A DNA stretch of 64,000 nucleotides from the sequence record OR167180; one strand, given 5' to 3'. Both the position numbers and the translations under genes were made by a program. The notes under the pieces are model-generated. The model was not told the origin of the DNA. It was given only the letters and a program-made list of their open reading frames with translations, and did no database searches. The DNA is from Escherichia phage MIZ4. Shown here piece after piece: positions 1 through 64,000 of this stretch (within the stretch, counting starts at the first letter, position 1; every line of letters starts with the position of its first letter).

Positions 1-44
1 ATTAAGCAGGTTATTCGATCACTGTCACCAGTGAAAGCCCCATA

Positions 45-1283
45 TCAGTTTAGGGAAGTAAGGTCAAAGCTCATCATCCAACGGTAAGCATTCGGCACAG
101 GTTCTTTTACGAATGCGCCAGGATAAGTCTGCTTAGGCTGTATCTTGTTCTCCGGTACTACTTTACCCTCAGCTTTCAGAGATCCGAAGATAATAGCATC
201 CCATACTTTCATCGGGTTATAAACATGGTTAAATTTAATCTTTGCATAGAAACATAGGCTATACACCAGATCGATAAATCCACGCTTTTTATCAATCGCC
301 AGCACACGGTCAACGTCGCCGATGTTATAATCTATGTAAAGTTGATGGTTATCATCACGCAATTTCTTTAACGGACCATCATAATCAACCTTACCGATTC
401 CTGTCTCATATTCAGCAACATAATCTAACGCATATGTTGGTTGAGTCGTAAAGCTAAATTTCTTGTACAGGTCAATATAATCAAGGCTTTCGATCCCCAT
501 GATCGTAAATGCTTCACGCTCGTTGCCAAAATCATCCTGTGAGATTCGGGATTTAATCTTACCGCACGGGCTTAGACGGTTAGCGGTTCTACTTCCGAAC
601 TTATTACTGATACGTTTAATGATATATGGAATATCGAATGTTTCTGTGTTCCAGCCAGTGAAACCAACGGGTCGGTTTTCCTCAAAGAATCGGATGTATT
701 CTAACAGCAATTCATCTTCTGTGTCATAGACGTTATAAACAACGCGCTCTACAATATCAGGTCGAAGAATAGACTTGCTTGCTTCCCAGATTTCACCGCT
801 TTTTCCTTTCAAATCAAATACAAAGAAACGATCATGTACGGAATCATAATGCGTAATTGCATCGATAGGATATTTCGCTTCTTCTGGTTTAGGAAATTCC
901 GGTGCAGTGACCTCGATATCAACCCATGCTACACGGATTTTATTTCGGTCATATCGAATCTCGCCTTTATATGTATCGGACAGATAGGAGATGATAAAAT
1001 CATCCATCCCTAGTGCCTCCTGCCCCATTTCTCCCATCTTTTTACGCCATTTGTTGGCCTCGTTCATAGATGGGAATTTTTTAGCAATGCAAGGCTTGCC
1101 ATAGATATCTTTATAATTCGTAACCATACCAGGCGCGGCATGATGAAATAAAGTTGGCGTATATTCAACGTAACGCTCTTGTTCTTGTCCAGCATCATCA
1201 ATATAACGCTCGTAGATCTTATCACCCACTCGCTCACATGACAGAAAATACATAATATAAACTCCTTCACTTACGAAAGACAC
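45..1283 (-). CDS. 43: DNA polymerase (family B, T4 gp43-like), N-terminal exonuclease-domain fragment; frame ends at an in-frame TGA inside motif A
   Basis: Translation aligns by eye to the T4 gp43 N-terminus (KDIYGK, FPSM, LGMDDF, DAITHYD, LDYIDLYKKFSF, IDYNIGDV, MSFDLTSL); stop at 45-47 where T4 continues YPSII. Confidence 0.85.
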   Translation of the reverse strand: MSFVSEGVYIMYFLSCERVGDKIYERYIDDAGQEQERYVEYTPTLFHHAAPGMVTNYKDIYGKPCIAKKFPSMNEANKWRKKMGEMGQEALGMDDFIISYLSDTYKGEIRYDRNKIRVAWVDIEVTAPEFPKPEEAKYPIDAITHYDSVHDRFFVFDLKGKSGEIWEASKSILRPDIVERVVYNVYDTEDELLLEYIRFFEENRPVGFTGWNTETFDIPYIIKRISNKFGSRTANRLSPCGKIKSRISQDDFGNEREAFTIMGIESLDYIDLYKKFSFTTQPTYALDYVAEYETGIGKVDYDGPLKKLRDDNHQLYIDYNIGDVDRVLAIDKKRGFIDLVYSLCFYAKIKFNHVYNPMKVWDAIIFGSLKAEGKVVPENKIQPKQTYPGAFVKEPVPNAYRWMMSFDLTSLN

Positions 1284-1335
1284 TCATTATAGGGGAATCG
1301 ACTTAGTTTGTCAATACCCCTATCCCATCAGTATC

Positions 1336-1698
1336 TTAGCGTCCGATCTGATATTTCTCGATCAGCGTCCACTCTTCTTTCTGTTTGAAAGACAGTACAC
1401 GGAAATTATTAACTTCGGTAGTTTCAAAATCACTATCAATCAGGGTACACAGATTCCACTGCGCAAGAAGTTTTGCAATGTTATTACGGCGCAATTCATC
1501 TTCCCACGTCATTTTAACACTACGACCATCTAATTTCAACAACTCCTTGAAATGAACGATGTAATAGCGCCCTTTCTTCTGGAGAATATGACAAGACTGA
1601 TACAGCGTCTTGTCTCGATTGTTGGCAATGCCGCAGCGGGTTAAAGTTTCCTTAATTTTAAGGAAGTTTTCAGGACTAATCAAATTAATTTCAATCAT
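1336..1698 (-). CDS. regA: translational repressor RegA
   Basis: 120 aa; KETLTRCGIANN, LYQSCHILQKKG, YIVHFKE, NNFRVLSFKQK match T4 RegA; lies between 62 and 43 as in T4. Confidence 0.85.
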   Translation of the reverse strand: MIEINLISPENFLKIKETLTRCGIANNRDKTLYQSCHILQKKGRYYIVHFKELLKLDGRSVKMTWEDELRRNNIAKLLAQWNLCTLIDSDFETTEVNNFRVLSFKQKEEWTLIEKYQIGR

Positions 1699-1699
1699 T

Positions 1700-2278
1700 T
1701 TACCACCTTTCTATAATCTTTTTAAGTCGTTTCCTTTCTGTCTGATTCTTAGTAACACCCGCCAAAAGTTCATCGGTCGCATACGGTTTAATGTGCTTCA
1801 ATAACTTGTCCATATATCCCTTTTCATTAGCCAAATCGAGATAAAACCGGGCGTCATCCATATTTACACAATATGCTTTCGCCACTGCCATTAAAACCAA
1901 TTTTTGGTCCAATTCTTCTGTTAGTTTAGCCCATTTACCGTATCGTTTCCCCTTAGAAATACTCTGTAAGAGATAATCAAAATGCATTTGATCTGGGAGG
2001 CCATGACCGATTAAATTCATCACATACGCGCTATATAGGCAATCTGCGTGCTGGGAAAGAGCGGTGTTAATCCATCTCTGGTTATATGCAGAATTGTTTC
2101 CCACATTAACACGCTGTTTATCTAAGGTGATATGATCCATCAGAGCAAATAATGCATTGTCGGTTTTCTCGGTGAATGTGTCAGCTAATTCAGACACCTT
2201 TTCCCAATCACGAGAGCGCCATGCAATTTCATGCTCGTTTAATTGTGTATCATCTTCACCGAAAAATTGACCTAACAT
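1700..2278 (-). CDS. 62: clamp-loader small subunit gp62
   Basis: 192 aa; QLNEHEIAW, YGKWAKL and synteny 44-62-regA-43; start overlaps the gp44 stop. Confidence 0.8.
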   Translation of the reverse strand: MLGQFFGEDDTQLNEHEIAWRSRDWEKVSELADTFTEKTDNALFALMDHITLDKQRVNVGNNSAYNQRWINTALSQHADCLYSAYVMNLIGHGLPDQMHFDYLLQSISKGKRYGKWAKLTEELDQKLVLMAVAKAYCVNMDDARFYLDLANEKGYMDKLLKHIKPYATDELLAGVTKNQTERKRLKKIIERW

Positions 2279-3252
2279 TATACGAACTCCAATTCAACCA
2301 TTAATTGCATTAACAAAAAGACAATGTGAATCTCTTTATCAGCCGCGTGCGCAAACATCTGATTATTTTCACCGATAATCTCAGTGAGACGAATAATAGA
2401 AGCTGGCTTAACTTGAGTATACAACTCATTATAAAGTTTCTTGACAAATTGAGCGTATGTATTGGTATATCGCGGTGCAAGTTTACGTACATTAGCAAAC
2501 TGTTTAGTTTTAAGTGCTTCCACCACATCGGTTACTTCGGTATTGCTACTTTCGATAACCATGCTCAATACGCCAGCATCAATTTTACCATGTTTAGCGT
2601 AGCGGTCCAAAAGTTTCATTACGCGTCGGAAGTCTGGGAAGTTCTGCTTAACCAGTTCCGCTAATACGCGCATTTCTTCTACTGGCACACCTTCTTTATC
2701 AAGAATTGCTTTACACCGGACGATCATTTCTTTCATCATGCGAAGCTGATCATCTTTAGTCGGAGATCCAAACGTGATGGGATCAAATCGAGATCGTAAC
2801 GCTGGGATAATACCTTCTAGATCGTTTGCTGTGATAATGAATGTCACATTGTTTGAGTATGCCTCAGAGAAACTACGCAAGTGTCTTTGAGCGTCAGCTA
2901 GCCCCGCTCGGTCATACTCATCGATAATAACAACTTTGCCTTTTTCTCGTTTTTCTTCATCGAGTGATACACTCTGCGCAAAGCGTGTAATCTCATCGCG
3001 GATAAAATCAATCTTACAATCTGCGCCGTTAACAAACAGATAATCAACACCCACATCTTCGCAAAGTGCCTTAGCAACGGTTGTTTTACCAGTACCCGGC
3101 GATGGGCTATGCAGGATCATAGAAGGGATTCGGCCTTGCTTAACAATCTGCGCGAAGATCTTTTTATCTGCTTCCGGCAGAATACATTCAGAAATTGATT
3201 TCGGACGGTATTTCTGTTCCCACTGAAACTCATTTTCATTAACACTCAGCAT
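2278..3252 (-). CDS. 44: clamp-loader ATPase gp44 (AAA+)
   Basis: EQKYRPK, Walker A SPSPGTGKTT, VIIDEYDR; start taken at MLSVNENEF by comparison with T4. Confidence 0.85.
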   Translation of the reverse strand: MLSVNENEFQWEQKYRPKSISECILPEADKKIFAQIVKQGRIPSMILHSPSPGTGKTTVAKALCEDVGVDYLFVNGADCKIDFIRDEITRFAQSVSLDEEKREKGKVVIIDEYDRAGLADAQRHLRSFSEAYSNNVTFIITANDLEGIIPALRSRFDPITFGSPTKDDQLRMMKEMIVRCKAILDKEGVPVEEMRVLAELVKQNFPDFRRVMKLLDRYAKHGKIDAGVLSMVIESSNTEVTDVVEALKTKQFANVRKLAPRYTNTYAQFVKKLYNELYTQVKPASIIRLTEIIGENNQMFAHAADKEIHIVFLLMQLMVELEFV

Positions 3253-3317
3253 ATAATCACCTCTCACAAATTACATCATTAAAACGGGGAGTATTTACAC
3301 TCCCCACAAACATTATA

Positions 3318-4004
3318 TTAGTCGGTGTAGCTGGAGTCAAGGTCACACGCGATCATATAAGATACGGTTTCACTTGCCAGCCATACAGCCTTACGGCGAG
3401 TGAAGCTCAGTTTGTAATCGCCGAAGTCAGTAGCAACCAGTTTCATGTTATCTTTACGAATAAAGAAATGGAAGTCTGCGGTTCCGGTATATTCGCCCAT
3501 ATCAAGACAAAACATCTCATTAGGATTATTTTTGTCAATCTCTTCCCAACCTTTGATCATCAGACGACCATCAATCGGAAGAAATTCAAGGCGGTCCACT
3601 TTAAGCTGATTGCTCATTTTCATAAGCTGTTTCAGATCGTCGTTGCTCAGTTCGTAATCTACATCGCTTGCAGGTGGAGTAACTCGGCCTTTCGGTGATA
3701 CGATAGCGGCAGCACTAGCACCAGGATAATTAATTTTCAGACGATCATTAGACACACGAATGTTTCCGGTGCGGTCATCAACCGTAATATCTGCTTCATC
3801 GCCCACCAGATTCAGAATACCCAAGAAAGAGTTAAGATCATAGATCCCAATTTCGTGTTCCAGTTCTTGATTCAGAGTCGCTTCACCATATACAACGTTT
3901 GTCATGTTTTTGGTGATCAGGACGTTTCCTTTTTTCAGGATGATACCTGGGTTAATAGCGGAAAAGTTTTTCAGGGTAGCAATGGTTTCTTTAGTCAGTT
4001 TCAT
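3318..4004 (-). CDS. 45: sliding clamp gp45
   Basis: 228 aa; MKLTKETIATLKNFSAINPGI versus T4 MKLSKDTTALLKNFATINSGI; IYDLNSFLGILNLV. Confidence 0.85.
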   Translation of the reverse strand: MKLTKETIATLKNFSAINPGIILKKGNVLITKNMTNVVYGEATLNQELEHEIGIYDLNSFLGILNLVGDEADITVDDRTGNIRVSNDRLKINYPGASAAAIVSPKGRVTPPASDVDYELSNDDLKQLMKMSNQLKVDRLEFLPIDGRLMIKGWEEIDKNNPNEMFCLDMGEYTGTADFHFFIRKDNMKLVATDFGDYKLSFTRRKAVWLASETVSYMIACDLDSSYTD

Positions 4005-4034
4005 CAAATCACCTTTATCATGTTAATCAATTAA

Positions 4035-4412
4035 TTATGGGTTTACTGCGTGTTCGTTACGAATCTTGAGCATTTTGTTTTGGAAGTTTTCCGCAGCTTG
4101 CTCATCAATAGCATGAGTATACTTAAATCCAATGTATGCTGTCAAGTATTGTTGCAGAGCATAGACAGTAACAGGATTCTTTGCGGTCTTCTTGCCTTCG
4201 AGATATATCAGATCACCACGAACATCAAACGCAAGTTTACGACGAATCACATTATCAACAAACTCATCAACAACAAAATGCCAAATGTTGCTATCGGTTC
4301 CAATATCAAAATTAACCACACAGCCATGTTTGACATAATCAAACGGTATCGGGAATAGTTTATAGTCAAGTTCGATAAACATTAATTGTTCTTTTAAGCT
4401 CATACGTTTCAT
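4035..4412 (-). CDS. hypothetical protein at the rpbA position
   Basis: ORF with GGGAAGTG RBS before MKRMSLK; position between 45 and 46 as T4 rpbA; no motif recognised. Confidence 0.35.
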   Translation of the reverse strand: MKRMSLKEQLMFIELDYKLFPIPFDYVKHGCVVNFDIGTDSNIWHFVVDEFVDNVIRRKLAFDVRGDLIYLEGKKTAKNPVTVYALQQYLTAYIGFKYTHAIDEQAAENFQNKMLKIRNEHAVNP

Positions 4413-4416
4413 TCTA

Positions 4417-4794
4417 TCACTTCCCATCAGCAATTGCGATCAGACGAGTTACTACTACGCTAGCGGCTTCAATCAGCAGTTCATCAGTGTCAATCTGATA
4501 ACCCTTTTCGAGAATATCTTTACCTCGAATAGTTTTAGCGCCTTTAGCAATTGAATCATCGTAATACTTGCGCATTGCCGCGATCCATTCTTTTTGCACC
4601 ATATCATCAATATGCGCGTACAGTTCAAAGCGTGCTTGCTGCGGGATAACCTTCATTTTAGCTTTCTCGCTTTCCGGCATTTGTAGTACCCACGCTTTAC
4701 GGATCTTGTTCATTGCTCGGTCAAATTCGAGGCTGGTTTTCTTGTTCTGAATGTCTGCTACAGTAATTTTAGCCAGGTTTGCGGAAGTAGTCAT
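4417..4794 (-). CDS. hypothetical protein
   Basis: ORF with GGAG RBS before MTTSANL; tight packing. Confidence 0.35.
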   Translation of the reverse strand: MTTSANLAKITVADIQNKKTSLEFDRAMNKIRKAWVLQMPESEKAKMKVIPQQARFELYAHIDDMVQKEWIAAMRKYYDDSIAKGAKTIRGKDILEKGYQIDTDELLIEAASVVVTRLIAIADGK

Positions 4795-4824
4795 AATATT
4801 AATCTCCAAAATAAAATCAGTATA

Positions 4825-5055
4825 TCACGTTCTAAAGTTTGTTGCAACCCCAGCATCAGGGTAATCAAGTTTATCAAAGTTGGGGACCAGCATAAACTCA
4901 TGATGACGACAAGACAACATTTTTGTTATGTCTTCATCGCTGTATATGCTGTTTTTCATATCCCCCATACTAACTACATATTCTTCACCGGAATATAGAT
5001 TGATTAAGGTATACAATTCTAACTCCGGCTGCGTTACTCTGTCAAATGTTAACAT
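4825..5055 (-). CDS. hypothetical protein
   Basis: 76-aa ORF between 46 and 45, start overlaps the gp46 stop. Confidence 0.3.
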   Translation of the reverse strand: MLTFDRVTQPELELYTLINLYSGEEYVVSMGDMKNSIYSDEDITKMLSCRHHEFMLVPNFDKLDYPDAGVATNFRT

Positions 5056-6724
5056 TCATTTCAGTGAATCGCCCACGTTTAACCATCTTGAGATGACGGC
5101 TAAAATCATCAGGGTTATGGTCACGATGGCTGATAATATACACGTTATCATCTAACTTGTCAATGATGGAATCAAGTGCTTTTACGCCTTGAACGTCCGT
5201 AGCCCCATCATAAATTTCGTCGAGTACCAACAAAGAAATATTAGTACCAGATACCTTACCAGCAACATCACGCCATGTAAAGAGCATCGCAAGGTCAATA
5301 CGTGCTTTTTCTCCTTGACTGAATGATGTATACGAAAACGATTCACGCCCCCGTGATTTAATTGTTTCGTTAAACTCTTCATCTAACGTAAAGATATAAT
5401 CAGCTTCCATGATATCAAGATAATACGCAATCCGATCATTGAAATATGGAATATATTTCTTGACGATAGACGCCTTAACACCGGAATCCTTCAACATTTC
5501 TGTTACAAATCCACGGTGATATTTTTCAAGAACTAGCTTTGATTTTTCATTAGTAATCTCTACCAGTTCGTGTTCCAGTTTAGCAAGTTCTTCGGAATTG
5601 TCAACCCTTTCTTTTTGTAATTCCTGAATTGCTTTCTGGATCTGTTTAGCCCGACCTACAGATGCCGTTAAATTCGCTCTCTGTGACTCTATAGCGCGTT
5701 TAATTTCCAAGACCTTAGTTTGTGCTGTCTGGAAAGAATTGGCCTTCTCTGCGTATTCTACGCGTTTCTCGTCAATCAGAGACAGTTTATGTTCTGCTTG
5801 TGCTTTTTGTTCGCGTACAGCTTGATCATTACCCTGAATGATCGGTTGTGTGCACGTAGGACAGACCCCGCCTTTCTCATGCATATGAATAACACGGTCA
5901 AAGTTCTGGATCTGCGCACCAATCTGTGCGATAGCCGTATTAATTTTAGCCAATGCCGCGCTAGGATCTTCCGGCATAACAACAGCCAATAGCTCATCGG
6001 TCAAGCGCGTTTCTTCGGCTTTAAATGCTTTAGCCGATTCTACCTCTTTATCATACATATTCTGTAAACGCTGGAGATTCTCGGCACTCGCCTTGCTAGC
6101 GTCTTCTATGTACTTTTTATGAGTGTTGATTTGTTGCTGAACGTGATTAGCTTTCATTTCCTGCATTTGGATATTCTGGGTTATCTCGCGCACATACGCT
6201 TTATTCAGTTTATCCATTTCTCCCAATGTGGCAATATCAAGCAAATCCTCGACCAGCTTACGGCGACCCGCTGCCGGAAGACTCATAAACGGAACATAAC
6301 CAGCAGTGCCTAAAACAACGATCTGTTTAAAGCTGGCTAGGTTCATGCCTATGATACCTTCAAAATATTCCTGAAAGTCTTTGGTGCTTGCGCTCTCGTC
6401 GATCTTTTGTCCGTCGCGATGCACTTCGAATACTTCCGGCTTTTGTCCACGTTTAATATAAAATTCTTTCCCGTCCAGTTCAAACCAGACTTCGACTAAC
6501 AGTTTCTTTTTGTTGACGCTGTTAATCAATTGGCCTTTCTTGATACTACGAAACGGTTTACCAAACAATACAAAGCAAAGCGCCTCAATCATGGTCGATT
6601 TACCAGCACCGTTAACACCAGTGATTAGTGTCTTTTTGAATCCGTCTAGCTGAATCTCAACAGGTTCAGCACCCACGCTCATTATATTTTGATAGCGCAA
6701 GGTTTTAAAATTTAACTTTGCCAT
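5042..6724 (-). CDS. 46: recombination endonuclease subunit gp46 (SbcC/Rad50-like ATPase)
   Basis: NIMSVG, Walker A GVNGAGKST, long coiled-coil middle, C-terminal YIFTLDEEFNETIKSRGRE..FSQGEKARIDLAMLFTWRD..LVLDE matches T4 gp46 almost residue for residue. Confidence 0.85.
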   Translation of the reverse strand: MAKLNFKTLRYQNIMSVGAEPVEIQLDGFKKTLITGVNGAGKSTMIEALCFVLFGKPFRSIKKGQLINSVNKKKLLVEVWFELDGKEFYIKRGQKPEVFEVHRDGQKIDESASTKDFQEYFEGIIGMNLASFKQIVVLGTAGYVPFMSLPAAGRRKLVEDLLDIATLGEMDKLNKAYVREITQNIQMQEMKANHVQQQINTHKKYIEDASKASAENLQRLQNMYDKEVESAKAFKAEETRLTDELLAVVMPEDPSAALAKINTAIAQIGAQIQNFDRVIHMHEKGGVCPTCTQPIIQGNDQAVREQKAQAEHKLSLIDEKRVEYAEKANSFQTAQTKVLEIKRAIESQRANLTASVGRAKQIQKAIQELQKERVDNSEELAKLEHELVEITNEKSKLVLEKYHRGFVTEMLKDSGVKASIVKKYIPYFNDRIAYYLDIMEADYIFTLDEEFNETIKSRGRESFSYTSFSQGEKARIDLAMLFTWRDVAGKVSGTNISLLVLDEIYDGATDVQGVKALDSIIDKLDDNVYIISHRDHNPDDFSRHLKMVKRGRFTEMNVNI

Positions 6725-6968
6725 TAATCCACTCCGCAATCACACATTCCATAATATTAAATGCTAACACATCTTCATCAATGTTGTAAACACTTGCCGC
6801 CTTCACTTTAACTAATGTGTCTCTGCGATCTGGCAACATGATCACATAATCCAGTGTCGCCGGATCATATGTCATAAAGGGATCAACATAAATCCCTTTA
6901 TTCAATGCCAGATATTCGCGAAGACCTTCTATAACCCTGTGTCTAAGGTAGGTCATCGATAGAATCAT
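6705..6968 (-). CDS. hypothetical protein
   Basis: 87-aa ORF between 47 and 46. Confidence 0.3.
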   Translation of the reverse strand: MILSMTYLRHRVIEGLREYLALNKGIYVDPFMTYDPATLDYVIMLPDRRDTLVKVKAASVYNIDEDVLAFNIMECVIAEWINGKVKF

Positions 6969-7561
6969 TTTAGTTTATGTTCCTCTAAAAATTCTTCAAT
7001 TTCACCTTGCAGGTCTTCCGCTTGTTGTTCCAGAATATCGCGAAATTCACCTACAGTCAAGCGGTAATCACACTTCACTAGTCGATGCGGGAGAATATAC
7101 CCTTTATACATTGTCTCTGACGCTTCCAGGAATACCCCACTATGCATGACAGAGATCCAACCTGTTAGCGTCAATGGAGTATTCGGAAAATAATACTTGC
7201 TGGATTGTTTCCACTGGACGAAAGCACCATATACAATCGGATTATATTCACCAACCACACTCTTAATAATGGATTCTACTTTGTCTTTTACAAAGTCGCC
7301 AATGCCCATAGTCACCATCAACTCTTGTGGGTGAATCACTTTAAGGTAACGACGGTAGCCGTCATCATACCACAGCTTAACCACTGGCTGACCCCACATT
7401 TTAGCAATACGCGCTTTCAGATAACCATAGATCGGATTCTTGTAATATGATTGTTTTAGTGTGTATGCGTGCACCAATTCAATAAAATATTCCATTGCTA
7501 TCGAATCAGGATCAGCCGCGACCATAGTCGTATTCATAATATGTTCCTCGTTCAATTTCAT
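6965..7561 (-). CDS. hypothetical protein
   Basis: 198-aa ORF, overlapping start/stop with neighbours. Confidence 0.4.
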   Translation of the reverse strand: MKLNEEHIMNTTMVAADPDSIAMEYFIELVHAYTLKQSYYKNPIYGYLKARIAKMWGQPVVKLWYDDGYRRYLKVIHPQELMVTMGIGDFVKDKVESIIKSVVGEYNPIVYGAFVQWKQSSKYYFPNTPLTLTGWISVMHSGVFLEASETMYKGYILPHRLVKCDYRLTVGEFRDILEQQAEDLQGEIEEFLEEHKLK

Positions 7562-7829
7562 ATTGTTTCAGGTCTTCTAAAAGTTCATCCACTGCTTGTT
7601 TCAGTGTATGACGCAGCGTAAAGTAATAGCTTTCATCAAATTCTATTTCCGCGCGAGGAATAGAGCGAATCTTACACTTAACAGTAGTATCGGTGAGTCG
7701 CTTTTCGACCATCATCCGAACTTCTTCATGCTCTTTGGAATACCATACATCAACGGAGATTCCCTTACGGCGAGCGAACATAGGCAACGCTGCATTAAAT
7801 TCCATTACTTTTTGTGCAAGTGTTTTCAT
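7512..7829 (-). CDS. hypothetical protein
   Basis: 105-aa ORF. Confidence 0.35.
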   Translation of the reverse strand: MKTLAQKVMEFNAALPMFARRKGISVDVWYSKEHEEVRMMVEKRLTDTTVKCKIRSIPRAEIEFDESYYFTLRHTLKQAVDELLEDLKQYEIERGTYYEYDYGRG

Positions 7830-8089
7830 CGTACAGACTCCATAGATCCACGGGCAATTACATTCTGGGTAATATCAGCAATCTTACGGGATACGATATT
7901 TGTTAGCCCCTCTTTGGTGATATTTTCACGATCAAATGGGATTTCGTCATGAGTCCATAAACCATAGTTAGACCGAAATGATAGCATATACTGACCATCT
8001 CGCACAACCTCAAATACATGGATCTTAGTGAATTTCGATAAACCTTCGTTGATTTCTTTCAGTGCATTAGTAATCATAACAACCTCCAA
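7826..8089 (-). CDS. hypothetical protein
   Basis: 87-aa ORF immediately downstream of promoter cassette 8103-8131. Confidence 0.35.
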   Translation of the reverse strand: MEVVMITNALKEINEGLSKFTKIHVFEVVRDGQYMLSFRSNYGLWTHDEIPFDRENITKEGLTNIVSRKIADITQNVIARGSMESVR

Positions 8090-8102
8090 TCAATTTTTAT
8101 AG

Positions 8103-8131
8103 AGTATAACGGGGATTTCTCCCCGCGTCAA
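8103..8131 (-). promoter_or_regulatory. sigma70-like early promoter cassette, TTGACG-17-TATACT, spacer palindrome CGGGGAGAAATCCCCG
   Basis: minus strand reads TTGACG CGGGGAGAAATCCCCGT TATACT. Confidence 0.55.
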
Positions 8132-9157
8132 CTAACTTTTTGCGCTATTTACTTCGGCTAAAAGTTCATCAGAAATACGCTTGACCGCCGCAAGTTCTTC
8201 CGGTTCTAGGTTTTGTTCTTCCAGATATTCATAGACCATCTGAATAGTGCTTTTAACTTCAATAACACCTGTTTCCTGTGATGCGCTACTCTCCAGCTTA
8301 TGGACCACTTTTAGCTTGTGTACAACGGCCTCTAACGCGCTTTCTAACTTAGTTAACCCATTATCAGCGACCGTTGCGATAAGACGCACACTAAGCCCCT
8401 TAAAGCGTTCTACATCGATTTTATCATCTGACGGGTAAGTGATACGCACATGATAAGTTTTGTCATTCTGGATAAACTCTTTTTTGTGTGTATCGGTATC
8501 GAATACCCAAAACCCACGCGGATCGTTTTCGTCACCCGCCGTTAGTGTGTATGGTGTACCTATATACGTTACGTTACCGCCATCACTGATAGTATGAAAG
8601 TGACCCGAAAACACTTCACGGTATTTCTTTAGGAAGTCCGCGCTATAACCTTCGGATTTTAGCCCTTTATAGAAATAGTAACCGGACAATTCCCAATGGC
8701 CTACACAATATTCGCTGAATGAGTTTTGAATAAACTCTAAAATCTCTGATTTATTGTCATCACAAAACCACGGGAACAGATCAAATGATACACCATCAAA
8801 GGTGACTGTTTCCGGCTTATCAATAACCTTAATGCAATCATACTGGCTTAACACTTCACGCGGTGCGTTAGGCTGGATCTTGTTTCGTTTAAACATATCA
8901 TGATTCCCAACCGTGATATAACAAGTAATACCAGCCTCTTCCAGTAGCGGGATGATTTTCGTTCTATTAAAACGCATAGTTGCATGTGTGATTGCTTTTC
9001 GGCAATCAAACCAGTCCCCTGTCTGAATCCATGCCTTAATATTATGTTTTTTTGAATAATCGACTGCCTTTTTAATAGTATCAAGAATATACTCATGTAT
9101 CCACGGATCATCGTTGCCGATACCAGTATGCAGATCACCCAAAAGCAAAATTTTCAT
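8132..9157 (-). CDS. 47: recombination nuclease gp47 (Mre11-like phosphoesterase)
   Basis: MKILLLGDLH, TGDWFD, VGNHD, GHWE, GHFH, GTPYTLTAGDENDPRGFW match T4 gp47. Confidence 0.85.
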   Translation of the reverse strand: MKILLLGDLHTGIGNDDPWIHEYILDTIKKAVDYSKKHNIKAWIQTGDWFDCRKAITHATMRFNRTKIIPLLEEAGITCYITVGNHDMFKRNKIQPNAPREVLSQYDCIKVIDKPETVTFDGVSFDLFPWFCDDNKSEILEFIQNSFSEYCVGHWELSGYYFYKGLKSEGYSADFLKKYREVFSGHFHTISDGGNVTYIGTPYTLTAGDENDPRGFWVFDTDTHKKEFIQNDKTYHVRITYPSDDKIDVERFKGLSVRLIATVADNGLTKLESALEAVVHKLKVVHKLESSASQETGVIEVKSTIQMVYEYLEEQNLEPEELAAVKRISDELLAEVNSAKS

Positions 9158-9172
9158 ATTATACATAATCTC

Positions 9173-9727
9173 CTAAAAATTTTTAACACCATATTCACCA
9201 AAATAAAGATCAACCGCTTTGTCATAAGCTCTGGCCGCATCTTCTTCGTTGACATAATACCCAAGAGATATTAGTTTATCATTATTTCGTATTCTTGCAA
9301 CCCATTTCTTCGTATGTTTATGCCAGCTAACCCCTTTATACTTGCTTGCTTTATTCTTGTACTTTCCAACGTTACAAGCATTTTTCTTTGCGTCGGACTC
9401 TCTAAGATTGCGTGGTGCGTTGTTTAAAGGATTTCGGTCTATATGATCTATAATTTCTGGTTGTGTTCCATGCTCAAGAAACCATACAATACGATGTACA
9501 TATGGCTTTAAAACCCTCCCATTATCCATAACAATTGCAATTTGGAGATGATCCTGACTTTTAAAAGTTTTTACTTTATCTCCTGCCTTATAAAACTTTC
9601 CTTCGTAATTCTTTCCTCCGGCTCGGCTATTCTTTAAATGATAAAGAATACCATCGTCGTCATGTCTATATCTTTCTCGTATAATTCGTTGCGTTTCTTC
9701 ATCCCACAATTTGGAACGTCTACTCAT
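9173..9727 (-). CDS. freestanding HNH homing endonuclease with C-terminal AP2-type DNA-binding domain
   Basis: HNH motif IDHIDRNPLNN; AP2-like YKGVSWHKHTKKWVARIR..LGYY..EEDAARAYDKA; sits where T4 has a-gt. Confidence 0.75.
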   Translation of the reverse strand: MSRRSKLWDEETQRIIRERYRHDDDGILYHLKNSRAGGKNYEGKFYKAGDKVKTFKSQDHLQIAIVMDNGRVLKPYVHRIVWFLEHGTQPEIIDHIDRNPLNNAPRNLRESDAKKNACNVGKYKNKASKYKGVSWHKHTKKWVARIRNNDKLISLGYYVNEEDAARAYDKAVDLYFGEYGVKNF

Positions 9728-9817
9728 AGTCTCTTCCTCTCTTCGTTTTCGATGCTCTCACTATATCACAGAAAAATAAAAAGGGAAACCCCTTTCAGAG
9801 TCTCCCTTATAAAGCCA

Positions 9818-10105
9818 TTACAGCATACTTAATACCGTTTGCCGTGTACTAATCCACATAGCAGAAAGCAGTTCTGGTGTGTGTGGCTGTTTGTAGATAT
9901 CACGTAATTTTCCGATAGCGTAGATATACGCATCACGATTATCATCGATGATAGCTTGCTCAGCCCACCGCTTAAGTCGTGCAATCTCTCGCGAGTTCTT
10001 ACGCAAGATCTTTTCCGCTTTCTTAGCGGCTTTAGCCTCTAGTTCTGCTTGTACTTTGTCTACTTCATTCACTGCAATCTTGTCATGCTGTTCATTGCAA
10101 GTCAT
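9818..10105 (-). CDS. hypothetical protein
   Basis: 95-aa ORF. Confidence 0.35.
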   Translation of the reverse strand: MTCNEQHDKIAVNEVDKVQAELEAKAAKKAEKILRKNSREIARLKRWAEQAIIDDNRDAYIYAIGKLRDIYKQPHTPELLSAMWISTRQTVLSML

Positions 10106-10106
10106 A

Positions 10107-10340
10107 TTATTTTACCTCTGGGATATAATCAATTATTAAAGAAAATTCATCTTCTGATACATTATAGCTATGTGAGATTGTACCCGTCAAGACCTCAAGA
10201 TCCGGTGATTTGATATTGCACGGATCGATAATCACCGGAACGCCGCAATCTCTCAAAAATAATTTGGCGAAATACGGCACAAGGTCAGTTTCAAACTCTG
10301 CTTCTTCCAGCAAACGGGAAATGTTAATTTTCAATCTCAT
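10107..10340 (-). CDS. hypothetical protein
   Basis: 77-aa ORF. Confidence 0.35.
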
Positions 10341-10857
10341 AAAATTGGTCCAGGCTAGGCAATTCCTCGGTCAATACATCTTCAACCTTTGGCGCTTTCG
10401 GTTTATTGACCGATTCCTCGTAGTTGTTGATTTTATCGTAAATGTCCTGTATGAATGCCTCATCAGCAATCTGGCACATATCAGCGTCGCGTTCGTCATA
10501 TACATGATGCACAAAATATTTGTATTTTGCGGCTGTCGCTGTTCTTTCTTTTTTAATGCGCTGCACAAAAGCATTAAAGCACGCTTGCGTGATGTAAGCA
10601 TGAGGATTTTTATACTTTGTCTCGTCAAAATTAATCAAACCCTTGACCGCCGCTTCGATTCCATCGTCGATCATTTCTTCGCGCCATGTTTGACTATAGC
10701 CAGAAAAGTTAAAACGCCGTGATAGATTTTTAGAGATTTGCATAATTGCCAGGCCGATTTGGTCACTCATTGGCACTTGCCGACCTTCTGCTGCAATTCG
10801 TTGTTTCCAACGGCAAATTTCTTCGTAAAGCTCTTTATTGTTTACATAATCAGACAC
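10324..10857 (-). CDS. 55: late-transcription sigma factor gp55
   Basis: [70 protein letters not shown] match T4 gp55. Confidence 0.85.
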
Positions 10858-10897
10858 TTCGCACCCTCGCTATTATTTAGGAAATAACCCTTTCGGG

Positions 10898-12367
10898 CTA
10901 TTCCCCATTACCATTATACTTTCTTTGCTTAGTTATCCACACTCTAACCATCTCTACTGATTCACCGTCAGAGGGATCAAGAGTTTTTCCTTTTTTCTTC
11001 ATGCGGTACTTAAATCCGTTAAATCTTGCATTCTCTTGCTCGTTAAAGTCGAACATCTTTTTAAATGATTTTCTCCCTTTACGCTCACCGCATTCTAGCG
11101 GAATCATTCGGTCTGTTATTACATTGGCATTAGGTAGAAACGTTTTTAGATAATCTACCAACGCCCAATCAGGAACATATAGATTAACATTCTCCTTGCT
11201 CTCGTTGTCTCTCAGGTTACAACGCAAACATAATTGAAATGCTGGTTCCAGATAATCAGACACATGACGCGCTTTCAAAAACTCATTTGTCGGGAGATCA
11301 CAACTATTAGCAAGACCTTTTAAAATATCAATCTCCCATCGTTGAGGGTTAAAGCTGAACATCACAGCAACATTTTTATGATGAATGTAAGAGTTAAGAC
11401 CATAAGATCCGTAAGGTATCCGCTCACCAATACCATTTGTACACGCTTCACGGTCCCGATTCACGGTATAAATGAAGTCATCACCACATTCATTTTTAAC
11501 CATATCAACCAGACGTTCAAAGGTATTGTTTGTTTCTGACTGGTGACGCGACCATCGTTCGGAGTCCGTCATAAGGATGATGTTAACTCTATCTGTATTT
11601 TTATACTCTTTGAAATATAGTCTGGATTCTAGCGCACTCGGAACAAAATCGCAATTTGCATAGTATCGTAGATACTTCCCACTATATGTATCAAAGAGAT
11701 TTGCACATGCTATCGTAACCTTTTTAAAGTCTCCCCACGTACCGTGTTTGTTATCGTTCAAGAAAACAATTTTCGACCCATTCTTCCGGTGGCCTTCGTT
11801 ATGTTTTACCATAACGTTGATTTTCTTCTCTAATAACGCCTCATAAAGCCCTCTAAGAGAAGAATCGATCATATCAGTACCATCCTTTGCACTTTCTATC
11901 TTTTCTTTGATAGCGGCCTTCTCAGAGTCTTTTAGAACTAAGTTCTGTAGGCATTCCGATTCGTCGGCGATTGGTTCGCAATGCTTCGTGATAAGTTCAA
12001 GATTAGACTTAAACGGATACTCATTAAATTCAACCAGTTGAGGAACTTCATCAATGTAAAGAGCATAATCACCAAACATTTTTGAACGTTCCATATTAGA
12101 TAACGCTGTATGTGTAATGAATATCACATCAGCACCATCTTTAACTGATTGCATTATCGACGCTTGCACTGTCTTAAGGCTTCTTAGTCTTGTGCTATCA
12201 ATCAAGACAGCACGACCGCCCATTCTTTTAAACTTATTGTAAGATTGTTCACTTAAAACACGAGATGGCGAAGCAATAACCGCTTTTTCTTTTGTCTCTA
12301 GGACGTGGGAAAGTATAGCATCAGTTTTCCCCGCCGCTGGCAATGCGATTAATGTTTCAATCTTCAT
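10898..12367 (-). CDS. P-loop NTPase of unknown function
   Basis: 489 aa; Walker A-like LPAAGKT near N-terminus, Walker B-like LYIDEV; no T4 counterpart recognised. Confidence 0.5.
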   Translation of the reverse strand: MKIETLIALPAAGKTDAILSHVLETKEKAVIASPSRVLSEQSYNKFKRMGGRAVLIDSTRLRSLKTVQASIMQSVKDGADVIFITHTALSNMERSKMFGDYALYIDEVPQLVEFNEYPFKSNLELITKHCEPIADESECLQNLVLKDSEKAAIKEKIESAKDGTDMIDSSLRGLYEALLEKKINVMVKHNEGHRKNGSKIVFLNDNKHGTWGDFKKVTIACANLFDTYSGKYLRYYANCDFVPSALESRLYFKEYKNTDRVNIILMTDSERWSRHQSETNNTFERLVDMVKNECGDDFIYTVNRDREACTNGIGERIPYGSYGLNSYIHHKNVAVMFSFNPQRWEIDILKGLANSCDLPTNEFLKARHVSDYLEPAFQLCLRCNLRDNESKENVNLYVPDWALVDYLKTFLPNANVITDRMIPLECGERKGRKSFKKMFDFNEQENARFNGFKYRMKKKGKTLDPSDGESVEMVRVWITKQRKYNGNGE

Positions 12368-12672
12368 TAGAAACCCTTACGTCGTGCTTTCTGGCATTTC
12401 TTGATCATTTTATCAGAAATTTCGCGCTTAGGTGCAATCTCTTTCACACCGAAAGCACTAATGCCAAATTCAGAGAGAATATATTCAACTAACAATTCAC
12501 GCACACGCGCTTTACCGATATTCACGCCGTTATTTTTCAGATATGTCTGGCCTTCGACTTGCATCAGATCTAAATCAGCGTCGGTAATATTGATTTCTTC
12601 CATGCGCCCAAATCGAGAATAAACCATGTGTGCGATTGCATTGTGTACTAACATAATATATTCCTCACTCAA
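12367..12672 (-). CDS. hypothetical protein
   Basis: 101-aa ORF whose stop overlaps the NTPase start (ATGA). Confidence 0.35.
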   Translation of the reverse strand: MSEEYIMLVHNAIAHMVYSRFGRMEEINITDADLDLMQVEGQTYLKNNGVNIGKARVRELLVEYILSEFGISAFGVKEIAPKREISDKMIKKCQKARRKGF

Positions 12673-12834
12673 GAATTACTTAATGATACTTACTTTACCA
12701 GATCCATGACAATGAGCGCAACACCCATCACCACGCAATCCTGTTCCGTTACAGTGTTTACACTTCTTCAACGGTAAAGCCATTATAGCAAATAAAGCAA
12801 TAATGAACACCGAAACTAAATTCTCAATAATCAT
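12673..12834 (-). CDS. small membrane-anchored protein with CxxCxGxG zinc-ribbon repeats (not in ORF track)
   Basis: hand translation MIIENLVSVFIIALFAIMALPLKKCKHCNGTGLRGDGCCAHCHGSGKVSIIK; fills a gap between neighbouring genes. Confidence 0.35.
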
Positions 12835-13093
12835 AAATCTCCCTCAGTTCTTTATAGCCTCCAATGTGCTCGTTGTCAATGAATATCTGGGGGTATACAA
12901 ATCGGAGGCTCTTTGAGTTCAGCCTCCCCGCCAGTTCTTCAATCATATCACGGTCGGGAATAATGTCAACCCCAACCTGCTTGAATACTGGTTTAAGTGT
13001 ATACGGAATACCCAGATCATCCAGTAGCTTCATTGCACTAATACAACCATAACAATGATAAGCCTCTTTCGGTATGCCGTATATCTCGATCAT
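12824..13093 (-). CDS. glutaredoxin-like protein (NrdH-like)
   Basis: CxxC active site CYGC; glutaredoxin fold motif VYPQIFIDNEHIGGY. Confidence 0.7.
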   Translation of the reverse strand: MIEIYGIPKEAYHCYGCISAMKLLDDLGIPYTLKPVFKQVGVDIIPDRDMIEELAGRLNSKSLRFVYPQIFIDNEHIGGYKELREIYDY

Positions 13094-13587
13094 TTCTCAG
13101 CCTTTAATCTTTCTAGTTCTTCTTCCAGTTCCTTGATCCGTTGGTCACGTTCAAAGTCACGCTGCAACTTAGTGGCGAATACTCGTTTAAACTGATTGTA
13201 ATCATCGATTTTAAACACTTCTTCTTCGCCATAGCGACGCACAGAAACTTCGTAGTTGTTGAAAAATTGTTCCAACATTGCATCAGTAGTCAGTTCTGAC
13301 GACACCACTTTAAAATAACGTTCTTCGGATTGCAAAAACCAGTTGTGCGCGTATTCCCGTACATCATCAACATCTCGACAGGTGTATGTTTTTCCATCAA
13401 TTTCAATCGCAGAAACATATTCGATATCTGATGCAATTTTTTCAAAAGCGATAACTTTAAATGTACGGTCACCGATAAAGTCTGCTATTGCATCATTTGC
13501 AACACTGGTTGCAAAGGCTTTCCGCGCTCGCTCGTTTTTCCACTGATAGGTCATACCAACAACAAACATATTACCATCAACAAACAT
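13090..13587 (-). CDS. member of paralogous repeat-domain family (1 module)
   Basis: VGMTYQWK..F, IEIDGKTYT, ERYFKVV; C-terminal coiled coil. Confidence 0.45.
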   Translation of the reverse strand: MFVDGNMFVVGMTYQWKNERARKAFATSVANDAIADFIGDRTFKVIAFEKIASDIEYVSAIEIDGKTYTCRDVDDVREYAHNWFLQSEERYFKVVSSELTTDAMLEQFFNNYEVSVRRYGEEEVFKIDDYNQFKRVFATKLQRDFERDQRIKELEEELERLKAEK

Positions 13588-13588
13588 A

Positions 13589-14413
13589 TTACCATCCTCG
13601 CTCTTTACCAATCAAAAATTCAACTTCACGACGTTTAATGTCTTCTTGAAGGTCTTTAATCTTCTGGCGATCTTGCATTATTTCGTCCATCTTGTCAAGT
13701 GCTGCGATGAAATCATCGAAACGTTCAAAGGTTTTACCTTCATTTGCTTCGCCAAATTTAACCATTGTCAGGCCGTAACGACTACTAAACAGACGTTTCA
13801 ACTGTCCAACGATTTTAGAATCAGTGGTTATAACTTCCAATTCTTCTACTTCACGAAAGAATTTTCTATCAGAATCAATAAACCAGCTAGTTCCTTTATG
13901 GTTGCTATCTTCGGTTGCACTCATTAGAGTATGGTCTTTACCATCAATTTCAATTACATCAATTTGCCCACATGGACGAACATTTTTAACAGTAAAAGGT
14001 CTATAATTTATTGCTCGTGCAATAACATAATTAAGATTAGATACGTTTTCAGCATAATGGCAGAAGTCGGTCATAGCATTCACGTCTTTCCAAGTATAAG
14101 TTTTACCAACTTCCCATTTCTGGGGAACTTCTTCAACTTCACGAAAGAATTTTCTATCGAATGGACTAAAGAAATATGTTGCAGTCCAAATGTCTTTTCC
14201 TGTAGCAGTTTTCGCCGTATGATAAACACCGTCTAGCTCTATTGCATTAATCCAACCGTTGCCATCGATCTCGATGATGGTAAATGGCTTGTCACCAATA
14301 GCTGCACTAATATCGCTGTTAAGTGGAGAAAGAACACCTTCTCCGTTAGTAATAAACTCAGTTTTAGCGTTTACATCTTTCCAAGTGTAAGTTTTACCAA
14401 TTTCCCATTTCAT
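13589..14413 (-). CDS. member of paralogous repeat-domain family (2 tandem modules)
   Basis: MKWEIGKTYTWKDVNAKTEF..DRKFFREVEE and QKWEVGKTYTWKDVNAMTDF..DRKFFREVEE inside one protein. Confidence 0.5.
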   Translation of the reverse strand: MKWEIGKTYTWKDVNAKTEFITNGEGVLSPLNSDISAAIGDKPFTIIEIDGNGWINAIELDGVYHTAKTATGKDIWTATYFFSPFDRKFFREVEEVPQKWEVGKTYTWKDVNAMTDFCHYAENVSNLNYVIARAINYRPFTVKNVRPCGQIDVIEIDGKDHTLMSATEDSNHKGTSWFIDSDRKFFREVEELEVITTDSKIVGQLKRLFSSRYGLTMVKFGEANEGKTFERFDDFIAALDKMDEIMQDRQKIKDLQEDIKRREVEFLIGKERGW

Positions 14414-14425
14414 AATATATTCCCC

Positions 14426-14890
14426 TTAACCGATTTTATCAAGTTCGTTTAATGCTTTCTCAGCTTCCTGTATAGCTTGCACCCTTTCCGGCATTTTGTC
14501 AAGAAAATCTTTCAACTCTTCAAAACTGGAGATATGACGCAAGGCATTAGCACCGATAGCCGCATGTGATTTGCATTCAAAGCGAATTTTATAATTATCC
14601 ATAGCCAATTTGAGAAGATCAATTAATTTAGATTCTTCTGGAATAATAATTTCTTCAAATCTGCTACGGTCATGATCCAGAAACCAACAAGATAGACCTA
14701 CATCGGTTGAACTCATATAAGTTCCATCATGAAGATAAACAGACCGCACGTATCCTTTTTTCGCATCAACCGACGCAACTTTAAACGGTAATCGCAGATA
14801 TTTCAAATAATCAACATCATACCATTTAAAAAATTGATTTGCATCTTTTACATCTTTCCACGCATAGGTCTTACCAGCTTCCCATTTCAT
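14426..14890 (-). CDS. member of paralogous repeat-domain family (1 module)
   Basis: MKWEAGKTYAWKDVKDANQF; HDRSRFEEI. Confidence 0.45.
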   Translation of the reverse strand: MKWEAGKTYAWKDVKDANQFFKWYDVDYLKYLRLPFKVASVDAKKGYVRSVYLHDGTYMSSTDVGLSCWFLDHDRSRFEEIIIPEESKLIDLLKLAMDNYKIRFECKSHAAIGANALRHISSFEELKDFLDKMPERVQAIQEAEKALNELDKIG

Positions 14891-14894
14891 AATA

Positions 14895-15431
14895 TCATCT
14901 CTCATTTTTGATACGTGATTCTAATTGGATCATACGGTCGCGCGTTTGTTTGTATTCTCGGATAGCACCGATCCGGCTAGGCATACCATCCAGTACGCTC
15001 TTAATACCTTCTAGGGTAGTAATTTTGGCAATGCTATTATGTAACCCCATCTTATCGATCAACTGAATGTCGTAGGCTTCCATAAGCAGACCCAGGCGTT
15101 CTAAAGTTAGGTCTTCTTCTTTTTCTTCCGAATCTGGAATCTTATGTTCAATAGTAACTTCGGTAAAGAAACGACGCTCACCCGACCAAAACCACACGCC
15201 GGAACAGCCAATAGGGGATTCTTTTAACGTCATAGAGTCGAAATTACTACCAATAATAGTAATTTCTCTAACATCACCATCATCGTCAAGGTCTTCTACC
15301 CTAAACGGGCGACCAGCCAACAAGTCAACAATACATCTGTTAATAGACGACGAAAATTTAGTCAGTTCGGCTTTCGACGCTTCGCATTCAATCTTGTAAG
15401 TTTTACCAACTTCCCATTCCATAATAATCAC
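14895..15431 (-). CDS. member of paralogous repeat-domain family (1 module)
   Basis: EWEVGKTYKIECE; GERRFFTEV. Confidence 0.45.
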   Translation of the reverse strand: MIIMEWEVGKTYKIECEASKAELTKFSSSINRCIVDLLAGRPFRVEDLDDDGDVREITIIGSNFDSMTLKESPIGCSGVWFWSGERRFFTEVTIEHKIPDSEEKEEDLTLERLGLLMEAYDIQLIDKMGLHNSIAKITTLEGIKSVLDGMPSRIGAIREYKQTRDRMIQLESRIKNER

Positions 15432-15432
15432 C

Positions 15433-15942
15433 TCAAATAATTTTCACTGGAATACTATTAACAATCTTGTATTGTACTTGATTGTCAGACCCCCGCCACG
15501 GCTTCTTCGTTGGCATATCTTTAATATAACGCCCATCGATGAACATGTCAACTGATTCTACAATTTTTCTTTGCTCATCATTCAATTGGTCAAGGGTATA
15601 ACCAGACCATAGCCAAATATCTTTATTTGGCATCCATGATTTTACTTCATCGATGATCCGCTGTACACCCTTTAAATTGCGTTTATACAGTGGATCGCCA
15701 CCTAAGAATGTTAGCCCCTGAATAAAATCAGGTCTAAGCAGATCCAGAATCAATCCCATTGTATCATCGGTGAATGGTTCCCCGTTCTTAGGATTGAGTA
15801 GGCTAGCATTAAAGCAACCATCACATGCGTGTGAACATCCGGTAACGTAAAGGGAGACTCTCACTCCCTCACCGTTCACCATATCACAATCTTTAATATC
15901 GGCATAGCGTAGTTTGCCGTATGTATCAGAACTCATATTCAA
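15433..15942 (-). CDS. nrdG: anaerobic ribonucleotide reductase activating enzyme NrdG (radical SAM)
   Basis: radical-SAM CxxxCxxC (CSHACDGC); GLTFLGGDPLY, KDIWLWSGY, KKPWRGSDNQ match T4 NrdG. Confidence 0.85.
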   Translation of the reverse strand: MNMSSDTYGKLRYADIKDCDMVNGEGVRVSLYVTGCSHACDGCFNASLLNPKNGEPFTDDTMGLILDLLRPDFIQGLTFLGGDPLYKRNLKGVQRIIDEVKSWMPNKDIWLWSGYTLDQLNDEQRKIVESVDMFIDGRYIKDMPTKKPWRGSDNQVQYKIVNSIPVKII

Positions 15943-16078
15943 TTACCCCGAACTCGTTTACAATCTGCGCTTTATAGTAACCACCGCGAGATGCTAATAG
16001 ATAAGCTGGGCTTAGGTATTCGTATTCACGGATTTCTACTTGTGCGTTTTCAGTTTCCCAAATCAGTAAAGTCCACAT
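15926..16078 (-). CDS. small hypothetical protein
   Basis: 50-aa ORF starting at the cassette RBS (GGAGAATCAAAT ATG); the ORF-track N-terminal extension runs through the promoter. Confidence 0.3.
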   Translation of the reverse strand: MWTLLIWETENAQVEIREYEYLSPAYLLASRGGYYKAQIVNEFGVIEYEF

Positions 16079-16120
16079 ATTTGATTCTCCTGTAAAGTTG
16101 TATCTCGTCTTGATGAATAT

Positions 16121-16149
16121 AGTATAGGGGATCTCGTGATCCCCGTCAA
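16121..16149 (-). promoter_or_regulatory. early promoter cassette, TTGACG-17-TATACT, spacer palindrome GGGGATC..GATCCCC
   Basis: minus strand TTGACG GGGATCACGAGATCCCC TATACT. Confidence 0.55.
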
Positions 16150-16153
16150 GCAT

Positions 16154-16687
16154 TTATTTTAAATTTTTTCGAATGTATTCAGACCATTCCTTCCCTGTCA
16201 TTTCGGACCCATTCTGGAAACTGAAATATTCATACGGCATCGAGTCAAGATAAAACAGGATCATACATCGCGCCATATAATACCAATCACGATTAAAGTA
16301 AACTACGTTATCGCCAGTACCATCAACCCCTTTATCATAACCATCGCGGGTACGGGCGACCCATTGAATAGTATCAGTTTTCTCACGGATAGTAACAGGT
16401 TCCCAATATCCAGCACATCCAGCATGACCACACGAACAAGTAAGGAAATATTGACCTTTTGCTTTGTTGTCATCCCATTCACGATGAATTGGTTTGATTT
16501 CGTGAAACAGTGCCAAACAATCATGATTATGCAACACTGGCTTACCATCAATCAATGCATGGAATGTATACAAACGACCCGTAGACAAATAGCTATCCTC
16601 ACGCTCAACCAGTTCAATAGCAATCTTTTTAGCTCGTTCTTTGTGTCGTTGTGCTTTACGTTTACGGTTTAATGATTTCATAGTCAC
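16154..16687 (-). CDS. hypothetical protein
   Basis: 177-aa ORF. Confidence 0.4.
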   Translation of the reverse strand: MTMKSLNRKRKAQRHKERAKKIAIELVEREDSYLSTGRLYTFHALIDGKPVLHNHDCLALFHEIKPIHREWDDNKAKGQYFLTCSCGHAGCAGYWEPVTIREKTDTIQWVARTRDGYDKGVDGTGDNVVYFNRDWYYMARCMILFYLDSMPYEYFSFQNGSEMTGKEWSEYIRKNLK

Positions 16688-16698
16688 CTCACATTATT

Positions 16699-17238
16699 TC
16701 AAAGATCGCGATATTGTACATTATGAAAATGAGAACTTGCATTACCAATATTGTAGATAACAAATTCTTCATCCGGCGCTTGCGCTACAAATTGAGTATG
16801 AGCAACCGCTACGACTTTAAAAATACGATCCGTGATCTTGTGCTTAATTTCTGCCCCTACTTCCATAGGAACATATTCATTTGTTTCTGTTTCAGTCGCA
16901 AAACAGCCATCTTCTTCATAAGCACGAACAAATCGGTCGCAATCAGTACGCTTAACAAATTCAAGAGTATATAATTCTCGTGAATTGTCGGTATAGACCA
17001 ATACAGAATTATTATGATAGCGAATCACATACAGGTTATTATCATCGTCAATTACGCAAAAGCTACGGATTCCTTCGCCTTGACTCCAGCAGACATTAAC
17101 CACCGTTCCTCTAATAAAAAAACTTTCCTTTAAATTAAAACTAGTCAATGTGCTAGCGTGCATTTTAACAACAACACCATCACCAATTTCCAGTTTACGA
17201 AGTTTAACTTCTTTGCTCAGTACACAAAACATCATCAT
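16699..17238 (-). CDS. hypothetical protein
   Basis: 179-aa ORF downstream of cassette 17268-17295. Confidence 0.4.
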   Translation of the reverse strand: MMMFCVLSKEVKLRKLEIGDGVVVKMHASTLTSFNLKESFFIRGTVVNVCWSQGEGIRSFCVIDDDNNLYVIRYHNNSVLVYTDNSRELYTLEFVKRTDCDRFVRAYEEDGCFATETETNEYVPMEVGAEIKHKITDRIFKVVAVAHTQFVAQAPDEEFVIYNIGNASSHFHNVQYRDL

Positions 17239-17267
17239 GTTGTCCTCTCGTTGTTTTCGATGTGAGC

Positions 17268-17295
17268 ATTATACATTAGCTAATCATATTGTCAA
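17268..17295 (-). promoter_or_regulatory. early promoter, TTGACA-16-TATAAT
   Basis: minus strand TTGACA ATATGATTAGCTAATG TATAAT, directly after terminator 17311-17332. Confidence 0.55.
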
Positions 17296-17310
17296 CACCC
17301 CAAAACGAAA

Positions 17311-17332
17311 AGCCGACCCTTTCGGATCGGCT
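17311..17332 (-). terminator. rho-independent terminator downstream of nrdD
   Basis: AGCCGATCC GAAA GGGTCGGCT hairpin then T-run on the minus strand. Confidence 0.6.
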
Positions 17333-17337
17333 AAAAA

Positions 17338-19200
17338 TTACATGTGCTTAACGCGGTTTACCATCTCGGAGTGTTTCCCGTGGTTGAATGGACGCAGATC
17401 AACAGATCCAAGATATCCACTAACGCGACGGATAACATTCATCTTTTCCAGATTGTCATTGCCGCAATCAGGACAAACAAAACCAGACTCGGTCGCTCTC
17501 ATTTCCTTAGTAGATCCGCATACATGACATACATCAGAAGGAGTATTAACACCGAAGTAGTGCAATTTATCCATTGCATAATCGACTACAGTTTCAAGAC
17601 CTTTCAGGTTGTTTTTCATGTCTGGGAACTCAACATAAGAGATCATGCCACCGGACGCCAGCCAGTGATAATCTTTCTCAAAGTCGATTTTCTCAAATGG
17701 AGTGACTTTCCGGTCTACGTCAAGGTGGAATGAGTTTGTGTACCAGTCTTTATCGGTAGCACCCTTAACAATACCAAACTGCTCTCTGTCCAGTCGATTA
17801 AATCGATAGCAAAGGCTCTCGGCTGGCGTACCGTAAAGACTAAACCCAAGTCCGGTTTCGTCCTTCCATTTTTCAGTATAATGACGCAAGATCTTAAGAA
17901 TATGTTTACCGTATCGCTGCGCATCTTCCGAATCAAACGGATGAACACCAAACAGGACGCTCAATACCTCATGTAAACCAATATATCCAAGAGAGATACT
18001 AGCGCGACCATCTTTCAACACTTCCAAAATTTCATCGTTTTGATGAATACGGAAAAATGCACCTTCTGTATACAGCACCGGAGCAACATTGGCTTTAGCC
18101 CCTTTTAAAGCGTCTACGCGACTCATGAGCGCATCAAAGCAAATATGCATACGATTAGCTAGCTCTTGTTCGAATAGCTCAATTCTGCGCATTACAGACG
18201 CTTTACCAGCACGACGAGCGGCAATAAGGGCAATACGCGGAAGATTCAGAGTCACAACACCTAAGTTATTACGTCCGTCTAATACTTCCTCGCCTTTCTC
18301 ATTATGCCACACACCCAGGAAGCTACGACAACCCATCGGGCTAACCGGAACACTAGATCCAGTGATGCTACGGTTATTCTTCGCAGAGATATAATCAGGG
18401 TAAAGACGCTTACTAGAACATTCCAATGCAAGTTGCTTAATGTCGTAGTTCGGATCTTCCGGTTTAAGGTTTAATCCTTCTTCTAAGAACATCACCAGCT
18501 TAGGAAACACCGGAGTGATACCATCTTTACCTAAACCTTTAGTTCGAACGTTCAGGATCGCTTTCTGAATCAGTTTTTCTTCCCAGCTAGTACCCATACC
18601 AAAGGTTAAAGTCACAAAAGGCGTTTGACCGTTGGTGGAGAACAAAGTGTTGATTTCATATTCCAACGCTTGATACCCGTCTAGCGTTTCTTTTTCTGTC
18701 TTCTCTTGTGCATAGAGAGTATCAGCTTTGATTCCGTAGGTCTCGGCATCAGCAAGGTGTTTATGATATGTTTTCTCAACGTATGGCGCTAAAACCTGAT
18801 CGATGTTTGCAATTGTGGTCCCGCCATATTGATGACTTGCCACCTGTGCGATAATTTGAGCGGTTACAGCACAAGCAACGCCGATTGATTTCGGACTTTC
18901 GATTTGTGCGCTACCCAATTTAAAACCATTCTCTAACATGTCTTTGAGATTAACAAGACAGCAGTTAGTAAACGGCATAGCGGGTGCATAATCCATATCA
19001 TGATAATGAATGTCACCGTCTACATGCGCTTTATAGATGTGCTCAGGTAACACGGTTTTAGCAATCTGTTTAGACACAGCACCAGCAATCAGATCTCGAC
19101 GTGTCGGGAATGTTCGCGCGTCTTTGTTCGCGTTCTCTTTGCTTACTTCGTTTTCTTTACCCGTTGCGATCTCTGTAATGTCTTTGATTAGTTTTTCCAT
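17338..19200 (-). CDS. nrdD: anaerobic (class III) ribonucleotide reductase NrdD, uninterrupted
   Basis: 620 aa; C-terminal zinc ribbon CHVCG..CPDCG and glycyl-radical motif RRVSGYLG. Confidence 0.9.
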   Translation of the reverse strand: MEKLIKDITEIATGKENEVSKENANKDARTFPTRRDLIAGAVSKQIAKTVLPEHIYKAHVDGDIHYHDMDYAPAMPFTNCCLVNLKDMLENGFKLGSAQIESPKSIGVACAVTAQIIAQVASHQYGGTTIANIDQVLAPYVEKTYHKHLADAETYGIKADTLYAQEKTEKETLDGYQALEYEINTLFSTNGQTPFVTLTFGMGTSWEEKLIQKAILNVRTKGLGKDGITPVFPKLVMFLEEGLNLKPEDPNYDIKQLALECSSKRLYPDYISAKNNRSITGSSVPVSPMGCRSFLGVWHNEKGEEVLDGRNNLGVVTLNLPRIALIAARRAGKASVMRRIELFEQELANRMHICFDALMSRVDALKGAKANVAPVLYTEGAFFRIHQNDEILEVLKDGRASISLGYIGLHEVLSVLFGVHPFDSEDAQRYGKHILKILRHYTEKWKDETGLGFSLYGTPAESLCYRFNRLDREQFGIVKGATDKDWYTNSFHLDVDRKVTPFEKIDFEKDYHWLASGGMISYVEFPDMKNNLKGLETVVDYAMDKLHYFGVNTPSDVCHVCGSTKEMRATESGFVCPDCGNDNLEKMNVIRRVSGYLGSVDLRPFNHGKHSEMVNRVKHM

Positions 19201-19214
19201 TGTATCACCTATGA

Positions 19215-19236
19215 AAAAGCGGGATTTCTCCCGCTC
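19215..19236 (-). terminator. hairpin plus T-run immediately upstream of the nrdD RBS
   Basis: minus strand GCGGGAGAAATCCCGC TTTTTCA then AGGTGA RBS. Confidence 0.4.
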
Positions 19237-19244
19237 GTTGATAG

Positions 19245-19739
19245 TTATTTTACCAGTTCTGCTAATTCTTTTTCCGCCGCTTCCAGTTCAGCTTTAAGCT
19301 GTTTAATCTCTTGTCGCTTCTTATTAGCGGCTTCCTGCTTACTATTTCGGATAACCTGATCTAGATACAACTCCCAATCCTGAATATTTTTGATAATGTA
19401 TCCGTCAACATTAATTGGTCGGAGATTCAGTACAGCTTCCAGTTTAGTCGCAAAAACTTTAATTGCTGGTGTGAAGTATTCATATTCGTTATCTTCAAAC
19501 CAATAACCTAGACTTGCATTATCAATACGAAGACGAAGTTTAAGATCAAGGTCTTTATCGTCGGTGTAAAGATCTTTCACCTGCCCCATCGAGCTAACAA
19601 CAACTTTAAAACGAATTTTATCTACACCGCCAAAAACATCTTCAAGAATATCAGCAATTGAGCTATTAGCGCAAGATTGGTCGCTGAATGCGTCAAGGTT
19701 TTCTTTAGTTACAGTATACCAAACATCTTGTACCCACAT
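19245..19739 (-). CDS. hypothetical protein with C-terminal coiled coil
   Basis: 164-aa ORF downstream of cassette 19770-19797. Confidence 0.4.
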   Translation of the reverse strand: MWVQDVWYTVTKENLDAFSDQSCANSSIADILEDVFGGVDKIRFKVVVSSMGQVKDLYTDDKDLDLKLRLRIDNASLGYWFEDNEYEYFTPAIKVFATKLEAVLNLRPINVDGYIIKNIQDWELYLDQVIRNSKQEAANKKRQEIKQLKAELEAAEKELAELVK

Positions 19740-19769
19740 AATATAATCCTCTCGTTGTTAAGTGGGAGT

Positions 19770-19797
19770 ATTATAGCATACTCCCTTCGCATGTCAA
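19770..19797 (-). promoter_or_regulatory. early promoter cassette, TTGACA-16-TATAAT, palindrome GGGAGTAT..ATACTCCC spanning the -10
   Basis: minus strand TTGACA TGCGAAGGGAGTATGC TATAAT ACTCCC. Confidence 0.55.
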
Positions 19798-20972
19798 GCA
19801 CTAACTTTTTTCTTTACTGCTTTCACCTTCTGGCGAATTGCTCGAATCTCTTCGATCTCTTTTTCAGTATCTTTAACAATTTCTTTGCGATTCTGAATAT
19901 CTTTATCGAGATTATCATCAAGTTTAGGCAGCATGTCAATCAAGAACTTTTTAAGGTCTTTCAGGTTGCGAATAACAGTACCTTCACCCATTACCGCCAC
20001 GCCTACACCATCCGGCAGATCACCAAACAGTTTAACCAGTTCAGACAGATGATCATGATCTTCTAGTGCTTCTTCCGGTTCAGATGGCAGTTCAACAAAG
20101 TAATAACGTTCATCATTGCTGATCAGGTGATACCAGCAAAGCCCAAAAGATTTAGGAGTATATTCTACACCACCAACTTCAACTGCGTCAACACTTCCAT
20201 AATCATCTACTTTAGTTACCTTAAATCCTTGTCCCAGCTTTTGAACAATTTCAACAACATGACTTGATACAGTTTCAGCGGTAAACCAATATGGCAAATT
20301 ATGCTGATTTGGCTTGTAGCGTTCACCTACTTTAAATCTCTGACCAGCCGCTTGCATAGAATGAAATTGTTGTTTCGTGATTTCCGCGAAGTATTCAAAT
20401 TCGCCACCATCAAACACACAAGCCCATTGATCACAAAAACGATCTGCCTTAACAGTTTCACCTTTCGCGGTGATCATGGTAGCTGATCCGTGCAATTCTT
20501 CTTCAACTAAAAAGCCATATTCGACAAAATCAACAAGTTTCATAGCTTCTTTGTGATCTGGATCATGCTCTCCCCAGAATCGCTTAAATTCTTGCAAACC
20601 TTCTGGGGTAAACGAATAACATTTACCTTTTTCAAAGTAAGTCGGCATTGCATCCTCTTTCTTGTTCATCGCTTCGTATGCCTCTTTTGAGATGCGTTTA
20701 AAGTATTTACGCTCATTGTGCATAATCATAGTAGCCCAATAATCAACAATATCATTAGCGGAATAAACTACATCTCCAGCTTCAATAGTAATAACATGAC
20801 CGTGGTCATCTTTTTCTAATACTTTAAAGCCCTTTTCTACGATTTCAGCAACTCGAATATGACCACGGCGCGAAGCATCGGTCAGAATAATTGAATAGCG
20901 AGAAAAGTCTAGAAACTCATCTTTACCGCCTTCACGGAATGCATAGTAATGACCTTCAAAGAATTTAGCCAT
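19794..20972 (-). CDS. member of paralogous repeat-domain family (3 tandem modules)
   Basis: three modules each with F.xG.xY...F ... GFxVxxxD..G ... ERKYFKRI / EFEYFAEI / ERYYFVEL; C-terminal coiled coil. Confidence 0.5.
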   Translation of the reverse strand: MAKFFEGHYYAFREGGKDEFLDFSRYSIILTDASRRGHIRVAEIVEKGFKVLEKDDHGHVITIEAGDVVYSANDIVDYWATMIMHNERKYFKRISKEAYEAMNKKEDAMPTYFEKGKCYSFTPEGLQEFKRFWGEHDPDHKEAMKLVDFVEYGFLVEEELHGSATMITAKGETVKADRFCDQWACVFDGGEFEYFAEITKQQFHSMQAAGQRFKVGERYKPNQHNLPYWFTAETVSSHVVEIVQKLGQGFKVTKVDDYGSVDAVEVGGVEYTPKSFGLCWYHLISNDERYYFVELPSEPEEALEDHDHLSELVKLFGDLPDGVGVAVMGEGTVIRNLKDLKKFLIDMLPKLDDNLDKDIQNRKEIVKDTEKEIEEIRAIRQKVKAVKKKVSA

Positions 20973-21003
20973 AATATAATCCTCTCGTTGTTTAGATGGG
21001 AGT

Positions 21004-21032
21004 ATCTTACTACTCCCGTTTCATCATGTCAA
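21004..21032 (-). promoter_or_regulatory. early promoter cassette, TTGACA-17-TAAGAT
   Basis: minus strand TTGACA TGATGAAACGGGAGTAG TAAGAT ACTCCC. Confidence 0.5.
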
Positions 21033-21035
21033 GCG

Positions 21036-21596
21036 TTAAAGTGACTTTTTAATCTCTTTCAGTTCTTCCACTTTCTCGGCGCTGAATTTAGCGTAGGTAT
21101 CATGTCGAATAATTTCACTTTCAAGAAAGGTTTCCAGTCGAGATCTATTTTCAATAAGGAACTCTTTCAGGTCTTCCGCGTTCTTGACAAAGATTTTATT
21201 GTCGGTAATGTCATCTTCAATCGCAAAGGAGATAGAGCGAACTTTACCAAACAAGTTAATCAGATCTTCCAGAGATTCTTCTTTCTTAACTGGTTTCATT
21301 TCTTCAAACTGCTTTTTAGTGATGCGTTTAAAGTATTTGCGCTCGTTTGCAGCAATCAGAACAGATGCACCTTCATACCCATGAGTTTCTACCAGATACA
21401 CACGCCCCATCGCATCAACAGTGAGAACTTTAAAGCCGTTACAAAGCACGTCATACAAGAACTTATTATGTTGCGGACATCGTTTGATAAATTCTGCGGC
21501 TGTTTCTGCACTACGGAAAGTGTAATAACGACCTCGTTCAAAAACAGCATCATTTGAAGACTTAGCCGGATACAATTTATACATTTTCTGTACCAT
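21036..21596 (-). CDS. member of paralogous repeat-domain family
   Basis: FERGRYYTFRSAETAAEF, GFKVLTVDAMGRV, NERKYFKRITKK. Confidence 0.45.
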   Translation of the reverse strand: MVQKMYKLYPAKSSNDAVFERGRYYTFRSAETAAEFIKRCPQHNKFLYDVLCNGFKVLTVDAMGRVYLVETHGYEGASVLIAANERKYFKRITKKQFEEMKPVKKEESLEDLINLFGKVRSISFAIEDDITDNKIFVKNAEDLKEFLIENRSRLETFLESEIIRHDTYAKFSAEKVEELKEIKKSL

Positions 21597-21610
21597 AATA
21601 TAATCCTCTA

Positions 21611-21883
21611 TCATTTCACTAATTGAACAGCACGAAACAGAATGCGGTCACACGGAAGCAGCATAAATTCCCAACGCGGATCAAAGTCTTTAGCGGTGTA
21701 TGTTTTCCCATCAACAGAGATTTCACTTACATAACCAATAGGTGACACTTTAAGAACAGTAAATCCATTCTTGATTGCTTCGTAGGTATCTTTCAGACCT
21801 TCGTAGTCATCCTCTAGGAAGTCTTTACGTGCTTGCTCAGATTTAAAAACATAGGCCACACCAGCTTTAAACATCTTACGCAT
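21611..21883 (-). CDS. member of paralogous repeat-domain family (single short module)
   Basis: FKAGVAYVFKSEQARKDF, GFTVLKVSPIGYVSEISVDGKTYT. Confidence 0.4.
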   Translation of the reverse strand: MRKMFKAGVAYVFKSEQARKDFLEDDYEGLKDTYEAIKNGFTVLKVSPIGYVSEISVDGKTYTAKDFDPRWEFMLLPCDRILFRAVQLVK

Positions 21884-21914
21884 TGTTGATTCTCCTTCTT
21901 GATTAGATGGGAGT

Positions 21915-21943
21915 ATTTTACTACTCCCGTTTCATGTTGTCAA
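21915..21943 (-). promoter_or_regulatory. early promoter cassette, TTGACA-17-TAAAAT
   Basis: minus strand TTGACA ACATGAAACGGGAGTAG TAAAAT ACTCCC. Confidence 0.55.
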
Positions 21944-21946
21944 CTC

Positions 21947-22420
21947 CTATCTTAATCTTTGTATGAATTGTTTCTTATACTTCTTCGTGATTTCTTCTCG
22001 TGTATCAGCGTCGCAGTATTCGAAACCTTCTGCGTCCATAATATCAACCATCTCCGCGCGTGTCAAGCGTGAAAATCGTTTTACTTTATCAACAGCATAT
22101 TGAGGATGTAAATGATTGTTGGTGTAGTCTCCTTTGATGTAATTAACATAGTTTGTAGCCCAAACAACGAAATCAGCACCTAAAGCACCAACACCAAACC
22201 GTTTAAAGTCTCCGGTCAACGATCCTTCTAGGCGGTTGCAACACGAATGAAGCAATCCCCTTACGCGGCCTTGCCCTTTCCCATCTAGATCATGATCATG
22301 GTCAAGATGGTTTTTGCTCATATCCTCAAAAAGTGGCAATTGACAAAGGGGGCAAATGCCCCCCTGTTTTTCGAATAGTTCTTGTTTGTACTCTTTAGCA
22401 CTCTTAGCAGTCAGTAACAT
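21947..22420 (-). CDS. 49: recombination endonuclease VII (gp49)
   Basis: C.LCQ, HLDHDHDL.G, RGLL..CN, ADFVVW match T4 endo VII; start at MLLTAK as in T4. Confidence 0.8.
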   Translation of the reverse strand: MLLTAKSAKEYKQELFEKQGGICPLCQLPLFEDMSKNHLDHDHDLDGKGQGRVRGLLHSCCNRLEGSLTGDFKRFGVGALGADFVVWATNYVNYIKGDYTNNHLHPQYAVDKVKRFSRLTRAEMVDIMDAEGFEYCDADTREEITKKYKKQFIQRLR

Positions 22421-22444
22421 AAATTCACCCTCCAAAGAAGGTAT

Positions 22445-22726
22445 TTAACCATTAATCTTGTTTTTGACTACAAAGGATCTGAACTCATCAAAACCACCTA
22501 TATAATCACCATTATAGAAAATCTGCGGCATGGTGGCAATAACTTCTACCCCTGCGCGATCCTGAATGTCGGCAATGATAGAATCAATCTTTACCGGACG
22601 ACCGTTTTCGTCCACACCATCATTAACCGGAATGTAGATGTAAGGGATCTTACGCGATTCACAAAGGCGCTTTGCATTCTGGCAATACTTACAGTTGTAA
22701 CCTTCAAAACCAAAAATTTCTACCAT
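22445..22726 (-). CDS. nrdC: glutaredoxin/thioredoxin NrdC-like
   Basis: CKYC active site, MPQIFYNGDYIGGF. Confidence 0.7.
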   Translation of the reverse strand: MVEIFGFEGYNCKYCQNAKRLCESRKIPYIYIPVNDGVDENGRPVKIDSIIADIQDRAGVEVIATMPQIFYNGDYIGGFDEFRSFVVKNKING

Positions 22727-22734
22727 GTTATACC

Positions 22735-23547
22735 TCAATCTACGTTAGTTACATAAACTTCTTGCGTATCAGAAGACTTACCACCTGAACGATCTAGGCA
22801 ATAGGTCTTATTCAACAAGACGCAGTTTAAATCATTCCGCTTGATAAAGTCAAGAAGATGATCATTTACCTTTCCCTTATGATGTGTGACATTACTGATA
22901 CCAAACTGAAAACCACGCGCCATAATAGATTCTACCCACTGATAGAATTTAATCTCTTCTTCTTCACTCCAGAACTTATTATATTCTGCCGATGTGATCC
23001 AATATGGCGGGTCCAAATAAACGAAATCACCTGGCAAGATCTCGATCTCGTCATAGCGACCAGACGTAAAACTGATTCGACCGTCTTTGTTTTCTTCCTT
23101 AAAATTCAGGACACGCTCTACCGCGTTTTCGTTAAAAGTCCGGCGACCAAAATTAGCATTAAATTCTCCCTTCCTGTTATGGCGGTTAATGTTGCTAAAA
23201 CTGTGCTGAATCAGAACAAACAGAGATAGCGGATCTGGATTCTCATTATACTTCTTACGGAATGCCATGTAAGCGTCTTTATCTTCGCGAGACAAACCAT
23301 TTTCGGCAATAATACGCTTGATCGTAGAAACCGGATCAGGACACTCGTCAATCGCTTTGTACGCGTCAATTAAGCGGTGATCATAGTCATTAGCCAGCAC
23401 ATCCCCTTCTACGTACAGAGACACGCTCAAGCCACCACAAAAGGCATCGACAAAGCGGTTATAGTGCTTAGGGAAATACTTACTAACACCAGGCAATAAC
23501 TTTTCCTTATTGCCCGTATAGGGAATTAAACCTAATGCTTTCTTCAT
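22735..23547 (-). CDS. dam: DNA adenine methyltransferase Dam
   Basis: YTGNK, NRFVD.FCGGLSV, catalytic DPPY (FVYLDPPYWI), YNKFWSEE match T4 Dam. Confidence 0.85.
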   Translation of the reverse strand: MKKALGLIPYTGNKEKLLPGVSKYFPKHYNRFVDAFCGGLSVSLYVEGDVLANDYDHRLIDAYKAIDECPDPVSTIKRIIAENGLSREDKDAYMAFRKKYNENPDPLSLFVLIQHSFSNINRHNRKGEFNANFGRRTFNENAVERVLNFKEENKDGRISFTSGRYDEIEILPGDFVYLDPPYWITSAEYNKFWSEEEEIKFYQWVESIMARGFQFGISNVTHHKGKVNDHLLDFIKRNDLNCVLLNKTYCLDRSGGKSSDTQEVYVTNVD

Positions 23548-23978
23548 TATCCCTTCCTCAAATAAGTTCGCTCAATCTCTACCAGTTCGAAAAATTCATC
23601 CCAATCACACGGAAAGTTGCAGTTTCCAAAATGGTCTTCGTTATAGAGTTCTTTACCGGATGGCAGCTTAATATCTGTTACAGTATACCAACCGCAACAA
23701 TCGCAATCACCCTCAGCAACAGAAACCTTCGTAGGAATTTGCATCATTGCCAGATAGGTCGGTACGTCAGACTGCTCAAAGATCATGTAACCTTCATGGT
23801 CAAACGAGACAAAATTGTCATCACCCAAAAAAGGAATGTAATGGTCATAATCGGTTACAGGTTGACCGTGCAATTCCCATTCTACAATTTTAACATTACC
23901 ACTAAACTTTATACCCATCATATCAACCATAAAATGGGTATCATCAATGTAAATCTTACTAGGAGTTGGATAAACCAT
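23547..23978 (-). CDS. hypothetical protein
   Basis: 143-aa ORF. Confidence 0.35.
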   Translation of the reverse strand: MVYPTPSKIYIDDTHFMVDMMGIKFSGNVKIVEWELHGQPVTDYDHYIPFLGDDNFVSFDHEGYMIFEQSDVPTYLAMMQIPTKVSVAEGDCDCCGWYTVTDIKLPSGKELYNEDHFGNCNFPCDWDEFFELVEIERTYLRKG

Positions 23979-23988
23979 TATATAATCC

Positions 23989-24285
23989 TCATATCTCAGA
24001 GAATAGAATCTCTGTTAGCTTCACTGACTGCTCTCTGAATGTTAGCGTATACTCGAAAGGAAAGTCAACACCTAATTTCAGAAGAGAATAGCCTACCGCC
24101 TCTTTATGCTTATCGGTTAGGGCGATCCTAACCAATTCCCGTTGAATCTCTTTAGGAGGTGAATGGATAGTAACACGGGTATCATGCAATGTCCAGTCAC
24201 CATTACGAATCAAGATTAACGGTTTATCGTCATTGAAGATCACCGACCCCTTTCCGGTCGGTGAGTGTTTTATACTAATCATCAA
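23989..24285 (-). CDS. hypothetical protein
   Basis: 98-aa ORF. Confidence 0.3.
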   Translation of the reverse strand: MMISIKHSPTGKGSVIFNDDKPLILIRNGDWTLHDTRVTIHSPPKEIQRELVRIALTDKHKEAVGYSLLKLGVDFPFEYTLTFREQSVKLTEILFSEI

Positions 24286-24496
24286 ATTCTAAGAAATATT
24301 CTGGAACGATATAACCGTTAAAGTCATTACACTTATAAAAATGTGGTGCATTTAATGCTGGATGAGCATTAGTAAAGAGTTTACCCTCTAGAAACAGAAT
24401 GTAATTAATAGGTCTAATACCTACAGAATCAGGGTCTAAACCTTTTTCTTTCAGTTCAGCCAGCGTTAAAACTCGTCCAGATCGTAACTTAGCCAT
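24275..24496 (-). CDS. hypothetical protein
   Basis: 73-aa ORF. Confidence 0.3.
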   Translation of the reverse strand: MAKLRSGRVLTLAELKEKGLDPDSVGIRPINYILFLEGKLFTNAHPALNAPHFYKCNDFNGYIVPEYFLEFDD

Positions 24497-24782
24497 GATT
24501 TACCCCTAATTCATCAAGATTATGTCGCAGCATTTCAGAGTATTTTTCTACTTCCTTGATCTTAGTGTGGATCTCCACGATCTCATCTTCACTATCAGAT
24601 AGTTTAATGGCAATCGCGAGCGTGCTTTTACCAGCCTTGATCGCTTCTTTCAGTTCAACCAACATGTCCGCGTGTTTCAATAGCAATTCTTCACGTCGAA
24701 CATAAGCGACGGTCAAAGCCTCATCAGCGATTTCTAAAGCATTTTCAGCGACACCAACAACCATTTTACGAGTAGACAGCAT
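24489..24782 (-). CDS. hypothetical protein
   Basis: 97-aa ORF. Confidence 0.3.
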   Translation of the reverse strand: MLSTRKMVVGVAENALEIADEALTVAYVRREELLLKHADMLVELKEAIKAGKSTLAIAIKLSDSEDEIVEIHTKIKEVEKYSEMLRHNLDELGVNHG

Positions 24783-24796
24783 AAATTCACCTCACA

Positions 24797-25105
24797 TTAT
24801 TTCACATTAACGCCGTTATCAATCCAGCCGACGCTATTTGGTTTAACAGTTTTACCATAGGATGCATACTTAATCAAGCATGGTTTAACATAATTATCAA
24901 ATCTTCCTAAACGTACTCCCAAATCAGGAATATCCATGTATGCGGCTTTATATCCCCATGTGCCATATTCAGAATCAATCTCAACCGGACGGCCTTTAAA
25001 AGCATAAACTACACCGTGACGGTCAACGATAACATAACAATAACCAGCCGGAAGATACACAGTTTCGCCGTAAACTTTAACTGGAGTAGCAGAAGAGATA
25101 AACAT
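24797..25105 (-). CDS. hypothetical protein
   Basis: start set at MFISSAT after cassette 25140-25168; the ORF-track extension runs through the promoter. Confidence 0.35.
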   Translation of the reverse strand: MFISSATPVKVYGETVYLPAGYCYVIVDRHGVVYAFKGRPVEIDSEYGTWGYKAAYMDIPDLGVRLGRFDNYVKPCLIKYASYGKTVKPNSVGWIDNGVNVK

Positions 25106-25139
25106 AATATAATCCTCACATCGTTCATTTGATGCGGTC

Positions 25140-25168
25140 ATTATATGATAACCGCATTTTCATGTCAA
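25140..25168 (-). promoter_or_regulatory. early promoter, TTGACA-17-TATAAT
   Basis: minus strand TTGACA TGAAAATGCGGTTATCA TATAAT. Confidence 0.5.
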
Positions 25169-25174
25169 CAGTTT

Positions 25175-25549
25175 TTAAAAATCTTCTTCCGGTTTATATC
25201 GACCGTCATCGACTGGTTTTGGACTGAATCCTTTATGTGTGCGCGGCTTCGCTTCCGGTTTACCAGCAATCATCAAACCAAAACATTTCAGCCCTTTATA
25301 ACACATAACAATATTAACCACGGTCCAAGTTATAGGCCATATAATAGAACAAATGGCATATGCTCCAATATCGACCTCTTTGGTGTCCTTGTCGAATCTG
25401 GCGTACAAGCAAATTATAAGATAGGTGATCATTGCACCAGTAGGCCAAATATAAAGCACATTAACAATATCTTGTGTTGTCACGTTATCCTCCTTACATG
25501 TCTTGCAGTGCATAAAAGCATTTTTCTTCGTAGTCATAGAAAATGTCAA
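25175..25549 (-). CDS. hypothetical membrane protein
   Basis: 124-aa ORF with hydrophobic segments. Confidence 0.35.
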   Translation of the reverse strand: MTFSMTTKKNAFMHCKTCKEDNVTTQDIVNVLYIWPTGAMITYLIICLYARFDKDTKEVDIGAYAICSIIWPITWTVVNIVMCYKGLKCFGLMIAGKPEAKPRTHKGFSPKPVDDGRYKPEEDF

Positions 25550-25772
25550 AGTATGCTTTTTCTACATACTCACCATTGATCCAAGCGGCAGTAACAATCA
25601 GAGTGGTCCAGTTAGATCCGCTCTCAACGGTAAAGGTTTTAATACCCAGCTTAACAGCCAAGTCACGAGCAAACTGGTCGCAACCACGGCAGGAAGTGAT
25701 ATTGGAAGTTTTGATTTTAAAGCCACCGCGAGTTTTAGAAATTTCTACTTTAGCGAAAGACAGGTTGCTCAT
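25494..25772 (-). CDS. hypothetical protein
   Basis: 92-aa ORF starting at the cassette RBS. Confidence 0.35.
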   Translation of the reverse strand: MSNLSFAKVEISKTRGGFKIKTSNITSCRGCDQFARDLAVKLGIKTFTVESGSNWTTLIVTAAWINGEYVEKAYFDIFYDYEEKCFYALQDM

Positions 25773-25815
25773 TTTTGATTCTCCTTAAGAAAGTATGTTT
25801 CGTTTTGATGTGTGT

Positions 25816-25844
25816 AGTATAGGGGATACGTGATCCCCTGTCAA
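25816..25844 (-). promoter_or_regulatory. early promoter cassette, TTGACA-17-TATACT, spacer palindrome GGGGATCACGTATCCCC
   Basis: minus strand TTGACA GGGGATCACGTATCCCC TATACT then conserved leader CATCAAAACGAAAC. Confidence 0.55.
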
Positions 25845-25851
25845 CAACTTT

Positions 25852-26115
25852 TTATGATTTTAGTGAATTAACTAATACATCAAAATGATGTACAGAGCAC
25901 ACCTTATTAAACACATATTCATCATGTTTAGGAATAGCGCCTAACCGCTTTATTTCGCTCGTTGACACGATAAACCGTTTATCCGGTGCATTTACCTTAT
26001 ATGCTTCAACAACGCACGGGAAACGCGTTTCAGAGAGTTCTGGATAGTTTTCTGAATCCATCAGGACAATGAATACCCTGTTACATTGATTGTAGAATCC
26101 TGTTTTTGATTTCAT
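25852..26115 (-). CDS. hypothetical protein (start uncertain)
   Basis: ORF overlaps the next ORF by about 100 nt in the track; an internal start is more plausible. Confidence 0.25.
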   Translation of the reverse strand: MKSKTGFYNQCNRVFIVLMDSENYPELSETRFPCVVEAYKVNAPDKRFIVSTSEIKRLGAIPKHDEYVFNKVCSVHHFDVLVNSLKS

Positions 26116-26422
26116 CAAGTTTTCTTCTCTGTACAATTCGTGCAATCTTCCTTTCATGATTTCGTTGGTTCTTGTCTTCACAGTTTACCCACTCAACAAG
26201 ATCTTTACCTAACTCGAAAGCCCATTCTCGGTCTTGCTTTACATTTTGTAGGTATGGACTTTCCGACACTCGACGAAGTGATCTTGTCGTAACAAGAATG
26301 ATCCCAGGAATGTTCGGATGTTCCTTTCCATATACAATAGGACGCGAGTCACTATCAATACCCTGTAAGAAGGTGTATCCTGAATCACTTAGGATCATAT
26401 ACATTTTCATTTCATCCATCAC
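26081..26422 (-). CDS. small paralog family B member
   Basis: GYTFLQGI..PIVYG resembles the downstream paralogs. Confidence 0.35.
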   Translation of the reverse strand: MMDEMKMYMILSDSGYTFLQGIDSDSRPIVYGKEHPNIPGIILVTTRSLRRVSESPYLQNVKQDREWAFELGKDLVEWVNCEDKNQRNHERKIARIVQRRKLDEIKNRILQSM

Positions 26423-26676
26423 AGTTTCCTCAACCAGTTATTAAAGCGAGTAAACCATGATGCTTTTCGTGCTTCTTTTACTTTATATGCACGCAAACCA
26501 CTGAAACACCATTCATAATCATCACTGAAACATGATTCAACAGGAACACCCGCATTTCGTAGTTCTCTGGTCTTTATCATAAATCCTTGACATAAGGGGC
26601 GACCTTCAACAATGATAGGAAGTTTAACTTTTTCCATGAAAGTATACCCAGCACGGTCAATAATTTCAATCTTCAT
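26419..26676 (-). CDS. small paralog family B member
   Basis: MKIEIIDRAGYTFMEKVKLPIIVEGRP. Confidence 0.4.
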   Translation of the reverse strand: MKIEIIDRAGYTFMEKVKLPIIVEGRPLCQGFMIKTRELRNAGVPVESCFSDDYEWCFSGLRAYKVKEARKASWFTRFNNWLRKL

Positions 26677-26694
26677 AATATAATCCTCAATTGA

Positions 26695-26898
26695 TTACAC
26701 TTCCCAGGCTTCTTTGCTAAGAAAACACCATTTATACTCAGGAGAATAACCTTTAATCGGTACTCCAGCTTTTTGTAATTCCTGCGTTTCAACAACATAA
26801 TCATGCCCATACGGTCGGCCTTCCACGATGATAGGAAGTTTAACACCTTTCATGAAAGAATATCCACCATCGTCAAAAATTTCAATTTTAATTTTCAT
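26695..26898 (-). CDS. small paralog family B member
   Basis: MKIKIEIFDDGGYSFMKGVKLPIIVEGRP. Confidence 0.4.
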   Translation of the reverse strand: MKIKIEIFDDGGYSFMKGVKLPIIVEGRPYGHDYVVETQELQKAGVPIKGYSPEYKWCFLSKEAWEV

Positions 26899-27143
26899 TT
26901 TACATTATCTCCATAGATCTTTCCATCAATATCAATTTCACCAGCGCGAACATCTAGGATAAGATGCGGTAGGTGTATGCAATTTTCCCAACCAATGCGC
27001 TTCATTTCTTCTACGGTAACGTAAGCCCACCCGTTCGCTGTAATAAAGTCTACTTCAACCTTGAGAGGAAAGCAAGACTTTTCTATGTTTTCAAATCCGA
27101 TAATGTGTTTTGTCGTTGAATATGGAATATATCCGGTGATCAT
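26895..27143 (-). CDS. hypothetical protein
   Basis: 82-aa ORF. Confidence 0.3.
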   Translation of the reverse strand: MITGYIPYSTTKHIIGFENIEKSCFPLKVEVDFITANGWAYVTVEEMKRIGWENCIHLPHLILDVRAGEIDIDGKIYGDNVK

Positions 27144-27601
27144 TTTGTGATCTCCTTATACTCAACACACCATAAGCGGGTAGCCCATGATAAACGCTCA
27201 TAACGCTGGCAGAAATCGGACCATAGATATTGTTTACCGTCTTGCATAGTTGAAATATGCGTTTTCTCGCCTACTTTCACGAAAGAAGTATTCGATTTTG
27301 TGATCTCGACCGGAGTATATCCGAAAGCGGGTTCCAAGTCAACATCTAAACTAAATGCCAATTTAACAGAATTTGTTTTTCTGACCGCTGTCCGGTTTCC
27401 TTCTGGGTATAGCACAGCAGGTTTAGCGCCTAAGCGGATAAACTCAGTATTTTTAATGAACAGAATATCATGATCACCGTCATATTCCGACACTTCCATA
27501 GTAACAGGAAAATCGATATGTGCTAAACCTGGTAGATCTCGCATATCATGAAATGTAGCCATCAACTTTTTCATCCTGTATTCCTCACTCTTCTGTTTCA
27601 T
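27140..27601 (-). CDS. hypothetical protein
   Basis: 153-aa ORF. Confidence 0.35.
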   Translation of the reverse strand: MKQKSEEYRMKKLMATFHDMRDLPGLAHIDFPVTMEVSEYDGDHDILFIKNTEFIRLGAKPAVLYPEGNRTAVRKTNSVKLAFSLDVDLEPAFGYTPVEITKSNTSFVKVGEKTHISTMQDGKQYLWSDFCQRYERLSWATRLWCVEYKEITK

Positions 27602-27821
27602 TTCTTTTATATGGTACTATAACAGGATTAATACAGCAAGCACCAATTACGTTATGAGCACCACAATTTAAGCATTTATAATCATGGAACTTATTAAGGA
27701 ATCGCCCGAACTCATAACCGACTAACGCCGCGTGTACTTGAGTCTCGATCTCATCCATATCAGCCAATGTTTTAACCTTCATAATATAATCCTCAAATAC
27801 TGGTTTTGCGAAGATGGTCAT
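27585..27821 (-). CDS. hypothetical protein, possible zinc ribbon
   Basis: CLNCGAHNVIGACC. Confidence 0.3.
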   Translation of the reverse strand: MTIFAKPVFEDYIMKVKTLADMDEIETQVHAALVGYEFGRFLNKFHDYKCLNCGAHNVIGACCINPVIVPYKRNETEE

Positions 27822-28083
27822 TACATGATTTTAATGCATCAGTCGAGGTGTCATAGCGAGTATTATCATAGCACCAATAACCATCTGTCAACTGATAAAT
27901 TAATCCATCCTTTTTAGCGTCGATGAAAGACAATTCTTTGAAAGTTTCTACTTTCTTTGCTGATACTCCACGGTCACGGCGTTTATAGAGTTTAGCTAAA
28001 ACGCGTTCAGCTTGTTCCTCTTTATCGCCAGACAGATCCCAGATGACGTTTCTGATATGCTTGATTAATTGTTCAGTGGTCAT
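27793..28083 (-). CDS. hypothetical protein
   Basis: 96-aa ORF starting at the cassette RBS. Confidence 0.35.
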   Translation of the reverse strand: MTTEQLIKHIRNVIWDLSGDKEEQAERVLAKLYKRRDRGVSAKKVETFKELSFIDAKKDGLIYQLTDGYWCYDNTRYDTSTDALKSCNDHLRKTSI

Positions 28084-28113
28084 ATTTGATTCTCCTTAGT
28101 TGGTATGGTTATC

Positions 28114-28141
28114 ATTATACGGGGATTTCTCCCCGTGTCAA
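28114..28141 (-). promoter_or_regulatory. early promoter cassette, TTGACA-16-TATAAT, spacer palindrome CGGGGAGAAATCCCCG
   Basis: minus strand TTGACA CGGGGAGAAATCCCCG TATAAT. Confidence 0.6.
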
Positions 28142-28144
28142 CAA

Positions 28145-28368
28145 TTAAATGATCTCTGCTTCACCGTTAAGGAAGAAGGACCATGTTTTGTTAGGATAAC
28201 GAAGCGCCCATGATTCAGCAGTTTTAACACCAGCTTCGAACAATTGACGGCTGGTTACTTTAGCCATACCATCTTCGATGGCAACGTTTTCAATAATCAT
28301 CGGGTACTTAGCGCCACGCATGAAACCGAAGCCAGCGGAAGATTTGATAATTTTAACAGTTGCCATTT
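28145..28368 (-). CDS. small paralog family B member
   Basis: MATVKIIKSSAGFGFMRGAKYPMIIENV; start set at the cassette RBS. Confidence 0.4.
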
Positions 28369-28404
28369 TTGATTCTCCTAGAAAGTGTCGTGTTTCGATG
28401 GGTG

Positions 28405-28434
28405 TATTATGCAATAACACCGGATCGCTGTCAA
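28405..28434 (-). promoter_or_regulatory. early promoter cassette, TTGACA-18-ATAATA
   Basis: minus strand TTGACA GCGATCCGGTGTTATTGC ATAATA then leader CACCCATCGAAACACGAC. Confidence 0.5.
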
Positions 28435-28452
28435 CACTTTATAAGAAAAATT

Positions 28453-28737
28453 TTAAATTAATCGAATATAACCAAGAATTTCAGCGCCTTTAGCCAGTCC
28501 TAAAACTTCCCATTCAAGGTCGCCGTAGTCATAATTTGCAACCATCAACTGACCATTTTTCATGCAGCAATCATGAGAGAAAATTTGCCCAGCATAAACT
28601 ACGATAGTAATAAACTTTCCTGATTCTGGCGGTGTGGAAGACAAAGCGACCATATGACCATTCAGCTTAGTAACCAGTGATGGAACAATAAAATTCGGGC
28701 TTACCTTAATACCGTTAAATTCGTTTGTGTCTTTCAT
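28453..28737 (-). CDS. hypothetical protein
   Basis: 94-aa ORF. Confidence 0.3.
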   Translation of the reverse strand: MKDTNEFNGIKVSPNFIVPSLVTKLNGHMVALSSTPPESGKFITIVVYAGQIFSHDCCMKNGQLMVANYDYGDLEWEVLGLAKGAEILGYIRLI

Positions 28738-29084
28738 GCCAGACCTCGCAAAACACTAATAGCATAATCATGCTGGTTATTCATAATATCAATTGCATTG
28801 TGATAACGAGCTAAACCATCAAGGATAAATTCTTGTTTATCCTGTTTCAGTTTGGTATCACGCGCAGCCATAAGAGCATCGAGAACAGGTCCAAAGTGAT
28901 TATCTAATTCATCTTCGGTTGCAATGTTTCCTATTGCCTCGTCGATCCGTGATTCTAATGCTTGCTTTTCGTTGATCACTTGCTGGGTATATTCCAACAC
29001 ATCAAGAATATCGCGGGTAACGTCGCCATGATAAGGTATTCCCGCATGAAGATGATCAATTAATCGCTGAATATCAATGTTCAT
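28734..29084 (-). CDS. hypothetical protein
   Basis: 116-aa ORF. Confidence 0.3.
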   Translation of the reverse strand: MNIDIQRLIDHLHAGIPYHGDVTRDILDVLEYTQQVINEKQALESRIDEAIGNIATEDELDNHFGPVLDALMAARDTKLKQDKQEFILDGLARYHNAIDIMNNQHDYAISVLRGLA

Positions 29085-29419
29085 TTGTAACCCTCCTCTG
29101 AAAGCACATCCCAGATCGTTGAGTCAAGATGCATTAAATTCCACATAATAGAGTCATAACTACCGAAGCCAGAAGTAAAAATTACATCACACTGGCGATA
29201 GGTCTTATGAAAATCGGTGGCTGTCTCTGCATCAATAGGCATATCGTCACCGGAAAGCACCAGACATTTAAGAATCATAACTCTGTTAGCCGTTGGCGCT
29301 TGCTTAGTCTTTTCAGCATATTTTTCGATGATCCGTTTTGCCTTTTCTTCTTTGATACGTCCAGACCAAATCCGGTTTCGGTATTGATTCATAATAATTT
29401 CAATCACATCATTTTGCAT
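29081..29419 (-). CDS. hypothetical protein
   Basis: 112-aa ORF. Confidence 0.3.
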   Translation of the reverse strand: MQNDVIEIIMNQYRNRIWSGRIKEEKAKRIIEKYAEKTKQAPTANRVMILKCLVLSGDDMPIDAETATDFHKTYRQCDVIFTSGFGSYDSIMWNLMHLDSTIWDVLSEEGYK

Positions 29420-29618
29420 TCTTCACGGTCTCCATAATTGTTTTGTAAGCCAGTTTAAGATGATCACCGAAAAACTTTGCATTGTTACCCTTCGGATCGC
29501 GGAGCATGGTTTCTACGATCTCATAGGCAGTAACAATTTCTCCTTTCTTTGCTGCATGTTCTACCATATACTTCAAAGTTTCTTCGGAGGAAAGTGCTGC
29601 GGCTACTGGATTAATCAT
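29409..29618 (-). CDS. hypothetical protein
   Basis: 69-aa ORF starting at the cassette RBS. Confidence 0.3.
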   Translation of the reverse strand: MINPVAAALSSEETLKYMVEHAAKKGEIVTAYEIVETMLRDPKGNNAKFFGDHLKLAYKTIMETVKNAK

Positions 29619-29646
29619 TTTGGTTCTCCTTTGTTGTCGATGTGTG

Positions 29647-29676
29647 CATTATGCTATACCATATTCCGGTTGTCAA
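29647..29676 (-). promoter_or_regulatory. early promoter cassette, TTGACA-18-ATAATG
   Basis: minus strand TTGACA ACCGGAATATGGTATAGC ATAATG, directly after terminator 29693-29712. Confidence 0.5.
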
Positions 29677-29692
29677 CACCTAAAAACGAAAA

Positions 29693-29712
29693 AGCCACCC
29701 TTTCGGATGGCT
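29693..29712. terminator. bidirectional rho-independent terminator
   Basis: AGCCACCC TTTC GGATGGCT hairpin flanked by A-run and T-run. Confidence 0.6.
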
Positions 29713-29946
29713 TTTTGATTATATTTTATTCACGTCCATTTGTATAGTAGTGTTTGAATCGACCTTTGCTAAACTCGTTAAACATAGTAACCAATTCACC
29801 ATCCCTTTCCAATGATAAACCTTCCTCGTCTTAGACGGGTCTTCCGATTAGGTAGTAATTGAACACGCGAAAGTATGAGGAAGCCAAATAGTTGTGTTAA
29901 TGCTAGTATTCTTTTACTTCTGGTATGCATCCCACAGTGACTAACA

Positions 29947-30345
29947 TTAAGCCAGTCGAGTGAGTTTATAAATTGTTTTAAAGCATAGAGCTTTGATATC
30001 GTCTAAAACGCTCTGTAACGAGCTATCAACATCATTATAAATCTCACTAGCCATTTGCGTTAACTCTTGCAAATAGGCAATTTCGCTAATCTCCTTGCGG
30101 ACGACCAACTTTGGCTGATAACGACCAGTGATCCCAATATTGGTTTCAGTGAAATTATCAACCAATTCTTGCATTTCAAGATAGAACTCTTCTAGAGCCT
30201 TATGTTTTGCATAAGATCCAGGACCAGTTACCCCAAAATGCGCAGAATGCATATAAGTAACACTCATCAGACATTCACCGATAAAGCGGTCAACTTTATT
30301 AGCCTTTCCCTCTTCGGACGTCTTTAGAAAATCACTGAATTTCAT
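29947..30345 (-). CDS. hypothetical protein
   Basis: 132-aa ORF. Confidence 0.35.
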   Translation of the reverse strand: MKFSDFLKTSEEGKANKVDRFIGECLMSVTYMHSAHFGVTGPGSYAKHKALEEFYLEMQELVDNFTETNIGITGRYQPKLVVRKEISEIAYLQELTQMASEIYNDVDSSLQSVLDDIKALCFKTIYKLTRLA

Positions 30346-30634
30346 GTTCTCGATTCTCCATATTATTCAACAGAACAAATTGTTGTGCGGCATATCCCCC
30401 CATAATAAAACACTGCCTAGAATCCATACATTTACTACGAGCATACATCTTCATAATATGGGCATGAAATTTCTGGCTGGTTTCAATGGAAGGAGATATT
30501 TTGTTTACATATACTATCATTGCGCCGTCGAAATAATCAGTAAAGTCACCAGTTGGATCATATTGATCAGCACTGACACTTCCGACCGCAGTCAAGCATA
30601 TTGCCGCTGTTAGAGTTTTACGAATAAATGACAT
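30332..30634 (-). CDS. hypothetical secreted protein
   Basis: N-terminal signal-peptide-like MSFIRKTLTAAICLTAVGSVSA. Confidence 0.35.
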   Translation of the reverse strand: MSFIRKTLTAAICLTAVGSVSADQYDPTGDFTDYFDGAMIVYVNKISPSIETSQKFHAHIMKMYARSKCMDSRQCFIMGGYAAQQFVLLNNMENREHEIQ

Positions 30635-30702
30635 AAGTCATTCCCCCAGATTGAAAATATTCAATTATATTTATAATCTGGGGCTTTATTTATGATTAAC
30701 TC

Positions 30703-31299
30703 TTATTTGGTAGTACCGTCAATAAAATGTTTACGGCACACAGAAACATATTTATCCTCTGCACCAACTTCTATTTGAGCACCATCGCGAATAACATTAC
30801 CCTCTTTATCTACACGAAGGACCATTGTTGCTTTCTTACCACAATGACAAATACCCTTCATTTCGACCAGTTTATCAGCAAATGCCATTAATGCCGCAGA
30901 TCCTTCAAATAGATTGCCCTGAAAGTCAGTGCGAAGGCCATAGCACAGTACAGGGATATTAGCATCATCAACAAGCGCACACAAGCCTAAAACATGCTCT
31001 TTAGTCATAAATTGGGCTTCGTCTACAAAAACTGCATCTGGACGCCATCGATCCGGTCTACGCTTACCTAACGATTCACGATAAACCAAGTCGAAAAGAT
31101 CATCCGATTTAGTGAAGGTGATCGCTGGAGCACTTAGACCAATTCGGGAAACGACTTCACTTTCTGAATCTCGATTATCAATCGCTGGCTTAAGAATTAA
31201 TACTCGCATATCACGTTCGGTATAGTTATAAGCACTTTGTAACAGGGAAGTTGATTTGCCAGCGTTCATAGATGCATAGTAGAAATATAATTGCGCCAT
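30703..31299 (-). CDS. tk: thymidine kinase
   Basis: MNAGKST P-loop, VLILKPAIDNRD, VFVDEAQF, YGLRTDF, ICHCGKKA, CRKH match T4 Tk. Confidence 0.85.
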   Translation of the reverse strand: MAQLYFYYASMNAGKSTSLLQSAYNYTERDMRVLILKPAIDNRDSESEVVSRIGLSAPAITFTKSDDLFDLVYRESLGKRRPDRWRPDAVFVDEAQFMTKEHVLGLCALVDDANIPVLCYGLRTDFQGNLFEGSAALMAFADKLVEMKGICHCGKKATMVLRVDKEGNVIRDGAQIEVGAEDKYVSVCRKHFIDGTTK

Positions 31300-31592
31300 T
31301 AATTAATCTCCAAAAATCCAGCAAGACCTAAACCGATATAAGTCCAGATACAAAGGAAAAAGAAGCAAACACCCATAGCAAAGATAAATCCGCGTAGTGT
31401 CTTTGGATAACCTACCCAATATTCCCGACCATCTTCTAACCGGATCAGTTTATTTCCTTGCGAGTCCATATCAACTACAACATGTTTATTTCGAGATTGC
31501 AATAGATATTGTTTTACAATCTCAATACCCGCCATAATAACAATAACGAAAATAAAAGTCCACACAACAAGATTAATGATAGTCTCAAGCAT
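31299..31592 (-). CDS. hypothetical membrane protein
   Basis: 97-aa ORF with two hydrophobic segments. Confidence 0.35.
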   Translation of the reverse strand: MLETIINLVVWTFIFVIVIMAGIEIVKQYLLQSRNKHVVVDMDSQGNKLIRLEDGREYWVGYPKTLRGFIFAMGVCFFFLCIWTYIGLGLAGFLEIN

Positions 31593-31827
31593 TTTCTATC
31601 ACCTCCACCCAATCAGGTGTTTCCTGAAAGACTCCTTCACCTTCATGATGGTCACAACCTTTATTGCTGCAATACATCCACCAATCCCACATTCCCCACG
31701 GTAAACGCTGCATATCGTCGTTACAGCAAGTGAATATAATAGGCCAACCACATCTAACACATTGGCAGTTTTCTTTCATGTGAGCGGTATTCGGCTTCTT
31801 CATAGATGACTCCAATATAATCGACAT
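31585..31827 (-). CDS. hypothetical cysteine-rich protein
   Basis: 80-aa ORF. Confidence 0.3.
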   Translation of the reverse strand: MSIILESSMKKPNTAHMKENCQCVRCGWPIIFTCCNDDMQRLPWGMWDWWMYCSNKGCDHHEGEGVFQETPDWVEVIENA

Positions 31828-32030
31828 TTACATTTAGGGCAATGCGGTTCTTTAATATAATACCCGTCTGTCTTTGGAACACTAACAGGAGCGGTTTTTA
31901 TATTGTATTCAGTGAAACAACGAAAACAAGTTACGTTTTCTACAGACTGACGTTTCACCCAATCACCGGAATATAGATCATTTTTATTTGTCATATTCAA
32001 CCACCACAATGTTAATGTCTGGAGTAGCAA
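31800..32030 (-). CDS. hypothetical protein
   Basis: 76-aa ORF. Confidence 0.3.
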   Translation of the reverse strand: MLLQTLTLWWLNMTNKNDLYSGDWVKRQSVENVTCFRCFTEYNIKTAPVSVPKTDGYYIKEPHCPKCKCRLYWSHL

Positions 32031-32439
32031 TATTAATGATCTCTTCTACACATTCCCACTCAAGGCCACCGATACCGCAACCGATTTTAGGAATATAGAA
32101 AGGCTGTATAGCACCTTCAAAAACATCATTGATAGTCTCAAATCCTTTCAGGATAGCACCATATTCAGCATTTGGACCCGGTCGGAATTGGGTATATAGA
32201 TTCACCCCGCACCAGTTATAACCATTAACTTGATGCGTCCAGACACTAAACCAACCCAGCTTTTCTACCTTACCGCGAGAAGTTTGCTTGTCAATCTCTA
32301 ACGTTTGCGGGAACTCTTTCGCGATCTTTGCAGCAATACCAGCGCCCATAGTATGAAAACAATTACAACCATGAATTAAATGACCGTTTCCTTGTTTAAA
32401 CAGGGCGATGAGATCGCCCTTTACAGTATCAATAATCAT
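31984..32439 (-). CDS. macro-domain protein (ADP-ribose binding/hydrolase fold)
   Basis: HGCNCFHTMGAGIAAKI and a glycine-rich IGCGIGGL element typical of macro domains. Confidence 0.55.
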   Translation of the reverse strand: MIIDTVKGDLIALFKQGNGHLIHGCNCFHTMGAGIAAKIAKEFPQTLEIDKQTSRGKVEKLGWFSVWTHQVNGYNWCGVNLYTQFRPGPNAEYGAILKGFETINDVFEGAIQPFYIPKIGCGIGGLEWECVEEIINIATPDINIVVVEYDK

Positions 32440-32454
32440 AATATAAACCTCTCA

Positions 32455-32814
32455 TTAGTCACGGGAAGACAACCCAGCCATAAAACGGCTTAACAGTGTG
32501 TCGCGATAAGCAAAGCATAATTGCTTATCAGGGGCAGTATCACAAAGGTTGCGTTTTGTTTTAGCAAAGCTGGCAATACTCAGATCCCACGCTCGATTTT
32601 TTCGTTTTTCGTCTCGACCTTGTTTGTATGCTTCATCAAGTTCGAGCGCGATAAAATCACTACACATGTTATCATCATCACAGAAAGTTTTAATGATCTT
32701 TTTGTTGATCTCAAATCCTTTGTATTCAAACTTTGGATAAGGGCGCTCATTACTAGCAAGCGCACCAGCCGAGAACATCATAGCAATCATAGCAATTATT
32801 GTCAACTTTTTCAT
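32455..32814 (-). CDS. hypothetical periplasmic protein
   Basis: signal-peptide-like MKKLTIIAMIAMMFSAGALA plus several cysteines. Confidence 0.4.
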   Translation of the reverse strand: MKKLTIIAMIAMMFSAGALASNERPYPKFEYKGFEINKKIIKTFCDDDNMCSDFIALELDEAYKQGRDEKRKNRAWDLSIASFAKTKRNLCDTAPDKQLCFAYRDTLLSRFMAGLSSRD

Positions 32815-32821
32815 ATATTCC

Positions 32822-33412
32822 TCAATAGCGTTTAGTCTTAAGAATGCCTTTACTCTTTAGATGGTTAGCCTTTTTTAGTACGTCATCAGCATAACCTAAT
32901 CCGGCTTTATAGTTCCATCCAGCATTGTAAGAAGCTAGCGCGAGTCGGATATTACCGTTTCGAACATCCAGCCAGTATGCTAACTCATCCATCGCGTAGA
33001 ATGCAGAAACCTCGCGATTCATGATAAAGTTGATAGTCTGGCGATCACTCATTTTAACACCGCGCTTTGCATTTTTCGCTTTCACCGTTTTAAGGTAATT
33101 TTGAAATAATCCATAAGCATGATGATTTTTCTTTGGTGCTAAGTTTGCACCCGCGCTTGATTCTTGCCATGCGATACCCGCCAGGATGTGACCTAAACCC
33201 TTTCCGTTATAGCGAATATTCGGATGGTACTTTTTCAACTTACCGCTTTTCTCGAATTGCTCGCCGTATTGATAGGCGAAATGTAAATTATCTAGTTGGT
33301 GTGCTGTAAAGTTGTCTATCGGCGCTTTTTTGATCGGTGCGCTAGTCGATGCGTGTGTAGCACCAACGGCTAGTGACAGACTCAATACTATCGCTTTTAG
33401 AACTTTTAACAT
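32822..33412 (-). CDS. secreted lytic transglycosylase-like protein (SLT domain)
   Basis: signal peptide; SLT family motifs AWQESS, GLFQ, SYNAGWN. Confidence 0.55.
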   Translation of the reverse strand: MLKVLKAIVLSLSLAVGATHASTSAPIKKAPIDNFTAHQLDNLHFAYQYGEQFEKSGKLKKYHPNIRYNGKGLGHILAGIAWQESSAGANLAPKKNHHAYGLFQNYLKTVKAKNAKRGVKMSDRQTINFIMNREVSAFYAMDELAYWLDVRNGNIRLALASYNAGWNYKAGLGYADDVLKKANHLKSKGILKTKRY

Positions 33413-33497
33413 TAATTTCTCCTGTTTGGCTTAACTTTCTGATTCCATAATATAGCCCTATCACCAGAAAGTCAAGCATTATTTTAACCAATTTCCA

Positions 33498-33920
33498 TTA
33501 TTGGTCTACCTTCAAAACAACCGCCGACATTTTACCCGCCAGTCGTTTTGGATTCTCTATAATCATTCGGCAGCATAGACCGTGATATGGCTTACCCTCT
33601 TCGATTAGATCTACTGTCATCCCGATCCACATGTTACCGTCAGTAATTTCTAATCGATTCGGTCGGTCTTCCATTTTCAGGAAGTCGAAGATCTCCGGCA
33701 AACGAGTTTCTATCTTATTGAATAGTTCCATTGTCTTATGTTCATCGATATGACGATCGGTTAGACGGTCGATCATATGCGGACTAAATCGAATGAAAAT
33801 ATACTCACCGTAACCATCATTCAAGCACTTTTCTTTGATCTGCGCATTGGTTTTGCGCATTTCGGTTTCGAAGAATCTACGCAGCTTACTACGGCGAACA
33901 TGTACGTTAATTGTTTCCAT
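33498..33920 (-). CDS. regB: endoribonuclease RegB
   Basis: INVHVRRSKLRRFFE, RLEITDGNMWIGMTV, CRMIIENPKRLAGK match T4 RegB; start taken at METINV. Confidence 0.8.
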   Translation of the reverse strand: METINVHVRRSKLRRFFETEMRKTNAQIKEKCLNDGYGEYIFIRFSPHMIDRLTDRHIDEHKTMELFNKIETRLPEIFDFLKMEDRPNRLEITDGNMWIGMTVDLIEEGKPYHGLCCRMIIENPKRLAGKMSAVVLKVDQ

Positions 33921-33924
33921 TTTA

Positions 33925-34260
33925 TTATCCTTTCTTAAACAAATTGCGAAGCCAGTATACAAACGGGATTTCTTTAAACTTGAATTTCTCAATAGTTAAT
34001 TCTTTAGTAGCAAGATGAATACCATAAGCATCATGTGTAACTATATGCCATTTTCTATAGTCCAAATGTGAACAACCGTCTGGATCTAGGTTAATAAGAG
34101 TTTCTCGCTCACTAGGATTATTTTTCCACAATTTTGTAATAGGATCGCACATAATTCGACCTAGCGTACCATGAATAATCTCACAACGGTAAAGTTTTCC
34201 AGCAGTGAGATAGGCGCACCCGTCATAGTCGGTATAAACAAACACTTCTTTAACACTCAT
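33925..34260 (-). CDS. small paralog family C member
   Basis: DGCSHLDYRKW motif; start at the cassette RBS (MSVKEVF). Confidence 0.35.
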   Translation of the reverse strand: MSVKEVFVYTDYDGCAYLTAGKLYRCEIIHGTLGRIMCDPITKLWKNNPSERETLINLDPDGCSHLDYRKWHIVTHDAYGIHLATKELTIEKFKFKEIPFVYWLRNLFKKG

Positions 34261-34291
34261 TTTAATACTCCTTTGTTGTTTCGATGGGGGT

Positions 34292-34320
34292 ATATTACTA
34301 CCCCCGATCATGTGTGTCAA
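34292..34320 (-). promoter_or_regulatory. early promoter cassette, TTGACA-17-TAATAT, palindrome GGGGGTA..TACCCCC
   Basis: minus strand TTGACA CACATGATCGGGGGTAG TAATAT ACCCCC then CATCGAAACAAC leader. Confidence 0.5.
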
Positions 34321-34581
34321 CTACTTTTTCAAGATTTTTTTAATTGCATTCCAAAGACCTTTATTCCCAGGTTGTTTTGGTTCTTCGATCAGTGTCCATG
34401 TTCGACCGTCTAAGTGTGCACAATTTTTAAGACAAATAAAAATCTGGTGTCCTTTATCATCACGGATATAACCACTATTCGCAAATCTTTCATGTGGTGT
34501 ATATTCATACAGTGTATTTGGTGTAATATACTTGCGGTTACTATAAGGTGTCATCACATACATCATGGTACTAACTCCCAT
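34321..34581 (-). CDS. small paralog family C member
   Basis: YEYTP..GYIRDDKGHQIFICLKNCAHLDGRTW. Confidence 0.35.
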   Translation of the reverse strand: MGVSTMMYVMTPYSNRKYITPNTLYEYTPHERFANSGYIRDDKGHQIFICLKNCAHLDGRTWTLIEEPKQPGNKGLWNAIKKILKK

Positions 34582-34757
34582 TTATCACCGCGAAGATGAG
34601 AACATACACCATCAAGAAGGATCGTAATACGATAACCTATATCATCTTTGATGTAACCGATTGTCGGTGGATGTTCGTCGTCTCGTGCCGGGGTAAAATC
34701 ATACATCTTTCCAGGCGTAATATCTTGTCCTTTATTGCTATTGGTATAAACTTGCAT
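34563..34757 (-). CDS. small paralog family C member
   Basis: YDFTP..GYIKDDIGYRITILLDGVCSHLRGDKW. Confidence 0.35.
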   Translation of the reverse strand: MQVYTNSNKGQDITPGKMYDFTPARDDEHPPTIGYIKDDIGYRITILLDGVCSHLRGDKWELVP

Positions 34758-34778
34758 TTTCTTAATCTCCTATATTAA

Positions 34779-35477
34779 CTAACCACGGGTATAGTGTTCC
34801 AGAACAACTGTCAGATGAATATATTCTAATAGATCTTTCCAAAAGTCAACATCTGGTTCTTCCGGCATACCGTTTTTCTTTGCCTCTTCACGCGCGAGTT
34901 TAACACGCTCGTAGAGATCTTTCAATTCTTCCCGCACATTATCAAAGGTTCTTTCTCCTAACTTACACGCTAAAATAGAAGAACGTCGCGCGAGCGGGAA
35001 TTGTAGATCACCAGTTTGATAGATTTCAAGTAGCTGATAACCAACACGCAGAGCATGAGAAAGATCTTTCCAGTTACTGAAATACTTTTCAGATTTTGCT
35101 ACCTGTTTCTTGAGATAACCAGACAAACCCCACATCCCAACATGATAGAATTTATCGCGATGTGTTCGGATGTATTCCCATTCTCTGGAGGATTCAACCA
35201 ACATGTTACTAGGCGCGTGCACCATATCAATAGCGCCGATATCACCTTTACATGCCAGATTGATAAACCGTTTTAGACTGAACATATTAACGTCAATATC
35301 GTCTTTGGTGTTCTTGATACCTTGACCGCTAGTGCTTTGGTCATAGTGTTCTTTCATAGATCCTAAGATAATTTCTTTCGCAGTCGGAACAAAGATACCA
35401 CGATAATCTTTATCTGAATTTTCAGTATCAAGGCCGTACAAGTGAGATCCGAAGACCATTTTAACCATTGTATGCAT
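34779..35477 (-). CDS. nucleotidyltransferase (DNA polymerase beta superfamily fold)
   Basis: minimal NTase signature GSHLYGLDTENSDKDYRGIF (GS..x..D.D) near the N-terminus. Confidence 0.55.
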   Translation of the reverse strand: MHTMVKMVFGSHLYGLDTENSDKDYRGIFVPTAKEIILGSMKEHYDQSTSGQGIKNTKDDIDVNMFSLKRFINLACKGDIGAIDMVHAPSNMLVESSREWEYIRTHRDKFYHVGMWGLSGYLKKQVAKSEKYFSNWKDLSHALRVGYQLLEIYQTGDLQFPLARRSSILACKLGERTFDNVREELKDLYERVKLAREEAKKNGMPEEPDVDFWKDLLEYIHLTVVLEHYTRG

Positions 35478-35495
35478 AATTAAACCCTCAGTTGA

Positions 35496-36089
35496 TTAAA
35501 CGTATTCAGCAACAACATTATGTTTAAAATTACCGCTCCTTTTTGGATTTGGATTTTTCAATCGACTATGTATTAAATTTTTGTTGTATCCGGTTGCTTT
35601 AGACGCTTCGCCAATACTTTGATAAACAACACCATTAACACGAATCGGACGAGACTTATTAAACAGTTTATTCAATCCGGCATCATATGCATGGTTTTGG
35701 TTTTCTTGCCTCGTTGCGATCTCAAGATTCCAAACACAATTACAAGATTTTACCCCACTTTTATGATTAATTTCAAGACCTTCACAATCACCTATAAAGT
35801 GTTCAGCAACTAGTCTATGAATATAGCGATATTTCTTACTTTCCCCATCATGCAAGCATACATTATAATAACCATCACCAGCGCGTTTAGGTCGGAGTAG
35901 TTTACCTTTAACACGTTTTATAGTAGGGAACTCACCAAATTGATTTCTCTGGATAAACGGAATCTCGCGGTCTAATGAACGGATTCGACCATAGTTAGAC
36001 ACTTGATAAAAACTTTCATATCCTTTAATTGGCTTCCATATCTCAGGGATTTCTACACCATCAATAACAACAAGTTTAAATTCTTCCAT
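35496..36089 (-). CDS. freestanding HNH homing endonuclease (NUMOD4 + HNH)
   Basis: NUMOD4-like YESFYQVSNYGRIRS; HNH HRLVAEHF..INHKSG..CNCVWNLE..TRQEN. Confidence 0.75.
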   Translation of the reverse strand: MEEFKLVVIDGVEIPEIWKPIKGYESFYQVSNYGRIRSLDREIPFIQRNQFGEFPTIKRVKGKLLRPKRAGDGYYNVCLHDGESKKYRYIHRLVAEHFIGDCEGLEINHKSGVKSCNCVWNLEIATRQENQNHAYDAGLNKLFNKSRPIRVNGVVYQSIGEASKATGYNKNLIHSRLKNPNPKRSGNFKHNVVAEYV

Positions 36090-36109
36090 ACTTCACCTCA
36101 TAAAAATAA

Positions 36110-36131
36110 AGCCAACCCTTTCGGATTGGCT
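36110..36131 (-). terminator. rho-independent terminator
   Basis: AGCCAATCC GAAA GGGTTGGCT then T-rich tract on the minus strand. Confidence 0.55.
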
Positions 36132-36137
36132 TGTTGA

Positions 36138-36551
36138 TTACATAGATTCCGTAAAGGTACGGGTGATAATATCAAGTTGTTGTTCGCGTGTCAAGGCGTT
36201 GAAGCGGGTAGCATAACCACTGATTCGAATTGTAAGCTGCGGGTACTTCTCAGGATGTTCAACCGCATCAAGAAGAGTCTCCCGACGCAGTACATTCGCG
36301 TTGAGATGATGACCCGCGTTACTATTTACCCCGTTATCAATTGCTAAAGGACGGAAGCTAGTTGTGTGCAGTTCCAGCGAATCGACGTCTTCTGCGGTGA
36401 TCACATGATCTTCTGCGAAAGTTTTACTAACAATTACTTTAGCGCCGATCAGTGCTTTCGGTTCGGATACCAGAATCATAGGCGCGAAATGTCCACCGAT
36501 AATAGTACCTTTATGCTCACCTTTCATGATTTGAATTGCTTTAAATTCCAT
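36138..36551 (-). CDS. autonomous glycyl-radical cofactor (GrcA/YfiD-like)
   Basis: [57 protein letters not shown] closely matches E. coli YfiD, including the RxSGY radical motif. Confidence 0.8.
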
Positions 36552-36686
36552 AATTCACCTCTTATAGATCAGGACGTTCGTCATTAATTTTACCAACCAA
36601 AACCCCATAGAGTTTATCAGGTTGGACTTTACGATTCTTATTGATTGTAGCACGGAATCGACGAGCCACGCTATCTTTATTTTTCA

Positions 36687-37172
36687 TTAGTTGATACCTA
36701 AGCCAATGAAAATAGGTTGGTCTTCTACATTACCCATCCCAACACTAAGTCGATTTACTTCTAAAAACTGCAATACGCTGTCAGTAAATCCGCGCATGGT
36801 AGTATCTAGGATAAAAATTGTTTTGTCAAGACTACGACCTCGCCATGTGATCGGATTCAGGAAAGTTCGGATCGACGTACAATCTACATTTGAAATATTT
36901 ACATTTTCACCGCGACCGCGATCTCGGATCGTTTTTGCATGTTCCCGCGTCGTTGAAACGATAAAGACACTATAGCCTTTTCTCGTATAATGGTCATATA
37001 ACTTGATTGTAGCGTCTGTATGCCCTGTCTGACGGCCTAAATTGATTGAGACAATGGAATCTAGGTCATCAGCAAAATTGCGTCGCTTACGACGTTCTAT
37101 GATGCCATTTACGGCAGAAATACACGCAGCATAAATCAAATCTTTACTTTCTAATTTTACATCAATATTCAT
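36687..37172 (-). CDS. hypothetical protein
   Basis: 161-aa ORF. Confidence 0.35.
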   Translation of the reverse strand: MNIDVKLESKDLIYAACISAVNGIIERRKRRNFADDLDSIVSINLGRQTGHTDATIKLYDHYTRKGYSVFIVSTTREHAKTIRDRGRGENVNISNVDCTSIRTFLNPITWRGRSLDKTIFILDTTMRGFTDSVLQFLEVNRLSVGMGNVEDQPIFIGLGIN

Positions 37173-37234
37173 GGTAAAGTCTCCAGTGAACGGGGAGAGA
37201 TCCTTAGATTGTCTCCCCGTTGATGGTTAATATT

Positions 37235-37624
37235 TTATTTTGGATCTGGGTATTTGCTGTGTGGTAGCTGAAAATGAACACCGTCTTTAAAACTAGTCCA
37301 ATCCCCACCCCATTCAACAGGAACACCCAATTCTCGACCAGCTTGTTTAAATGCATCCGCGATCATGCGGTAGTATTTCATGTTCCATGTATCCTTATCT
37401 TTCGGATACGCTACAACGTCAACCGCGAAACCGTGAAGATGACGAGATTTCATAGTCTTAGATTTACCTTCCGCAACATATTTCTTTTGCGTTTCTAGAC
37501 TACGTACACCTTCCGTAATACCAAAATCGACCGGAGTCAGTTCTAACGCACGATGAACGACTTTTACCAGGTCAGGATGCACACCAACAAGCCGATCTTT
37601 GCTTCTTTGAGATAATTTAAACAT
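37235..37624 (-). CDS. endolysin, peptidase M15 family
   Basis: zinc-ligand motifs SRHLHGFAVDV and DGVHFQL; occupies the position of T4 e. Confidence 0.7.
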   Translation of the reverse strand: MFKLSQRSKDRLVGVHPDLVKVVHRALELTPVDFGITEGVRSLETQKKYVAEGKSKTMKSRHLHGFAVDVVAYPKDKDTWNMKYYRMIADAFKQAGRELGVPVEWGGDWTSFKDGVHFQLPHSKYPDPK

Positions 37625-37652
37625 TATTCACCCCCTTTGTGAGTGATAATAT

Positions 37653-37844
37653 TTAGATTCCGGCGATCCTGCATAGATTTCTTGTATTAGCACCAATCAG
37701 GATCGCATTAACGACAACCATTCCCCAATCAACCCACTGATTATTATAAATGCTAAACCCGTTTGCAAGACCAAATACAAGCATTCCGGTCCACATACTC
37801 AGAGCAATAATCAACATCAAAGTAAAACCAAATGCAAATTTCAT
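37653..37844 (-). CDS. small membrane protein
   Basis: 63 aa, two hydrophobic helices. Confidence 0.35.
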   Translation of the reverse strand: MKFAFGFTLMLIIALSMWTGMLVFGLANGFSIYNNQWVDWGMVVVNAILIGANTRNLCRIAGI

Positions 37845-37845
37845 A

Positions 37846-38112
37846 TTATTTTCCTTTTCTCTGTTTACGTTTATAAAAGTAATACATTACCTCATCACGT
37901 CCGGTGATCCAACATGCTAGGGCGGTAAACAGGTTTACAATTCCCAACACACCTACTGACGCGGCGCTGTCAACAGACATAGGAACAGTAAAGGCCATAG
38001 ATAACATAGCAACGCCACAAATGACATTAAGCACCATTATAATAAGACCGAAGAAAACCATTGTCAATCCTCCGACACAAGAAAACCAACAATCACGCCA
38101 GTGATAAGACAT
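37846..38112 (-). CDS. small membrane protein
   Basis: 88 aa, hydrophobic helices, basic C-terminus. Confidence 0.35.
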   Translation of the reverse strand: MSYHWRDCWFSCVGGLTMVFFGLIIMVLNVICGVAMLSMAFTVPMSVDSAASVGVLGIVNLFTALACWITGRDEVMYYFYKRKQRKGK

Positions 38113-38255
38113 GATGCGCCGCTAATCAGACAACCCGCACCAAGTGATTCCCACCAGATCAGAGAAGCGACAACAACACAGAATCCCCATACTACCGCAA
38201 TCACAACATAGACAAGGGTCGCCCACAACATATATTTGTTCATAATAAATCCCAT
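38064..38255 (-). CDS. small membrane protein
   Basis: 63 aa, hydrophobic. Confidence 0.3.
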   Translation of the reverse strand: MGFIMNKYMLWATLVYVVIAVVWGFCVVVASLIWWESLGAGCLISGASCLITGVIVGFLVSED

Positions 38256-38428
38256 TCACCAAACAAATAAGAAAAAAGCCATATCAACAGAAACGAGGCA
38301 ATTGATCCGGCAAGCAAAATGATATTAGAGAATCCGCCGTCTATCCAGGCGACAAAACAGAATACGCCAGTATAGAAGCATAAACCAATTACAAAGCATA
38401 CTATAAGCAACCATAGACAAAACGCCAT
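38240..38428 (-). CDS. small membrane protein
   Basis: 62 aa, hydrophobic. Confidence 0.3.
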   Translation of the reverse strand: MAFCLWLLIVCFVIGLCFYTGVFCFVAWIDGGFSNIILLAGSIASFLLIWLFSYLFGEWDLL

Positions 38429-38650
38429 AGAAAGCCCTCCATCGAGATAAATTAGTGCGGGTAGGGGACTGCACTACCCGCTTTGTTAATCATCGCAGAG
38501 CTTCTTCTAGCGCGATCCCAAACCATCCACAAACAACTCCCATACAGACAGCTACAAGAAGATTCATTCTCTCTTTAGGGATCATTGCAATCATAACAAC
38601 AACCATACAGAAAGCCATTACCATTGAAGTTAACATTTGTTCAACCATTA

Positions 38651-38989
38651 TCACACCTTTAAAGTCATAGACGCATAAACATTAATGCCAGGCCAGTTAG
38701 GATCGCAATTATACTCAACATCCCACAAATAAAGCGGTTTAGATGTATCAGCCAAGTTTTTAAAATCTTCTACCCACATTTCAAGGCTATATGATGGATA
38801 AACTAGGCTATCATATCCGCCGTAACGTTGGCCTACTGGTCGGTCAGTAAAAACTACATCAAGATCCGGTAATTCTTTTTCAAGGATAACCGCCAGCGCA
38901 TAAATCAGACGGTCTTCCTTGTTACGCTGCCGTAGGACCGTTGTCAGTTGGTTTTTCTGGTTCACTAGCAAGCACCTCCACATTTTCAC
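38651..38989 (-). CDS. hypothetical protein
   Basis: 112-aa ORF. Confidence 0.3.
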   Translation of the reverse strand: MKMWRCLLVNQKNQLTTVLRQRNKEDRLIYALAVILEKELPDLDVVFTDRPVGQRYGGYDSLVYPSYSLEMWVEDFKNLADTSKPLYLWDVEYNCDPNWPGINVYASMTLKV

Positions 38990-39242
38990 AGAATGAAATT
39001 TTCACAGACACAATTTTACCATAAGTGAAGAATGAATATACATTATCGATATATTCAACGTCACCTACAATCACATCAAACTGCGGATCAGCAACCGCCG
39101 CAACATATTCTACCAGTTCATCAAGAGAATGCAACTTAATTTCATCAATTCGGCTGTATTTGGTTGCATCTTTGATTTTAAAACCACGTTCTTTCAGCTT
39201 ATCAATTAGAATTTCACGCGGAGTTTCAAACAGTTTGCTCAT
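38922..39242 (-). CDS. hypothetical protein
   Basis: 106-aa ORF. Confidence 0.3.
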   Translation of the reverse strand: MSKLFETPREILIDKLKERGFKIKDATKYSRIDEIKLHSLDELVEYVAAVADPQFDVIVGDVEYIDNVYSFFTYGKIVSVKISFCENVEVLASEPEKPTDNGPTAA

Positions 39243-39264
39243 AGTATAATCCTCACATAGTTAA

Positions 39265-39459
39265 TCAATGGTCAATAATCTTGCACATTATAACAGAAAG
39301 AACAAAGACCGCAACCCACATATAGATCCCAGCAATCAATGCAATTTCAATATCACAATATCCAAGATATACAACAGGAATAAAAACAAACATACAGACC
39401 AGCGCAAAGAAACTAGCAAAGGCGCTAGAAAATCCGATAGCAGTATTAGTAATATTCAT
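39265..39459 (-). CDS. small membrane protein
   Basis: 64 aa, hydrophobic. Confidence 0.3.
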   Translation of the reverse strand: MNITNTAIGFSSAFASFFALVCMFVFIPVVYLGYCDIEIALIAGIYMWVAVFVLSVIMCKIIDH

Positions 39460-39460
39460 A

Positions 39461-39643
39461 TTAACAATCCTCGCGGCTTAAGTCAACAGCAATTGCATAC
39501 AGCATAATGAATATGCTAGCCGATCCGAGAATCAATACACCCTCACATTTTGAAACTCGCTCATCAAAATGTAACATTATCCATCCGAGGATGTTAAAGG
39601 CGCAGACCGCGCCTATGTTCGCTAACCAATTAATCTTTTTCAT
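39461..39643 (-). CDS. small membrane protein
   Basis: 60 aa, hydrophobic. Confidence 0.3.
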   Translation of the reverse strand: MKKINWLANIGAVCAFNILGWIMLHFDERVSKCEGVLILGSASIFIMLYAIAVDLSREDC

Positions 39644-39651
39644 AATATACC

Positions 39652-39978
39652 TTAGAAAGAAACAGTTTTCAAGAAATCCAGATTTTTAGTACCGAAAACA
39701 GAAAAGTAGTGTTTTCCTTTTTCGGTTTTAGAGAAAGCGATTGTCTTCTCTACATGGTGACGGAAGCCAGACAGACGATCACCCAGGTCAAGGCGGCAAG
39801 CGTAAGTAGTGCCGTTTTCGAAAGTAACCTCGATTTGAGTTTTGTCATATTCGCTTTCATAGGCTTTTGCTGCCGCTTCCAGTGCTTTACGCTCGAAGTC
39901 TTCGAAGTGGAATACTTCGTTTGCGTTAGCGAATACAGAAGATTCAGAGAAGATAACTTTAACAGATACTGGTTTCAT
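39652..39978 (-). CDS. hypothetical protein
   Basis: 108-aa ORF starting at the cassette RBS. Confidence 0.35.
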   Translation of the reverse strand: MKPVSVKVIFSESSVFANANEVFHFEDFERKALEAAAKAYESEYDKTQIEVTFENGTTYACRLDLGDRLSGFRHHVEKTIAFSKTEKGKHYFSVFGTKNLDFLKTVSF

Positions 39979-40019
39979 TTTGATACTCCTTAGTAGTTCG
40001 TGTTTCGTTTCGATGGGTG

Positions 40020-40049
40020 TATTATGCTATACACCCTCTCGCGTGTCAA
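40020..40049 (-). promoter_or_regulatory. early promoter cassette, TTGACA-18-ATAATA
   Basis: minus strand TTGACA CGCGAGAGGGTGTATAGC ATAATA then leader CACCCATCGAAACGAAACAC. Confidence 0.5.
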
Positions 40050-40057
40050 CAACTTTT

Positions 40058-40246
40058 TTAGTATTTTTTCATAATTTCTAGAGCAGTTTCTACAGCACCT
40101 TTCCAACCTTCCCACATAATGGACATAGTAAGGAAGTTAAAGCACCCGCAGGAATCAACCTTTTTAGAGATAAACCATTCTACAAACGCTTCGCTCATAC
40201 CATGCTCTTTAGCGGATTCGCGTAATTGTTCAATTTGGTCTTCCAT
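40058..40246 (-). CDS. hypothetical protein
   Basis: 62-aa ORF. Confidence 0.3.
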   Translation of the reverse strand: MEDQIEQLRESAKEHGMSEAFVEWFISKKVDSCGCFNFLTMSIMWEGWKGAVETALEIMKKY

Positions 40247-40255
40247 AGTATCACC

Positions 40256-40444
40256 TCAGCATTTAACATTATTCAAACGATTTTGAAAGTACACATAGCA
40301 AGCATAATTTTGCTTTGGCTGTACTGTATCAGATAAACATGCTTTTACAGCCTCGCGGTCCGATGGGTCTACACCCTCAGCTTTAAGTAATGCTAAAATC
40401 TGGTTATAGCGTACTCTTAGTTGCACTAATGGTTTCTCCCCCAT
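40256..40444 (-). CDS. hypothetical protein
   Basis: 62-aa ORF. Confidence 0.3.
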   Translation of the reverse strand: MGEKPLVQLRVRYNQILALLKAEGVDPSDREAVKACLSDTVQPKQNYACYVYFQNRLNNVKC

Positions 40445-40454
40445 ATTACCCCCC

Positions 40455-40676
40455 TTATAGTTGGTCAGCGATGTAAGCGTGACAAGCGCGGAGTTTCATT
40501 AATGCACTACCTTTCACTTCGCCTACGATGTTCATAACTTCTAAGCGGTCGGATGGATTCATCTTAGAGCACCAGATCTGGTTAGCCAATTCCAGTTTAC
40601 TCATATTTGGTTCCATCTCAAACAGTTCACGCTCAAAGTCGATAATTTCTTTTGCTGCGTCTTTAAAGTTAATCAT
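40455..40676 (-). CDS. hypothetical protein
   Basis: 73-aa ORF starting at the cassette RBS. Confidence 0.3.
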   Translation of the reverse strand: MINFKDAAKEIIDFERELFEMEPNMSKLELANQIWCSKMNPSDRLEVMNIVGEVKGSALMKLRACHAYIADQL

Positions 40677-40705
40677 TTTGATTCTCCCGTTTCGTTGATG
40701 GTTGT

Positions 40706-40734
40706 ATTGTAGGGGAGTTATCCTCCCCTGTCAA
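40706..40734 (-). promoter_or_regulatory. early promoter cassette, TTGACA-17-TACAAT, spacer palindrome GGGGAGGATAACTCCCC
   Basis: minus strand TTGACA GGGGAGGATAACTCCCC TACAAT. Confidence 0.5.
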
Positions 40735-40742
40735 CACTTTTA

Positions 40743-40928
40743 TCAGAAATATGCAATATAGTTTGCCAGTCCTACAGAGTCATCATTCGGCATTGCTTTT
40801 ACTGCCAGTTCAAACCCTGCTTCAACTTTCTGTTTAGCGGATTCTTCGTTATAACCCCAGATTACCAGAATAGCTACTACGTTTTCTTTGCTTACTGCTT
40901 TCAGTGCTTTAGTGATGCGACGTGCCAT
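40743..40928 (-). CDS. hypothetical protein
   Basis: 61-aa ORF starting at the cassette RBS. Confidence 0.3.
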   Translation of the reverse strand: MARRITKALKAVSKENVVAILVIWGYNEESAKQKVEAGFELAVKAMPNDDSVGLANYIAYF

Positions 40929-40973
40929 AATTTGATTCTCCGTTTAAGAAAGTGTGTTTCGTTTCGATGGGTG

Positions 40974-41003
40974 TATTATGCTATAGGCCGGATCTGGTGT
41001 CAA
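40974..41003 (-). promoter_or_regulatory. early promoter cassette, TTGACA-18-ATAATA
   Basis: minus strand TTGACA CCAGATCCGGCCTATAGC ATAATA then leader CACCCATCGAAACGAAACAC. Confidence 0.5.
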
Positions 41004-41036
41004 CAACTTTTTTAAAAAAATTTTAGGCAATAAAAA

Positions 41037-41056
41037 AGCCACTCCGAAGAGTGGCT
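41037..41056 (-). terminator. rho-independent terminator
   Basis: AGCCACTC TTCG GAGTGGCT then TTTTTTATT on the minus strand. Confidence 0.55.
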
Positions 41057-41204
41057 TATAGGGAAGGTAGCGAATCTTCCTTGTCTCCAACCTGCTAGCG
41101 GCCTAGCAAGTGAATGCTTTAGCGTACCGGGTCGCCCATACGCTGTAATAAATGCGGCTAGGTGACGTCCAAATCATTCTAACCGCGCTGTCTTTAGTTC
41201 ACTA

Positions 41205-41423
41205 TTATTTATATCGCTTTCTCTCGCGACGTTTTTGATCTTCTTCCTTGATAGAGTTAAATGCATCAAAAAGACACATGACACTAATAATAAACATAAC
41301 CGTATTTTCTACGATATCCCACGGCTTCGCATCAGTACAGATCCCCCAAACGGTAAGAAATGCAAATAGTGCAGAAGAGATCACAAGCATGATACTTGCT
41401 AAGATATAAAAAGTCATTTTCAT
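41205..41423 (-). CDS. small membrane protein
   Basis: 72 aa, hydrophobic N-terminus, basic C-terminus. Confidence 0.3.
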   Translation of the reverse strand: MKMTFYILASIMLVISSALFAFLTVWGICTDAKPWDIVENTVMFIISVMCLFDAFNSIKEEDQKRRERKRYK

Positions 41424-41614
41424 GGTTTTACCTCAATTCTTCGATATTCATCACACATCCACACAGTAAGCAAGAATCCCAACACATAAGCAACAAAATA
41501 CGTTAATACTTCTTCTGGTTCGGTGCTATGCGCCATCATCAGACCAGCGAGAAAGGTCTTAACAATTACATTTAAAATAATTAGCCACGCAAATAATTTC
41601 ATCGTTTGCCCCAT
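41420..41614 (-). CDS. small membrane protein
   Basis: 64 aa, hydrophobic. Confidence 0.3.
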   Translation of the reverse strand: MGQTMKLFAWLIILNVIVKTFLAGLMMAHSTEPEEVLTYFVAYVLGFLLTVWMCDEYRRIEVKP

Positions 41615-41838
41615 TTCGGTCGAGTCTTTTCAAACTTATACATTCCGTAACAATCTCGAATCATCCACGTAACAAGAGCACCAGTCAACACCGACAATAC
41701 ACAGAAGAAGTAAAACGGTCCGGTTGCATTATCAACATGAGCAAGCCAGGTAAAGAAAACACATGCTAAGAATGTAAAGAACATCATAAAGCACAAGAAA
41801 GCGAAATATTTTATACTACTCATAGCGCCACCATACAA
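41599..41838 (-). CDS. small membrane protein
   Basis: 79 aa, hydrophobic. Confidence 0.3.
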   Translation of the reverse strand: MYGGAMSSIKYFAFLCFMMFFTFLACVFFTWLAHVDNATGPFYFFCVLSVLTGALVTWMIRDCYGMYKFEKTRPKWGKR

Positions 41839-41926
41839 CAGATCATAAGAAACCCCAACGCAATAAGAATTGCATCAAATTTAGTGAACTCCGGTCCACC
41901 TATCAACATCATTCGTTCCTGTTCAT

Positions 41927-42124
41927 TCATAGATCACAGAGCCATCTTAAAGCACCACATAAAGCGAGCAGAATACTAGGTATAAACGAGACTAAAACAA
42001 GTTTACAAAAATCATCTAAGGTAACACCGGAATAGCTACCTACTGTAACAACACCGATCATCAGACACAGAAAGAAAACAAATGCAATCAGAAACAAAGT
42101 ATTGCTAAACAGTTTAGTGATCAT
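41927..42124 (-). CDS. small membrane protein
   Basis: 65 aa, hydrophobic. Confidence 0.3.
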   Translation of the reverse strand: MITKLFSNTLFLIAFVFFLCLMIGVVTVGSYSGVTLDDFCKLVLVSFIPSILLALCGALRWLCDL

Positions 42125-42329
42125 TAGACACCCCCACGACGATCAATTTCAAAAACTTTTTTTACCATCAACGAAGCATGTCACAACTGCCTCGTTGACT
42201 TCCGCAAATTGTTGTGTTACCCACTTAAGGTCAGATCGAAACAATGTTCTATTAATAACAAATGTTTTACCGCTCTTATCCTTACCCATAAATTTTGCTT
42301 TAACCATATCCAATTCCATATTATCACCT

Positions 42330-42488
42330 TATTTGCTAATCGCTAAACCTAATCCGAAGAGAGCACCCGAGGCTACAGTATACCCGAAAGTTTCAAAGGC
42401 AGTAAAGACATCTAAGCCACCAGCTAACAGAGTTGCAGTAAACAGAGTACCAGCTACGAACATAAAAGTTTTACCGATAAATTTCATT
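42330..42488 (-). CDS. small membrane protein (not in ORF track)
   Basis: hand translation MKFIGKTFMFVAGTLFTATLLAGGLDVFTAFETFGYTVASGALFGLGLAISK, immediately downstream of cassette 42519-42547 with the canonical AGGAGAATCAAA RBS. Confidence 0.4.
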
Positions 42489-42518
42489 TTGATTCTCCTT
42501 TCGTTTGTTTGTGGGGGT

Positions 42519-42547
42519 ATCTTACTACCCCCGTTTCATGTTGTCAA
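42519..42547 (-). promoter_or_regulatory. early promoter cassette, TTGACA-17-TAAGAT, palindrome GGGGGTAG..CTACCCCC
   Basis: minus strand TTGACA ACATGAAACGGGGGTAG TAAGAT ACCCCC. Confidence 0.5.
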
Positions 42548-42553
42548 CTATTT

Positions 42554-42931
42554 TTAAGAATATTTTACTTCGTCTACAATGTCTTTCATGACATTGATTT
42601 CCATTCCGGTCAGAACACGTTGGAACATGTGCTGCACATACGCTTTCAGGTATTCATTTGATGGCTTACTATCGAAAGTCTTTTTAGTGTAGTAGTCATC
42701 ACCGAAAGCTACTGTAATTACATTTTCGTCGTCGTTCCAAGCGATATAAGCAAATTTGCCGTTATCCCAGAAGCGAGCACTAATTGCTACTTTTGTTGAA
42801 TCGAATCCTACTTCGCTGTGAGATTCAAGAACTACTTGCGTACCAGTTTCTTTATGAATGTAGTAGCGGGATACTAAGTCAAAGTTACGGGTGTAGTGAC
42901 ATTCGAATTTATCTTTAAACATCATCATCAT
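42554..42931 (-). CDS. hypothetical protein
   Basis: start set at the ATG run after the cassette RBS; the ORF-track extension runs through the promoter. Confidence 0.35.
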   Translation of the reverse strand: MMMMFKDKFECHYTRNFDLVSRYYIHKETGTQVVLESHSEVGFDSTKVAISARFWDNGKFAYIAWNDDENVITVAFGDDYYTKKTFDSKPSNEYLKAYVQHMFQRVLTGMEINVMKDIVDEVKYS

Positions 42932-42967
42932 TTTGATTCTCCTAAGTGTGTTTCGTTTCGATATGTG

Positions 42968-42997
42968 CATTATGCTATAGTCGTTTATGGTTGTCAA
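42968..42997 (-). promoter_or_regulatory. early promoter cassette, TTGACA-18-ATAATG
   Basis: minus strand TTGACA ACCATAAACGACTATAGC ATAATG then leader CACATATCGAAACGAAACAC; directly after terminator 43015-43033. Confidence 0.5.
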
Positions 42998-43014
42998 CAC
43001 CTAAAAACAAAAAA

Positions 43015-43033
43015 CCCCGAAAAATTTTCGGGG
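43015..43033 (-). terminator. rho-independent terminator
   Basis: CCCCGAAAA/TTTTCGGGG hairpin followed by a T-run on the minus strand. Confidence 0.55.
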
Positions 43034-43040
43034 TATAAAA

Positions 43041-43511
43041 TTACAGTTTGGTCGTCCACTCCAGGTCTAGATCTTCGACATACTCATGAGATCGGACAAT
43101 CTCTAAATCGAACTCTAGGTCAGTGCCAAATTTACGCGCACCAACATCATAAGAAAGCGTGATATGCGGTACATATTCAGGATAATCCCACGTCGCACCT
43201 AAAGCAGTGCCGATATCGTGTCTGAATTGCATGTAGTCGCTTTCAAATGCCAGCACAAGCGCATTAGTACTGGATTGAGTTTCAAACACTTTCAGATGGC
43301 ATAGAGAGCCTAAGAACTTCTCCCCTTCTTCTGGGATAAACGGAACATAGACACGAGAATATAAGATAGTGCTATGCAGTTTATCACGAGGAACGGCATT
43401 AGGCAGATCGTAGAACTCCTGCAATTTTTCAATGCGGTCTAGTGTATCCTCAGTGAATTTAACCGCAGCATATGTACCTTTAACGGATTCTCGAAACGGG
43501 GTCATAATCAA
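43041..43511 (-). CDS. 57B: 2H-phosphoesterase-fold protein, T4 57B/Acb1-like (candidate anti-CBASS cyclic-nucleotide phosphodiesterase)
   Basis: two H-x-T-x motifs (KLHSTILY and VPHITLSY) in a 156-aa protein immediately before 57A, as T4 57B. Confidence 0.65.
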   Translation of the reverse strand: MIMTPFRESVKGTYAAVKFTEDTLDRIEKLQEFYDLPNAVPRDKLHSTILYSRVYVPFIPEEGEKFLGSLCHLKVFETQSSTNALVLAFESDYMQFRHDIGTALGATWDYPEYVPHITLSYDVGARKFGTDLEFDLEIVRSHEYVEDLDLEWTTKL

Positions 43512-43774
43512 GCCTCCGTGATCAGTTCTACTTCCTCTTCTGCTTCTTCTGCGGCTTCGTCTTTAGGGAGAAGTGCTTTCACTTCTTCGACGATAGCATC
43601 AAGGGAAACAGTCCCGTTTTCGTCTGGCTGAATACCCAGAATGCGTACCAGTTCCATCAATACACGCTCACGATCTTTCAGTTGGCCTTCTAAGAATGCG
43701 GCCTTTTCTTGAGTGTCAAACAGACGTACTTTCAGGACATTAATCATTTGTTCATGCTGATTGGACATATTCAC
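43508..43774 (-). CDS. 57A: tail-fibre assembly chaperone gp57A
   Basis: 88 aa, coiled coil with acidic C-terminus; LKVRLFDTQEKAA resembles T4 LKSRILDTQDQAA; synteny. Confidence 0.7.
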   Translation of the reverse strand: MNMSNQHEQMINVLKVRLFDTQEKAAFLEGQLKDRERVLMELVRILGIQPDENGTVSLDAIVEEVKALLPKDEAAEEAEEEVELITEA

Positions 43775-43800
43775 ATCTCCTACTTGTTGATAACTTTTTA

Positions 43801-44457
43801 TTAAATGTTCGCGAGAATCGCGCTTTCAAATTCTTCTAATGTACCATTATTTATGATAATGGTTTCACCGTCAATAGGCAAAATTCCTTTTTCGGTGGAG
43901 TGAGTCGATACAATACCAGTATCACGCTGAATATGCAACACCTTAGCACCCATAGCACGCACGAGAGCAATTTCAATAGGCTGACGCACATCAACCACTA
44001 CAAAATAACCTTCTTCATTTTTGCGCTTCATAAACTCATTCACGAAGAGATTACACCAATAAAGCGGATTGATCAAGTTAACCATTATATCAGTACCGAG
44101 AGTGGTTAACATGAGACGAATAGACCAGACGTTATTATGTTTTTCGCCGATCTCATTAACGACCTTGTAAATCTCAGCCAGACAATCACAAGTAAAGGAA
44201 CTACCGCCATACTTCGAATCTAGCATAAGCAGACACTGAATAAACCACTTATGCGCGGTATAGGTATCAATACCTAGATCGGCTTCTCTGTCACGCCCTA
44301 ACCCGTCAAAGTCAAGATAAGTCAGACCTAAGTCTGGTTGACATTCGCATAAGATTTCTTTGATCGGTGCTGCCAGTTGATAACTGTGTCCATCAATGAT
44401 TAACGCGGCAGTGTCTTTTCCTACTCGCTTTTTACCACAAAGTGCAATCAATTTCAT
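43801..44457 (-). CDS. 1: deoxynucleoside monophosphate kinase gp1
   Basis: MKLIALCGKKRVGKDT P-loop, LGTD, YW..LF, RAMGA.V.H match T4 gp1. Confidence 0.85.
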   Translation of the reverse strand: MKLIALCGKKRVGKDTAALIIDGHSYQLAAPIKEILCECQPDLGLTYLDFDGLGRDREADLGIDTYTAHKWFIQCLLMLDSKYGGSSFTCDCLAEIYKVVNEIGEKHNNVWSIRLMLTTLGTDIMVNLINPLYWCNLFVNEFMKRKNEEGYFVVVDVRQPIEIALVRAMGAKVLHIQRDTGIVSTHSTEKGILPIDGETIIINNGTLEEFESAILANI

Positions 44458-44472
44458 TATATAAGCCTCTTA

Positions 44473-45063
44473 TTACTTTCTAAAAGCAGGGTGCATAGCT
44501 TTAATACCTTCCACCCGCTGACGATCCGCCGCCTGAATTGCTGGGCGAGGAACGATCAGTTGACCATCACGTTCAATGCTCATTGTCTTAAATGGAAGAA
44601 TTGCAGTACACACCAGAGATTCATGCATATCATCGGTGTATGTTAACTCAAGTTCCCCCAATTGTGAACACCAACAACCATAAAAGTTAAAAGTGCACAC
44701 AATGTTACGTCGTTCATTGTCCATCATATGAACTTGAACGGCTTCCGGCATTGAATCCTTCCACGCTGTGGAGTTACCGTTATTATAGTCTACTATAGAA
44801 AGCATCCATGTGTAAAGGTTTAGATAGCTTTCCAAATGCTCATCGACAATAAACCGGACTACCAACGGGTCAAACTCCACATGACTAGACGGATAATCAG
44901 CGACCGCCAAACCATATTGACCAGCAACTTGCTTAGTCGGTGGAATGGTTATAGCCGGAAGTGTAACACCTTGACAGTTTAAAGTAAAGCCTTTTGTTAG
45001 TTGACCATCTGGAATGGCAATCTGCCAGTTGCTAGGGTTAGCATAGTTAAAGAGATTAGACAT
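44473..45063 (-). CDS. 3: probable tail completion / sheath stabiliser protein gp3
   Basis: assigned by position between 1 and 2 and by size; sequence identity not independently verified. Confidence 0.5.
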   Translation of the reverse strand: MSNLFNYANPSNWQIAIPDGQLTKGFTLNCQGVTLPAITIPPTKQVAGQYGLAVADYPSSHVEFDPLVVRFIVDEHLESYLNLYTWMLSIVDYNNGNSTAWKDSMPEAVQVHMMDNERRNIVCTFNFYGCWCSQLGELELTYTDDMHESLVCTAILPFKTMSIERDGQLIVPRPAIQAADRQRVEGIKAMHPAFRK

Positions 45064-45252
45064 TACTGATTCCTCAAATGAAAATATTTATTAACAATTG
45101 TCGCTTTGCGACGTGCCGTAGGCACTGACTACTTTTTAACCGAAACAAATTTTTATTATTCTAAAGATCTTTCTTCGTTTTGGTTATGTTTTAACCAATA
45201 ACTATATTTTTATACAGTAATAAATAAAACGGGTACTATACGAGGACTTCTT

Positions 45253-45507
45253 ATGACAGAAGACATTTTGTTAAAACTCTATGATCGTTTGGATAACGAA
45301 TTAGCAACATTGCGGGGTGAAGTTCTCTATTTGTCGAAATGCAATACAGATCTGCTTAAGCAGATTGCAGAAAGGGATGATCAAATAAAATCCCTTTCAG
45401 GTGCATTACGTGATCGCGACAAGGCATTAGAGATTTTACAGCGTGTTACCAATAAGGAAGAATTAAAAGACTTCTTACATGGTTATGCTCATGCCATCGA
45501 TCTATAA
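45253..45507 (+). CDS. hypothetical coiled-coil protein
   Basis: 84-aa plus-strand ORF between 3 and 2; followed by hairpin 45514-45532. Confidence 0.35.
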   Translation: MTEDILLKLYDRLDNELATLRGEVLYLSKCNTDLLKQIAERDDQIKSLSGALRDRDKALEILQRVTNKEELKDFLHGYAHAIDL

Positions 45508-45513
45508 TAAAAA

Positions 45514-45532
45514 AGCCCGTCATTGACGGGCT
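45514..45532. terminator. hairpin terminator between convergent genes
   Basis: AGCCCGTCA T TGACGGGCT with A-run on one side. Confidence 0.5.
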
Positions 45533-45537
45533 TAATC

Positions 45538-46359
45538 TTATGCATCCTTCCACACCTTCCTTGCATCATAGTTTTTACCTTTAGAAACAAATTTATATGT
45601 GTTAAGGTAGATAATATTGCTCCAGTCTTTCGGGCTAATCTCAACAAGTTTTGTTTTAATGTGTCCCGGTAGATATGCTTTGATCATGTGATCACTTCCA
45701 CGCATACCTTTTACATCGCTCCATTTGATTTTTAAGCGTGTTTTATTGCTCAAGGTAGGAGTAGATGCATATTGCTTTAAAAGTGCTTCCAGAAACTGCT
45801 GACGGGCTTTAGGCGTTACATAGTGTAAGTTAAGACCCAGCATTACAGTATTACCCGCCTTTGTCTTAGAATCACCCAGACAAATGATCAGCGGGAAAAC
45901 ATCCCAATATGGCAAAGTGTCTTTATACTTCGCATCATACATAAAGGTATAGATTCGCCCTACTTGCGGTTTTACAATCTGGTGTCCCTTTATTCCCGCT
46001 TTTATTGTTTTAGTAAACCACTCCTGTGATTTTTCTTTAGGACGACTCTTTGATACAGCACGCATAGACGCACGAAAATCATTAATCATCATCATTGCGC
46101 GTTGCTGCTTATTGAGACCCTTTGCGCCTTTCCCTTTTAGTTTTTCAACTTCTATTGCTGTTTTAATTTCGCTAGCATAACGAGACATACTTTTAGTGAA
46201 AGTCGCATAGGCTATTCCCTTAGAATCTGCAAATGCTTTAGCTGTCATGCCTTTGGCTTTTGCTTTCGCAAATTCTACACCCAATTCGACCCACTGTTTA
46301 GACTTTCGTTTTTGGGGAGACGGCTTTTCGTCTTCGGTGATTATTTCAAATACGCTCAT
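45538..46359 (-). CDS. 2: probable DNA end-protector protein gp2
   Basis: 273-aa lysine-rich protein at the T4 gene 2 position and size; identity not independently verified. Confidence 0.5.
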   Translation of the reverse strand: MSVFEIITEDEKPSPQKRKSKQWVELGVEFAKAKAKGMTAKAFADSKGIAYATFTKSMSRYASEIKTAIEVEKLKGKGAKGLNKQQRAMMMINDFRASMRAVSKSRPKEKSQEWFTKTIKAGIKGHQIVKPQVGRIYTFMYDAKYKDTLPYWDVFPLIICLGDSKTKAGNTVMLGLNLHYVTPKARQQFLEALLKQYASTPTLSNKTRLKIKWSDVKGMRGSDHMIKAYLPGHIKTKLVEISPKDWSNIIYLNTYKFVSKGKNYDARKVWKDA

Positions 46360-46370
46360 AATATTATCCT

Positions 46371-46844
46371 CTATTTGTTAAGCCCTTTAAAACCAAACAC
46401 TTTCTTTAATGCATGTTCGGTTATGATCTTAAACTCCATGTTATGCTTTTGGCATAATTTCACGGCAGCTAACCATTTTTCAGTATTTTTTGTGTACGTC
46501 CACACTTCATGCATATATCGTTGCTTTGTCTTCGCGGTCATTCTTTTTGGCTTTTCCGGTGGCCTTGTCTCTTTAGCTGGTTTAACTTCCCATAAATGCT
46601 CCTTGCCATCATCAAACTTAACGTAAAAATCCATAAAGTATCTGTGTCTTTTCCCGTCTGTTGATGACTCATAAGGAATTACTACGGTCTCAGATCCCCA
46701 TTTTGCAACTCTAGGATTGCGGTCTAGCCACTGCATGATCCATCTTTCCCAGCTTGAACGGTATGTGATCTTACGTATATCCCCTTTATACTTTTCCTTA
46801 TTCTCAGGAACATACTTGCCCTTATAAGTGTTAGATCCTCCCAT
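46371..46844 (-). CDS. 4: head completion protein gp4
   Basis: YKGKY.P.N..KYKGD...ITYRSSWE, YFMDF.VKFD, EVKP.KET.PP.KP.RMT, FKI.TE match T4 gp4. Confidence 0.85.
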   Translation of the reverse strand: MGGSNTYKGKYVPENKEKYKGDIRKITYRSSWERWIMQWLDRNPRVAKWGSETVVIPYESSTDGKRHRYFMDFYVKFDDGKEHLWEVKPAKETRPPEKPKRMTAKTKQRYMHEVWTYTKNTEKWLAAVKLCQKHNMEFKIITEHALKKVFGFKGLNK

Positions 46845-46859
46845 TTTAGCACCCTTTAT

Positions 46860-46867
46860 TATAAATA
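46860..46867 (+). promoter_or_regulatory. T4-type late promoter TATAAATA upstream of gene 53
   Basis: exact TATAAATA about 32 nt before the gp53 ATG in the divergent 4/53 intergenic region. Confidence 0.6.
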
Positions 46868-46899
46868 CATAATACTATTTATCAATTGAGGGTGCTAAA

Positions 46900-47454
46900 A
46901 TGCTCTTTTCTTTCTTCCCTGCCATTGAATACAACGGCAAGATGATTACTGACATTGTGCGCAATTACCGCGCATATTTCAACGCAATAATTTCTGATTA
47001 TAACATACAAACATATTACATTCAAGGTAGTCCACGACCGGAACAAGTTGCATATGAAGTATACGGAAACCAACAACTTTACTGGATCTTGCTGATGCTT
47101 AATGACGTATACGATCCGTTCCATGACTGGATCACCGATCAAGAGACAGCATATGAATCAGCCGAACAACGATATGCAAATGTAGGAGGAAATCAAGTAT
47201 TATACCACGTTGATATTGACGGAAACAAGTATTGGAATCTTACCGAATATCCGAAAGGATCAAGCAATTGGTATGATAAAGGGGATATTCATCATCGTCA
47301 TTTGCAGTTTCAAGGTGCATTATCGGCGGTAGACACACTGGAAGATGCGATCCTCCGCAATGAGGAACGACGCAAGATCAAGATCATAGATCCTACACAA
47401 ATTAAACAATTTATTAACGCATTCATACGAGAAATGGAAAAGGCTGATGTGTAA
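46900..47454 (+). CDS. 53: baseplate wedge protein gp53
   Basis: MLFSFF.AIEY, YYIQGSPRPE, QLYW.LLM.ND.YDP...WIT.QE.AY, KIKII match T4 gp53. Confidence 0.85.
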   Translation: MLFSFFPAIEYNGKMITDIVRNYRAYFNAIISDYNIQTYYIQGSPRPEQVAYEVYGNQQLYWILLMLNDVYDPFHDWITDQETAYESAEQRYANVGGNQVLYHVDIDGNKYWNLTEYPKGSSNWYDKGDIHHRHLQFQGALSAVDTLEDAILRNEERRKIKIIDPTQIKQFINAFIREMEKADV

Positions 47455-47465
47455 GGTGATTAATT

Positions 47466-49265
47466 ATGCTAATGTTTAATAACTCCGTTAAATGGTTTAC
47501 CGGAATTGTAGAAAACAGGGAAGACCCATTAATGCTGGGGCGTGTTCAGGTTAGGATTCATGGTATACATCCCTCGCTATCCGCACACGGTGACATTCAA
47601 GGTCTTCCAACCGAAGATCTATTATGGATTACGCCAGTACAAGATATTACAAGCGCGGCGATCTCCGGTATAGGTCAAAGCCCTACTGGTATTGTTGAAG
47701 GTTCAATGGTATTTGGTTTGGCTTTAGATGAACGTTATTTAAACTGCGTTATTCTTGGTACTATTGCCGGACAATATACAGAGAAACCACTTACTACAGA
47801 GGGTTTTTGCGACCCTTCTGGTGCATATCCTCGTTATATTGGTAATGATGTTAATATTCTTGCTCGTGGCGGTATTAACCCAGAAACCGGACAAACAACA
47901 AAACCTGATAGTGTCTATATTCGAGATGAAAACACTGGAGTTGCAGTAAATCCAGACGACGAGCCATTAGACCAAATTCCGGTTGATGATAATCCTGATT
48001 TTACAATCGAAAAAATGCTGCGGGGCGATGAGGGATATCGCGAGAAATGGTATCTTGATTCAGAAGGATATCCGACAATAGGCATCGGGCATTTGATCAT
48101 TTATAAGAAAACCAGTGATCTGGGTATTATCAATAATGAACTTTCTAAGCTGGTAGGGCGTGAAGTTACAAACGGAAGACTTACCGCCGAAGAAGTTAGT
48201 AAAGTATTTGCTGACGATATAGAAAAGACTCGTCGTGATATGCGCAAACATCCACGAATTGCACCTGTCTATAATAAATGTAATGCCTCACGTCGTATGG
48301 CATTAGAAAATATGGCGTTTCAAATGGGTGTTGGAGGATTGGGTAAATTTAAGAATAGTCTTGCTGCGATGTTAGCGGAAGAATGGAAACAAGCCTATGA
48401 TGGATTACGTCAATCGGTATGGGCTAACCAAACTCCAGGACGCTCCAGCCGTGTTTCTAAAATTATTTTAACTGGTAACTTAGAATCATATGGCGTAATT
48501 GCTCCAAAGAAAGAGGAATCAATTTCGGATGATCCGCGAGCACGTTTGAGAAATGCCCGTATTGCTGCCTATAAGACGCAGAGAGCAGAAGAAGACCCAG
48601 AAGCACCGTTTACCCCACAAGACACACGAATCATGTTTAAAGAGCCTAAGAGTTCGTATTCTGCGAGGTATCCTTATAACCATGTGTACGAGTCAGAGAG
48701 CGGTCATATTATCGAGATTGATGATACTCCTTCTCATGAGCGATATCATCGTAAACATCCTTCTGGTACATTTGAAGAAACCAGACCGGACGGAACGAGG
48801 GTAGAAAAGATTGAAGGTGATGACTATTTGATCGTTAAGCAAGGCCGCAAAGTCAACGTTAAAGGCAATCTGCAAGTTGTTGTTGAAGGTGACGCGCAAG
48901 TTTATTATATGGGTAATGTAATGCAAACCGTTGATGGTAACGTCACGGAATTTATTCGTGGCAATGTTAATCAGACCGTTGAGGGTACAGCTAATATGCA
49001 TGTTGTAGGTGATGTTACCGCACAGCTTGACGCTAATTTGACGGCTAACGTCAAGGGTAATGCTGAATTAATGATCGAGGGTAACACTACCGAAACAATT
49101 AAAGGTAACTATGATTTAACCGTTGAGGGTAATTTTAATATGACCGTCAATGGCACTAAATCAGATCAGGTTAATGGTGACTGGTCCCGTAATTGTGGTG
49201 CAAGCGTTAAAGATATTGCATCTGGTACAGTTAAAATTGATGGTAGCCGTATTGATCTTGGGTGA
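47466..49265 (+). CDS. 5: baseplate hub / tail lysozyme gp5
   Basis: N-terminal OB region, T4-lysozyme-like EGYREKWYLDSEGYPTIGIGH, C-terminal beta-helix with VxGN repeats. Confidence 0.9.
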   Translation: MLMFNNSVKWFTGIVENREDPLMLGRVQVRIHGIHPSLSAHGDIQGLPTEDLLWITPVQDITSAAISGIGQSPTGIVEGSMVFGLALDERYLNCVILGTIAGQYTEKPLTTEGFCDPSGAYPRYIGNDVNILARGGINPETGQTTKPDSVYIRDENTGVAVNPDDEPLDQIPVDDNPDFTIEKMLRGDEGYREKWYLDSEGYPTIGIGHLIIYKKTSDLGIINNELSKLVGREVTNGRLTAEEVSKVFADDIEKTRRDMRKHPRIAPVYNKCNASRRMALENMAFQMGVGGLGKFKNSLAAMLAEEWKQAYDGLRQSVWANQTPGRSSRVSKIILTGNLESYGVIAPKKEESISDDPRARLRNARIAAYKTQRAEEDPEAPFTPQDTRIMFKEPKSSYSARYPYNHVYESESGHIIEIDDTPSHERYHRKHPSGTFEETRPDGTRVEKIEGDDYLIVKQGRKVNVKGNLQVVVEGDAQVYYMGNVMQTVDGNVTEFIRGNVNQTVEGTANMHVVGDVTAQLDANLTANVKGNAELMIEGNTTETIKGNYDLTVEGNFNMTVNGTKSDQVNGDWSRNCGASVKDIASGTVKIDGSRIDLG

Positions 49266-49273
49266 GGTAACTA

Positions 49274-49843
49274 ATGGTTGAAATTCTTCCGATGAGTTCA
49301 AAATTGGAGGATATCAGCGAGCGAGAAATCTTTGAGGTGGTGTTCTCTTATAAAGCAACGCCACCGGATGCAAATACCACATACACGATTAAAGAGTTTA
49401 AGATCAGCGAGTATCGCCCTAATAAGGGCGTTACCGTTGAAGAAACTAAAATATCTGGTGAGTATCGGGATAGTTTTTCGCTTGGCGCGGATTCTCTTAA
49501 ATATATAACGAAAGATAGAATTAAAAAATCTGCCGGAAGTTTTGATGATTTACCAGATCCAACTACCGCAGATCTATATTATTTTAACGCTCCTACACGT
49601 CTACAGGAGGTTTATACTTATAAAGTAACCCTAACCTATATCCAATCTGTTTCAGAGTCTTCTGGTGGTTCTGATGAAGGAAATAGTGGTGGTTCCAATA
49701 GCCGAGAGGGTGCTGGTGAAACTAATCCGCCTCCGGTAGTAACCGAGCACACAATAGAGAAAGTTTATACTCAAACCGTTTTTGGAAATTGGGATGTGTG
49801 GAGTAAACAGTTAAGAGATTATGTTAGAAGAAGTGAGGGATAA
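49274..49843 (+). CDS. hypothetical protein (5.1 position)
   Basis: 189-aa ORF following gp5. Confidence 0.4.
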   Translation: MVEILPMSSKLEDISEREIFEVVFSYKATPPDANTTYTIKEFKISEYRPNKGVTVEETKISGEYRDSFSLGADSLKYITKDRIKKSAGSFDDLPDPTTADLYYFNAPTRLQEVYTYKVTLTYIQSVSESSGGSDEGNSGGSNSREGAGETNPPPVVTEHTIEKVYTQTVFGNWDVWSKQLRDYVRRSEG

Positions 49844-49844
49844 T

Positions 49845-50384
49845 ATGATTGAAGTAATTCATTACACCAAAGAAGATGAAATTTTATATAATAGACTACA
49901 TGAACTATTTTATGAAGTTGACGGAAAGGTTTATAGAAGGTTCTCTCGTGGACGTTCTAAAGCCGGAAGTCTAGTTGGTGGATTGAAGATAAATCCATGT
50001 GGATATAGATATTGGAGACTTGCTGTTGATGGTAAAGAGTTTCAGAGGTCTCATGTTGTTTATCATATGCATCACGGACACACTCCGAGAAAACCACTAC
50101 AAATAGATCATATTAACACAAACTCCCTTGACGACCGAGTTAGCAATTTAAGACCAGCAACCGTTACCCAACAAATGTACAACCAAAATAAACAATCCGA
50201 TTGCACATCTTCATATATTGGTGTTAATTGGAATAAAAATTCCAAAAAATGGGAAGCTAGAATTAGAGCTAATGGAAAACGAATCCGTTTAGGTCTATTT
50301 GATAATGAAATTGACGCTGCGATTGCCTATAACACCGCTGCATTATCTAGAGATTCAAAAGTTAACAAATTAAACAATGTATGA
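49845..50384 (+). CDS. freestanding HNH homing endonuclease with AP2 domain
   Basis: HNH QIDHINTNSLDDRVSNLR; AP2-like YIGVNWNKNSKKWEARIRANGKRIRLG..EIDAAIAYN; start at the second Met, which has the GAGGG RBS. Confidence 0.75.
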   Translation: MIEVIHYTKEDEILYNRLHELFYEVDGKVYRRFSRGRSKAGSLVGGLKINPCGYRYWRLAVDGKEFQRSHVVYHMHHGHTPRKPLQIDHINTNSLDDRVSNLRPATVTQQMYNQNKQSDCTSSYIGVNWNKNSKKWEARIRANGKRIRLGLFDNEIDAAIAYNTAALSRDSKVNKLNNV

Positions 50385-50399
50385 AGATGGGGGTGTTTA

Positions 50400-50693
50400 A
50401 TGGCTGGATTATCCTACGATAAAGCTAAAACTACAGGGCACGGAAACTACCCACCTACTGTAATTAATGCAACTCAATCTAAGGTATTTGTTGAGGGTAT
50501 CCCTGTATTAGTCGAAGGAGACCCAATTACACCACATACAAAAACAACAAAGCCTTATGATACACACGGGGGAACTACGGTCGCCAGTACCCCGAAAGTA
50601 TTTGTTACCGGAAAGAAAGCAATTCAAATGGCAGATCGTATTAGCTGTGGCGATACCGTCGCTATGGCATCACCGAAGGTATTCATAAAATGA
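50400..50693 (+). CDS. 5.4: PAAR-repeat spike-tip protein gp5.4
   Basis: 97 aa, same length and position as T4 gp5.4; PAAR-like alternation. Confidence 0.65.
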
Positions 50694-52594
50694 CAAAGCA
50701 AAAGATTACACAAATTCCTGATATTTTTAATGCTGCTACATTCGATGAAATTAAAAGCGCATTAACAGACTGGATGAGAAACCAGGAAGAATTTAAAGAT
50801 TTTGATTTTAATGGTGCTGGTATTAACGTATTGATGGACTTGCTCGCATATAATACCCTTTATATTCAGCAATTCGCCAACGCCGCGCTATATGAATCTT
50901 TTATCAGAACGGCAATTAAGCGTAGTTCAGTTGTTCAAGCCGCGCAAGATTTAGGATATTTGCCAGCAAGTAAAACTAGTGCATCGACTACAATTATGTT
51001 GCATGTATCACATCCGCGAAATCCGGCAAGTATTCGAATCCCACGAGGAACTAAATTTATTGCAAGTGTGGATCGCCAGACGTCTTATCCGTTTGTGACT
51101 ACAGAAGACGTTGTGAGCGTTTTAGGTTCAATTGGTTTATATACGCCTATGCTTAAAGTCGCACAAGGTCGTATTGTTCGTACAGAAATGTTATTTGATC
51201 CGAAGAAACAAATTCTGATCCGCGATCCTGATATTGACCGCGCTCAGGTTAAGTTGTGGGTAGACGGCGCTGAATGGAAAGACTGGACGCGAGAAAGCAT
51301 TGTTAATGCAACTGGCGCTAGTAATATTTTCTATATGCGTGAAACCGTAGACGGTCATACAGAAATCTTCTTTGGTGAGGGTGAATCAACTTTATCTGCT
51401 GCTGGCGGTGCACTGGAAGCAAATTATATTGGTGGACTTAAGCCGTCAACTGGCGCTAATATTGTTATCGAATATATCAGCACTAAAGGCGCGGAAGCAA
51501 ACGGTTCAGTTAATTTCACATACGCGGATACCCTTGCATCTATCTCTATTGTTAAAATTATTGAGAATCCGACAAATGACCGTGATTATGTCGGTGCGGA
51601 TGGTGGTGGTGATCCTGAATCAATCGAACGTATCCGTGAACTTGCTCCGGTAATGCGTGAATCTCAGCGTCGTTGTGTAACTGCTTCCGACTATGAGGCT
51701 TTTGTGTCTAGCCGTTTTGGTAGTATTGTTCAGGCGGTACAATGTTTCACCGACCGAGAAAAACCGGGTTATGCTTTTGTTGCTGTTAAGCCTAAATCTG
51801 GCTTGCGCTTGACAACCGTTCAAAAAGAAGATATGCGGGATTATCTGGCAAAATATAACCTTGCCCCTATCACGCCGAGCATCATTGACCCTAACTATCT
51901 GTATATTAAACAGAATATTAAAGTTTCCTATTCAATCAACGACTTGTCAGAATCAGAGCAGTGGTTGCGCGGTGCGGTTATTGATCAGATTGATGCATAT
52001 TATACCGACGAAGTGGAAATTTTTAACCAGACCTTTAGTAAGTCTAAAATGCTTGCGCGTATTGACAAAGCTGATGTATCTGTGATAGGTTCTAGTGCAG
52101 AAATCGAGATGGTGCGAGAGATCGACAACTTCTATAAAGCACCGATGGCTGGAATCAAGTTTTTAAACCAGTATAAGAGCGGAATCAAGTCTAGTTCATT
52201 CAACTTCGAAAAGGACGACAAGCAATATCCGATCCATTATGTAAGTACAGAAATGAACAAAGAATCCGGTTTAGCTAAATTGCTGGTTGGACCTTTCCCT
52301 GTTGATTCTACAATCGCTTTACCGCACTATTCCGGCACTGATTTTGATAAAGAGGTTATCGACGGTGCGGACCTATACTTTGAGGTTGGAGAGGTTCAGC
52401 ATTATGACGACCTTATTTCATGGGATCTGGGTAAACTGAATATCAATAGCGATCGCTTTACTGGTTCATATATTGAGTTGACAGCTAAACCGATTGCTGA
52501 TAACATCTTTACTAAAGACGGTTCTTTGATCGTGTTTGAAAACGATCTCCGTCCTCAGTACACAACTATTAGTCTGGAGGCAATTGCTCAATGA
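50690..52594 (+). CDS. 6: baseplate wedge protein gp6
   Basis: 634 aa in the T4 gene 6 position; overlapping start/stop with neighbours. Confidence 0.75.
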
Positions 52595-55500
52595 TTAAAG
52601 CGCCTAGTGTAACTAGCTTGACAATAGAAAAATTGTCTGCTAATCAGGCGTATATCACATGGGATGACGTAGGCGAAAACTTCTTTTATTTTGTGGAGTT
52701 AGCCGAAACCAGAACACGAGACGGGGAGATCATCCCCGTCGATGAGTTAAGCTGGGTAAACCTGGGATATACTGCCGAACAAAACTGGTTTGAGGATAAA
52801 AACCTTTTTCCAGAATATTATTACAAGTTTCGTGTAGCAGTAGCCGCAGAAGGATTTGAACAAAGTAAATGGGTTGAGACCGAAGAGTTTCAGACATTTA
52901 AAACAAACGCATATAATTTTTCTATGATGCGAGAGTTCAACCTTGCAAACGAGTTTATAAAGGAAAAATTTACATACGATAATCGAGAGTATGTCAAGTT
53001 TAATACCGACCTTATTCAAGCATCATTGATGAAGGAAGATTTTGTCTTTAGTCCTGAATATGCAAACATGACAAATATCTCAAACTACATTGTAGTTGAT
53101 GAGAACTTTCATGAAATACAGGACCACATAGAAAAAGTTTGTACTGATATAAACCGCACAATGTTAGCGGAAATGAACGGTGTTTTGTACCTTTTCGAAC
53201 GGTTCCAGCCGATCGTGAAAGTGTCAAATGATAAAGGTCAATCATGGAAAGCATACAAGGCTTTTAATGATCGTGTAGGCAATCCGGTTTCCCGCACATG
53301 CGTTTATCAGTCTAAAACCACTACTTACGTTTTAGGATATGACCGAATCTTTTACGGACGACAAGCTAGCGATACTCGATGGAGCGCGGACGATGTTCGA
53401 TTTAGTGATGATACGATCACTTTTGCAAAGGTTGGTGACGAGAACGATTTAGGATTTGACGTTGAGGTCTTTGGTGTATTTTCCAGATTAACAGGGGACA
53501 CCACAAAATACGCCGAAGCTATGGCGTGCAGTGATGACTATTTGTGGGTTGGTGCTAAAGATGTTATTCGCCGGATTCGTCTTAAGAATACTCCTGTTGA
53601 TACCGTACAGGGTTCTCCTACGTTTGGAGAAAAAATATTCGATCCTGATGTTATCCGAGTAACAGGAAATGATAAAGCTGTCATTCAGAAAATGGATGTG
53701 ATCGACGGTAAATTGCTTGTATTTGTTACTGGTGAAGTTAAACAGCGTTATCAAGATCCGACTAAACCTGAAAACGTTGTCCCGTCAGACGATGCGGGTG
53801 TATACTTAATTGGGAGTGATGGTCTGTCTTTTCAGAGAGTATTTGGCAACACTCCGCAGGAAAGGGAATATATTCAGCATGGGTTCAGTAATATGTCAAC
53901 AAACGGTGATGAGGTGTTCATAAGCCATTATAATCATCACTTCGAAAGCATTTTACCAGATCCAGAAACTGCCGCGAAATATGAATTAAGCGAAGCTGTA
54001 AAATATTCTCAGGAGCCAACTTATCTAACTGATAAGAAAATACATCAAACTACTTTCAGAGCAAGTTATGATGATTTGCGTATTTGGGAATTAGGACCGC
54101 AAGCGTATTATAATGAGGCTGATTATACATGGATGCGTCGAAACGGTGTTCGTGTATGGATCACAAATGATAATCGCCCGTTGGTTGTTTATCCAGAAGT
54201 TGTCTATACGCAGGAAGTTGATACTTCCGGCATTCTTGATAAAAACAGAATTAACCGTGAAGTTTATGATAAAGGGACCGTGACCTGTTATCTTAACAAT
54301 GTTAAATTTGAAGGATTCAAACAATATGCATCCGGTGTAATGTTCCATAAAAACACGGGGGAGATCATTGGGTTCTATCAATTTAACTATCGCGTTCGTG
54401 ATCAGGTTGGTGTATATTGGAAACCTACAAATGTAGCATTTGTAGCTGAATTGCAAAATCAGGTTCGGGAGGTTCCCTGGGTTCCGGTTCACTACGATCG
54501 AGAGCAAGATCCAGATTTGCGACCTTTACTGAATAAGATGACACCGGATAGCTTTTTACTTGAGAACGAAAATTTCAGAAAATTCTCTGAATATTATCTG
54601 CAATTCTTAAGTGATGGTTCAGGAACATATTATAATAAACTAAAAAATCTGATTAAAAACAAATATCCACGCGAGCAAGATGCATATGAGTATCTTTGGT
54701 CAGAGATGAACAAACGAAACATCTATGCAGATAAAAACAAGCGAGATGCGGTCGTAAGATTCTTTGAATCCCGCAAATCAGATTTTTATTCCACTAAGGG
54801 CGTGGAGGCTTCTTACAAGTTCTTGTTTAAGTTACTTTATAATGAAGATGTGGAAATTGAGGTTGAATCACAAGCCGGACTAGAGTATGATATTGTTGTT
54901 AGTTCAACGAACATTGACGAGGATATCGTAGGTCGCACGATTTATACTCCAACCGGACGGGCTAACGTGACGTATCTTGAAAGGGAATATGAAGGTGGAC
55001 GTCTACGCTGGCGAGTAACCATTCATAACCTGATCGGGCGGTTTGAAGAAGGTCAAGTGATCAAATCAGAGAAAACAGCGTTTGAGGGGATGATCCTTGT
55101 TGGTGTACGTGGTAAAGAGTTGTTGAGTAGTTCAATCGACTATATCAACCGCTCACGAAGCCAATACACCATGAAGATTAAAAGTGCATTGCCAGTTTCG
55201 CGCTATGCAAATGATGTAATGCGATTCGTTCATCCTGTCGGCTTTGGGTTTATCGGTGTTACCCTGCTTACGATGTTCATTAACAGTGGGTTGAGCATGA
55301 AGCACACCGAGACTATAATTCAATCTCTGAAAAATTATAAGTTTGACAGCGGATTGCCTAGCGTGTATCCTGATCGGGTGGCAGACCTTGACGTTGACGG
55401 AAACATTAAGAAAGACCCGCTTACCGGAAAAGCATTATACTTAACGTCACCGACAATGGGCGAAGAGTTCCCCGTTCCTCCTGAATATGATCAGGAGAAC

Positions 55501-55677
55501 AGCGAATTGTTCCACGGACTTAAAGCAAGCGAACGAAGATTTGCAATGAGTCCACTGTTTGACCAGTCGGCGGTAACATTCTCTATGTTCCGTGAACTTG
55601 TAGATAAACGGTTGAAGGATAATATAGGAAATCCACGCGATCCGAAGAATCCGACACAGAGGAAAATTAATGGCTAA
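52591..55677 (+). CDS. 7: baseplate wedge initiator gp7
   Basis: 1028 aa versus T4 gp7 1032 aa; position. Confidence 0.75.
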   Translation: MIKAPSVTSLTIEKLSANQAYITWDDVGENFFYFVELAETRTRDGEIIPVDELSWVNLGYTAEQNWFEDKNLFPEYYYKFRVAVAAEGFEQSKWVETEEFQTFKTNAYNFSMMREFNLANEFIKEKFTYDNREYVKFNTDLIQASLMKEDFVFSPEYANMTNISNYIVVDENFHEIQDHIEKVCTDINRTMLAEMNGVLYLFERFQPIVKVSNDKGQSWKAYKAFNDRVGNPVSRTCVYQSKTTTYVLGYDRIFYGRQASDTRWSADDVRFSDDTITFAKVGDENDLGFDVEVFGVFSRLTGDTTKYAEAMACSDDYLWVGAKDVIRRIRLKNTPVDTVQGSPTFGEKIFDPDVIRVTGNDKAVIQKMDVIDGKLLVFVTGEVKQRYQDPTKPENVVPSDDAGVYLIGSDGLSFQRVFGNTPQEREYIQHGFSNMSTNGDEVFISHYNHHFESILPDPETAAKYELSEAVKYSQEPTYLTDKKIHQTTFRASYDDLRIWELGPQAYYNEADYTWMRRNGVRVWITNDNRPLVVYPEVVYTQEVDTSGILDKNRINREVYDKGTVTCYLNNVKFEGFKQYASGVMFHKNTGEIIGFYQFNYRVRDQVGVYWKPTNVAFVAELQNQVREVPWVPVHYDREQDPDLRPLLNKMTPDSFLLENENFRKFSEYYLQFLSDGSGTYYNKLKNLIKNKYPREQDAYEYLWSEMNKRNIYADKNKRDAVVRFFESRKSDFYSTKGVEASYKFLFKLLYNEDVEIEVESQAGLEYDIVVSSTNIDEDIVGRTIYTPTGRANVTYLEREYEGGRLRWRVTIHNLIGRFEEGQVIKSEKTAFEGMILVGVRGKELLSSSIDYINRSRSQYTMKIKSALPVSRYANDVMRFVHPVGFGFIGVTLLTMFINSGLSMKHTETIIQSLKNYKFDSGLPSVYPDRVADLDVDGNIKKDPLTGKALYLTSPTMGEEFPVPPEYDQENSELFHGLKASERRFAMSPLFDQSAVTFSMFRELVDKRLKDNIGNPRDPKNPTQRKING

Positions 55678-56665
55678 TGAAAATAGTGTGATCTATCGCT
55701 CAATCATTACTAGCAAATTCAGAACAGAAAAACTTCTGAACTTCTATAATTCTGTAGGCGATGGAGCAAATCAAATTACAATTTATGGAACGTTTGGACG
55801 TTCGGAGCCGTGGTCAGAAAACGAAAAAGAGGTGGGCTTTGCCCCACCTTATCCGACCGATTCAACGGCTGGTGTTGTTGACATGTGGACCCATATGATG
55901 GGGGCGGTTAAGATTAACAAATCACTTCTTGATGCGGTTATCCCTCGTAAAGATTGGGGTGATACCGGACAGGATAACCCGCGCACGTTCTTTATCAATG
56001 ACATTGTTGTCGTAAACTCAGCACCATATAACCGAACTGATGTTGGTAGCGGCTGGATGGTGTATCGCGTAACCGATGTTCCTGATCGCGGTTACTGCTC
56101 GATTTCAAGCATTGACGCTAAAGTAGAGTGTTTGAAGTTGGGCGGAAAGTGGACCCCCACTCATGAATCAATTGCGCCACCTGTAGGAAAGGGCGATTCT
56201 ATTGATATGGGTGATGGGTATCGTTGGGAATATCTGTACACAATTCCACCTGATGCGGCGATCAACCGTTGCACCAATGAACATATTGTTGTACCGTTCC
56301 CCGATGAACTGCGACAAGATCCGGCGCGTTGGGGCTATGACAATGTGATCACCTGGTATAATGACTATAATCTGCTTTATCGGCTGAAAGTAGTAACTTT
56401 GCGTTTTCAGGCTTATATGGACTCTGCGCAATTCCCAACTACCGCGTTAGTGGGTAATACTGGTTTCCGTCAGTTAAGCATTATCCTTAACCCATTGGAA
56501 AAGAAAGCACGCCCTAGCGATCCAGACGTTAAAGCGGTCAAAGATAAGTACCGACCGCAAGACTTAGAGCCACACTCAGGCGAAATGATCTACATGGAAA
56601 ACCGACAACCTATCGTTCGGTCATTAGATCAAACAGAACTTGTTTCTGTATTGTTTGAGTTCTAA
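55670..56665 (+). CDS. 8: baseplate wedge protein gp8
   Basis: 331 aa versus T4 gp8 334 aa; position. Confidence 0.75.
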   Translation: MANENSVIYRSIITSKFRTEKLLNFYNSVGDGANQITIYGTFGRSEPWSENEKEVGFAPPYPTDSTAGVVDMWTHMMGAVKINKSLLDAVIPRKDWGDTGQDNPRTFFINDIVVVNSAPYNRTDVGSGWMVYRVTDVPDRGYCSISSIDAKVECLKLGGKWTPTHESIAPPVGKGDSIDMGDGYRWEYLYTIPPDAAINRCTNEHIVVPFPDELRQDPARWGYDNVITWYNDYNLLYRLKVVTLRFQAYMDSAQFPTTALVGNTGFRQLSIILNPLEKKARPSDPDVKAVKDKYRPQDLEPHSGEMIYMENRQPIVRSLDQTELVSVLFEF

Positions 56666-56679
56666 GTGTATGATTTTAA

Positions 56680-56703
56680 AAGCCAATTCGAGAGAGTTGG
56701 CTT
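56680..56703 (+). terminator. hairpin plus T-run after gene 8
   Basis: AAGCCAA..TTGGCTT followed by TTCCATTTTT. Confidence 0.4.
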
Positions 56704-56717
56704 TTCCATTTTTGGTG

Positions 56718-56745
56718 TTGACAATCTTATTTGGTAAGGTATAAT
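56718..56745 (+). promoter_or_regulatory. sigma70-like early promoter cassette on the plus strand inside the late baseplate operon, TTGACA-16-TATAAT
   Basis: TTGACA ATCTTATTTGGTAAGG TATAAT ACACACATCTAAACAACGGAGGATAAATT ATG, leader similar to the minus-strand cassettes. Confidence 0.55.
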
Positions 56746-56774
56746 ACACACATCTAAACAACGGAGGATAAATT

Positions 56775-57032
56775 ATGGCACGTCGTAAATTTACAGATAA
56801 TTGTGAAGCAATTCAGGTATCCCCTTGCGGTTGGGATGTGATCGCGAACGGTGAAAAGATTGGAGAGATCATCGATCATACTCATTCATCACTAGCCGAT
56901 TACACCGATGAACTATGGGAGGGTATCAACTTCATGAATGACACTAAACGATTCAAGACTATCGACGAAGCTATCTATTTTGTGTATAATCCAACTTTCG
57001 GTATGTGGGGAACTAGAAAATGGCACGCGTAA
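56775..57032 (+). CDS. hypothetical protein
   Basis: 85-aa ORF, first gene of the inserted cassette. Confidence 0.35.
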   Translation: MARRKFTDNCEAIQVSPCGWDVIANGEKIGEIIDHTHSSLADYTDELWEGINFMNDTKRFKTIDEAIYFVYNPTFGMWGTRKWHA

Positions 57033-57349
57033 ATATTAAACTGCATTATACAATGGGTAAACCAAAACATCCAATGCATAAAGTGTTTTGGGGCTTGCAT
57101 CTTCAAGAAAAATGGCATGATAACTATTGGTTTTGTGACCATGATAAGAAGTGGCATTCTCAAGATGAAGTTAATGCGATGATGGAACAGGGTATCAAAT
57201 TTAATTACTCTAATTATGACCATAGCATTACTTGTATTCGAAAATTGAAACGGTTTATTCGAAAGAATCCGCAATTTAAAAACTTTGTGTTCTTTATGTC
57301 TCATGTTTATTTGGGGCATAGCGTTACCGTAACAGTAAAGGTTAAATAA
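57020..57349 (+). CDS. hypothetical protein
   Basis: 109-aa histidine/tryptophan-rich ORF. Confidence 0.35.
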   Translation: MARVNIKLHYTMGKPKHPMHKVFWGLHLQEKWHDNYWFCDHDKKWHSQDEVNAMMEQGIKFNYSNYDHSITCIRKLKRFIRKNPQFKNFVFFMSHVYLGHSVTVTVKVK

Positions 57350-58188
57350 TGGCACGACTTTCTAAACAAGAGCAAAAATTACACGATCGGGCGATGGAGT
57401 TGATTAATTCAGATCGTCCATTGACATTTGAAGAAAAAGAATTTTGCTATAACAACTATCATGGCGATGGACTAGGTGGTTCCGGTGCATTCTTTACCCC
57501 AGAATGGCTTGCCTGGGATTTTACCATTGATGCATATTGCACCGGAAAAGTATTAGATCTTTGTGCGGGGATCGGTCGCTTATCTTTTTGTATGTTACAT
57601 CGTTGTAAGCCAGAAAAGATCGTATGCGTCGAACTCAATCCAGAATTTGCGCGGATTGGCAAGCGACTATTACCGGAGGCAGAATGGATCACCAGCGATG
57701 TATTCGAATTTGAGTCAAACGAAAAATTCGATGTGGTGATCAGCAATCCACCTTTCGGTAAAATCAATACTACAGACACAAAGGATGTATTTGAATATAC
57801 TGGCGGTGAGTTTGAATTTAAGGTTATGACGTTAGGCCAGAAGTTTGCCGATGTAGGTTATTTTATTGTTCCTGCTAGTTCCGCTGGGTTTGCTTATTCC
57901 GGCAGACCTTATTATGATGAATCAGTGAAGTCTAATAAATATCTAAAATGGAGCAAACAAACTGGTTTGGTGACTTACGCCGGATGTGGGATCGATACAT
58001 CAATCTATCGCGATGAATGGCATAGTACCAACGTTTTAACAGAAGTGGTTGAGGTTCGGTATTACGAGAAAGAAGCCGTAGAAGCGCCTAAATCACGTCC
58101 CAACGAACAAATAGAAGAAAGTAAGGAGATTACCTTACCGAAACAGGAAAGCGAGTCTGGGACGCTCTCAGATTTGTTTGACATTTAA
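57349..58188 (+). CDS. SAM-dependent N6-adenine methyltransferase (gamma-class motif order)
   Basis: motif X-like GAFFTP, motif I VLDLCAGIGRLS, motif IV ISNPPFG, in that order. Confidence 0.65.
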   Translation: MARLSKQEQKLHDRAMELINSDRPLTFEEKEFCYNNYHGDGLGGSGAFFTPEWLAWDFTIDAYCTGKVLDLCAGIGRLSFCMLHRCKPEKIVCVELNPEFARIGKRLLPEAEWITSDVFEFESNEKFDVVISNPPFGKINTTDTKDVFEYTGGEFEFKVMTLGQKFADVGYFIVPASSAGFAYSGRPYYDESVKSNKYLKWSKQTGLVTYAGCGIDTSIYRDEWHSTNVLTEVVEVRYYEKEAVEAPKSRPNEQIEESKEITLPKQESESGTLSDLFDI

Positions 58189-58194
58189 TTATAA

Positions 58195-58212
58195 GCCGTC
58201 CTTGTGGGCGGC
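58195..58212 (+). terminator. rho-independent terminator
   Basis: GCCGTCC TTGT GGGCGGC followed by TTTTTT. Confidence 0.55.
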
Positions 58213-58228
58213 TTTTTTGTATGTATTT

Positions 58229-58236
58229 TATAAATA
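58229..58236 (+). promoter_or_regulatory. T4-type late promoter TATAAATA upstream of gene 9
   Basis: exact TATAAATA about 27 nt before the gp9 ATG. Confidence 0.6.
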
Positions 58237-58263
58237 ATACATCATAACATGAGGAATTAAACA

Positions 58264-59118
58264 ATGGCACAAGTTCCAAAGAAAAGAATAGACACAGGTA
58301 CTGTCGGCAATCCATCGACTGGCGATATCTTATATGATGGCGGTAATAAAATTAACGATAACTTTGATTCAATATATGACGCATTTGCTGATCAACGGTT
58401 TAAAGACGTAGACCACGGCGTAGGAAGAATGGTTATTCATGCAACCGGATACTATCAGAAACATCCACGTCAAAGCTACGCTGGGTCCGCTGTTGAGATT
58501 GGGAGTCTACACGATATCGATACAACTCAAGGCGCACTTATTGCTATTCTACCTAAAGCAAAGGTTGGTGAGGGTGTTGTATTCATAAATAGTAACGGTA
58601 GCTTTTCAACGACGACACCGCTCAATATTAGAACTCAAGCAGGTGATTCTATTAGCGGGTATTCCGGTGATGCTATAATAACACAACCATTTTCAAAAGT
58701 CACTGTTTGGTGTACTGCCGTTGAAGGTAGTCGCGTAACATGGCGATTGGGTATCGAAAGTATGTTTACCGATACAACAACGCCATTAGATAAAACAGTT
58801 AACGTAACTGGAGTAGCAACAAACGTTGCTATTTCCGCAAAAACAGAATACGTTTCCATCAAATTATTAACTACCGCTAGCAATACATCCGGTTCAAAAA
58901 TGCGTTCAAGTGAAACGCTACTGATGATTGATTCTAAAGCCGGAAAAGTTTATGCGACGGAATATGCAGTTTTGCAGAAGACAGAAGATGAGCTATACAC
59001 GGTTCGTTATTTCATCGGTTCCGGCGATAAAGTATATGCAGAGTATAAGGCTACTGGCGAAAATATTCGTTTAGCAGTTAAAGCCGTAGACACTATTAAA
59101 ATCGGGGTTGCTACATGA
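58264..59118 (+). CDS. 9: baseplate wedge / long-tail-fibre socket protein gp9
   Basis: PKKRIDTGTVGNPSTGDILYDGGNKINDNFDSIYDAF, IHATGYYQKH, IKIGVA match T4 gp9. Confidence 0.85.
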   Translation: MAQVPKKRIDTGTVGNPSTGDILYDGGNKINDNFDSIYDAFADQRFKDVDHGVGRMVIHATGYYQKHPRQSYAGSAVEIGSLHDIDTTQGALIAILPKAKVGEGVVFINSNGSFSTTTPLNIRTQAGDSISGYSGDAIITQPFSKVTVWCTAVEGSRVTWRLGIESMFTDTTTPLDKTVNVTGVATNVAISAKTEYVSIKLLTTASNTSGSKMRSSETLLMIDSKAGKVYATEYAVLQKTEDELYTVRYFIGSGDKVYAEYKATGENIRLAVKAVDTIKIGVAT

Positions 59119-60917
59119 AACAATTAATTAATATCGGTAACGTTGTTGATGACGGTACAGGTGATTATCTAAGAAAAGGCGGTCAAAAGATTAATGACAA
59201 CTTTTCTGAACTTTATACTAAGCTGGGGGACGGTGATATCCCTCATGCATCCGGAGCGTGGAAAACTCACACACAACCAGTATTAAAACCAAATTTTGGT
59301 GATGCATGGGCGATTAATACAACGAACAACGCTGTTTCTGTTGAATTGCCTAAAGGAAGCGCGAGTGATTACAATAAAACAATTAAACTTCGTGATGTTT
59401 GGCGCTCATGGGCTGCACATAACGTAACATTGAAGCCAGCACAAGGTGATACCATTAAGGGATCTCCAATCGACCGTGAGTTGTATAAAGATTTTATGGA
59501 TGTTGAACTGGTTTATTGTGCGCCTGGACGCTGGGAATATATCGAAAACAAGCGAGTTGACACGATCACCACGTCTGACCTAAGCACAGTAGCTAAGGAA
59601 GTTTATATTGCCACAGAAGGGCAAACAGATTTCCCTAATGTATTTGGTTCTAACACATATAACACTCGAAATGTTGAAGTATATTATCGAGGAAACCTTT
59701 TATATTATGGCAAGTCTTTTAGTAATGACTCTAACTACGGTTCAATTGGTGAGGATGGATCACTTGTTGAACTTGATGGCAAAAGCATAAAACTTCGTTT
59801 TCCTTGTTCGGCTGGGGATACCGTTCAAATTATTACATATATGGACGGAATTGCATCATTCCGATCTAGTTATATCACACACACAATTAGAGTGTATGAT
59901 ACCGGAATGACAGCACTAGAAACTATTCCGGGTGAAGTGTGGGTAGGTGATTTATCGACGAAAAAAGAATTTACCAATGCTGATTTGGGAGTTAGTAAAC
60001 GTGATATAATTAACCCAAATTCATTTGAGTTATTAATAAATGGTACTCAAATGATTAAAGCTGGTGATGCTGATCTTCCTTCGTTTGTTTGTGAAGGTGC
60101 TGACGGAGAAACCGAAGAGAGTTGCGCACTTGCTGGCGGTCAGTGGGTACAGTCTGGAGAAGATTATTCACTGGTATTTGATGAGAATAGCATTGTAACA
60201 GGGATTAAATTAGCTAAAGCGTTGGACAATAGAGATACTATAACAATTCGTTGGTTTAATAACGATATCGGAACTCTATTAGAATGGGATGGTGTCGGCG
60301 GAATTAAAGAAAAAGCAGACAAGATTTATCTCAATAACGAAGACGAAGTTAATTTAACAAAACAAATTGAATATACTGACTTCCAGAATCCTAGCCAGAA
60401 AAACACTCGTCCGGCAGAAGAGTATTCAGGTCGAATTATGGATATATATGCACTGTTTGATATTTTCCATCCGATCGGCACGATATACGAAAACGCACAT
60501 AACCCAGCTAACCCAGCGACCTATATGGGGTTTGGTATCTGGGTTCGGTATGCGGAAGGAGAATTTCTTGCTGGTTGGTCTTCCGATGCCAACGACCAGA
60601 ATTTTGCATTAAACAATAACGATCTTGATATTCATGGACAACCTACACACACCGCTGGTGGTACTGGTGGTGAAGTTGCCTATCAAATCAAGAAAGATAT
60701 GATTCCTGAATTACAATCCAGCGATCGTGTTTTGGTGAAAGACGATACAGGGTCAATTATCATTGGTGGTTGTCAAGTTGATCCTGATGCGGCAGGTCCA
60801 GCGTTTACGAAATATAGAGAGGATATCGTAAAAGTTAATTCTGGAAATGCTGATCCATCAATGATGGGTATTCTTCCTCCATATCGCACCGTTCATCGCT
60901 GGTTAAGGGTAGGTTAA
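59115..60917 (+). CDS. 10: baseplate wedge protein gp10
   Basis: MKQLINIGNVVDDGTGDYLRKGGQKINDNFSELYTKLGDGD is near-identical to the T4 gp10 N-terminus. Confidence 0.85.
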   Translation: MKQLINIGNVVDDGTGDYLRKGGQKINDNFSELYTKLGDGDIPHASGAWKTHTQPVLKPNFGDAWAINTTNNAVSVELPKGSASDYNKTIKLRDVWRSWAAHNVTLKPAQGDTIKGSPIDRELYKDFMDVELVYCAPGRWEYIENKRVDTITTSDLSTVAKEVYIATEGQTDFPNVFGSNTYNTRNVEVYYRGNLLYYGKSFSNDSNYGSIGEDGSLVELDGKSIKLRFPCSAGDTVQIITYMDGIASFRSSYITHTIRVYDTGMTALETIPGEVWVGDLSTKKEFTNADLGVSKRDIINPNSFELLINGTQMIKAGDADLPSFVCEGADGETEESCALAGGQWVQSGEDYSLVFDENSIVTGIKLAKALDNRDTITIRWFNNDIGTLLEWDGVGGIKEKADKIYLNNEDEVNLTKQIEYTDFQNPSQKNTRPAEEYSGRIMDIYALFDIFHPIGTIYENAHNPANPATYMGFGIWVRYAEGEFLAGWSSDANDQNFALNNNDLDIHGQPTHTAGGTGGEVAYQIKKDMIPELQSSDRVLVKDDTGSIIIGGCQVDPDAAGPAFTKYREDIVKVNSGNADPSMMGILPPYRTVHRWLRVG

Positions 60918-60918
60918 T

Positions 60919-61563
60919 ATGATTTCTAAAACACGTTCTAAAGCAAGCGTATTTTCTAGCGACGCAGCATTCATTTCATACGATCCGGGGTCGAAAGACC
61001 CCATTATTGGTGACATTCGCCCAATTGGTGGATTAAACGTAGACCAATCTCGCAAAGGTTCTTTTATTAACAACGTACAATCAGCCATTGATGATTTGTA
61101 TAGCATTTCTATGCTTAATGTCGGTGATGTATTGGTAACTACAAATTCAACTCCACCGGAAGCGGCTGGACAAATAGAAACTCTTTCTTTCACTGGAACG
61201 GTAACAAATAAACACGATCCAGCCGCGACAAAAGTTGTAATTGAAGTTTTGGGTTATCCATTTGTTGTTAATGTTGGAACATCGAATGTTGCATTATGCG
61301 AAATGGTCACAACAAAATTTACTGAATTGAAAGACAAAAGTATCTTATTCTCTAAAGTTGAGAGGAAAGGTACTGGTAATGATAAAATAGAGATTCAGTA
61401 TATTGATTCAAACGCACACGAAGCAACGGTCGTAGAAAAATATGGTATTAGCGTTCGTGGGGAAATAAATTCCCCTGCTCGTTATGGTTATGGTGCATGG
61501 TCCAGATTGGGAACGGAAGAAAAATTTGATTCAACACTATTTTATTTTAAGCGTATTGCGTAA
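60919..61563 (+). CDS. 11: baseplate wedge protein gp11
   Basis: C-terminal half (GTVT, VEKYGISV, PARYGYGAWSRLG, TLFYFKRIA) matches T4 gp11. Confidence 0.8.
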   Translation: MISKTRSKASVFSSDAAFISYDPGSKDPIIGDIRPIGGLNVDQSRKGSFINNVQSAIDDLYSISMLNVGDVLVTTNSTPPEAAGQIETLSFTGTVTNKHDPAATKVVIEVLGYPFVVNVGTSNVALCEMVTTKFTELKDKSILFSKVERKGTGNDKIEIQYIDSNAHEATVVEKYGISVRGEINSPARYGYGAWSRLGTEEKFDSTLFYFKRIA

Positions 61564-61574
61564 GGTGTAAAATT

Positions 61575-62978
61575 ATGAATAACACTATTAATCACGTAAA
61601 AGACGATGCACAGTATGTTAAGTTTGACCCTACCGGAAATTGGCCTAGCAATATAAAAAACGTACAAGCGGCATTAGCCGCTATTCAGGGATTTGCTATT
61701 GCAGGTCTTCCAACGGCAACCGAAGAAACAGCGGGTATTGCTGAAATTGCTACTCAACAAGAAGTAGATGATGGGTTGGATGGAACTAAAATTGTTACCC
61801 CCAAAACATTGGCTGTTAAGCTGTCAAGACCGGACGCAACAAAACTTGTCAAAGGGATCACTCGCTATGCTAATAACGATGAAGCTATGGGCGATACTCC
61901 AAATATTGCAATTGGTCCTGATACATTAACCCATGTATTCGAGAACAAGAAAGCAACGGAAACCGTACAGGGTACAATTAAAATCTGTTCTATGGATGCG
62001 GCAAAAATAGGTAGCGATGACACTATGGCAGTAACTCCTAAAAAGATGCACGCTGCTATTGCTCAGATTGTTCCAGGGTTGATTCCAGAACAAAACACGG
62101 CGACCGAGTCCCGTGAGGGTTTAGTTAGACTGGCGACAAGCCAACAAACGCTTGCTGGTATTATCAGAGAAGGATTTGCCGTTAGTCCATATGCATTTTC
62201 CAACGCAAGAGCCAATGAAAATCAGGCGGGTACTGTTAAAATTGCCTCATCCCAACAAATGATTGACGGCAATGACAACACAGTAGTAGTATCAGCACAA
62301 AAATTTGCGAACACTAAAGCAACCACTGGACAATTCGGTGTTGTTAAGCTAACAGATAACCCAGGATCAGGCGAGGCAAACACAGCACTGTCGGCAAATG
62401 CTCGTGTATTGCCTCTAAGTGGTGGTGTCGTTACTGGTGATGTGTATCGTCATAGCGGAGGCGACGGAAACCAGTTTATCATTAAAAATGAACTGGATGG
62501 TCTTTGTATGCCTATTGGTGGCATCATTCTTACAGCATTTAACAGTTTCGACCACGCACAATTCAAAATCTGTAACGGTCAATGGTTAAATAAACACCAA
62601 TATCCAGTATTATTTTCACGAATCGGTTTCACTTACGGCGGAGATGGCGGAGACAACTTTGCTCTACCCGATATGCGAGGGCTTGTTGCTAGAGGATGCG
62701 ACCACGGTCGAGGACTAGACCCAGGTCGTGGATTTGGTACTTATCAAGACGACACCATGCAACATATGACAGGTAACTTCCCTGTAGCTAACCGTTGGCG
62801 CGGTTGGACTGGTGGTGCATTTACCATCACAGGTGGTCAATGGAGCACGAACTATAAAAACGGTGGTGGTGATGATTGGGGTAGTATTGTTAACTTTGAC
62901 AGCGCAAGACAGGTTAGAACGTCTGGCGAAACTCGCGTTAAAAGCCTTGCATTAAACTACATGATAAGGGTACAATAA
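61575..62978 (+). CDS. 12: short tail fibre gp12
   Basis: YVKFDPT, VQAALAAI, EIATQQEVDDG..TKIVTPKTLA, GITRYANNDEA match the T4 gp12 N-terminus. Confidence 0.85.
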   Translation: MNNTINHVKDDAQYVKFDPTGNWPSNIKNVQAALAAIQGFAIAGLPTATEETAGIAEIATQQEVDDGLDGTKIVTPKTLAVKLSRPDATKLVKGITRYANNDEAMGDTPNIAIGPDTLTHVFENKKATETVQGTIKICSMDAAKIGSDDTMAVTPKKMHAAIAQIVPGLIPEQNTATESREGLVRLATSQQTLAGIIREGFAVSPYAFSNARANENQAGTVKIASSQQMIDGNDNTVVVSAQKFANTKATTGQFGVVKLTDNPGSGEANTALSANARVLPLSGGVVTGDVYRHSGGDGNQFIIKNELDGLCMPIGGIILTAFNSFDHAQFKICNGQWLNKHQYPVLFSRIGFTYGGDGGDNFALPDMRGLVARGCDHGRGLDPGRGFGTYQDDTMQHMTGNFPVANRWRGWTGGAFTITGGQWSTNYKNGGGDDWGSIVNFDSARQVRTSGETRVKSLALNYMIRVQ

Positions 62979-64000
62979 TGATCGAACAGTTAAACATTCG
63001 AAAGATCCCTAACGTCGATGGTGTCCCTGGAGAGGGACAGCATTCTATTAGCTGGATTAAAAATGGTGAATGTCTAAGCGCAGCAACCACAGAAACAGGA
63101 CACGAGGGGACGCTTAACCGCGCCCCTTATGCGATTCAAGAAAATATTGTTCGTCTGGATGAAAATTCTAAGACAACGGTAACAAAAGTTAACGAAGTTG
63201 TTACAGCAGTTAATGATATTAAAACTACTTTAGGCGCGGTTGCTGATGGTAGTATTATTGATATTGTCAATCAAACTATTTCAAAGGTTGAGTCTGTAGA
63301 AGAAAATTTAGGAGAAACTTCAAGGACATTACAAACCACAGTAGATGAACTGGCGGAGACCGGAAAGAAAATTGGTGTTCGTCCGGCAGCAGATCCGAGC
63401 ACACGAACAATATATGGTGATATTTCTTTCATCAAACAAGAATTGGGCGCTTTCCCTAACTTCAATATCAACGGTTATCCAGATCCAGGTAGTTCCGGTT
63501 CCGGTATCAAATATCGAGTTATCCAGAATACGGAAGCATTAAACAACCACGGTCAGCGAATCCGCCAACTAGAAAACGACTGGCAAGATTCTGACGTTGG
63601 AGAGCTAACAGAACAAGTTAACAAAATGCGAAGCGAGCTAGGCGACACATCACTAGCAACACAGGACAATGTTTATCTTCGTCTTCGCACAAATACTCGC
63701 AATATCGCTAGTATATCAAACGAAGTTCAGGAAGTAAAGAAAGCGATTCGATTTGAATCAATTCCTGATATCGGTACTAAAGTAACTAAGCTACAATCTG
63801 ATTATACACAGCTTAATGATGAAGTCAACGGCGTTGACGCTGGTATCCGTCCTCGTTTAACTCTTCTGGAAAATACGATTGGCAGTCCTCAAGCCGCTGG
63901 AAGTATTGATTATCGATTGACTAATCAAGAAAGGGAATTTGTAGATCTTAAATCTATTGTCGGTGTTAGTGGTGCTGATGGCCTACGTGGTGAGGTTGCA
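62978..64000 (+). CDS. wac: fibritin (wac), 5' partial, runs off the window
   Basis: start overlaps the gp12 stop (TAATG); VDGVPGEGQHSISWIKNGE matches the T4 wac N-terminus; coiled-coil heptads; no stop before position 64000. Confidence 0.8.
   Translation, partial: MIEQLNIRKIPNVDGVPGEGQHSISWIKNGECLSAATTETGHEGTLNRAPYAIQENIVRLDENSKTTVTKVNEVVTAVNDIKTTLGAVADGSIIDIVNQTISKVESVEENLGETSRTLQTTVDELAETGKKIGVRPAADPSTRTIYGDISFIKQELGAFPNFNINGYPDPGSSGSGIKYRVIQNTEALNNHGQRIRQLENDWQDSDVGELTEQVNKMRSELGDTSLATQDNVYLRLRTNTRNIASISNEVQEVKKAIRFESIPDIGTKVTKLQSDYTQLNDEVNGVDAGIRPRLTLLENTIGSPQAAGSIDYRLTNQEREFVDLKSIVGVSGADGLRGEVA

What the first reader, a model, noticed from the sequence alone, without database searches (positions are those of the whole stretch)
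10898..12834. P-loop NTPase operon with no obvious T4 counterpart between gene 55 and the nrd cluster
A 489-aa protein with a Walker A-like LPAAGKT and Walker B-like LYIDEV is translationally coupled (ATGA overlap) to an upstream 101-aa ORF and preceded by a 53-aa membrane-anchored CxxCxGxG zinc-ribbon ORF that the ORF track missed. In T4 this interval holds only small 55.x ORFs. A large ATPase here could be a helicase, a kinase-fold enzyme, or a defence or anti-defence effector.
Basis: partly seen in the sequence, partly recalled or inferred. Interest (0 to 1): 0.6.

Follow-up and report, generated by a model that had tools for sequence, protein, structure and literature searches.

The report
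DinG-like helicase paired with gp55.2
The 489-residue protein is an uncharacterised helicase-type motor, closest in predicted shape to the DNA repair helicases XPD and DinG; RB49-like and many other T4-related phages (but not T4) carry it directly behind the gene for a known inhibitor of host topoisomerase I.

Summary
The window is a Krischvirus (RB49-like) genome. The three minus-strand ORFs exist as described, with small corrections. The junction is TAATG, not ATGA. The small ORF is 52 aa, not 53. The "101-aa" ORF most likely starts at an ATG, giving 95 aa.

That middle ORF does have a T4 counterpart. It is a gp55.2 homolog (42% identity), and T4 gp55.2 is a published DNA-binding inhibitor of E. 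coli topoisomerase I.

It is a fourth helicase: RB49 also has gp41, Dda and UvsW. It occurs in 243 phage records, apparently all outside the T-even group. In 25 of 26 diverse loci it lies downstream of 55.2. The zinc-ribbon ORF is essentially Krischvirus-specific.

Bacterial relatives sit beside integrases and resolvases, and many carry a primase-like C-terminal extension.

Most likely it is a DNA helicase working with gp55.2 in phage DNA metabolism. The role is untested, and the interest is moderate.

The parts
10898..12367 (-). 489-aa SF2 helicase with a DinG/XPD-like predicted fold (RB49p044 / RB49ORF044c; phrog_2467)
12323..12343 (-). Motif I / Walker A, LPAAGKT (residues 9-15)
   Evidence: P10, G13, K14 and T15 are invariant in 29 phage-type sequences. 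K14 is invariant in the 56-sequence extended family.
12044..12061 (-). Motif II / Walker B, LYIDEV(P) (residues 103-108); the DExx box reads DEVP
   Evidence: D106, E107 and P109 are invariant. D106 and E107 are invariant in the extended family.
11723..12040 (-). Insertion of about 105 residues in the first RecA domain (residues 110-215), between motif II and a motif-III-like TIACAN; this is the position of the Arch domain in XPD/DinG
   Evidence: Secondary structure of the model shows three strands, two long helices and a hairpin. XPD/DinG hits align 316-349 residues, against 238-263 for other two-domain SF2 hits. The Arch position is taken from PMC11981726. Equivalence is inferred from position, because no residue-level superposition was available.
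11210..11236 (-). Motif VI-like QLCLRCNLR (residues 378-386), with candidate arginine fingers
   Evidence: Q378, R382 and R386 are invariant in both alignments. The same Q..xR...R pattern occurs in 61 of 61 long-form relatives.
10901..11110 (-). C-terminal 70-residue basic, helical tail (residues 420-489)
   Evidence: 18 K+R against 10 D+E in the tail, while the core is net acidic. Helices at 443-458 and 468-486. E445 and W477 are invariant. Function unknown.
12367..12654 (-). gp55.2 homolog (95 aa from the ATG; DUF7570); its stop overlaps the helicase start by 1 nt (TAATG)
   Evidence: DUF7570 at E 1.4e-28. 42% identity to T4 gp55.2, E 7e-20. Annotated gp55.2 in RB49. T4 gp55.2 binds DNA and inhibits E. 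coli Topo I (PMC4396842).
12676..12834 (-). 52-aa protein with an N-terminal hydrophobic helix and one DnaJ-type zinc centre (2 x CxxCxGxG); a Krischvirus accessory, not part of the conserved module
   Evidence: Sequence. Hydropathy. phrog_3931 at 4.3e-10. DnaJ_CXXCXGXG scores only 14.6 bits against a 32.7-bit cut-off. 58 of 61 tblastn hits are at 95% identity or more. Found in only 2 of 26 helicase loci.
10878..10907 (-). 13-bp RNA hairpin with a GAAA loop that contains the helicase UAG stop codon, just upstream of the gene 55 Shine-Dalgarno sequence
   Evidence: MFE of the 71-nt stretch is -21.1 kcal/mol, z -2.84, with 2 of 200 shuffles folding as well. There is no U-tract, so it is not a canonical terminator.
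12942..12969 (-). Sigma-70-like promoter candidate (TTGACA, 16 nt, TG-a-TATGAT) inside nrdH, upstream of the three ORFs
   Evidence: 11 of 12 matches plus an extended -10. This is a consensus match only. The RB49 record annotates no promoter here.

Best explanation
The 489-aa protein is an ATP-driven nucleic-acid motor of helicase superfamily 2. Its predicted architecture is that of the XPD/DinG (Rad3-like) DNA helicases in a stripped-down form: two RecA-like motor domains, a compact insertion at the Arch position, no iron-sulfur domain, and a short basic C-terminal tail. [quoted passage not shown]

The most likely mechanism, by analogy with DinG/XPD, is that the protein loads on single-stranded DNA and translocates 5' to 3'. 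It would unwind or remodel DNA structures that arise in underwound phage DNA, such as R-loops, D-loops and fork-like intermediates. It would do this in concert with gp55.2, as an auxiliary fourth helicase for phage replication and recombination.

Shown here: the gene is real and conserved, the ATPase motifs are intact, the predicted fold is as described, and the linkage to 55.2 is conserved. Inferred: DNA (rather than RNA) as substrate, polarity, any physical or functional partnership with gp55.2, and the structures acted upon.
For: 1. Identity as an SF2 motor. GKT, DE(VP) and QxxxRxxxR are invariant in 29 phage-type sequences and in a 56-member extended alignment. The profile finds 1,322 cluster representatives at E<=1e-3. 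Pfam DEAD scores above its cut-off.

4. Linkage to 55.2. In 25 of 26 T4-type loci from several genera, a 55.2 homolog lies upstream on the same strand. In 18 of them it abuts or overlaps the helicase start. In Pseudotevenvirus (RB16) the pair stays together although gene 55 is no longer the neighbour.

5. gp55.2 biochemistry comes from PMC4396842.

6. DNA-metabolism context. The gene sits between nrd genes, gene 55 and genes 46/47. In the Aeromonas phage 25 group a phrog_768 'DprA-like recombination mediator' ORF overlaps the helicase start. Many bacterial relatives carry a C-terminal extension with a primase-like motif pattern.

7. It does not replace another helicase. RB49 keeps gp41, Dda, UvsW and UvsW.1.
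Against: - No experiment addresses this protein, and no paper on it was found beyond a 2006 table entry.
- DinG/XPD similarity is at the fold level only. TM-scores are about 0.45-0.50. hhalign of the family profile against E. coli DinG aligns only motifs I-Ia, at probability 12%. PDB sequence searches find nothing.
- Polarity and substrate therefore rest on analogy. Some Fe-S-less DinG-like proteins lack helicase activity (S. aureus ExoDinG).
- Linkage with 55.2 could be inherited gene order rather than function. 55.2 exists without the helicase in about 850 phage records, including T4. In 7 of 26 loci other small genes lie between the two.
- The 'DprA-like' label is not confirmed by Pfam or by a PDB sequence search.
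Confidence: 0.55

Rival explanations
1. Anti-defence factor, or a defence or exclusion factor. The helicase-like motor would protect phage DNA from a host immune system, or attack competing phages or mobile elements, rather than serve replication.
Against: No credible PADLOC match for the phage protein; the one hit (E 0.0089) covers 60 residues. Ten relatives give only weak Walker-A-region hits. In the bacterial loci the relatives sit next to the integrase, AlpA or resolvase, as backbone genes do, not among the cargo. The phage gene holds a fixed syntenic position across genera at 31-49% identity with all motifs intact, which is unlike typical fast-turnover anti-defence genes. No nuclease or other effector domain is present.
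Confidence: 0.15
2. RNA helicase acting on phage mRNA or in late transcription, functionally tied to the neighbouring late sigma factor gp55.
For: The only Pfam family above cut-off is DEAD/DEAH. Gene 55 is the immediate downstream neighbour in 19 of 26 loci. Nearby paralogous ORFs have weak similarity to goF-type mRNA-metabolism PHROGs.
Confidence: 0.1
3. Captured replication helicase of a mobile element. The gene descends from the helicase(-primase) of integrative islands or plasmids, and in the phage acts as an alternative initiator or primosome component, or merely persists, independently of gp55.2.
For: A relative at 250 bits (E 2.7e-69; P0053) lies between a resolvase, a TIR-domain gene and an integrase. 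About 800-aa relatives add a C-terminal extension whose consensus (LDxDGG ... RYRxxIP ... GxDxSK..FYLPC ... GxGN..FF.L) resembles AEP primase plus PriCT. Weak tool support comes from phrog_9765 'DNA primase' at 2.3e-5 and PriCT_1 at E 0.19. 20 of 48 alphaproteobacterial loci have a resolvase or integrase within 6 kb.
Against: The phage clade lacks the extension and has its own conserved basic tail. These phages already have a full gp41/gp61/gp59-type replisome. The primase assignment is weak: no PDB or Pfam hit reaches significance. Ancestry does not fix the present function.
Confidence: 0.15
4. Not a helicase at all, but a kinase-fold or other P-loop NTPase.
For: None beyond the presence of a Walker A motif.
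Against: The model has two RecA-like domains. The full SF2 motif set is present, and all structural neighbours are SF2 (or SF1) helicases and translocases.
Confidence: 0.02

Closest known systems
XPD / Rad3 / DinG family of SF2 5'-3' DNA helicases (e.g. Sulfolobus XPD 3CRV, Finegoldia DinG 9KQH, E. coli DinG 6FWR)
   Different: No Fe-S or pseudo-Fe-S domain: about 25 residues with one helix at that position, and only C130 and C380 are invariant. The insertion is much smaller. The protein is 489 aa, against 550-740 aa. No sequence-profile relationship beyond motifs I-Ia. Polarity and activity are untested.
Fe-S-less DinG-like proteins with a reduced Arch: type IV CRISPR CasDinG (Csf4), Hna, and sDinG of the DinG-like classification (PMC11981726, PMC13381803)
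   Different: CasDinG keeps a pseudo-Fe-S domain and acts with a CRISPR effector. [quoted passage not shown] Neither the phage-family profile nor a long-form-relative profile hits Hna or CasDinG chains in the PDB sequence search, and the phage protein matches neither in PADLOC.
T4 helicases Dda (SF1B), UvsW (SF2) and gp41 (DnaB-like)
   Different: RB49 has its own dda, uvsW, uvsW.1 and gene 41, so this is an additional enzyme, not an ortholog or a replacement. T4 has the unrelated 87-aa gp55.1 at this position.
T4 gp55.2 (for the upstream ORF)
   Same: 42% identity over 96 aligned positions, nearly the whole 95-aa ORF. Same Pfam family, DUF7570. Same position upstream of gene 55.
   Different: In T4, 55.2 is followed by 55.1, not by a helicase. 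Inhibition of Topo I has been shown only for the T4 protein (PMC4396842).

Membership tests
Helicase superfamily 2 (SF2) | Two tandem RecA-like domains | tested here: met
   AF2 model with pLDDT 87.9. All strong structural neighbours are two-domain SF2 motors.
Helicase superfamily 2 (SF2) | Motif I (GKT), motif II (DExx) and motif VI arginines conserved | tested here: met
   K14, D106, E107, Q378, R382 and R386 are invariant in A1 and A2.
Helicase superfamily 2 (SF2) | Nucleic-acid-stimulated ATPase and translocation or unwinding | not testable with these tools
   Needs biochemistry.
XPD/Rad3/DinG-like helicases | Closest overall fold | tested here: met
XPD/Rad3/DinG-like helicases | Fe-S (four Cys) or pseudo-Fe-S domain inserted in motor domain 1 between beta3 and beta4 | tested here: not met
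   Only about 25 residues with one helix lie between the strands at about 53-57 and 81-85. No conserved Cys there; the invariant Cys are C130 and C380 only.
XPD/Rad3/DinG-like helicases | Arch domain inserted in motor domain 1 after motif II | tested here: inconclusive
   A 105-residue insertion is at the right position, and XPD/DinG hits align 60-110 more residues than other SF2 hits. No residue-level superposition was available.
XPD/Rad3/DinG-like helicases | Sequence-profile membership (Pfam DEAD_2 / Helicase_C_2, NCBIfam DinG models, PDB sequences) | tested here: not met
   No such hits at E<=1. None in PDB. hhalign against E. coli DinG gives probability 12%, motifs I-Ia only.
XPD/Rad3/DinG-like helicases | 5'-3' translocation on ssDNA | not testable with these tools
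   Needs polarity assays.
DEAD-box RNA helicases (Pfam PF00270) | Score above the gathering threshold, plus a Q motif and a DEAD box | tested here: inconclusive
   27.3 bits against a 26-bit cut-off, covering residues 11-130 only. The box is DEVP, and the protein starts 8 residues before motif I, so no Q motif is possible. DEAD-box structures rank below XPD/DinG.
Known anti-phage defence proteins (PADLOC-DB 2.0) | Significant match to a defence-system model | tested here: not met
   One hit at E 0.0089 over 60 residues. Relatives give only weak Walker-A-region hits to typeIV_DinG, Cas3 and PbeA.
gp55.2 / DUF7570 (upstream ORF) | Pfam DUF7570 above cut-off, and homology to T4 gp55.2 | tested here: met
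   99.2 bits against a 27-bit cut-off. 42% identity, E 7e-20.
gp55.2 / DUF7570 (upstream ORF) | DNA binding and inhibition of topoisomerase I | not testable with these tools
   Shown only for the T4 protein (PMC4396842).
DnaJ-type CxxCxGxG zinc finger (52-aa ORF) | Paired CxxCxGxG repeats forming a zinc centre; Pfam PF00684 above cut-off | tested here: inconclusive
   Two exact repeats are present in the sequence. PF00684 scores 14.6 bits against a 32.7-bit cut-off, and the NCBIfam DnaJ models score far below their cut-offs.

The most novel reading that the evidence does not exclude
gp55.2 and the helicase are two halves of one conserved machine that manipulates DNA topology. gp55.2 keeps phage or host DNA underwound by blocking Topo I and marks single-stranded or R-loop regions. 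The DinG-like motor is loaded there to create, use or clear R-loops and D-loops for replication initiation. On this reading, T4's well-studied but puzzling 'ORFan' gp55.2 is the orphaned remnant of a two-gene module that most other T4-type lineages still carry. The wider family (helicase alone, or helicase fused to a primase-like domain next to integrases and resolvases) would be an undescribed class of replication proteins of mobile elements.
Probability: 0.2. Interest if true: 0.65.

Novelty: new variant of a known kind. Interest (0 to 1): 0.4.

Why it matters
T4-type phages are the reference system for replication and recombination enzymology. Even so, a fourth, well-conserved helicase present in many non-T-even genera has never been studied.

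Its near-obligatory position behind 55.2 offers a concrete and testable context for gp55.2, a topoisomerase I inhibitor whose physiological role in T4 is still vague. It suggests that the T-even lineage lost the partner.

The family also connects to more than a thousand unannotated bacterial and metagenomic proteins. These sit next to integrases and resolvases, and some are fused to a primase-like domain. Characterising one member would therefore annotate a large set of mobile-element genes.

The finding is not a new kind of system, and nothing here points to an unusual mechanism.

Tried and rejected
- Sequence searches of the 489-aa protein and of the family profile against PDB gave nothing significant. 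NCBIfam gave nothing. PADLOC gave only one weak hit, at E 0.0089.
- A profile of 15 long-form relatives against PDB found only generic SF2 N-terminal-domain hits (Mfd, reverse gyrase, RecG, PriA) and no Hna. The idea that the long forms are Hna-type helicase-nucleases was dropped.
- hhalign of the family against E. coli DinG aligned motifs I-Ia only.
- T4 gp55.1 as a degraded remnant of the helicase was rejected (hhalign probability 0.4%).
- The helicase as a replacement for a missing Dda or UvsW was rejected, because RB49 has both.
- The second word-indexed homolog search, with a divergent alignment, returned the same set and no names.
- A genome scan with the 56-sequence alignment failed for lack of a conserved stretch. 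It was redone with a narrower alignment, which reaches only one alphaproteobacterial subclade.
- The AFDB50 fold library was unavailable.
- The C-terminal extension of long-form relatives gave no PDB or Pfam hit of significance, so the primase reading rests on motif pattern and one weak PHROG hit.
- The RefSeq/PHROG 'DprA-like' label of the Aeromonas-phage neighbour could not be confirmed by Pfam or by a PDB sequence search.
- No late-promoter TATAAATA lies in or near the locus.
- Literature searches for this gene found only a 2006 table entry.
Full report
**Where the window comes from.** Bases 10800-13100 are 100% identical to Escherichia phage MIZ5 and 99.3% identical to phage RB49, and they match 58 Krischvirus records in all. 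The RB49 record gives the local gene order on the minus strand: gene 47, an HNH/AP2 endonuclease, a-gt.4, a-gt.5, gene 55, RB49p044 (the 489-aa ORF), RB49p045 (annotated gp55.2), RB49p046 (the small ORF), then nrdH, four hypothetical genes and nrdG.

**Check of the observation.** The ORF list shows 10898-12367 (489 aa), 12367-12672 (101 aa from a TTG) and 12676-12834 (52 aa), all on the minus strand.
- LPAAGKT is residues 9-15 and LYIDEV is residues 103-108 of the large protein.
- The junction between the middle ORF and the large ORF reads TAATG. The stop and start share one base, which is not an ATGA overlap.
- The middle ORF most likely starts at the ATG at 12654, which follows a GAGG. This gives 95 aa, as annotated in RB49.
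- The small ORF has a strong Shine-Dalgarno sequence (GAGGGAG) and overlaps the end of nrdH by 11 nt.
- Its first 22 residues are strongly hydrophobic (Kyte-Doolittle mean 2.8 over residues 6-22), and it carries CKHCNGTG and CAHCHGSG.
- T4 has only 55.1 to 55.6 between gene 55 and nrdH.

The description therefore holds apart from these details and one omission: the middle ORF is a plain homolog of T4 gp55.2 (Pfam DUF7570 at E 1.4e-28; 42% identity over nearly the full length, E 7e-20). T4 gp55.2 has been characterised. [quoted passage not shown]

**What the 489-aa protein is.**
- Family searches give little. PHROG phrog_2467 matches at E 2.9e-175 but has unknown function. Pfam DEAD scores 27.3 bits against a 26-bit cut-off over residues 11-130. 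NCBIfam gives nothing, and PADLOC gives a single weak hit (E 0.0089 over 60 residues). PDB sequence searches with the protein or its family profile give nothing.
- An alignment of 29 homologs at 32-74% identity shows the SF2 motif set: PAAGKT (I), IASxSRxLSxQS (Ia), VIFITHxAL (Ib), LYIDEVP (II), TIAxAN, FIYTxN, HGLN and FQLCxRxNIR (VI-like), followed by an invariant VPD.
- A profile search of 1.84 billion cluster representatives finds 1,322 proteins at E<=1e-3 and 756 at E<=1e-10.
- In a 56-sequence alignment that reaches 18-28% identity, K14, D106, E107, G323, N325, Q378, R382 and R386 remain invariant. The catalytic apparatus of an ATPase is therefore under selection across the whole family.

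**Predicted structure.** AlphaFold2 with the 29-sequence alignment gives mean pLDDT 87.9 and pTM 0.76.
- Foldseek against PDB independently puts XPD, CasDinG, DinG and Rad3 in the first 13 places, at TM-scores of about 0.41-0.50.
- The model has about 105 residues (110-215) inserted between motif II and the TIACAN strand. This is where the Arch domain sits in XPD/DinG (domain positions from PMC11981726).
- At the position of the Fe-S domain there are only about 25 residues with one helix. The only invariant cysteines are C130 and C380, so a 4Fe-4S cluster is excluded.
- The last 70 residues are basic and helical.
- The relationship is at the fold level only. hhalign of the extended family against E. 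coli DinG aligns motifs I-Ia at probability 12%.

**Distribution and synteny.**
- tblastn finds the protein in 243 phage records. About 58 are Krischvirus, at 95% identity or more. The rest are below 60% identity and include Pseudotevenvirus (RB16, RB43, Miller, Lw1), Aeromonas phages (25, 65, PX29 and relatives), and phages of Proteus, Morganella, Serratia, Erwinia, Cronobacter, Enterobacter and Klebsiella. There are remote hits in Agrobacterium phage Atu_ph07 and a Pseudoalteromonas phage.
- By contrast, 55.2 is found in 1,092 records, including T4, T2 and T6. The T-even group therefore has 55.2 without the helicase.
- RB49 also encodes gp41, Dda, UvsX, UvsW and UvsW.1. This makes the protein an additional, fourth helicase rather than a substitute.
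- T4's occupant of the slot, gp55.1, is unrelated.
- In 26 IMG/VR loci carrying the helicase, a 55.2 homolog lies upstream on the same strand in 25. It abuts or overlaps the helicase start in 18, and one to four small genes intervene in 7.
- Gene 55 follows the helicase in 19 of the 26 loci. In the seven Pseudotevenvirus-type loci a tail-fibre gene follows instead, yet 55.2 and the helicase stay fused with a 4-nt overlap.
- In the Aeromonas phage 25 group, an ORF of phrog_768 ('DprA-like recombination mediator') overlaps the helicase start. Pfam and a PDB sequence search do not confirm that label.
- The 52-aa zinc-ribbon ORF occurs in only 2 of the 26 loci. Among isolated phages it is essentially confined to Krischvirus. 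It is a lineage-specific accessory, not part of the conserved pair.

**The wider family.** The representatives fall into forms of about 480-550 aa and forms of about 750-890 aa.
- Contexts recovered for eight non-T4 relatives:
  - P0075: a resolvase plus a type I restriction-modification system.
  - P0053: a resolvase, a TIR-domain protein and an integrase.
  - P0061: an integrase.
  - P0084: a resolvase.
  - P0064: an integrase upstream, with a resolvase, Kiwa genes and a methylase nearby.
  - P0091: an AlpA gene, then the helicase, then an integrase, with GmrSD and restriction genes nearby.
  - P0067 and P0051: phage-like contigs.
- A genome scan with one subclade's motif found 48 loci, all in Alphaproteobacteria. 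Of these, 20 have a serine resolvase or a tyrosine integrase within 6 kb by a simple phmmer test.
- The extra 350 residues of the long forms have a consensus of LDxDGG, NTxS......RYRxxIP, GxDxSK...FYLPC and GxGNxxFFxLxxxLxxAG. From my own knowledge this resembles an AEP-type primase followed by a PriCT helix. Tool support is weak: phrog_9765 'DNA primase' at 2.3e-5 for one member, PriCT_1 at E 0.19, and no PDB hit.
- These relatives look like backbone (replication) genes of integrative or plasmid-like elements rather than defence cargo. That remains an inference.

**Transcription signals.**
- No late promoter TATAAATA lies near the locus.
- A good sigma-70-type match (TTGACA, 16 nt, TG-a-TATGAT) lies inside nrdH at 12969-12942 on the coding strand. 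The RB49 record annotates other early promoters but none here.
- A 13-bp hairpin with a GAAA loop at 10878-10907 contains the helicase stop codon. The 71-nt stretch containing it folds at -21.1 kcal/mol (z -2.84), and there is no U-tract.

**Interpretation.** The evidence establishes a conserved, motif-intact SF2 motor of XPD/DinG-like architecture that travels with gp55.2. The best reading is a DNA helicase or translocase serving phage DNA metabolism together with gp55.2. A DNA-binding Topo I inhibitor would leave DNA underwound and prone to single-stranded and R-loop structures. These are the substrates of E. coli DinG, and R-loops are used by T4-type replication origins (established knowledge). 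The polarity, the substrate and the partnership are inferences. The rivals are anti-defence or exclusion, an RNA helicase tied to late transcription, and a captured mobile-element replication helicase acting on its own. None is excluded, but each has less support.

**Prior knowledge.** The ORF was listed in 2006 as RB49ORF044c with a Pfam DEAD match at E 0.069, and the small ORF as RB49ORF046c (PMC1524935). One GenBank record calls the large ORF a 'putative helicase' and another a 'DNA primase'. No functional study was found.

**Verdict.** This is a real and previously noticed gene, here placed more precisely as a short DinG/XPD-like helicase without an Fe-S domain and with a conserved gp55.2 partner. 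It is a new variant of a known kind, of moderate interest.

Noticed in passing
window 13090-15431 (-): Four adjacent ORFs between nrdH and nrdG (13090-13611, 13589-14413, 14426-14905, 14895-15431) all belong to phrog_5347. They share an N-terminal 'W-E-x-GKTY-W-K-D' module, and the 274-aa ORF contains it twice. They give weak hits to goF-type 'mRNA metabolism modulator' PHROGs and no significant Pfam hit. This looks like a locally expanded paralog family of unknown function.
   Followed up: partly
window 10878-10907 (-): A perfect 13-bp hairpin with a GAAA tetraloop encloses the helicase UAG stop codon, about 10 nt upstream of the Shine-Dalgarno sequence of gene 55 (which starts with GTG). The 71-nt stretch containing it folds at -21.1 kcal/mol, z -2.84. 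There is no U-tract. It could be a processing or stability element, or a weak attenuator between the helicase and gene 55.
   Followed up: partly
window 12942-12969 (-): A near-consensus sigma-70 promoter with an extended -10 (TTGACA, 16 nt, TG-a-TATGAT) lies inside the nrdH coding sequence and points at the zinc-ribbon ORF, 55.2 and the helicase. It is not annotated in RB49, although other early promoters are.
   Followed up: no
window 12676-12834 (-): A 52-aa membrane-anchored protein with a single DnaJ-type zinc centre. Among isolated phages it is essentially restricted to Krischvirus. It gives weak similarities to anti-TRAP (RtpA), to the Gad1 C-terminus and to phrog_3931. Function unknown.
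   Followed up: partly
window 9173-9727 (-): An HNH/AP2-domain homing-endonuclease-like gene sits between gene 47 and a-gt.4 (RB49p040). T4 has alpha-glucosyltransferase and mobB in this interval instead.
   Followed up: no
loci L008, L013, L015, L047-L094 (bacterial relatives): Relatives of about 800 aa carry a conserved C-terminal extension of about 350 aa with a primase-like (AEP plus PriCT) motif pattern and no Pfam family. They often sit immediately next to a serine resolvase or a tyrosine integrase. This may be an undescribed helicase-primase of integrative or plasmid-like elements.
   Followed up: partly
L005 2929-3504 (Aeromonas phage 25) and equivalents in L029-L031, L044: In the Aeromonas phage 25/44RR group, a 191-aa ORF labelled 'DprA-like DNA recombination-mediator' (phrog_768, E 6e-66) is inserted between 55.2 and the helicase and overlaps the helicase start by 4 nt. 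Pfam and a PDB sequence search do not confirm the DprA assignment.
   Followed up: partly

Follow-up and report, generated by a model that had tools for sequence, protein, structure and literature searches.

PeSLs (promoter-early stem-loops) were described, and in part tested, in 2010 in RB49, the type phage of its genus, where about 51 copies were counted, with 52 for phi1 (Arbiol et al., 2010; Genome Biol Evol 2:140; PMC2839356). Their stem-loops have G-tracts followed by C-tracts, a pattern written Gn-loop-Cn for RB49 and phi1 (Comeau et al., 2014), and occupy five positional subclasses, of which the commonest lie between the −35 and −10 hexamers or overlap the −10 (Arbiol et al., 2010); these two subclasses are the layouts that the initial annotation of the present DNA had called types A and B. 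RB49 early promoter predictions are consistent with mapped 5′ ends. Two PeSLs have been assayed in reporters: the stem-loop of PeSL211/210 cut lacZ read-through about as strongly as rrnB T1, and PeSL206/205, as a promoter and unaided by any phage factor, yielded ~13,000 Miller units in E. coli DH5alpha (Arbiol et al., 2010; PMC2839356).

Two other known systems share parts of this design. Canonical intrinsic terminators also place a GC-rich stem of 6–9 bp, often with a GAAA loop, just past a stop codon, but hairpins nested in promoters lack the run of five or more U, what follows their stem being the −10 box in type A and AUCGAAAC in type B. The “morons” of lambdoid phages are likewise small genes with their own promoter and terminator, to which the plus-strand cassette at 56678–56746, in the late baseplate block, may be compared; PeSLs differ from them in being a repeated, conserved family of linkers that fuse promoter and terminator and for which a part in homologous exchange has been proposed.

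How do the inverted repeats nested in the promoters of the window (the whole 64-kb stretch of Escherichia phage MIZ4 DNA analysed here) compare with these systems? They are very probably PeSL cassettes of RB49-type T4-like phages, each serving as a promoter and as a terminator of the upstream transcript, and the feature is thus an already known one. The phage belongs to the same genus as RB49 and phi1, and the resemblance extends to the promoter, a near-consensus TTGACA-N17-TATAAT that has A-rich DNA upstream of it, to the Gn-loop-Cn element that lies between the two hexamers or straddles the −10, and to the ~45–50 copies per genome placed at module boundaries; there is no essential difference, the phage being a more recent isolate and the focal loop reading ACGA here and GCGA in most relatives. 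We infer that the ORF numbers of Arbiol et al. (2010) are RB49 locus tags, which identifies PeSL206/205 and PeSL211/210 in the RB49 record. The RB49p211/210 intergenic region then reads TTGACA GGGGATCACGTATCCCC TATACT, which in its core is identical to the cassette that the window has at 25844 and is similar to the focal cassette, and the RB49p206/205 intergenic region reads TTGACA GGGGATCGGTGATCCCC TATAAT, a type A element with two GATCs; given this identification, both reporter-tested RB49 sequences are type A GGGGATC cassettes. The analysis supports the 2010 description with three observations: nested hairpins and stand-alone terminators exclude each other, stems carry compensatory changes, and both ends of a divergent two-gene module fall exactly on cassettes.

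The focal cassette and its relatives

The 4-kb stretch around the focal cassette matches Escherichia phage MIZ5 (OR167181.1), a Krischvirus of the RB49 group of T4-like phages, at 100% identity, and RB49, Phi1, JSE, and ~55 other Krischvirus phages at 98–99%. The window corresponds to positions 96001–160000 of the MIZ5 record, except for one additional A in a homopolymer at ~43014; up to ~46.8 kb its genes, for the most part small early ones of unassigned function, are encoded by the minus strand. A census of cassettes of the form aaaaagtTG-TTGACA-N16-18-TAnnAT-acacccatcgaaac...GGAG...ATG over 160 kb of the 165.5-kb MIZ5 genome returned 43 credible early-promoter cassettes, which cluster at record positions 31–47 kb, 71–73 kb, and 112–139 kb, mostly 5′ of hypothetical proteins. 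Orthologous cassettes were compared across nine genomes taken from GenBank phage records. A query of IMG/VR with NrdG and the cassette pattern returned a few Krischvirus contigs plus two others, and no Rfam family reached its gathering threshold anywhere in the 64-kb window.

The focal promoter core lies on the minus strand at 16121–16149: a −35 TTGACG (16149–16144) and a −10 TATACT (16126–16121) are separated by a 17-nt spacer and preceded by the A/T-rich aaaaaatttaaaataaatgc. Nested in it at 16127–16144 (minus strand) is the type A hairpin GGGGATC-ACGA-GATCCCC, with a 7-bp stem, a 4-nt loop, and a GATC in each arm; the first G of the stem doubles as the final base of the −35. The predicted minimum free energy of this hairpin is −13.9 kcal/mol (z −2.6) when it folds as RNA and −8.1 kcal/mol (z −2.7) when it folds as DNA. 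Its stem is unchanged in all nine genomes, with ACGA, GCGA, or TCGC as the loop. The stop codon (16156–16154) of the co-oriented upstream gene (16154–16681, minus strand) is located 9 nt 5′ of the hairpin. On the other side, the focal promoter would drive a 50-aa DUF7170 gene (15926–16078, minus strand), whose ATG at 16078 follows a Shine-Dalgarno GGAG by ~8 nt.

The initial annotation had placed GC-rich perfect palindromes in the spacers of otherwise AT-rich promoters. At 10 of the 10 positions it named, the sequences are present, on the minus strand and inside σ70-type promoters, and both recurrent layouts, type A between the hexamers and type B across the −10, are real. The promoter assignment is likewise correct: the sites carry σ70-type hexamers, and the focal element is picked up by a promoter scan (10 of 12 hexamer positions match) and annotated in the GEC-3S GenBank record, where the orthologous site is entered as a promoter whose −35 and −10 signals occupy the corresponding positions. 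The word “palindrome” has to be corrected: these are inverted repeats with arms of 6–8 bp around non-palindromic loops of 3–6 nt. So does one spelling, since the copy at 25822, given as GGGGATC..GATCCCC, is actually GGGGAT-CACGT-ATCCCC and contains one GATC instead of two. The repeat spellings in the initial annotation also mix the plus and minus strands.

Could such hairpins arise by chance in DNA of this composition? Perfect GC-rich hairpins (stem of at least 6 bp, loop of 3–8 nt) number 33 in the window, ~3-fold more than the 10.1 ± 3.0 (maximum 18) found in 200 dinucleotide-preserving shuffles, and 16 of the 33 are intergenic, an ~8-fold concentration given that intergenic DNA makes up 5.9% of the window. 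A chance origin, of the hairpins as of the spacer GATCs treated below, is ruled out by the shuffle controls.

The cassettes share a compact anatomy that agrees with PeSLs point by point. Each fills a gap of 54–79 nt between two co-oriented early genes, from the stop codon upstream to the Shine-Dalgarno and start codon downstream, and within that gap combines an A-rich upstream region, a near-consensus σ70 promoter, one GC-rich stem-loop, and the ribosome-binding site of the next gene; σ70 hexamers, a 16–18-nt spacer, and an A/T-rich upstream region are common to the focal element and the 43 cassettes in 160 kb. The Gn-loop-Cn element is in or next to the promoter: nested (type A or B) in 23 of the 43 cassettes, just upstream in 9, and just past the −10 in several. 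The window has 12 nested hairpins, each of which starts 6–21 nt past the upstream gene's stop codon, and cassette hairpins end 24–48 nt ahead of the downstream ATG. The family is repeated and concentrated in hyperplastic regions, before small genes of unassigned function, and its members coincide with replacement boundaries between close relatives.

Besides the focal cassette, the catalogued type A PeSLs, all on the minus strand, are TTGACG CGGGGA-GAAA-TCCCCG T TATACT at 8103–8131 (hairpin 8110–8125, with a GNRA loop); TTGACA GGGGAT-CACGT-ATCCCC TATACT at 25816–25844, the one that shares its core with RB49 PeSL211/210; TTGACA CGGGGA-GAAA-TCCCCG TATAAT at 28114–28141; and TTGACA GGGGAG-GATAA-CTCCCC TACAAT at 40706–40734. 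The type B PeSLs, also on the minus strand, begin with GGGAGTAT-GCTATA-ATACTCCC at 19770–19797, whose hairpin (19764–19785) spans the −10 TATAAT and in which the upstream stop codon, TGA, falls inside the −35. GGGAGTA-GTAAGA-TACTCCC at 21004–21032 (hairpin 20998–21017) spans a −10 TAAGAT and GGGAGTA-GTAAAA-TACTCCC at 21915–21943 (hairpin 21909–21928) a −10 TAAAAT; GGGGGTA-GTAATA-TACCCCC at 34286–34320 has a GATC directly 5′ of its stem that is missing in RB49 and SSG23, and GGGGGTA-GTAAGA-TACCCCC lies at 42513–42547. Two type B elements are additional to those of the initial annotation: GCGGTTAT-CATATA-ATGACCGC at 25134–25168, whose sense strand has a U.G wobble, and GGGTGTAT-AGCATA-ATACACCC at 40015–40049.

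Transcription through the hairpins

The initial annotation reasoned that repeats located upstream of a transcription start must act at the level of DNA, not RNA. This argument is valid solely for the transcript that the cassette itself initiates, and it fails as a general statement: upstream transcripts cross the hairpin, and the PeSL211/210 stem-loop terminates in a reporter. Because neighbouring genes are co-oriented and the hairpin follows the stop codon by 6–21 nt, transcripts from upstream promoters carry it at their 3′ end; at the focal site, where the distance is 9 nt, the transcript of the upstream gene enters the hairpin. In the mechanism that we propose, polymerase arriving from upstream promoters would copy the hairpin into RNA as the 3′ terminus of the message from the upstream gene, where it would terminate or attenuate read-through and probably also protect the 3′ end; separately, the host σ70 polymerase would find in the same DNA a strong early promoter.

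The distribution of hairpins bears on this mechanism. In 9 of the 43 cassettes a stand-alone hairpin with a T-run ends 12–32 nt before the −35, and in none of the 43 does such a terminator occur together with a nested hairpin (Fisher p = 3e-4). Four of these arrangements, all on the minus strand, consist of a stand-alone terminator followed by an early promoter: at 17268–17332, AGCCGATCC-GAAA-GGGTCGGCT plus a T-run (17311–17332) precedes a promoter at 17268–17295, a pair that the GEC-3S annotation also records as terminator plus promoter; at 29648–29716 the terminator occupies 29689–29716 (GAAA loop, T-run); at 40975–41057 it occupies 41036–41057 (UUCG loop, T-run) and the promoter has a GATC in its spacer; and at 42969–43034 it occupies 43014–43034. 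The promoters of all four are free of nested hairpins. Several of the remaining 11 cassettes have a hairpin and T-run just past the −10 instead, as at 3286–3305 and at record positions 28363, 80132, and 87150. Stand-alone terminators share the style of the nested hairpins, a G-run, a GAAA loop, and a C-run: the canonical intrinsic terminator at 19218–19235, AGCGGGA-GAAA-TCCCGCT-TTTTC, may be set beside CGGGGA-GAAA-TCCCCG at 8110.

Judged from the alignments, it is base pairing, not arm sequence, that is under selection. The arms are of at least eight kinds (GGGGATC, GGGGAG, CGGGGA, GGGAGTA, GGGGGTA, GGGTGTAT, GCGGTTAT, and GGGGATAT), and the type B stems, counted in two separate groups since a joint MAFFT alignment shifted two registers against each other, covary. 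In the 8-bp group every cell is paired and three of eight pairs show compensatory changes; the covariation score is 0.518, shuffles give 0.169 and attain 0.518 in 0 of 500 cases, and slid controls collapse; in the 7-bp group one pair runs through A-U, G.U, and G-C. Orthologs covary as well: GGGTGTAT/ATACACCC in MIZ5 is GGGGATAT/ATATCCCC in RB49. Across the nine genomes stems are mostly invariant and unpaired spacer bases vary freely; a break is tolerated in the ECD7 ortholog of cassette 21032, the stem of which is disrupted, and loop identity, GNRA included, is loosely held, with loops inverting between orthologs.

Which nucleic acid does the pairing serve? One-sided stem changes in the type B groups are G.U on the sense strand, which favours RNA as far as so few changes can; stem mismatches on that strand are four G.T against two A.C, numbers too small to settle the matter. 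Folding energies of whole segments are alike on the two strands (−10.9 kcal/mol sense, −10.7 kcal/mol antisense, p = 0.73, 43 cassettes), so that whole-segment folding cannot tell an RNA-level from a DNA-level reading.

The nested hairpins have the GC-rich stem of intrinsic terminators, and the canonical U-tract, about five or more U in the 8 nt directly past the stem, is absent from them: the tail reads TATACTAT at the focal site and ATCGAAAC or ATCTAAAC elsewhere, which in type A is the −10 box (UAUACU...) and in type B AUCGAAAC or AUCUAAAC. A terminator scan of the window called none of the nested hairpins. Hairpins of this kind, those of type B above all, may therefore attenuate instead of terminate, or mainly protect 3′ ends. 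We infer nonetheless that every nested hairpin, especially of type B, terminates in vivo, termination having been reported for one stem-loop only, the type A element of PeSL211/210 (Arbiol et al., 2010; PMC2839356).

A role on RNA that involves no termination, in which nested hairpins, chiefly those of type B, would act as 3′-end protectors or as processing or pause signals, is an unlikely but serious alternative. The type B tails and the silence of the terminator scan speak for it, and the position just past the stop codon and the sense-strand G.U pairs suit it equally. Against it, the sole reported experiment recorded a drop in read-through, albeit with a type A stem, and those hairpins that lie downstream of the −10, and are thus free of its constraint, carry T-runs, which argues that termination is the function selected where sequence permits.

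Terminators on the opposite strand were also considered, as the Makalu_001 record annotates them at or next to two nested cassettes. They were rejected: there are no genes on that strand there, the T-rich stretch of type A begins at least 8 nt past the stem, and the antisense tail of type B has ~4 T in 8.

Exchange at module boundaries

Repeated ~45–50 times, the cassettes would also offer homology patches for swapping gene modules between phages. The focal cassette marks such an exchange: MIZ5 and JSE are 100% identical up to ~16160, 40–90% identical over 16170–17310, and 100% identical again from 17342, so that the divergent interval, a two-gene module, has its ends exactly at the focal cassette and the one that follows. 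At position 28141 a different cassette is present in five of the five relatives compared there, and a g38-like tail-fibre gene is annotated beside it in three of them (RB49, JSE, and Makalu_001). Cassette cores have been exchanged between loci, and in three cases the hairpin at one locus is the exact inverse of that at the orthologous locus: GCGA against TCGC at the focal site, GCC against GGC at 25844, and ACC against GGT at cassette 34540. The inversions point to template switching mediated by the hairpin, or to recombination between its arms. Module boundaries, core exchange, and inversions fit the role in “modular shuffling” that earlier work had proposed; the literature searched, both PeSL papers included, contained neither the exact inversions between orthologous loci nor the excess of GATC in the spacers.

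Might the repeats then act chiefly as DNA, extruded into hairpins or cruciforms that serve as recombination or template-switch sites for module shuffling? This is improbable as the principal function, though compatible with a role on RNA. The three exact inversions, the divergent modules that end at cassettes, and the cores swapped between loci all fit; the phage encodes endonuclease VII and the SbcCD-like gp46/47, which might process such structures, and formation of mini-circles between PeSLs has been reported. Arms of 6–8 bp, however, are short for stable cruciform extrusion. Shuffling, moreover, requires just the ~50 bp of shared cassette sequence and not a hairpin, and extruded DNA gives no reason for the hairpin to be missing at just those cassettes that have a stand-alone terminator.

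GATC sites and arm sequences

The initial annotation pointed out that several repeats contain GATC and that the phage encodes Dam, and it raised the possibility of methylation-dependent promoters. Both observations hold. The gene at 22735–23547 (minus strand) encodes a D12-class N6-adenine methyltransferase (Pfam MethyltransfD12, E 2e-29), a full-length homolog and ortholog of the GATC methyltransferase T4 Dam (PDB 1yfj, E 6e-65), and is annotated dam in the RB49 and JSE records; in the window, GATC is found in the spacers at 16149, 25844, 28434, 34320, and 41003. It is also more frequent in spacers than in the genome at large, with 15 sites against 3.3, or ~4.5-fold: 12 of the 43 cassettes have a spacer GATC, where shuffling within spacers gives 2.2 (12 is attained in 0 of 5000), and GATC alone among 4-nt palindromes is enriched there, besides TATA, which adjoins the −10. 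The initial annotation had named a cassette GATC frequency no higher than the background as grounds for refutation, and the observed frequency does not refute it. The sites start mostly at spacer position 3–5, also in cassettes that lack a type A stem, and taken together are located at positions 3–6 or 11, ~−26 to −23 of the promoter. The motif is otherwise unremarkable, with 354 copies in 64 kb (observed/expected 1.06) and an under-representation in intergenic DNA of the window as a whole (12 against 21 expected).

It is very unlikely that this excess reflects selection, with methylation by phage or host Dam tuning either a subset of early promoters or the way the cassettes recombine, and the functional form of the idea, in which Dam methylation of spacer or arm GATCs modulates the strength or timing of early promoters, for example between fully methylated parental and newly replicated DNA, deserves no greater credence. 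Dam-sensitive promoters are familiar from the IS10 transposase promoter pIN, from phage Mu mom, which is controlled via OxyR, and from pap, controlled via Lrp. The PeSLs resemble them in having GATC within the promoter region of a Dam-methylated genome, the methyltransferase being of T4 type and encoded by the phage itself; the size of the excess and its recurrent position add to the case, as do three cassettes (31482, 32764, and 44740) in which GATC has been kept between MIZ5 and RB49 despite changed flanks. In pIN, mom, and pap, however, the site is conserved and belongs to a hexamer or to the binding site of a regulator, and the cassettes hold no conserved GATC so placed: theirs sits in the spacer, outside the hexamers and any known regulator site, is missing from most cassettes (31 of 43, including 16 of the 23 with nested hairpins), and turns over.

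Among phages that are 97–99% identical, GATCs are conserved only within stems. The site at 34320 is present in three of six genomes, 41003 has been lost in SSG23 and 31984 in RB49, 29676 has been gained in SSG23, and the second GATC of cassette 25844 is found in four of nine. Within a stem, a GATC in one arm automatically yields one in the other, the motif is common genome-wide, and the cassettes are paralogs that exchange sequence, so that GATC counts are not independent. The two-GATC promoter of PeSL206/205, if the locus tags identify it correctly, is very strong in DH5alpha already, and that strain is dam+. Neither GATC nor methylation is mentioned by Arbiol et al. (2010) or Comeau et al. 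(2014). A function of spacer GATC would give a regulatory role to the non-essential Dam of T4-type phages, which the present evidence does not favour.

Least credible of all is the proposal, also made in the initial annotation, that the repeats are operators for a dimeric, sequence-specific regulator of early promoters: inverted-repeat symmetry and a location inside promoters would suit one, and binding of a recombination protein to GGGG...CCCC had been put forward as a speculation (Arbiol et al., 2010; PMC2839356), but an operator would conserve the sequence and position of its half-site, and here the arms, of at least eight sequences, have no half-site in common, compensatory substitutions preserve their pairing and not their sequence, and the centre of the repeat and the length of its loop move relative to the hexamers. 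The same style of hairpin, moreover, serves outside promoters as an ordinary terminator, and a nested copy is never present where a terminator already exists.

Inversion and apparent exchange at early-promoter cassettes

In promoter-early stem-loop (PeSL) cassettes, an early promoter is combined with a GC-rich stem-loop that probably ends the transcript of the upstream gene. At three orthologous hairpins (16127-16144, 25821-25839, and ~34512-34540 of the MIZ5 record), the whole inverted repeat is exactly inverted between phages. In the focal hairpin (16127-16144), the arms GGGGATC and GATCCCC enclose the loop GCGA in 7 genomes vs TCGC in OZ035808; in the hairpin of cassette 25844 (25821-25839), Makalu_001 and SSG23 share the loop GCC, and one IMG/VR contig has GGC; and cassette 34540 (~34512-34540) carries ACC in MIZ5 (locus L007), whereas RB49 (locus L023) has GGT. 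Judged from these sequences, the inverted orthologous hairpins look like a "flip-flop" that would arise via template switching or if the two arms recombined.

The focal cassette and its next neighbor enclose two genes (16154-16681 and 16699-17238) which, across 16170-17340, are only 40-90% identical between MIZ5 and JSE, while the flanks of this segment are 100% identical on either side; a module of two genes was apparently swapped between two PeSLs. At 28084-28144, all five relatives compared (RB49, OZ035808, JSE, Makalu_001, and SSG23) have a different, hairpin-less cassette with a T-run ahead of it; an extra g38-like tail-fiber/adhesin gene is annotated beside this cassette in RB49, JSE, and Makalu_001, and MIZ5 lacks it.

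In Makalu_001 (locus L019), the depositors annotated "terminator" features at 14789-14816 and 18689-18735, on the opposite strand. The two intergenic gaps concerned hold the PeSLs orthologous to cassettes 21943 and 25844 of the window: terminator predictors seem to detect these hairpins, yet assign them to the wrong strand.

GATC in promoter spacers

GATC is 4-5-fold over-represented in the spacers between the -35 and -10 hexamers and is present in 12 of the 43 early-promoter cassettes (in the window, in 16149, 25844, 28434, 34320, and 41003), mostly starting 3-5 nt past the -35. The excess, which is not mentioned in the PeSL papers, extends to cassettes without the GGGGATC stem; the over-representation is confounded by cassette paralogy and by sequence exchange among cassettes. 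Relevant to any DNA-modification model in Krischvirus, phages TB34 and SAP are 99.96% identical but differ in DNA chemistry: cytosines are canonical in TB34, whereas SAP carries glucosyl-methyl-cytosine-type modifications (PMC13390438).

Other intergenic elements and an early insert

Strong structure (MFE -60 to -80 kcal/mol) is predicted for four unannotated gaps of 246-328 nt (4795-5041, 29619-29946, 38244-38489, and 40929-41204), which could harbor unannotated small genes or non-coding RNAs; no Rfam family matches them at the gathering threshold.

At position 43014, a homopolymer run is one A longer in the window than in OR167181.1, and coordinates past this point equal the record position minus 96000 plus 1. 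The intergenic region at 46845-46899, between a minus-strand gene for head closure and a divergent plus-strand gene for the baseplate wedge, is bounded by a 15-bp inverted repeat, TTTTAGCACCCTT...GAGGGTGCTAAAA, whose AT-rich core contains a TATAAATA-like late-promoter sequence. Inside the late baseplate gene block, a canonical terminator and a consensus early promoter, TTGACA-16-TATAAT (56678-56746, plus strand), precede a pair of small genes of unknown function together with one for a second methyltransferase (56775-58188 in all, plus strand); the methyltransferase (57349-58188, plus strand) is MTS/Eco57I-like by Pfam. From its sequence, the 56678-58188 region is a predicted early-expressed insert inside a late module.

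What the first reader, a model, noticed from the sequence alone, without database searches (positions are those of the whole stretch)
19794..21883. Second cluster of the same repeat-domain family, each gene behind its own promoter cassette
Genes at 19794-20972 (three modules), 21036-21596 and 21611-21883 carry the same module as the 13090-15431 array (for example NERKYFKRISK and NERKYFKRITK, GFKVL.KDD.G.V). Each is preceded by a type B promoter cassette (19770, 21004, 21915). With the first cluster this gives eight paralogs and about twelve modules within 9 kb around the anaerobic RNR genes.
Basis: seen in the sequence. Interest (0 to 1): 0.65.

Follow-up and report, generated by a model that had tools for sequence, protein, structure and literature searches.

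The report
Expanded GoF-like early phage gene family
This stretch of an RB49-like (Krischvirus) coliphage holds four conserved early genes of the already described T4 GoF/Frd.2 protein family. Three of the four sit behind the already described PeSL promoter cassettes, so the finding is real but largely known biology.

Summary
The window is Escherichia phage MIZ5 (Krischvirus, RB49-like). The three genes are real at the stated coordinates on the minus strand and correspond to RB49 ORF060, 059 and 058. A fourth member, ORF057 (19245-19739), lies just outside the finding.

- **Shared module:** Statistics support it. A profile built from the first cluster alone scores all four genes above 1000 shuffles. 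The window holds 8 genes and 11 modules.
- **Identity of the module:** It is the N-terminal SH3-like barrel of T4 GoF/Frd.2/MotB.1, described by Kim et al. 2025. RB49 ORF058 has been labelled frd.2 in GenBank.
- **Cassettes:** They are PeSLs (Arbiol et al. 2010). There are three, upstream of 060, 058 and 057. Gene 059 has none.
- **Conservation:** Gene order is fixed in 56 of 58 Krischvirus records. dN/dS is 0.0-0.4.
- **Copy-number change:** Phage KFS-EC lost 060+059 by recombination between two PeSLs. It lost 051 by recombination between paralog 5' ends.
- **Function:** Biochemical function is unknown. By homology I infer early, non-essential binding proteins, possibly acting on mRNA metabolism.
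- **Possibly undescribed:** I found no description of the local expansion, the 2- and 3-barrel proteins, or the KFS-EC junctions.

Interest is low to moderate.

The parts
21611..21883 (-). ORF060 homolog, 90 aa: a single GoF-like barrel module with no C-terminal domain
   Evidence: Leave-one-out profile E 1.9e-13. Cluster-1 profile 39.6 bits against a shuffle maximum of 7.4. Closest paralog is 048 (38% over 78 aa, E 1e-8).
21036..21596 (-). ORF059 homolog, 186 aa: one barrel module (aa 17-105; basic, net +6) plus a C-terminal helix/hairpin/long-helix domain. It has no promoter cassette of its own and is probably co-transcribed with 060.
19794..20972 (-). ORF058 homolog (labelled 'frd.2' in RB49), 392 aa: three tandem barrel modules (about nt 20664-20972, 20358-20651 and 20073-20348) plus a C-terminal domain (19797-20072)
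   Evidence: domain E-values 3e-8, 0.018, 1e-9. The AlphaFold2 model shows three barrels at pLDDT about 75-89, linkers below 50, and a 55-residue terminal helix. Orthologs are all 391-392 aa.
19245..19739 (-). ORF057 homolog, 164 aa: the fourth member of this cluster (one module plus a helical C-terminus). It lies outside the finding's coordinates.
   Evidence: Leave-one-out E 1.2e-6. Cluster-1 profile 19.0 bits against a shuffle maximum of 11.3. Shares phrog_3710 with other members.
21884..21943 (-). PeSL cassette upstream of 060: -35 TTGACA, stem GGGAGTA/TACTCCC around -10 TAAAAT, then the ribosome-binding site
   Evidence: 11 of 12 consensus positions. Stem -11.9 kcal/mol. Conserved in RB49 and Phi1.
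20973..21032 (-). PeSL cassette upstream of 058: -35 TTGACA, the same stem, -10 TAAGAT, ribosome-binding site GAGGATTATATTATG
   Evidence: (10 of 12). It is 76% identical over 79 nt to the 21865-21943 copy (repeat family D8). It is the crossover partner in the KFS-EC deletion.
19740..19797 (-). PeSL cassette upstream of 057: the -35 TTGACA overlaps the TGA stop codon of 058; 8-bp stem; -10 TATAAT
   Evidence: 12 of 12, with TG extension. Stem -14.5 kcal/mol, z -4.7.
19214..19235 (-). Intrinsic terminator after 057, before nrdD
   Evidence: Hairpin AGCGGGA-GAAA-TCCCGCT followed by UUUUU, -17 kcal/mol, z -4.5. Annotated as a terminator in GEC-3S. The consensus terminator scan did not list it.
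13090..15422 (-). First cluster: ORF048 (13090-13587), ORF049 (13589-14413, two modules), ORF050 (14426-14890) and ORF051 (14895-15422). There is no internal cassette; the genes lie downstream of nrdG in one apparent operon.
   Evidence: The cassette repeat families have no copy between 13090 and 15431.

Best explanation
The region is the second of two local expansions of the GoF/Frd.2 family of T4-like phage early proteins, in an RB49-like phage.

**Shown here**
- Each protein starts with one to three copies of a roughly 90-residue SH3-like beta-barrel homologous to the N-terminal domain of T4 GoF.
- Most continue into a helix, beta-hairpin and long-helix tail.
- The genes are real and under purifying selection.
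- They sit in three transcription units headed by strong sigma-70-type early promoter / stem-loop cassettes (PeSLs): 060+059, 058, and 057 followed by a terminator.
- Family size changes by homologous recombination between PeSLs and between the conserved 5' coding repeats of paralogs or modules.
- Divergent alleles are swapped in at domain scale.

**Inferred**
- The proteins are made in the first minutes of infection.
- They are non-essential accessory factors.
- Each barrel is a ligand-recognition module with a hypervariable surface.
- The long C-terminal helix mediates self-association.
- By homology with GoF, the only member with a phenotype, the most likely field of action is post-transcriptional control: phage mRNA stability, or Rho/decay machinery. 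I think this works by binding a protein or RNA partner rather than by catalysis.

**Probabilities:** family identity and expression logic about 0.9; the mRNA-metabolism role about 0.3.
For: **Family identity**
- The module profile hits T4 GoF residues 4-91 at 35 bits, against a maximum of 9.1 in 1000 shuffles.
- PHROG families labelled goF are hit.
- The 52 BFVD matches are almost all from T4-like phages (two are from other large myoviruses) and include an annotated GoF.

**Expression:** promoter consensus 10-12 of 12; stems; PeSL promoter and terminator activity was shown experimentally in phi1/RB49 (PMC2839356).

**Real genes:** dN/dS 0.0-0.40; conserved order in 56 of 58 records.

**Dynamics**
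- KFS-EC carries a hybrid PeSL junction and a crossover inside the paralog 5' repeat.
- Single-module variants of two-module 049 exist.
- Synonymous divergence (dS) is 0.27-0.80 in 059 and 048 against 0.04-0.11 in flanking genes, with domain-scale mosaicism.

**GoF phenotype:** the D25Y mutant stabilises gene 41 mRNA post-transcriptionally (PMC12152347).
Against: - No member of this cluster has any experimental data.
[quoted passage not shown] The mRNA role therefore rests on one gain-of-function allele.
- Ten of the 11 modules have no net positive charge: nine are clearly acidic (net -3 to -9) and one is near neutral (-1). That argues against general RNA binding. Only the 059 module is clearly basic, at +6.
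- Common ancestry of all seven C-terminal domains is not robust. The leave-one-out C-terminal profile recovers only 050 and, weakly, 058. Significant pairs are only 058-059 and 050-051.
- Self-association through the helix is inferred from a medium-confidence model only.
Confidence: 0.7

Rival explanations
1. The proteins are a diversified set of host-takeover or anti-defence binders whose targets have nothing to do with RNA. On this view the expansion, the hypervariable barrel surface and the allele swapping reflect an arms race with host factors.
For: - SH3-like barrels of the FeoA/DtxR type, the closest folds, act mainly in protein-protein contacts (established knowledge).
- Most modules are acidic.
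- The position equivalent to GoF D25 is hypervariable across 84 family modules.
- 059 and 048 exist as strongly divergent alleles.
- Copy number varies between phages.
- The genes are early, non-essential-type genes in a hyperplastic region (PMC2839356).
Against: - No match to PADLOC models, which cover defence systems rather than anti-defence proteins, or to NCBIfam.
- dN/dS is below 0.4 with no sign of positive selection at gene scale.
- The cluster is fixed in 56 of 58 genomes, which is unusual for arms-race cargo.
- No target is known.
Confidence: 0.3
2. The barrels are true LSm/Hfq-like RNA chaperones. One-, two- and three-barrel proteins joined by the C-terminal helix would assemble ring-like multi-barrel RNA-binding particles that protect phage mRNAs.
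For: - Kim et al. call the fold LSm-like and list Hfq as a neighbour.
- The GoF suppressor change G84R restores the commonest family residue class: K/R in 35 of 84 modules, G in 3.
- At the position equivalent to D25Y, 5 of 11 window modules carry an aromatic residue.
- The 059 module is basic.
Against: - The model has two helices inserted after strand 1 instead of the LSm N-terminal helix.
- Inter-barrel packing in the three-barrel model is not confident (pTM 0.42, linkers below 50).
- AlphaFold3 gave no confident GoF multimers.
- Most modules are acidic.
Confidence: 0.12
3. The two clusters flank nrdD and nrdG because the proteins serve the anaerobic ribonucleotide reductase, for example through FeoA-like iron or Fe-S supply or as assembly factors.
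For: - Eight of nine family genes in MIZ5 lie within 9 kb around nrdD, nrdG and nrdH.
- The best structural neighbours are FeoA and iron-dependent repressor SH3 domains.
Against: - In T4 the three family members lie near genes 39, motB and frd, and nrdD abuts gene 49 with nothing between.
- No Pfam FeoA match.
- No conserved His or Cys in the modules.
- Arbiol et al. attribute the variability around nrdD to PeSL-rich plastic regions.
Confidence: 0.05
4. The shared motifs are chance resemblances between unrelated small ORFs.
For: Only the middle module of 058 is not above shuffles with the cluster-1 profile: 80 of 1000 shuffles score as high.
Against: - For all four genes, 0 of 1000 shuffles reach the real score.
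- Leave-one-out E-values are 1e-6 to 7e-27.
- Pairwise BLAST E-values go down to 1e-12.
- Two independent confident barrel models.
- Purifying selection.
Confidence: 0.01

Closest known systems
T4 GoF (ComC-alpha) and T4 Frd.2, with MotB.1: the 'LSm-like fold' early protein family of Kim et al. 2025 (PMC12152347)
   Same: Homologous N-terminal barrel of about 90 residues, with the conserved Y, F, F..V, G and F core. Nearest solved folds are the same (FeoA/IdeR). The barrel is N-terminal and joined to a variable C-terminal part by a flexible linker. The genes are early genes of T4-like phages. No homologs were found outside phages.
   Different: - There are eight clustered paralogs here (nine in the genome) against three scattered genes in T4.
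- Two- and three-barrel tandem proteins occur here. The paper does not mention them.
- The C-terminal helix/hairpin/long-helix tail has no match in T4.
- MIZ5 has no goF or motB.1 at the T4-syntenic positions.
- Identity to GoF is only 16-25%.
PeSLs (promoter-early stem-loops) of RB49/phi1 and other T4-like phages (Arbiol et al. 2010, PMC2839356; Comeau et al. 2014, PMC4122927)
   Same: Intergenic cassettes of about 60 nt containing a sigma-70 consensus promoter, a stem-loop overlapping the -10 box and a Shine-Dalgarno sequence. They sit in a plastic region next to nrdD. Recombination between two tandem copies deletes the interposed genes (the KFS-EC junction), exactly the published mini-circle excision model.
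   Different: Nothing essential. The specific KFS-EC 49/058 hybrid junction and the involvement of GoF-family genes were not found in the two papers.
FeoA and the C-terminal SH3-like domain of DtxR/IdeR-type metalloregulators
   Different: No sequence relationship (no Pfam hit). No conserved metal ligands. Two helices are inserted after the first strand. The context is a phage early gene.
Hfq / Sm-LSm proteins
   Same: A small bent five-stranded barrel. The label 'LSm-like' is used in the literature for GoF.

Membership tests
GoF/Frd.2/MotB.1 early-protein family (Kim et al. 2025) | [quoted passage not shown] | tested here: met
   The window-module profile scores GoF at 35 bits against a shuffle maximum of 9.1. 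[quoted passage not shown]
GoF/Frd.2/MotB.1 early-protein family (Kim et al. 2025) | Predicted bent five-stranded antiparallel barrel whose nearest solved folds are FeoA-type SH3-like domains | tested here: met
GoF/Frd.2/MotB.1 early-protein family (Kim et al. 2025) | Barrel at the N-terminus, joined by a flexible linker to a variable C-terminal domain | tested here: met
   Architecture. 060 lacks a C-terminal domain. 049 and 058 carry 2 and 3 barrels, an extension of the described architecture.
GoF/Frd.2/MotB.1 early-protein family (Kim et al. 2025) | Early expression | not testable with these tools
   Only promoter consensus and the published activity of other PeSLs are available. There are no transcript data for these genes.
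GoF/Frd.2/MotB.1 early-protein family (Kim et al. 2025) | Restricted to T4-like phages | tested here: met
   Of 77 clusters at E <= 1e-3 among 1.84 billion proteins, about 65 are small proteins with the family architecture and about a dozen are repeat-inflated giant adhesins. The library carries no names or context, so a phage origin could not be checked for most. BFVD hits are almost all from T4-like phages, with two from other large myoviruses.
GoF/Frd.2/MotB.1 early-protein family (Kim et al. 2025) | Effect on mRNA level or stability (known only for GoF D25Y) | not testable with these tools
   Needs experiments.
PeSL regulatory cassette | Sigma-70 consensus -35 and -10 boxes with 16-18 nt spacing | tested here: met
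   12, 11 and 10 of 12 positions at 19797-19770, 21943-21915 and 21032-21004.
PeSL regulatory cassette | Stable stem-loop between or overlapping the promoter boxes | tested here: met
   Stems of 7-8 bp enclosing the start of the -10 box, -11.9 to -14.5 kcal/mol, z -2.9 to -4.7.
PeSL regulatory cassette | Intergenic position, from the stop codon of the upstream gene to the Shine-Dalgarno sequence and start of the downstream gene | tested here: met
   Read directly from the sequence. The stop codon of 058 overlaps the -35 box.
PeSL regulatory cassette | Recombination between copies creates insertions or deletions of the interposed genes | tested here: met
   The KFS-EC junction is a hybrid of the 49/060 and 059/058 cassettes.
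PeSL regulatory cassette | Promoter and terminator/attenuator activity in vivo | not testable with these tools
   Shown for other PeSLs only. These stems lack a U-tract.
LSm/Hfq fold | N-terminal helix followed by five strongly bent strands, with structural similarity to Sm or Hfq chains | tested here: not met
LSm/Hfq fold | Ring-shaped homo-oligomer | not testable with these tools
   No multimer prediction is available here. Kim et al. obtained no confident multimers.
FeoA (Pfam PF04023) | Sequence match to the family model | tested here: not met
   No Pfam hit at E <= 1 for FeoA in any of the 8 proteins.

The most novel reading that the evidence does not exclude
The Krischvirus paralogs may be natural 'active' versions of GoF. 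On this reading, barrels carrying an aromatic residue at the GoF-D25 position and a basic residue at the GoF-G84 position (for example 049 module b, 051 and 058 module a) would bind RNA or RNA-decay factors. The 1-, 2- and 3-barrel proteins, joined through their C-terminal helices, would build multi-barrel Hfq-like assemblies that set phage mRNA lifetimes. PeSL and repeat recombination would tune the dosage and repertoire of these assemblies.
Probability: 0.07. Interest if true: 0.7.

Novelty: new member of a known kind. Interest (0 to 1): 0.3.

Why it matters
GoF has been an unexplained T4 early gene since the 1970s, and wild-type GoF shows little activity in assays.

- **More material to test.** A phage genus carrying eight or nine diversified copies offers a much wider set of natural variants than T4's three genes. 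The set includes multi-barrel forms and one basic barrel. Several variants naturally carry the residue types created by the GoF suppressor mutations.
- **A worked example of gene-family turnover.** The KFS-EC junctions show, at base-pair resolution, how PeSLs and conserved coding repeats add or remove members of a family.

Otherwise the region is ordinary. It is a conserved, already annotated block of accessory early genes.

Tried and rejected
- **Curated libraries:** Pfam, NCBIfam and PADLOC gave nothing above noise.
- **PDB by sequence:** only chance calmodulin and RepX hits at E > 0.003.
- **Foldseek against the PDB:** nothing below E 0.19.
- **AFDB50 fold library:** unavailable.
- **Rfam:** no RNA family in 12000-23000.
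- **Indexed homolog search:** The search for homologous proteins with the module alignment returned only near orthologs.
- **Distant multi-module relatives:** tblastn of P0023 and P0046 found no sequenced phage, so their genomic context is unknown.
- **Giant RTX/VCBS adhesins in the exhaustive search:** rejected as repeat-inflated chance matches.
- **A single C-terminal domain family shared by all seven longer proteins:** downgraded after leave-one-out failed. My first C-terminal profile hits were circular.
- **Positive selection as the cause of 059 and 048 divergence:** rejected. dN/dS is 0.22-0.31, with synonymous divergence (dS) raised 3- to 10-fold, which points to imported alleles.
- **The + strand ORFs overlapping the genes:** these have no support.
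Full report
**Source and coordinates**

The 2.8 kb around the finding is 100% identical to Escherichia phage MIZ5 (OR167181.1), a Krischvirus (RB49-like, Straboviridae). It is 89-98% identical to 55 other records of that genus. The window corresponds to record positions 96001-160000.

All genes discussed are on the minus strand. The three ORFs named in the finding coincide exactly with deposited CDSs. They correspond to RB49 ORF060, ORF059 and ORF058. ORF058 is labelled frd.2 in the RB49, JSE and Phi1 GenBank records. RefSeq and Pharokka-type annotations and 059 'goF mRNA metabolism modulator'.

**Is the shared module real?**

Yes.

- All-against-all BLAST links the genes with E-values down to 1e-12.
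- A profile built only from the first cluster (048-051) scores 060, 059, 058 and 057 at 39.6, 17.4, 35.4 and 19.0 bits. The maxima of 1000 residue shuffles of each protein were 7.4-11.3, and none reached the real score.
- Leave-one-gene-out profiles recover every gene at E 1e-6 to 7e-27 among the 993 six-frame ORFs of the window. The best unrelated ORF scores E >= 0.0045.

The 392-aa protein has three modules. The middle one is the most divergent: it is not above shuffles with the cluster-1 profile and reaches E 0.018 in leave-one-out. It does fold as a barrel.

The count in the window is 8 genes and 11 modules in 8.8 kb: 048 has 1, 049 has 2, 050 has 1, 051 has 1, 057 has 1, 058 has 3, 059 has 1 and 060 has 1. 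A whole-genome scan adds a ninth, distant member beside the gene 41 helicase, outside the window.

**The cassettes**

Each has a 7-8 bp GGGAGTA/TACTCCC stem that encloses the start of the -10 box. The strict pattern occurs 4 times in the window against 0.02 expected.

The statement 'each gene behind its own cassette' is wrong.

- The cassettes precede 060, 058 and 057.
- Gene 059 starts 14 nt after the stop of 060. It has only the shared ribosome-binding string GAGGATTATATTATG.
- The 19770 cassette lies downstream of 058. Its -35 box overlaps the stop codon of 058, and it drives 057, a family member the finding's span omits.
- A strong hairpin with a U-run follows 057. It is annotated as a terminator in GEC-3S.

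The layout is therefore three units: 060+059, 058, and 057 plus terminator. The first cluster has no internal cassette and lies downstream of nrdG.

These cassettes are the PeSLs of Arbiol et al. 2010. That paper describes about 52 per RB49/phi1 genome, five subclasses by stem position, experimentally shown promoter and terminator activity, and nrdD as a PeSL-associated plastic locus.

**What the module is**

- The module profile matches T4 GoF residues 4-91 at 35 bits, against a shuffle maximum of 9.1.
- That trio is the family described by Kim et al. 2025 (PMC12152347). Their paper reports N-terminal five-stranded barrels called 'LSm-like', with FeoA-type SH3 domains as closest solved folds. 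All three genes are early and non-essential, and wild-type function is unknown.

BFVD gives 52 matches at E <= 1e-3. Almost all come from T4-like phages of many hosts, including an annotated GoF; two come from other large myoviruses.

The exhaustive profile search of 1.84 billion cluster representatives finds only 77 clusters at E <= 1e-3. About 65 are genuine small proteins of 58-392 aa. About ten of these have two modules and two have three. The rest are repeat-inflated hits to giant adhesins. Pfam, NCBIfam and PADLOC have nothing.

**Architecture**

In 058 the three barrels are predicted with pLDDT about 75-89. The linkers are below 50 and pTM is 0.42, so the picture is beads on a string. 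The protein ends in a helix, a beta-hairpin and a 55-residue helix. 059 shows the same C-terminal topology.

I first thought one C-terminal domain was shared by all seven longer proteins, but that profile was circular. Leave-one-out recovers only 050 (4e-6) and 058 (0.024). C-terminal-only comparisons are significant only for 058-059 and 050-051. Collinear full-length matches to phrog_5347 suggest common ancestry for six of them. I rate this as probable, not shown. T4 has no match to this tail.

**Evolution**

The order 49-060-059-058-057-nrdD-055-054-053-nrdG-051-050-049-048-nrdH is identical in MIZ5, RB49, Phi1 and GEC-3S. The second cluster is collinear in 56 of 58 records and the first in 53 of 58. 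In T4, nrdD abuts gene 49, and the three family genes lie elsewhere.

All eight paralogs have dN/dS of 0.0-0.40, so they are functional genes.

059 and 048 are far more divergent between phages than their neighbours: 71-87% and 75-78% aa identity against 98-99% for neighbours. Their synonymous divergence is raised 3- to 10-fold, and the differences are confined to one domain. This indicates imported alleles, not fast evolution.

The one exception to collinearity is informative. KFS-EC lacks 060+059. Its 49/058 intergenic region matches the 49/060 cassette upstream and the 059/058 cassette downstream, with the crossover in the shared TTGACA...ATGAAAYGGGAGTAGTAA core. This is the published PeSL mini-circle excision mechanism.

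KFS-EC also lacks 051. That crossover lies inside the conserved 5' coding repeat, ATGGAATGGGAAG|CTGGTAAGACC, which encodes MEWE|AGKTY.

Metagenomic single-module variants of two-module 049 retain either module a or module b. So family size and module number change by homologous recombination at cassettes and at conserved coding repeats. The genes have not moved to new loci.

**Function**

Nothing here is experimentally characterised. The only phenotype in the family is GoF(D25Y), and G84R by genetics. That allele lets T4 grow on certain rho mutants and stabilises gene 41 mRNA post-transcriptionally. Wild-type GoF and MotB.1 do little.

Two alignment methods agree on the equivalent positions. 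The D25-equivalent is hypervariable family-wide and aromatic in 5 of 11 window modules. The G84-equivalent is K/R in 6 of 11 window modules and in 35 of 84 family modules, and G in only 3. G84R thus restores the family norm. This is a lead, not evidence.

Ten of the 11 modules carry no net positive charge; only the 059 module is clearly basic, at net +6. That weighs against general RNA binding and for protein partners.

I commit to this reading: early, non-essential binding proteins with a variable barrel surface, probably self-associating through the terminal helix. Their most likely field of action is mRNA stability and termination (about 0.3), with unrelated host-factor or anti-defence binding as the main rival (about 0.3). 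A link to the anaerobic reductase is unlikely (about 0.05).

**Novelty**

Both components are already described, and the genes are annotated. In the papers I could search, I did not find:

- the local expansion to eight or nine paralogs in Krischvirus;
- the tandem two- and three-barrel proteins;
- the partly shared C-terminal tail;
- the KFS-EC junctions.

I file the finding as new members of a known kind, of low to moderate interest.

Noticed in passing
L011 (KFS-EC, NC_055757) 6775-6837 compared with window 20973-21032 and 21884-21943: KFS-EC lacks ORF060+059. Its 49/058 intergenic region is a hybrid of the two MIZ5 PeSLs, which marks a clean PeSL-to-PeSL deletion of 911 bp.
   Followed up: yes
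L011 about 1190-1201 compared with window 14890-14905 and 15422-15433: KFS-EC also lacks ORF051. The crossover lies inside the conserved 5' coding repeat (MEWE|AGKTY) shared by 051 and 050, which leaves a chimeric first few codons.
   Followed up: yes
MIZ5 record 89661-90296 (-), outside the window (L005 39661-40296): A ninth, distant GoF-like gene (211 aa, E 6e-7 to 2e-5) lies beside the gene 41 helicase. BFVD lists a 211-aa ECD7 protein named 'Dc2' that may be its ortholog (same length; sequences not compared). MIZ5 has no goF or motB.1 at the T4-syntenic place between gene 39 and dexA.
   Followed up: partly
window 13589-14413 (ORF049); proteins P0001 and P0002: Metagenomic relatives of the two-module ORF049 carry only module b (P0001) or only module a (P0002). 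Phage AV108 shows a gap of about 310 nt in the first cluster. Module copy number therefore varies.
   Followed up: partly
window 21036-21596 and 13090-13587: ORF059 and ORF048 are mosaic among Krischvirus phages. Divergence is confined to the barrel or to the tail, and synonymous divergence is 0.27-0.80 against 0.04-0.11 in flanking genes. This suggests domain-scale allele replacement.
   Followed up: partly
window 22445-23547 compared with L001 11246-13077 (GEC-3S): GEC-3S has an HNH homing endonuclease gene between nrdC and dam. MIZ5, RB49 and Phi1 lack it.
   Followed up: no
window 26597-26676 and 26813-26892: An 80-nt direct repeat, 80% identical and 216 nt apart, spans the starts of two small neighbouring genes. 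It looks like another tandem paralog pair in the early region.
   Followed up: no
window 16154-16681 and 16699-17238 (ORF054, ORF055): Two unknown genes lie between nrdD and nrdG, each behind a promoter cassette. They are not family members by profile (E > 3). ORF055 looks by eye as if it might contain small beta-barrel repeats of another kind.
   Followed up: no
proteins P0016, P0027, P0032, P0033: Giant RTX/VCBS-type adhesins score up to 88 bits against the module profile through 7-17 repeated partial matches to profile positions 25-67. This is a repeat-inflation artefact to filter out in any census of this family.
   Followed up: partly
window 19214-19235: The consensus terminator scan missed the clear hairpin-plus-U-run terminator after ORF057. 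Folding and the GEC-3S annotation both support it.
   Followed up: yes
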